Source of the DNA: Candidatus Heimdallarchaeota archaeon
Lineage (GTDB): Archaea > Asgardarchaeota > Heimdallarchaeia > Heimdallarchaeales > Heimdallarchaeaceae
Length of the DNA: 10,378 bases
Direction: 5' to 3'
NCBI GenBank assembly: GCA_030668825.1
Contig: DAOVET010000091.1
Coordinates: forward strand, 1 to 10,378
Shown here in pieces: positions 1 to 10,378 of the stretch (its first letter is position 1; each line of letters starts with the position of its first letter). The translations under genes and the position numbers were made by a program. The notes beneath the pieces are model-generated. The model worked only from the letters and a program-made list of their open reading frames with translations, made no database searches and was not told the origin of the DNA.

Positions 1-1896
1 TCTTCCACCAAGAGCTGATAAACTTATTTTTGATTTCTTCAAGACCTCTTCATCGGATCTGAGACGTTTTTCTAGCTTAACACGTAATTCTTTACCTTCC
101 TTTGCTTTCATTTTCTTGCTTGCTATTTTCGCCTTAATCTGTCTGAGACGTTCTCTAATAGCTAAAACTTCTTCATATTGTTTGATAAATTTCTCTATCT
201 CATCAACAGGAATGAATTCTTTTTCTATCTCAGCTTCAGAAAGTCCCTTTACTCGTTTTGATGACCAGCGAAGTCCAAGGTATATAGCAAAGATGATACC
301 GACTGCCATAAATTGCCAGAAGAATGTGATAAACATGTTAAAACCAGTGTAACTATATTCTATGATTAATGATGCATTATCGCTTCCCGAGAAATTCGTG
401 AACTGTAATCCTACTACTCTCTTTGTTCCCAGTGCAGTAAAATCGAATAATCTCCCATAATCAATTATCATATCCTGATAAGGATCTGTGTTCCCATAGT
501 TGAGTTCCTTATATACTGCTCCCTTAGGAAGAATTATTTCAAGATGTAAATTATCTATGGACCAATTCACAATTGAACTTGGAGAAAGTGTGAGCTTGTA
601 GTTTGAACTTCCTTGTTCTTTCTCTAGAACACTCTCCATTGGAACAGTGTATACAATTGTAAATTTCATTTCTTCTCCATGGAATAGAGGTTCTCTTGGA
701 AAGATAAGCAAAGCTTTATGTCCTTCAAATGTACTATCCCTTAGGTTGTAAGCACCTCTTTCAAAATATCCCTCTTCATTTATCTGATATTCTTGATTTA
801 AGGATCCGGTGTCATCATACAAATCAATAACAGTAACGTTTTTTGGAAACACTAGCGGGAATGCGTTTAAAGCATACAGTTTTGGAGAGAGAAAATTATA
901 ATCTTCAGGTCTTTCACTACCTAAGAAAATGATATTCTGTGTTTCGGTTATTTGTACTAATCCATAAGGATCAATTTCTACGACTCTATGAACTTCTGTT
1001 GCTTTAAACAACAATGTGCTTGAATGTTGTTCTACATCAGCAGTACTTACTGAAGATATATGTACATTAAGAAGAAGATCGTCAGAATATGATTGACTAT
1101 AGTTAAATGGTAATCTTGTAATGTTTGTCCATTCAAGAGTACCACTTGTTGCGTCATTGATAACGGTTATTCCTTCAGTGTCATTTCCCGGAGATATTGA
1201 GAACCCTGGAGTGTCTAGATAATTGTCATTACCCTGTTTTGTAACTTTGACTGATCCATTAACAATTGGTATATCGTTAATAAGGGGATACAACAGCTCT
1301 TCGTAATGAGTGATCTGTTCTCCTGAGTAAAGCTCGTGAGTATAAGGCATAGAAAATTCAATATAAGAATTGATGAAATAAACATCCTCTTGGTGAATTT
1401 CTGTTAAATTCTCACTGAAGGGAATGATGAAGGTTGTATAGTTCAATAATTTGTTAAATGTATATGTCCGAGAAGCATTAGCTTCTATTAGTGACTCATA
1501 AGTGGCATTAGCAACACGAAAACTGGCGTAAGATATTTTGTCAGTATGAATATTAGGCAATGTATAATTGAAATAGGTCAAATTTAGATTACCGATGACA
1601 TTTAATTCAATACTATCTATAATTGAAAGCACACCAAAATTCTCTATGTTAATTGTTCTATTAAATGAAGATGTTGCATTTAATCCATAGTCGATGATGC
1701 TGATATCATTATATCCTTCATCACTGTACACTATACCACTTGAGGTAAGAAGGGGTGTACTATTCACAATATTCGATAGATCTGTTTGAGGGTTCATTTC
1801 TGCGGAACCCTGTGTTGAACTAAACATAGTTGAAAACGATATGCTAACGATGACAAGTAATGTAAAAGTTAACATTGTACCTTTGTTTTTGTGCAT
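1..1896 (-). CDS. Ribophorin I (RPN1/Ost1)-like type I membrane glycoprotein, partial (3' end runs off the window)
   Basis: Manual translation from ATG at 1896 is open for 632 codons to the window edge. N-terminal signal sequence MHKNKGTMLTFTLLVIVSISFSTMFSSTQG. Ribophorin I motifs occur in order: HRVVEIDPYGLVQITE (990-943), FPKNVTVIDLYDDTGSL, PREPLFHGEEMKFTIVYTVP (starts 699), IDNLHLEIILPKGA, LGTKRVV, IEYSY. One TM helix MFITFFWQFMAVGIIFAIYLGL (336-271) is followed by a K/E-rich helical tail. SD-like GAGGT lies upstream of the ATG. Confidence 0.85.
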   Translation of the reverse strand, partial: MHKNKGTMLTFTLLVIVSISFSTMFSSTQGSAEMNPQTDLSNIVNSTPLLTSSGIVYSDEGYNDISIIDYGLNATSSFNRTINIENFGVLSIIDSIELNVIGNLNLTYFNYTLPNIHTDKISYASFRVANATYESLIEANASRTYTFNKLLNYTTFIIPFSENLTEIHQEDVYFINSYIEFSMPYTHELYSGEQITHYEELLYPLINDIPIVNGSVKVTKQGNDNYLDTPGFSISPGNDTEGITVINDATSGTLEWTNITRLPFNYSQSYSDDLLLNVHISSVSTADVEQHSSTLLFKATEVHRVVEIDPYGLVQITETQNIIFLGSERPEDYNFLSPKLYALNAFPLVFPKNVTVIDLYDDTGSLNQEYQINEEGYFERGAYNLRDSTFEGHKALLIFPREPLFHGEEMKFTIVYTVPMESVLEKEQGSSNYKLTLSPSSIVNWSIDNLHLEIILPKGAVYKELNYGNTDPYQDMIIDYGRLFDFTALGTKRVVGLQFTNFSGSDNASLIIEYSYTGFNMFITFFWQFMAVGIIFAIYLGLRWSSKRVKGLSEAEIEKEFIPVDEIEKFIKQYEEVLAIRERLRQIKAKIASKKMKAKEGKELRVKLEKRLRSDEEVLKKSKISLSALGGR

Positions 1897-1945
1897 TTAT
1901 ACTAACCTCGTCTAATACGGTCCTTGTGCAGATGAGAAGGAGCAA

Positions 1946-1960
1946 TTTTAAATATTTTGG
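1946..1960 (-). promoter_or_regulatory. Putative archaeal BRE/TATA promoter for the ribophorin I-like gene
   Basis: Minus strand reads CCAAAA-TATTTAAAA about 50 nt upstream of the ATG at 1896, which leaves a short 5' UTR containing the GAGGT SD-like site. The AT-rich background limits certainty. Confidence 0.45.
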
Positions 1961-1975
1961 CTTATCAGACATTTC

Positions 1976-2026
1976 ATGAAATTCGAAGATTTTGGAAGAG
2001 AACTAAAGATTTTCAAACCCTTCTTT
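1976..2026 (+). repeat. Diverged direct repeat, copy 1 (upstream of the peptidase gene)
   Basis: atgaaattcgaagattttggaagagaactaaagattttcaaacccttcttt matches 3378-3428 at 38/51 positions ungapped (22 of the first 26). Confidence 0.7.
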
Positions 2027-2183
2027 CTATTTTTGTGAAAAACTAGATTTGATGGTTAATTAGTAAATATTTTACTTCACTGTTTGAATTGAATTATCAA
2101 ATTGTAAAATTATATTTTAACTACCTAATGTTTATATGTTAATTTGTCTATTATACAGTACTAAATATATAGGAGATGAAATT

Positions 2184-3308
2184 TTGAATAGAAACAAAAA
2201 CATAAAAAATCAATTTTCTGGTTTTACTGTACTGTTCATTCTTGTTTTGTTCTTTACCTCTACTATTTCAAATGCTGCATTTGGAATAGAATATACTTAT
2301 AGAGGAGAGGTGCGTAATGAAGATGGAACAGTACTTAATAACGTGAAAATAGAACTTTTAGAAGACTTGCAGGTTGTATTTACTACTTATACTGGTTCAG
2401 ATGGCAAATATGAATTTGCATATACACCAAACAGACTGAAGATATACAGAATTAGAGCATCTAAGTATCCTTATGAAACAGAAGATAAACTCGCTTTAAA
2501 TATTCCAAGAACAACCATATGCGAAACAGATTTTGTATTGATTTATATTGAAAAATTTGCAGTTCTTGTGGGAATAAATGAGTATCAGAATGTTTTGATA
2601 CCTCCTCTTGCTTGTCCACATAGCGATGTAAATGCCTGGTACTATTTTCTAGAGGCGTACCTAGATTTTCCTGAAGACAATTTATATGTCTTTGGAGATC
2701 AGAATGAGGAAAATTATTTCAAATATACAGGAATAGCTACAAAGAGTAATGTTGTAAACAAGATTCAAGATGTTATGAACGAAGCAGATTCTACAGACAT
2801 AGTTGCTTTCATTTTCAGTGGACATGGTGGGATAAATGGAGGAGCAGCAACGATAATAATGTGGGATGAATATCAACAACTACATGATTGGGAGATAGTA
2901 GAAATAGTTGAGAGACCTTTAGTTGAGTCACCTAAAATTTTCGCTTTCATAGAAACTTGTCATAGTGGTGGATTTGTTAATGGACCTTGGACATTTCAAG
3001 GAACAATAATACATGATCTTACATCGATGAGCAATTCCGAAAAAGTCTATGCAACAACACCATGTGACTTTAATGGAGGTTCTTGGGAATCGTCTATTCT
3101 TGATTCTGGATTATGGACATATTTCTTTCTAGATATGACCTGGATAGGTCATTATGGAGGAGCACAGCATATACCATTAGAAGATATATATGATGTAGCT
3201 AAACCTGATTATGTACAATATCTCATAGATAATTATTTGATGGATCCAAATTATCATAATACTCCTCAAGAATTTGATGGAAACCCAAATGAATGGTTTG
3301 ATCTTTAG
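2184..3308 (+). CDS. Secreted clan CD (caspase/metacaspase/legumain-fold) cysteine peptidase with an N-terminal carboxypeptidase-regulatory-like beta-sandwich domain
   Basis: TTG 2184 is preferred over 2136 because GGAGATG (2172-2178) is an SD-like site and the start gives a signal peptide (MNRNKNIKNQFSGFTVLFILVLFFTSTISNA). Beta domain YRGEVRNEDGTVL...TYTGSDGKYEF...YRIRASKYPY...DFVL at 2298-2540. Peptidase domain KFAVLVGINEY, ATKSNV, FSGHGG (His 2823-2825), IETCHSGG (Cys 2958-2960). Confidence 0.88.
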   Translation: MNRNKNIKNQFSGFTVLFILVLFFTSTISNAAFGIEYTYRGEVRNEDGTVLNNVKIELLEDLQVVFTTYTGSDGKYEFAYTPNRLKIYRIRASKYPYETEDKLALNIPRTTICETDFVLIYIEKFAVLVGINEYQNVLIPPLACPHSDVNAWYYFLEAYLDFPEDNLYVFGDQNEENYFKYTGIATKSNVVNKIQDVMNEADSTDIVAFIFSGHGGINGGAATIIMWDEYQQLHDWEIVEIVERPLVESPKIFAFIETCHSGGFVNGPWTFQGTIIHDLTSMSNSEKVYATTPCDFNGGSWESSILDSGLWTYFFLDMTWIGHYGGAQHIPLEDIYDVAKPDYVQYLIDNYLMDPNYHNTPQEFDGNPNEWFDL

Positions 3309-3377
3309 TATTAATTCGTTAGAATTCGTGTAATGATGAATGCCAGTTTAACCAAAGAAAATCTAGATTTTGCTTTA

Positions 3378-3428
3378 ATGAAATTCTAAGTTTCAGGAAG
3401 AGAGCTCAATCTCTTTCAATACTTCTTT
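3378..3428 (+). repeat. Diverged direct repeat, copy 2 (downstream of the peptidase gene)
   Basis: atgaaattctaagtttcaggaagagagctcaatctctttcaatacttcttt, 1402 bp from copy 1. Confidence 0.7.
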
Positions 3429-3434
3429 TTTTTT
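3396..3434 (+). terminator. Putative terminator of the peptidase gene
   Basis: 8-bp stem GGAAGAGA/TCTCTTTC (one G-U pair, loop GCTCAA) followed by a T9 tract at 3426-3434, about 90 nt after the stop codon. Confidence 0.5.
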
Positions 3435-3540
3435 ATTTATAAATTGGAGAAAAATACTAAGATATCTAGGAATAATTCTAGTATAATGATGGGTAATTAT
3501 AATGTTCCAATTCTCATTGTAATAACAGTGAAACAGTTAA

Positions 3541-3785
3541 TTACTGGGATCCTTTCGATTCCTTTTGATCTCCTTCGAAGTCACCTAGCATCGTTTGAAC
3601 TTTAAGATTACACTTCACATGGATTCGTACAGTTACCCTCAGATAAACTCCTAGAACCATGTAAGGATTAAATGTACGAATCTTACGTCTACAAATTTCA
3701 TTACTTTTGCTTCGATCTAATCCTTCTCGAAAGAAATGTAACCGATATCACTAAAATCGCTACTGAGAGTTACTTTTTTTCTTTT
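3541..3785. other. GC-enriched intergenic island with nested inverted repeats (candidate structured RNA or element remnant)
   Basis: About 37% GC over 3541-3770 versus about 22% over 3421-3540 (hand count). Perfect 10-bp inverted repeat at 3622-3631/3673-3682 plus nested outer stems; T-tract at 3774-3785. Confidence 0.3.
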
Positions 3786-4025
3786 AGTATCACAATCTTA
3801 TCATATAGGATGGATGCTGTTTCTAGCTCGTATACAGCATTGACACTTAGCATGAATAATTCATATTATAGGCAAATGTAATTCTCATCAAATTTAACAA
3901 ATAATATACTTCATATTGCTATTTTCTAGCAAAATAATTTTTTTTGTAATCAAAAACGCTATTTCTGTGAATTTTAATCTACATTCAGTAGGAAAATTTT
4001 TGTATTTTGTTACTTTCAGCTATTT

Positions 4026-4826
4026 GTGTATTCTAAAAAAGTGACAGTTGAAGAAGTTGCAAAAATGATTGATCATACTAATTTGAAATCTATTGCAACA
4101 AAAAAAGAGATATCTACTTTATGTGATGAAGCAATAGATTATGGTTTTGCTGCTGTTTGTGTAAATACTGCAAACGTTTCACATTGTTCTAAATTACTAA
4201 AACAGTCTGATGTAGAGGTTGCTGCGGTTGTAGGTTTTCCTCTTGGTGTTTGTACATCCAAATCCAAATTCTATGAAACTCAGGAAGCAGTTGAGCTTGG
4301 GGCAACAGAAATTGATATGGTTATGAACGTAGGTTTTTTCCGAGATGGAAATTTCTCTGCTGTAGCTGAGGACATTGAAACAGTGGTTAAAGCTGCAGAT
4401 GGAGCAACTGTTAAGGTTATACTTGAAACAGGTTATCTTACTGATGAGCAGATAGTTAAAGCTTGCCAGATTTCAAAGGATGCCAACGCTCACTATGTAA
4501 AAACATCAACCGGTTTCGGTCCAATGGGAGCTTTTGTTGATCATGTTTCTCTTATGAGAAATACAATTGGAAAAGATATGGGATTAAAAGCTGCAGGAGG
4601 AATTCGAAATGCTAAAACAGCTGTTCGAATGATAAATGCTGGTGCAGATAGATTAGGGGCTAGTGCAGGTATCACGATTATCGATTCTCTCTCTAAAACC
4701 TTGGAAAACGGAGAGTGGTTTAATTCAGACTCTGACAAACTTGAGGAAATTTATTCTTGGGGGGCTGCTGATCCAAAGAAACAACCCAAGGACATATATG
4801 AGTATTATATAGCAAAAAACAAGTAA
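4026..4826 (+). CDS. deoC: Deoxyribose-phosphate aldolase (DERA) with a C-terminal extension
   Basis: IDHTNLK, FAAVCV, VVGFPLG, GATEIDMVMN, VKVILETGYL, Schiff-base VKTSTGF (Lys at 4500), KAAGGIR, RLGASAG. GTG start; GTG 4041 or ATG 4065 are alternatives. Confidence 0.96.
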   Translation: MYSKKVTVEEVAKMIDHTNLKSIATKKEISTLCDEAIDYGFAAVCVNTANVSHCSKLLKQSDVEVAAVVGFPLGVCTSKSKFYETQEAVELGATEIDMVMNVGFFRDGNFSAVAEDIETVVKAADGATVKVILETGYLTDEQIVKACQISKDANAHYVKTSTGFGPMGAFVDHVSLMRNTIGKDMGLKAAGGIRNAKTAVRMINAGADRLGASAGITIIDSLSKTLENGEWFNSDSDKLEEIYSWGAADPKKQPKDIYEYYIAKNK

Positions 4827-4830
4827 TTAG

Positions 4831-7524
4831 TTGAACTTGACAAAGATTAGGGGCAAATCTAAAATGAAGCGGTTTGATGATAGAAAACTAAAACCAAAAC
4901 TTACACCAATGATGCAACAATGGCAAAAGATAAAAAATCAATACCCAGATTATGTGTTATTCTTTAGAGCCGGTGACTTCTACGAATGTTTTAATGAAGA
5001 TGCAAAAGTCGCTTCTGATATTTTAAATATCACTCTAACTGCTCGTAATATCGGAGAAAAGAAATTTCCTCTTGCTGGAGTGCCTTATCATGCAGTTGAT
5101 GCGTATATAGCAAAAATGGTTCAATCGGGAAACAAAGTAGCTATTGTTGAGCAGCTAGAAGACCCTAAATTTGCTAAGAAAATAGTCAAGAGAGGAGTAG
5201 TGCAGCTCGTAACAAGAGGAACAATCACTTTACCAGAATCTCTTGGAAAAAGTGAAAACAATTACCTCGTCTCAATTAAGAAAGAACAAGGAATCTATGG
5301 ATTAGCTGCACTTGATTTATCTACCGGTGAATTTCTAGTTGCTGATTTCAACGAAGCGAACGCTGTCAATTTACTGGAAGTTGAGCTAACAAGATTGAAA
5401 CCTTCTGAAATCATTGTTGAAGGTGAGTTGTGGAAATCTCTGAATATTTACTCAGACGCGCAACTATGTACAATTACTTACAGAGATGATTTCTTCTTTG
5501 ATATTGAACAAGGAAAAGAAAACCTTTGTCAACATTTCAATGTATTAAGTTTGGAAGGTTTCGGGATTGGTGACTATAACACTTCTACTGGTTCAGCAGG
5601 AGCAATCTTGAGTTATATTAAGGAAACACAAATGAGAGAAAATTTCTTGAATATAACTAAAATCAGCCCCATTAGTAGTCAAGACTACATGGTCTTGGAT
5701 TCAAGTACGATTAGAAATCTTGAACTCATTGAAAACCTGCGTGACAGGACTGAGTATGGAACTCTTAGGCAAGTAACAGATAATACAAGAACTTCTGCTG
5801 GTTCTCGATTGTTAACTACTTGGATTCTTCGACCTAGTCTAAAACAATCCACTATTCTAACACGAATCGATTCTACTGAAGAGTTGTTAGATGATAATAT
5901 TTTGCGTGATGAAATTCGAGATGCTTTGGGTAGAATGAATGATCTTGAAAGACTTATCAGCCGTGTATGTTTAGGTAGAAGCAAACCTCGTGATTTATTG
6001 GCACTTAGACATTCCCTGGAATTAATACCCACACTAAAAACACTACTCTCTAAAACTAAAACCTCTTTACTCCAAGAAATCAGAGAAAATCTTGATCCCG
6101 TTCAAAAGGCAGTTGATACAATTACTAAAGGAATTGAAGATGAGGTCCCTGCAAGTATCAAGGATGGCAATGTGGTAAGAGAAGGGTACAATGATGAGTT
6201 AGACGAATTAAGGAAGATACAAAAAAGTGGGAAATCTTTTCTAACTTCATTAGAAGCTAGAGAGAAAGTTCAAACTGGTATAAAGACCCTTAAGGTAAGA
6301 TTTAACAAAGTTTTTGGTTATTATATTGAGATACCCAAATCCGTTTCAGAAAATGTTCCTCCAGAATACGAACGGAAACAAACATTGGTTAATGCTGAAA
6401 GATTCATCACTCCAGAATTAAAGGAATATGAAGAAAAAATACTAAATGCAGAAGATAAGATACTTGTTTTAGAAGAACGATTATTTAACGAAATACTTGA
6501 AGAAATCAGCAAATATGCAACAGAAATTCAATCGGATGCATATAATTGTGCAGTTTTAGATGTGATAACCACCTTTGCGCAAAATGCTGTATACTATAAT
6601 TACATCAAACCAGAAATAACTGATAAGGATATATTGGAAATCAAAGGAGGACGTCACCCAGTAGTTGAACAATTACTTGAACGAACGACATTTATCCCCA
6701 ACGATACTGTTCTCAAGAAAGATTCTGAGAGAATATTGATAGTTACAGGGCCCAACATGGGTGGCAAAAGCACTTTATTAAGACAAGTGGCTTTAATTGT
6801 CTTAATGGCCCAAATTGGAAGCTTTGTTCCAGCTACTTCTGCAAAAATTGGCCTAACTGACAGGATATTCACGCGAATTGGTGCTCATGATGTTATTGTT
6901 GAAAATAGATCTACCTTTATGGTTGAGATGTATGAATGCGCAAACATTCTAAATAATGCAACAGAGAGGAGTCTAGTTATCCTAGATGAGGTTGGTAGAG
7001 GAACTTCTACATATGATGGTGTAGCCATTGCTTGGTCAATAACTGAATATCTTCACAATAATATTGGCAAGCTTGGACCAAGAACAATGTTTGCCACACA
7101 TTATCATGAACTAATAGAGTTAGAAGAATTGTGGCCTAGAGTAAAAAATTATCATGCTTCTGTTAAGAATGTTAATGGTGAAATCCACTTCTTGTACAAA
7201 GTAAAAGAAGGTGGTATAAGTGAAAGTTTTGGTGTTCATGTTGCTTCTTTAGCGGGATTGCCTAAGAAAGTTATAGAAGATGCAGATACAATGCTTTCAG
7301 TTTTACACAGACAAGATAAAAAAGAAAATGAAAAACTCGATCACAAAAAGGTCGTAAAAGGTGAGGTTAAAAAAGAAGATCAATCACTAATTGAAGAGGG
7401 TACACAACTGATAAATGAAATTTCAAGTGTTAATATTGACAGAATCACTCCAATAGAAGCTTTTAATTTATTAAACCAACTAGTAGAGAAAAGTAAGAAA
7501 TACTTTGAAAAGGATAAGAAATAA
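4831..7524 (+). CDS. mutS: DNA mismatch repair protein MutS (MutS1 type)
   Basis: TPMMQQ, mismatch-binding GDFYECF (Phe-X-Glu), AGVPYH, RHPVVE, Walker A GPNMGGKST, STFMVEM, Walker B ILDEVGRGTST, FATHYHEL, SFGVHVASLAGLP, C-terminal DRITPIEAF. Start is TTG 4831 or ATG 4864. Confidence 0.97.
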   Translation: MNLTKIRGKSKMKRFDDRKLKPKLTPMMQQWQKIKNQYPDYVLFFRAGDFYECFNEDAKVASDILNITLTARNIGEKKFPLAGVPYHAVDAYIAKMVQSGNKVAIVEQLEDPKFAKKIVKRGVVQLVTRGTITLPESLGKSENNYLVSIKKEQGIYGLAALDLSTGEFLVADFNEANAVNLLEVELTRLKPSEIIVEGELWKSLNIYSDAQLCTITYRDDFFFDIEQGKENLCQHFNVLSLEGFGIGDYNTSTGSAGAILSYIKETQMRENFLNITKISPISSQDYMVLDSSTIRNLELIENLRDRTEYGTLRQVTDNTRTSAGSRLLTTWILRPSLKQSTILTRIDSTEELLDDNILRDEIRDALGRMNDLERLISRVCLGRSKPRDLLALRHSLELIPTLKTLLSKTKTSLLQEIRENLDPVQKAVDTITKGIEDEVPASIKDGNVVREGYNDELDELRKIQKSGKSFLTSLEAREKVQTGIKTLKVRFNKVFGYYIEIPKSVSENVPPEYERKQTLVNAERFITPELKEYEEKILNAEDKILVLEERLFNEILEEISKYATEIQSDAYNCAVLDVITTFAQNAVYYNYIKPEITDKDILEIKGGRHPVVEQLLERTTFIPNDTVLKKDSERILIVTGPNMGGKSTLLRQVALIVLMAQIGSFVPATSAKIGLTDRIFTRIGAHDVIVENRSTFMVEMYECANILNNATERSLVILDEVGRGTSTYDGVAIAWSITEYLHNNIGKLGPRTMFATHYHELIELEELWPRVKNYHASVKNVNGEIHFLYKVKEGGISESFGVHVASLAGLPKKVIEDADTMLSVLHRQDKKENEKLDHKKVVKGEVKKEDQSLIEEGTQLINEISSVNIDRITPIEAFNLLNQLVEKSKKYFEKDKK

Positions 7525-7578
7525 TACGGCAATAAGTAGCTTTCTTATACTAATAAAAATGAATAGAATTTTGGTTGT

Positions 7579-9411
7579 TTGAAGAAAATGATTATTGAAC
7601 TCGATACTCTCACCATAAATAAAATTGCAGCAGGAGAGGTTATAGAGAGGCCTGCTTCTGTTGTTAAAGAAATTGTAGAAAATTCGATTGATGCTGGAAG
7701 CACTCAAATCAAAATAATCCTTCAAGAAGGGGGAAAGAAACTCATTGAAATCACAGACAATGGATCAGGAATGAACCACAATGATGCTATATTATCAATC
7801 AAACGTCATACAACGAGTAAGATTGCAAAAGCTGAAGATTTGTTCTCAATTGCAAGTTTAGGTTTTAGAGGTGAAGCCTTAGCCAGCATAGTGAGTGTTG
7901 CCCAAGTTGAAATTTTTACCAAAAGGGAAGATGATGAATTAGGGACACATATTCAAGTTGAAGGAGGTAAAATCCTTTTAGATAAAAACATCTCCGTAGC
8001 AAATGGGACTAAAATTACAGTAAGGAATTTATTTTACAATGTACCTGTAAGAAGAAAGTTTCTAAAATCTGAAACAACTGAAATGAACCATATTACAGAA
8101 TATCTCACAAAACTAGCATTAGCATTCCCAGAAATATCATTTTCCCTAGTTCATAATAATCGTAGTGTGATAACTGCTCCTAAAGGAGATCTTATCGCTC
8201 AAATAAACTCTATTTTCGGAAAAAACATTGCCAAAGCATGTATTCCAGTTTCTAGGACGGAAGAAGAATACACGGTTTCAGGTTTTATAACTAAACCAGA
8301 ATTTTCTAGAAAATCAAGGGATTATCTTTATATTTTCGTTCTAAACCGACCTATCGTAAATAAAGTAATCACAGATGCGATACTTCGTGGCTATGGTACA
8401 GCCCTACCACATAATAGGTCCCCCATAGTTTTTCTAAATATCACAATTCCAAAGAACGAAGTTGATGTCAATGTTCATCCCACGAAAAAAGAAGTTCGTT
8501 TTAGTAAAGAAGCAAAATTGTTTAGTCTAATTGAACTTGCAGTAAAAGAATCTCTAGAAAAAAGTGGATTAGAGATATTTGAAAGGGTATCAGAAACAAA
8601 ACACAAGCCCACAATGCTAGATCAACATTCAGCACCAAAAGTCGTTTCTAAGACACAACCCACCCAAATGCGGTCATCACCTTCTCCTTCTTCATCACAA
8701 GATAAAGTAGGGTATAAGGTAGTAAAAACAAGAGATAAATCGATTGATCTTTTCTTACCTTCTACTCACAGAGGAACTTCATACCAAAAGCAAGAATATT
8801 CGCCAAAACCACTGATCAAAATCCTTGGGATAATCAAGGATACCTATATTATAGCTGATACAAATGAAGGTCTTCTGTTATGTGATCAACATGCTGCGCA
8901 TGAGAAAATTAATTACATTAAATATGTTGACCAAATTAAGAGAAAAAAAATTACTGTTCAAAGTTTACTTGCACCTGTTTCAGTTAGTATAAAACCTTCA
9001 GAGTTAGAAGTTATAAATGACCTTAAGACTAAATTGAAAGAATATGGTTTTGAACTAGAAATTTTTGGTAAAAATGAGATTCTTATACGTTCAATACCTT
9101 CGATAATGGGTGTTGCTATTTCATATGAGTTGGCAAAAGACTTGATTGATATATTTAAAGAAAATATAGCCCAAATTAGCAAACAAATAGCGCCTGAAGA
9201 TTTAGATTTTATAAGAGACATAGTTTCTATCTTTGCATGTAGAAGATCCATTAAAGCTGGTGACAAAATCTCTGTTAGTGAAGCTGAATCATTGATTGAG
9301 AACCTCTTAAAATTAGAAGAGCCTTATACATGTCCTCATGGGCGTCCAACAATGGTTATCTTGAATCAGAAGTATATCGAAGAAATATTCCAAAGAGATT
9401 ACAAATCATGA
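7579..9411 (+). CDS. mutL: DNA mismatch repair endonuclease MutL
   Basis: IAAGEVIERPASVVKEIVENSIDAG, DNGSGM, GFRGEALASI, LFYNVPVRRKFL, DVNVHPTKKEV. C-terminal endonuclease motifs DQHAAHE, ACR, CPHGRP and FQR. Start is TTG 7579 or ATG 7588. Confidence 0.97.
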   Translation: MKKMIIELDTLTINKIAAGEVIERPASVVKEIVENSIDAGSTQIKIILQEGGKKLIEITDNGSGMNHNDAILSIKRHTTSKIAKAEDLFSIASLGFRGEALASIVSVAQVEIFTKREDDELGTHIQVEGGKILLDKNISVANGTKITVRNLFYNVPVRRKFLKSETTEMNHITEYLTKLALAFPEISFSLVHNNRSVITAPKGDLIAQINSIFGKNIAKACIPVSRTEEEYTVSGFITKPEFSRKSRDYLYIFVLNRPIVNKVITDAILRGYGTALPHNRSPIVFLNITIPKNEVDVNVHPTKKEVRFSKEAKLFSLIELAVKESLEKSGLEIFERVSETKHKPTMLDQHSAPKVVSKTQPTQMRSSPSPSSSQDKVGYKVVKTRDKSIDLFLPSTHRGTSYQKQEYSPKPLIKILGIIKDTYIIADTNEGLLLCDQHAAHEKINYIKYVDQIKRKKITVQSLLAPVSVSIKPSELEVINDLKTKLKEYGFELEIFGKNEILIRSIPSIMGVAISYELAKDLIDIFKENIAQISKQIAPEDLDFIRDIVSIFACRRSIKAGDKISVSEAESLIENLLKLEEPYTCPHGRPTMVILNQKYIEEIFQRDYKS

Positions 9412-9427
9412 GTAAGGTGTTAATCAA

Positions 9428-10183
9428 TTGTTAAATGAGAAGGAAAAAGAAAAATATAATCGTCAGCTCATTATCCCTGGTTTTGGTTCTAAAGGTCAAC
9501 AGAAGCTTAAATCAAGCAAAGTGCTTGTAGTAGGATTAGGTGGTTTAGGTTCAGGTGTACTTTACTATCTTGCAAGTGCGGGGATTGGTACGATAGGAAT
9601 TATTGATAAAGACAATGTTGAATTATCAAATCTTAACAGACAAATCTTACACAATGAAGAAAATTTGAATCAACCAAAAACAGATTCTGCTATTGAGAAA
9701 ATACAAAAAATGGATAAGGATATCAAAATTATACCTTATAATGAACCACTAACGCAAGAAAATGCAGAAGGAATACTATCTGGTTATGATTTTGTTGTTG
9801 AAGCCAGTGACAATTTTGAAACTAAATTTCTAATTAATGATTTTTGTATAAAGCTGGGAATACCATTTGTTATTGGTGGTGTTCTGCAATTTGAAGGACA
9901 ACTGATGACAGTACTTCCAGGGAAGTCAGCGTGTTATCGTTGCATATTCAAAGAATTACCTGAAAAAGGAAGTTACCCAACAACAGATAAAGAAGGAATT
10001 ATTGGCACAGTTGCAGGATTATTTGGGGTAATTGAGGCAAACGAAACCATAAAATACATTGTTTTTGATGATCCAGAAAAACTACTAGCCAACAAAATCC
10101 TCTATATAGAGTTAAAAAGTAATAATTTTGAAGTTTACAGCATTGAAAGAGACGAAAATTGCGTTGTTTGTTCCAAAAAATGA
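9428..10183 (+). CDS. ThiF/MoeB/HesA-family (E1-like) adenylyltransferase, no rhodanese domain
   Basis: YNRQL, GLGGLG nucleotide loop, DKDNVELSNLNRQ, SDNFETK, Zn-binding pairs CYRC and CVVC. SD-like AAGGTG at 9414-9419 precedes the TTG start. Confidence 0.94.
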   Translation: MLNEKEKEKYNRQLIIPGFGSKGQQKLKSSKVLVVGLGGLGSGVLYYLASAGIGTIGIIDKDNVELSNLNRQILHNEENLNQPKTDSAIEKIQKMDKDIKIIPYNEPLTQENAEGILSGYDFVVEASDNFETKFLINDFCIKLGIPFVIGGVLQFEGQLMTVLPGKSACYRCIFKELPEKGSYPTTDKEGIIGTVAGLFGVIEANETIKYIVFDDPEKLLANKILYIELKSNNFEVYSIERDENCVVCSKK

Positions 10184-10260
10184 CTGTGATTCAGCATAAT
10201 AATTTTTTTGGCTTAAAAAAATGATTTAAAAGATGGAAAAAGTGATGATATTTGAAATCA

Positions 10261-10378
10261 ATGAAAAAGGAAACAATTGAACCTGAAGAACAAGAGGATT
10301 TATTCAAATATACACCTCTTCAACGTCTTCTTGGTCACCATTTACTAGATAAACAAAGTTTTACAAATATGCCCAAGG
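10261..10378 (+). CDS. Hypothetical protein, N-terminal fragment
   Basis: MKKETIEPEEQEDLFKYTPLQRLLGHHLLDKQSFTNMPK is open to the window edge. In-frame TTG at 10252, preceded by GTGA at 10242-10245, is an alternative start. Confidence 0.6.
   Translation, partial: MKKETIEPEEQEDLFKYTPLQRLLGHHLLDKQSFTNMPK

Follow-up and report, generated by a model that had tools for sequence, protein, structure and literature searches.

Does the frame that runs off the left end of this 10,378-nucleotide archaeal stretch (the window) encode a homologue of ribophorin I (RPN1/Ost1), and does it point to a eukaryote-like, multi-subunit oligosaccharyltransferase (OST) in its host? Ribophorin I is a eukaryotic signature protein, and has been used to argue that the machinery joining translation to translocation and N-glycosylation is older than the endoplasmic reticulum. 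Zaremba-Niedzwiedzka and colleagues are said to have reported an Asgard ribophorin in 2017. To our knowledge, a multi-subunit OST has yet to be isolated from any archaeon.

The available text of PMC10307638 speaks of Ost1 as 'previously reported in Asgard archaea'; it assigns Ost1, Ost3 and further OST subunits to Asgard archaea and restricts Ost2, WBP1 and Swp1 to Heimdallarchaeia. OST1 and OST3/6 have also been reported in TACK archaea (PMC11417166, in excerpt), so Ost1 alone is not exclusive to the Asgard group. A published statement that strain MK-D1 lacks Ost1 conflicts with the accessible part of PMC11417166. Asgard Ost1 and its ribosome-binding tail have already been published (PMC10307638 and PMC11417166, in the parts available): the gene is real, correctly read and known.

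The window contributes one more Heimdallarchaeial copy, with a complete Ost1 fold, ten conserved sequons and a basic tail more conserved than the ectodomain, and leaves the overall picture unchanged. The favoured reading, at a probability of roughly 80%, is that the frame encodes a Heimdallarchaeial Ost1/ribophorin I, orthologous to the large OST subunit of eukaryotic type that has no catalytic role. In practice the gene is useful for marking the contig as Heimdallarchaeial and as a candidate for the biochemistry of archaeal OST.

The open frame and its family

The ost1 frame begins at an ATG (1896..1894) with an in-frame stop immediately upstream, and is still open at the left end of the window, where no stop is reached (flag '3open'). 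The default ORF list omits it because no stop precedes that end; the gene is truncated, not hidden. ORF calling and translation confirm the length of at least 632 aa given in the first-pass annotation, with 632 codons on the minus strand and the frame continuing past the window edge. Complete orthologues in the fetched loci (n=28) measure 693-703 aa, the closest being 702 aa long and 90% identical, and about 70 C-terminal residues are therefore missing from the window copy. Scans of the window for tRNAs and Rfam families gave no matches.

Table 1. Features of the ost1 gene and its 5' flank, in window coordinates.
Feature	Position	Strand	Basis
ost1 gene, first 632 of ~702 codons	1..1896	-	ORF, translation, PF04597, orthologue length
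Residues 1-33, signal-peptide-like N-terminus: K3, K5, hydrophobic core 6-27, polar stretch to GSA	1798..1896	-	hydropathy, AF2
Residues 34-71, linker, poorly conserved, predicted disordered	1684..1797	-	pLDDT, pairwise identity
Residues 72-517, extracytoplasmic all-beta region, Ost1/RPN1 fold	346..1683	-	Foldseek, Pfam, sequons
Residues 518-543, single TM helix	268..345	-	hydropathy, AF2, alignment to human RPN1
Residues 544-632, first 89 of ~159 cytosolic residues, helices 1-2 of predicted four-helix bundle	1..267	-	AF2, orthologue tail
5' flank common to orthologous loci, presumed promoter region	1897..1977	.	blastn

The first-pass annotation had recognised a ribophorin I homologue from a series of motifs, and proposed an HMM search as a check. 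That search agrees: Ribophorin_I (PF04597) is the only Pfam match of the product, scoring 52.9 bits against a gathering cut-off of 25 (E 4.2e-14, residues 277-541). Combined with a Foldseek E of 5.6e-25 for the modelled structure, this resemblance lies far beyond chance. Pfam coverage is partial, reaching profile positions 178-435 of 437 with no sequence match at positions 1-177, so the N-terminal half of the protein is assigned by fold alone. Supporting the family assignment, precomputed PF04597 matches are present in 53 of 54 homologous proteins. A further scan of 77 sequences (the window protein plus 76 of 150 listed representatives, picked by length) recovered Ribophorin_I at E <= 1e-3 in 53 (best E 2.7e-33), the other 24 having no match at that threshold. 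No NCBIfam family model matches the ost1 product.

Searches of PDB sequences point the same way. A profile built from the ost1 product and 31 relatives matched the human RPN1/subunit 1 chain 6s7o_E (E 1.6e-11), the MK-D1 'Ribophorin 1 superfamily protein' 8whn_A, a crystallised OST1 tail (E 1.5e-5), and the yeast Ost1 (subunit 1) chain 6c26_1 (E 7.6e-4). The alignment to the human chain takes in the second half of the lumenal region, crosses the TM helix and enters the tail. A profile was needed for these matches, because single-sequence phmmer against the same PDB sequences returned two chance-level matches only (E 4.2 and 9.4).

All five RPN1 motifs named in that annotation have a counterpart in the HMM alignment between 6s7o_E and the window protein. 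Human RVIEVSHWGNIAVEE aligns with HRVVEIDPYGLVQITETQ (residues 303-320), YYRDEIGN with LYDDTGSL (359-366), RPRFPLFGGW with FPREPLFHGEEM (399-410), ILPEGA with ILPKGAV (455-461) and GRPV with GTKRVV (490-495). Within the Heimdallarchaeial set, R304, G312, E318, D361, G364, R401, G407, P457, G459, G490 and R493 are unchanged in 32 of 32 sequences, and D361 is unchanged across 107 sequences, distant relatives included. The ribophorin I/Ost1 identity is supported by the Pfam match, by the profile matches to subunit 1 chains from human, yeast and MK-D1, and by the predicted fold.

Predicted fold, topology and cytosolic tail

An AF2 model of the ost1 product (pLDDT 75.8, pTM 0.66) suggests that the protein adopts the Ost1/RPN1 fold, N-terminal half included. 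The best eight Foldseek matches among solved structures belong without exception to OST entries from human or yeast (about 500-590 columns, with E between 5.6e-25 and 1.7e-20); 6s7o_E and 6c26_1 are named as subunit 1, and the other six are listed as the same sequences. The structural comparison with Ost1/RPN1 that had been proposed as a second check is therefore also favourable, with a yeast TMt of 0.72-0.75 over some 500 columns, while the ninth match has an E of 4e-9 and a TM of 0.14.

Such a margin bears on whether the frame could encode an unrelated surface protein (an S-layer protein, adhesin, DUF2207 or M1-aminopeptidase-like N-domain) whose likeness to RPN1 is superficial. LTA4H/M1 aminopeptidase N-domains and Ig-like adhesin domains do occur further down the Foldseek ranking (E between 4e-9 and 1e-4), but they span about 240 columns or reach a TM of 0.09-0.25 (for M1-aminopeptidase/LTA4H N-domains, E ~5e-6, ~240 columns and TM ~0.24), and their E-values are worse than those of the eight OST chains by 11 orders of magnitude or more. 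Ribophorin_I is alone in the Pfam scan, which gave no S-layer or DUF2207 lead, and the architecture of a TM helix followed by a four-helix tail fits OST1. The first-pass annotation would have given way to a best match with an S-layer, DUF2207 or M1 aminopeptidase protein; instead, OST entries lead Foldseek and Ribophorin_I leads Pfam. Contradicted by Pfam, the profile search, Foldseek and the tail match, the surface-protein explanation is very improbable.

Hydropathy analysis (19-residue windows, Kyte-Doolittle mean > 1.6) places hydrophobic segments at two places only, a signal-like stretch at residues 6-27 following K3 and K5, and a single TM helix at residues 518-543, with windows above 1.6 beginning at residues 6-9 and 518-525. 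The AF2 model has a low-confidence helix at residues 5-27 and begins the TM helix at residue 518; in the profile alignment, the latter coincides with the human RPN1 TM segment. M1 is nearly invariant in 32 homologues, and the signal sequence is presumably cleaved. pLDDT falls below 50 over residues 18-64 and 66-71, and the linker that follows the signal-like segment has the lowest mean pairwise identity among the regions, at 0.27.

The distribution of N-X-S/T sequons follows the same layout. Seventeen lie in residues 34-517 (16 in residues 72-517, with N45 in the linker) and none in the tail, compared with 7.0 +/- 2.3 in shuffled sequences, of which 0 of 5000 reached 17. Ten (N73, N79, N110, N130, N152, N238, N258, N265, N353 and N444) are retained by 90% or more of the 32 homologues. 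In 29 orthologues (28 complete), 14-21 sequons precede the TM helix and the tail has 0-1. The Ost1 product is itself probably heavily N-glycosylated. The signal peptide, large extracytoplasmic region and single TM helix first noted for this frame are consistent with the two hydrophobic segments, and a type I membrane topology is predicted for the product: after the signal-like N-terminus come about 450 extracytoplasmic residues, all-beta and rich in sequons, then one TM helix towards the C-terminal end and a cytosolic domain of basic character.

The tail had been described as charged, helical and at least 90 aa long. Its charge (25 K+R against 16 D+E) and predicted helicity stand, with AF2 helices at residues 564-592 and 598-628, while the window contains 89 of its roughly 159 aa (residues 544-632). 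The orthologue at locus L001, 90% identical overall and 85% identical over the common part of the tail, is complete, and its tail is modelled as four helices (pLDDT 88.8). The four-helix bundle is therefore predicted for the L001 orthologue, and two helices for the window copy, because the last ~70 residues lie outside the window. The best Foldseek match of the L001 tail is 8whn, the ribosome-binding cytoplasmic domain of MK-D1 OST1 (E 8.5e-5; TM 0.77/0.85, rmsd 2.3 A, 142 columns), which is also its sole solved match at E <= 1e-3. Complete orthologue tails are thus predicted to form a four-helix bundle like the crystallised MK-D1 domain. Human RPN1 is absent among the matches listed for the L001 tail model, and the link from this tail to human RPN1 comes from the HMM alignment and the available text of PMC11417166. 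By way of the complete orthologue tail and that paper, the proposed resemblance to the cytosolic helical domain of RPN1 is sustained.

The tail is also the most conserved region of the protein: mean pairwise identity is 0.62 for the part in the window and 0.76 for the remainder, while the ectodomain has 0.55-0.56. Complete tails are net positive in all 25 examined (+7 to +16). According to the accessible part of PMC11417166, the C-terminal domain of MK-D1 OST1 is a four-helix bundle of human topology that pulls down human ribosomes; ribosome binding by an archaeal OST1 is described there for this Lokiarchaeal domain only, and with human ribosomes. The human RPN1 bundle touches eL28 and rRNA H25 and H19/20 (PMC6761772 in excerpt, citing Braunger 2018).

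Host, neighbourhood and candidate partners

The host is a Heimdallarchaeial Asgard archaeon, as judged by 91.6% nucleotide identity between the window and Heimdallarchaeial genomes and by conserved gene order. Named matches among 54 proteins are to Heimdallarchaeota, Heimdallarchaeaceae or Heimdallarchaeum, bar one 'Asgard group' and one 'Thorarchaeota'; Heimdallarchaeal names are carried by 23 of 29 loci, and the flanking DNA is 88-92% identical to four Heimdallarchaeal genomes. On these three lines, the Asgard origin first proposed from the gene itself is upheld. With blastn, alignments to L001-L004 pass through window positions 1..1975-1977 at 88-92% identity and then break.

Conservation of the locus also speaks to the origin of the gene. 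Since the family is a eukaryotic signature protein, the frame might be imagined to stem from eukaryotic contamination or a chimeric assembly. However, all 29 archaeal loci have ost1 next to deoC, and 27 of them have it next to mutS and mutL as well; two of the 29 loci sit in complete chromosomes, DNA identity to the four relatives extends over both flanks, and identity to the human and yeast chains is only 13-16%. A non-archaeal source is contradicted by this locus conservation, the complete chromosomes and the flank identity, and is scarcely credible.

The first-pass annotation had further proposed a multi-subunit OST in this host. Among the seven window proteins, Pfam found no STT3/AglB, OST3/6, WBP1, TRAP or Ost5-type partner, and none was found among 17 ORFs scanned within 10 kb either side in L001. 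These were 17 of the 26 ORFs of at least 90 aa, the nine left out being the deoC, mutS, mutL and thiF counterparts and antisense overlaps, and the scan is blind to small subunits below 90 aa. The case for a multi-subunit OST in the Heimdallarchaeial host is drawn entirely from the literature, in which OST subunits are reported for the class (PMC10307638 and PMC8813620, both in excerpt).

Two further proteins are encoded downstream of ost1. In 25 of the 28 loci examined, ost1 is followed after about 100 bp by a gene of the same orientation for a soluble protein of 134-147 aa. The 137-aa member matches nothing in Pfam or NCBIfam, its best PDB profile match has an E of 0.17, and its best Atlas score (0.89) is to unnamed bacterial clusters. 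Co-folding it with the Ost1 tail gave two scores of 0.00, where the mark is 0.32, a result uninformative on binding either way. In five close relatives, a 105-aa two-TM protein is encoded further downstream. It was considered as Ost5/TMEM258 and rejected, having sub-threshold hydrophobic matches only and no match to Ost5/TMEM258.

Proposed function and comparison with known systems

By analogy with eukaryotic OST structures and the MK-D1 experiments, the TM helix and ectodomain of Ost1 would dock onto the catalytic AglB/STT3 at the cell membrane, while the cytosolic bundle would keep a translating ribosome beside the SecY/Sec61 channel. Nascent chains could then be N-glycosylated as they emerge.

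The same features allow for a protein with the ribophorin fold that serves chiefly to receive ribosomes or assist the translocon at the cell membrane, neither bound stably to AglB nor involved in glycosylation. Conservation peaks in the tail, whose match is the MK-D1 domain that binds ribosomes; the scans of the window and of 10 kb either side in L001 gave no gene for a glycosylation partner, agl genes are dispersed, and eukaryote-like glycobiology was not found in MK-D1 (PMC11284389). Nevertheless, the ectodomain retains the Ost1 fold over about 500 columns and keeps residues invariant in 32 Heimdallarchaeial sequences, D361 even in 107; this fold belongs to OST in every solved eukaryotic structure, and OST partners are reported from the same class in the available text of PMC10307638. 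A role restricted to ribosome reception is accordingly unlikely, and the OST subunit remains the preferred reading. A bolder and distinctly doubtful extension would be that, the bundle being the most constrained part of Ost1 in Heimdallarchaeia, ribosome docking at the translocon and not the aiding of AglB was the ancestral core function of ribophorin I, and that an archaeal ribosome-translocon-OST assembly could include the downstream 134-147 aa protein as a cytosolic component not yet described.

Compared with human RPN1 (6s7o_E, 8b6l_O), the window protein shares a signal sequence, an all-beta lumenal region, a single TM helix and a helical cytosolic tail, and the Foldseek match (E 5.6e-25) extends over 592 columns. 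However, identity is only 13-14%, human RPN1 has 607 aa against about 700 in Heimdallarchaeial orthologues, and the window protein carries 17 sequons and, after its signal sequence, some 40 linker residues of low conservation. Human RPN1 resides in the ER, whereas the window protein is presumably at the cell membrane.

Yeast Ost1p (6c26_1, 7oci_A, 8agb_E, 6ezn_A) gives the best superposition of ectodomain and TM helix (TMt 0.72-0.75, rmsd 4.7-5.4 A, about 500 columns). Yeast Ost1p is without the cytosolic four-helix bundle, according to the excerpted text of PMC6761772, while such a bundle is predicted in full for the L001 orthologue of the window protein. For MK-D1 OST1 (Ca. Prometheoarchaeum syntrophicum, 8whn), the accessible part of PMC11417166 describes an Asgard Ost1 with the same type of bundle, 607 aa long by construct boundaries, and it is from this protein that ribosome binding is known. 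MK-D1 belongs to Lokiarchaeia, not Heimdallarchaeia, and tail identity is about 20%.

Heimdallarchaeial orthologues are also present in public genomes, most database copies carrying the label 'hypothetical protein' only. They share the family, the architecture and the deoC-mutS-mutL-thiF neighbours; the nearest (P0002/L001) is 90% identical, and the protein of Ca. Heimdallarchaeum endolithica (P0051), with a UniRef name beginning 'Ribophor', is 41% identical. The window copy differs from its nearest orthologue by about 10% in protein sequence, and has a 1.9 kb insertion adjoining its 5' flank.

Identity and fold of the Ost1 protein

The ost1 frame of the window encodes ribophorin I (Ost1), an already documented Asgard signature protein that is cut here by the window edge. 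The first-pass annotation had identified and interpreted it correctly, as Pfam, profile and structural searches all indicate; given that Asgard Ost1 is already documented, the finding carries little weight as a discovery. The start codon is immediately preceded by an in-frame stop, and the gene was missed by the ORF track because its frame runs off the left end of the window. The partial protein, P0001, has exactly two hydrophobic segments by hydropathy: residues 6-27, a signal-like stretch preceded by K3 and K5, and residues 518-543, the predicted single transmembrane (TM) helix. Hydropathy and modelling agree with the initial description of an ORF with a signal-like N-terminus, a TM helix and a charged helical tail, to which the minus strand and the truncation can be added. 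The tail is indeed helical in the model and basic (25 K+R vs 16 D+E), but measures 89 residues in the window, not the "at least 90" first claimed. Complete orthologues (n=28) measure 693-703 aa, of which the tail takes up 157-162 aa.

Ribophorin_I (PF04597) was the sole Pfam match of P0001 (E 4.2e-14), scoring 52.9 bits (gathering score 25), as the proposed family assignment predicted. The match spans residues 277-541 and profile positions 178-435 of 437. NCBIfam yielded no family, and searching PDB sequences with P0001 alone found nothing. When a profile of P0001 and 31 relatives (A1) was searched against PDB sequences, it matched subunit 1 of human oligosaccharyltransferase (OST; 6s7o_E, E 1.6e-11), 8whn_A ('Ribophorin 1 superfamily protein', E 1.5e-5, profile positions 543-694) and yeast subunit 1 (6c26_1, E 7.6e-4). 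The human alignment covers profile positions 287-642 and therefore crosses the TM helix and enters the tail; it contains all five motif correspondences to human ribophorin I (RPN1) that the first-pass annotation had proposed. Within the aligned motifs, R304, G312, E318, D361, G364, R401, G407, P457, G459, G490 and R493 are invariant in 32 sequences, D361 still being so after the addition of 106 more distant representatives. In a profile search, 486 of 1.84 billion representatives emerged as relatives at E <= 1e-3; the count falls to 204 at <= 1e-10 and to 29 at <= 1e-30. A Pfam scan of P0001 and 76 of 150 listed relatives, picked by length, gave a Ribophorin_I match in 53 of the 77 sequences and none at E <= 1e-3 in the other 24.

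The AlphaFold2 model of P0001 built from A1 (mean pLDDT 75.8, pTM 0.66) is confidently all-beta at residues 72-515 and of low confidence at 18-71. OST chains lead the Foldseek matches in PDB: the top eight (8b6l_O, 7oci_A, 6ezn_A, 8agb_E, 6s7t_E, 6c26_1, 6s7o_E and 8pn9_E) belong without exception to human or yeast OST entries, and their alignments span 502-592 columns with E between 5.6e-25 and 1.7e-20. Of these, the five yeast chains and human 6s7t_E reach TMt 0.71-0.75 at rmsd 4.7-5.5 A. Thus, the N-terminal half of P0001, which has no Pfam sequence match, also has the Ost1 fold. The ninth match was to PrgB Ig-like domains (E 4e-9, TM 0.14), followed by the N-domains of M1-aminopeptidase and LTA4H (about 5e-6, ~240 columns). 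An S-layer, DUF2207 or M1-aminopeptidase protein, the competing identity named at the outset, was rejected: OST chains come first, with M1 and LTA4H far behind.

Residues 34-517 of P0001, bounded by the signal-like segment and the TM helix, carry 17 N-X-S/T sequons, vs 7.0 +/- 2.3 in shuffles keeping composition (17 reached in 0 of 5000), and the tail carries none. In the 29 orthologues, of which 28 are complete and one is cut by a contig end, the counts are 14-21 ahead of the TM helix and 0-1 past it, and ten sequons recur in 90% or more of 32 sequences. This distribution fits an ectodomain that would face outside and be glycosylated.

Host and gene neighbourhood

All 54 protein matches to P0001 are close relatives (39-90% identical, with PF04597 precomputed in 53), and those named belong to Heimdallarchaeota, Heimdallarchaeaceae or Heimdallarchaeum, except one 'Asgard group' and one 'Thorarchaeota'. 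A genome scan found 29 loci (23 Heimdallarchaeota/Heimdallarchaeum, one Thorarchaeota, one Promethearchaeati and four 'archaeon' only), with deoC near ost1 in all 29, and mutS, mutL and thiF each in 27, the misses being contig ends. On both sides of ost1, the window DNA is 88-92% identical to the four loci L001-L004, of which L001 is the closest relative. The relatives' names, the conserved neighbours deoC, mutS, mutL and thiF and the DNA identity thus place the host among Heimdallarchaeial Asgard archaea, upholding the original claim of an Asgard host. Ost1 alone is no proof of this, as OST1 and OST3/6 are present in TACK archaea too, according to excerpts of PMC11417166.

Features of the window around ost1
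Feature	Window position	Strand	Remarks
ost1 open frame, 632 codons	1..1896	-	ATG at 1896..1894; no stop before the window's left end
Caspase-like peptidase, 390 aa	2136-3308	+	Peptidase_C14 match
orf69, 69-aa ORF	3672-3881		
deoC (DeoC)			beyond the ~1.9 kb segment that separates it from ost1
mutS, bacterial-type mismatch repair	4831-7524	+	NCBIfam MutS1, 1012.7 bits
mutL, bacterial-type mismatch repair	7579-9411	+	NCBIfam MutL, 537.9 bits
ThiF-family E1-like adenylyltransferase	9428-10183	+	Pfam ThiF, E 3e-76

In NCBIfam, the thiF product comes closest to MoeB and SAMP-activating E1 UbaA, both models scoring below their cut-offs, and thiF lies on the other side of ost1 in most loci. The mutS match in L006 and L018 spans only about 636 aa, with mutL some 2 kb further on, which suggests an insertion in or after mutS.

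The segment at 1978-3903 is missing from the four closest relatives, and its two ORFs occur in 0 of 29 loci. Its peptidase has a caspase fold (Peptidase_C14, E 3.4e-10), a CarboxypepD_reg-like domain below cut-off, a hydrophobic N-terminus, and SGHG and ETCHSGG stretches that resemble the metacaspase motifs with the catalytic His and Cys. A search of 5.8 billion proteins returned only itself and one relative at 26% identity. A 70-nt direct repeat (family D1, 71% identity) has its left copy (1972-2041) on the insertion's left junction and its right copy (3374-3443) just past the caspase-like gene. This repeat may be a trace of the cassette's arrival; no transposase or integrase was seen.

Past the left edge of the window, 25 of 28 loci examined have a gene for a soluble protein of 134-147 aa on the strand of ost1 and ~100 bp downstream of it (L001: 12215-12628, +); the exceptions are the two Heimdallarchaeum chromosomes and a contig end. 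Column identity of this protein averages 81% across 20 sequences; Pfam, NCBIfam and PDB gave no family match, and Atlas scores were all <0.9. Two genes downstream of ost1, the five closest relatives (L001, L002, L004, L005, L029) encode a protein of ~105 aa that has two hydrophobic segments and whose tail is rich in lysine (L001: 12697-13014, +). Its size and topology resemble those of Ost5/TMEM258; searches gave no Ost5 match, only sub-threshold hydrophobic ones. Further along, L001 encodes an 838-aa S-adenosylmethionine synthetase (15153-17669, +; Pfam S-AdoMet_synt N, M and C domains) of the bacterial/eukaryotic MetK type; its sequence is split by an intein that carries a LAGLIDADG homing endonuclease domain.

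OST partners and the cytosolic tail

Pfam and NCBIfam revealed no OST, Sec or TRAP subunits among the window's other proteins, nor were any found in 17 ORFs scanned within 10 kb either side in L001. A multi-subunit OST in the host therefore rests on published surveys. In excerpts of PMC10307638, Ost1 and Ost3 are described as previously reported in Asgard archaea, with Ost4 and Ost5 added for most classes, and Ost2, WBP1 and Swp1 for Heimdallarchaeia only. Excerpts of PMC11284389 describe no clear eukaryote-like glycobiology in the Lokiarchaeon MK-D1 and list Ost1 as absent, which conflicts with PMC11417166.

The present analyses show or predict the architecture, fold and homology of Ost1. By analogy with eukaryotic OST structures and MK-D1 experiments, its TM helix and ectodomain would dock on AglB/STT3 at the cell membrane, and its basic four-helix bundle would hold the large ribosomal subunit beside SecYEG, thereby coupling glycosylation to translocation. 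The main rival, that Ost1 is a ribosome receptor acting independently of AglB, appears improbable.

Only helices 1-2 of the tail lie inside the window. Aligned with the complete tails of 24 orthologues (A2, mean column identity 77%), the window's part has 85% identity with L001 where the two overlap. The tail is the most conserved region of Ost1 (pairwise identity averages 0.62 inside the window and 0.76 in the remainder, vs 0.55-0.56 for the ectodomain halves and 0.27 for the linker), and net charge is positive in all 25 complete tails (+7 to +16). The L001 tail model (pLDDT 88.8, pTM 0.75) consists of four helices (21-49, 55-85, 89-121, 126-158), and its sole Foldseek match at E <= 1e-3 is 8whn (E 8.5e-5, TMq 0.77, TMt 0.85, rmsd 2.3 A, 142 columns, 20% identity), the crystal structure of the OST1 cytoplasmic domain of Ca. 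Prometheoarchaeum syntrophicum MK-D1. As human RPN1 is not among the listed Foldseek matches, the link to the human tail rests on the A1 alignment and on excerpts of PMC11417166, in which the MK-D1 domain is a four-helix bundle that shares its topology with the human RPN1 domain and pulls down human ribosomes. According to excerpts of PMC6761772, yeast Ost1p is without the bundle, and that of human RPN1 contacts eL28 and rRNA H25 and H19/20.
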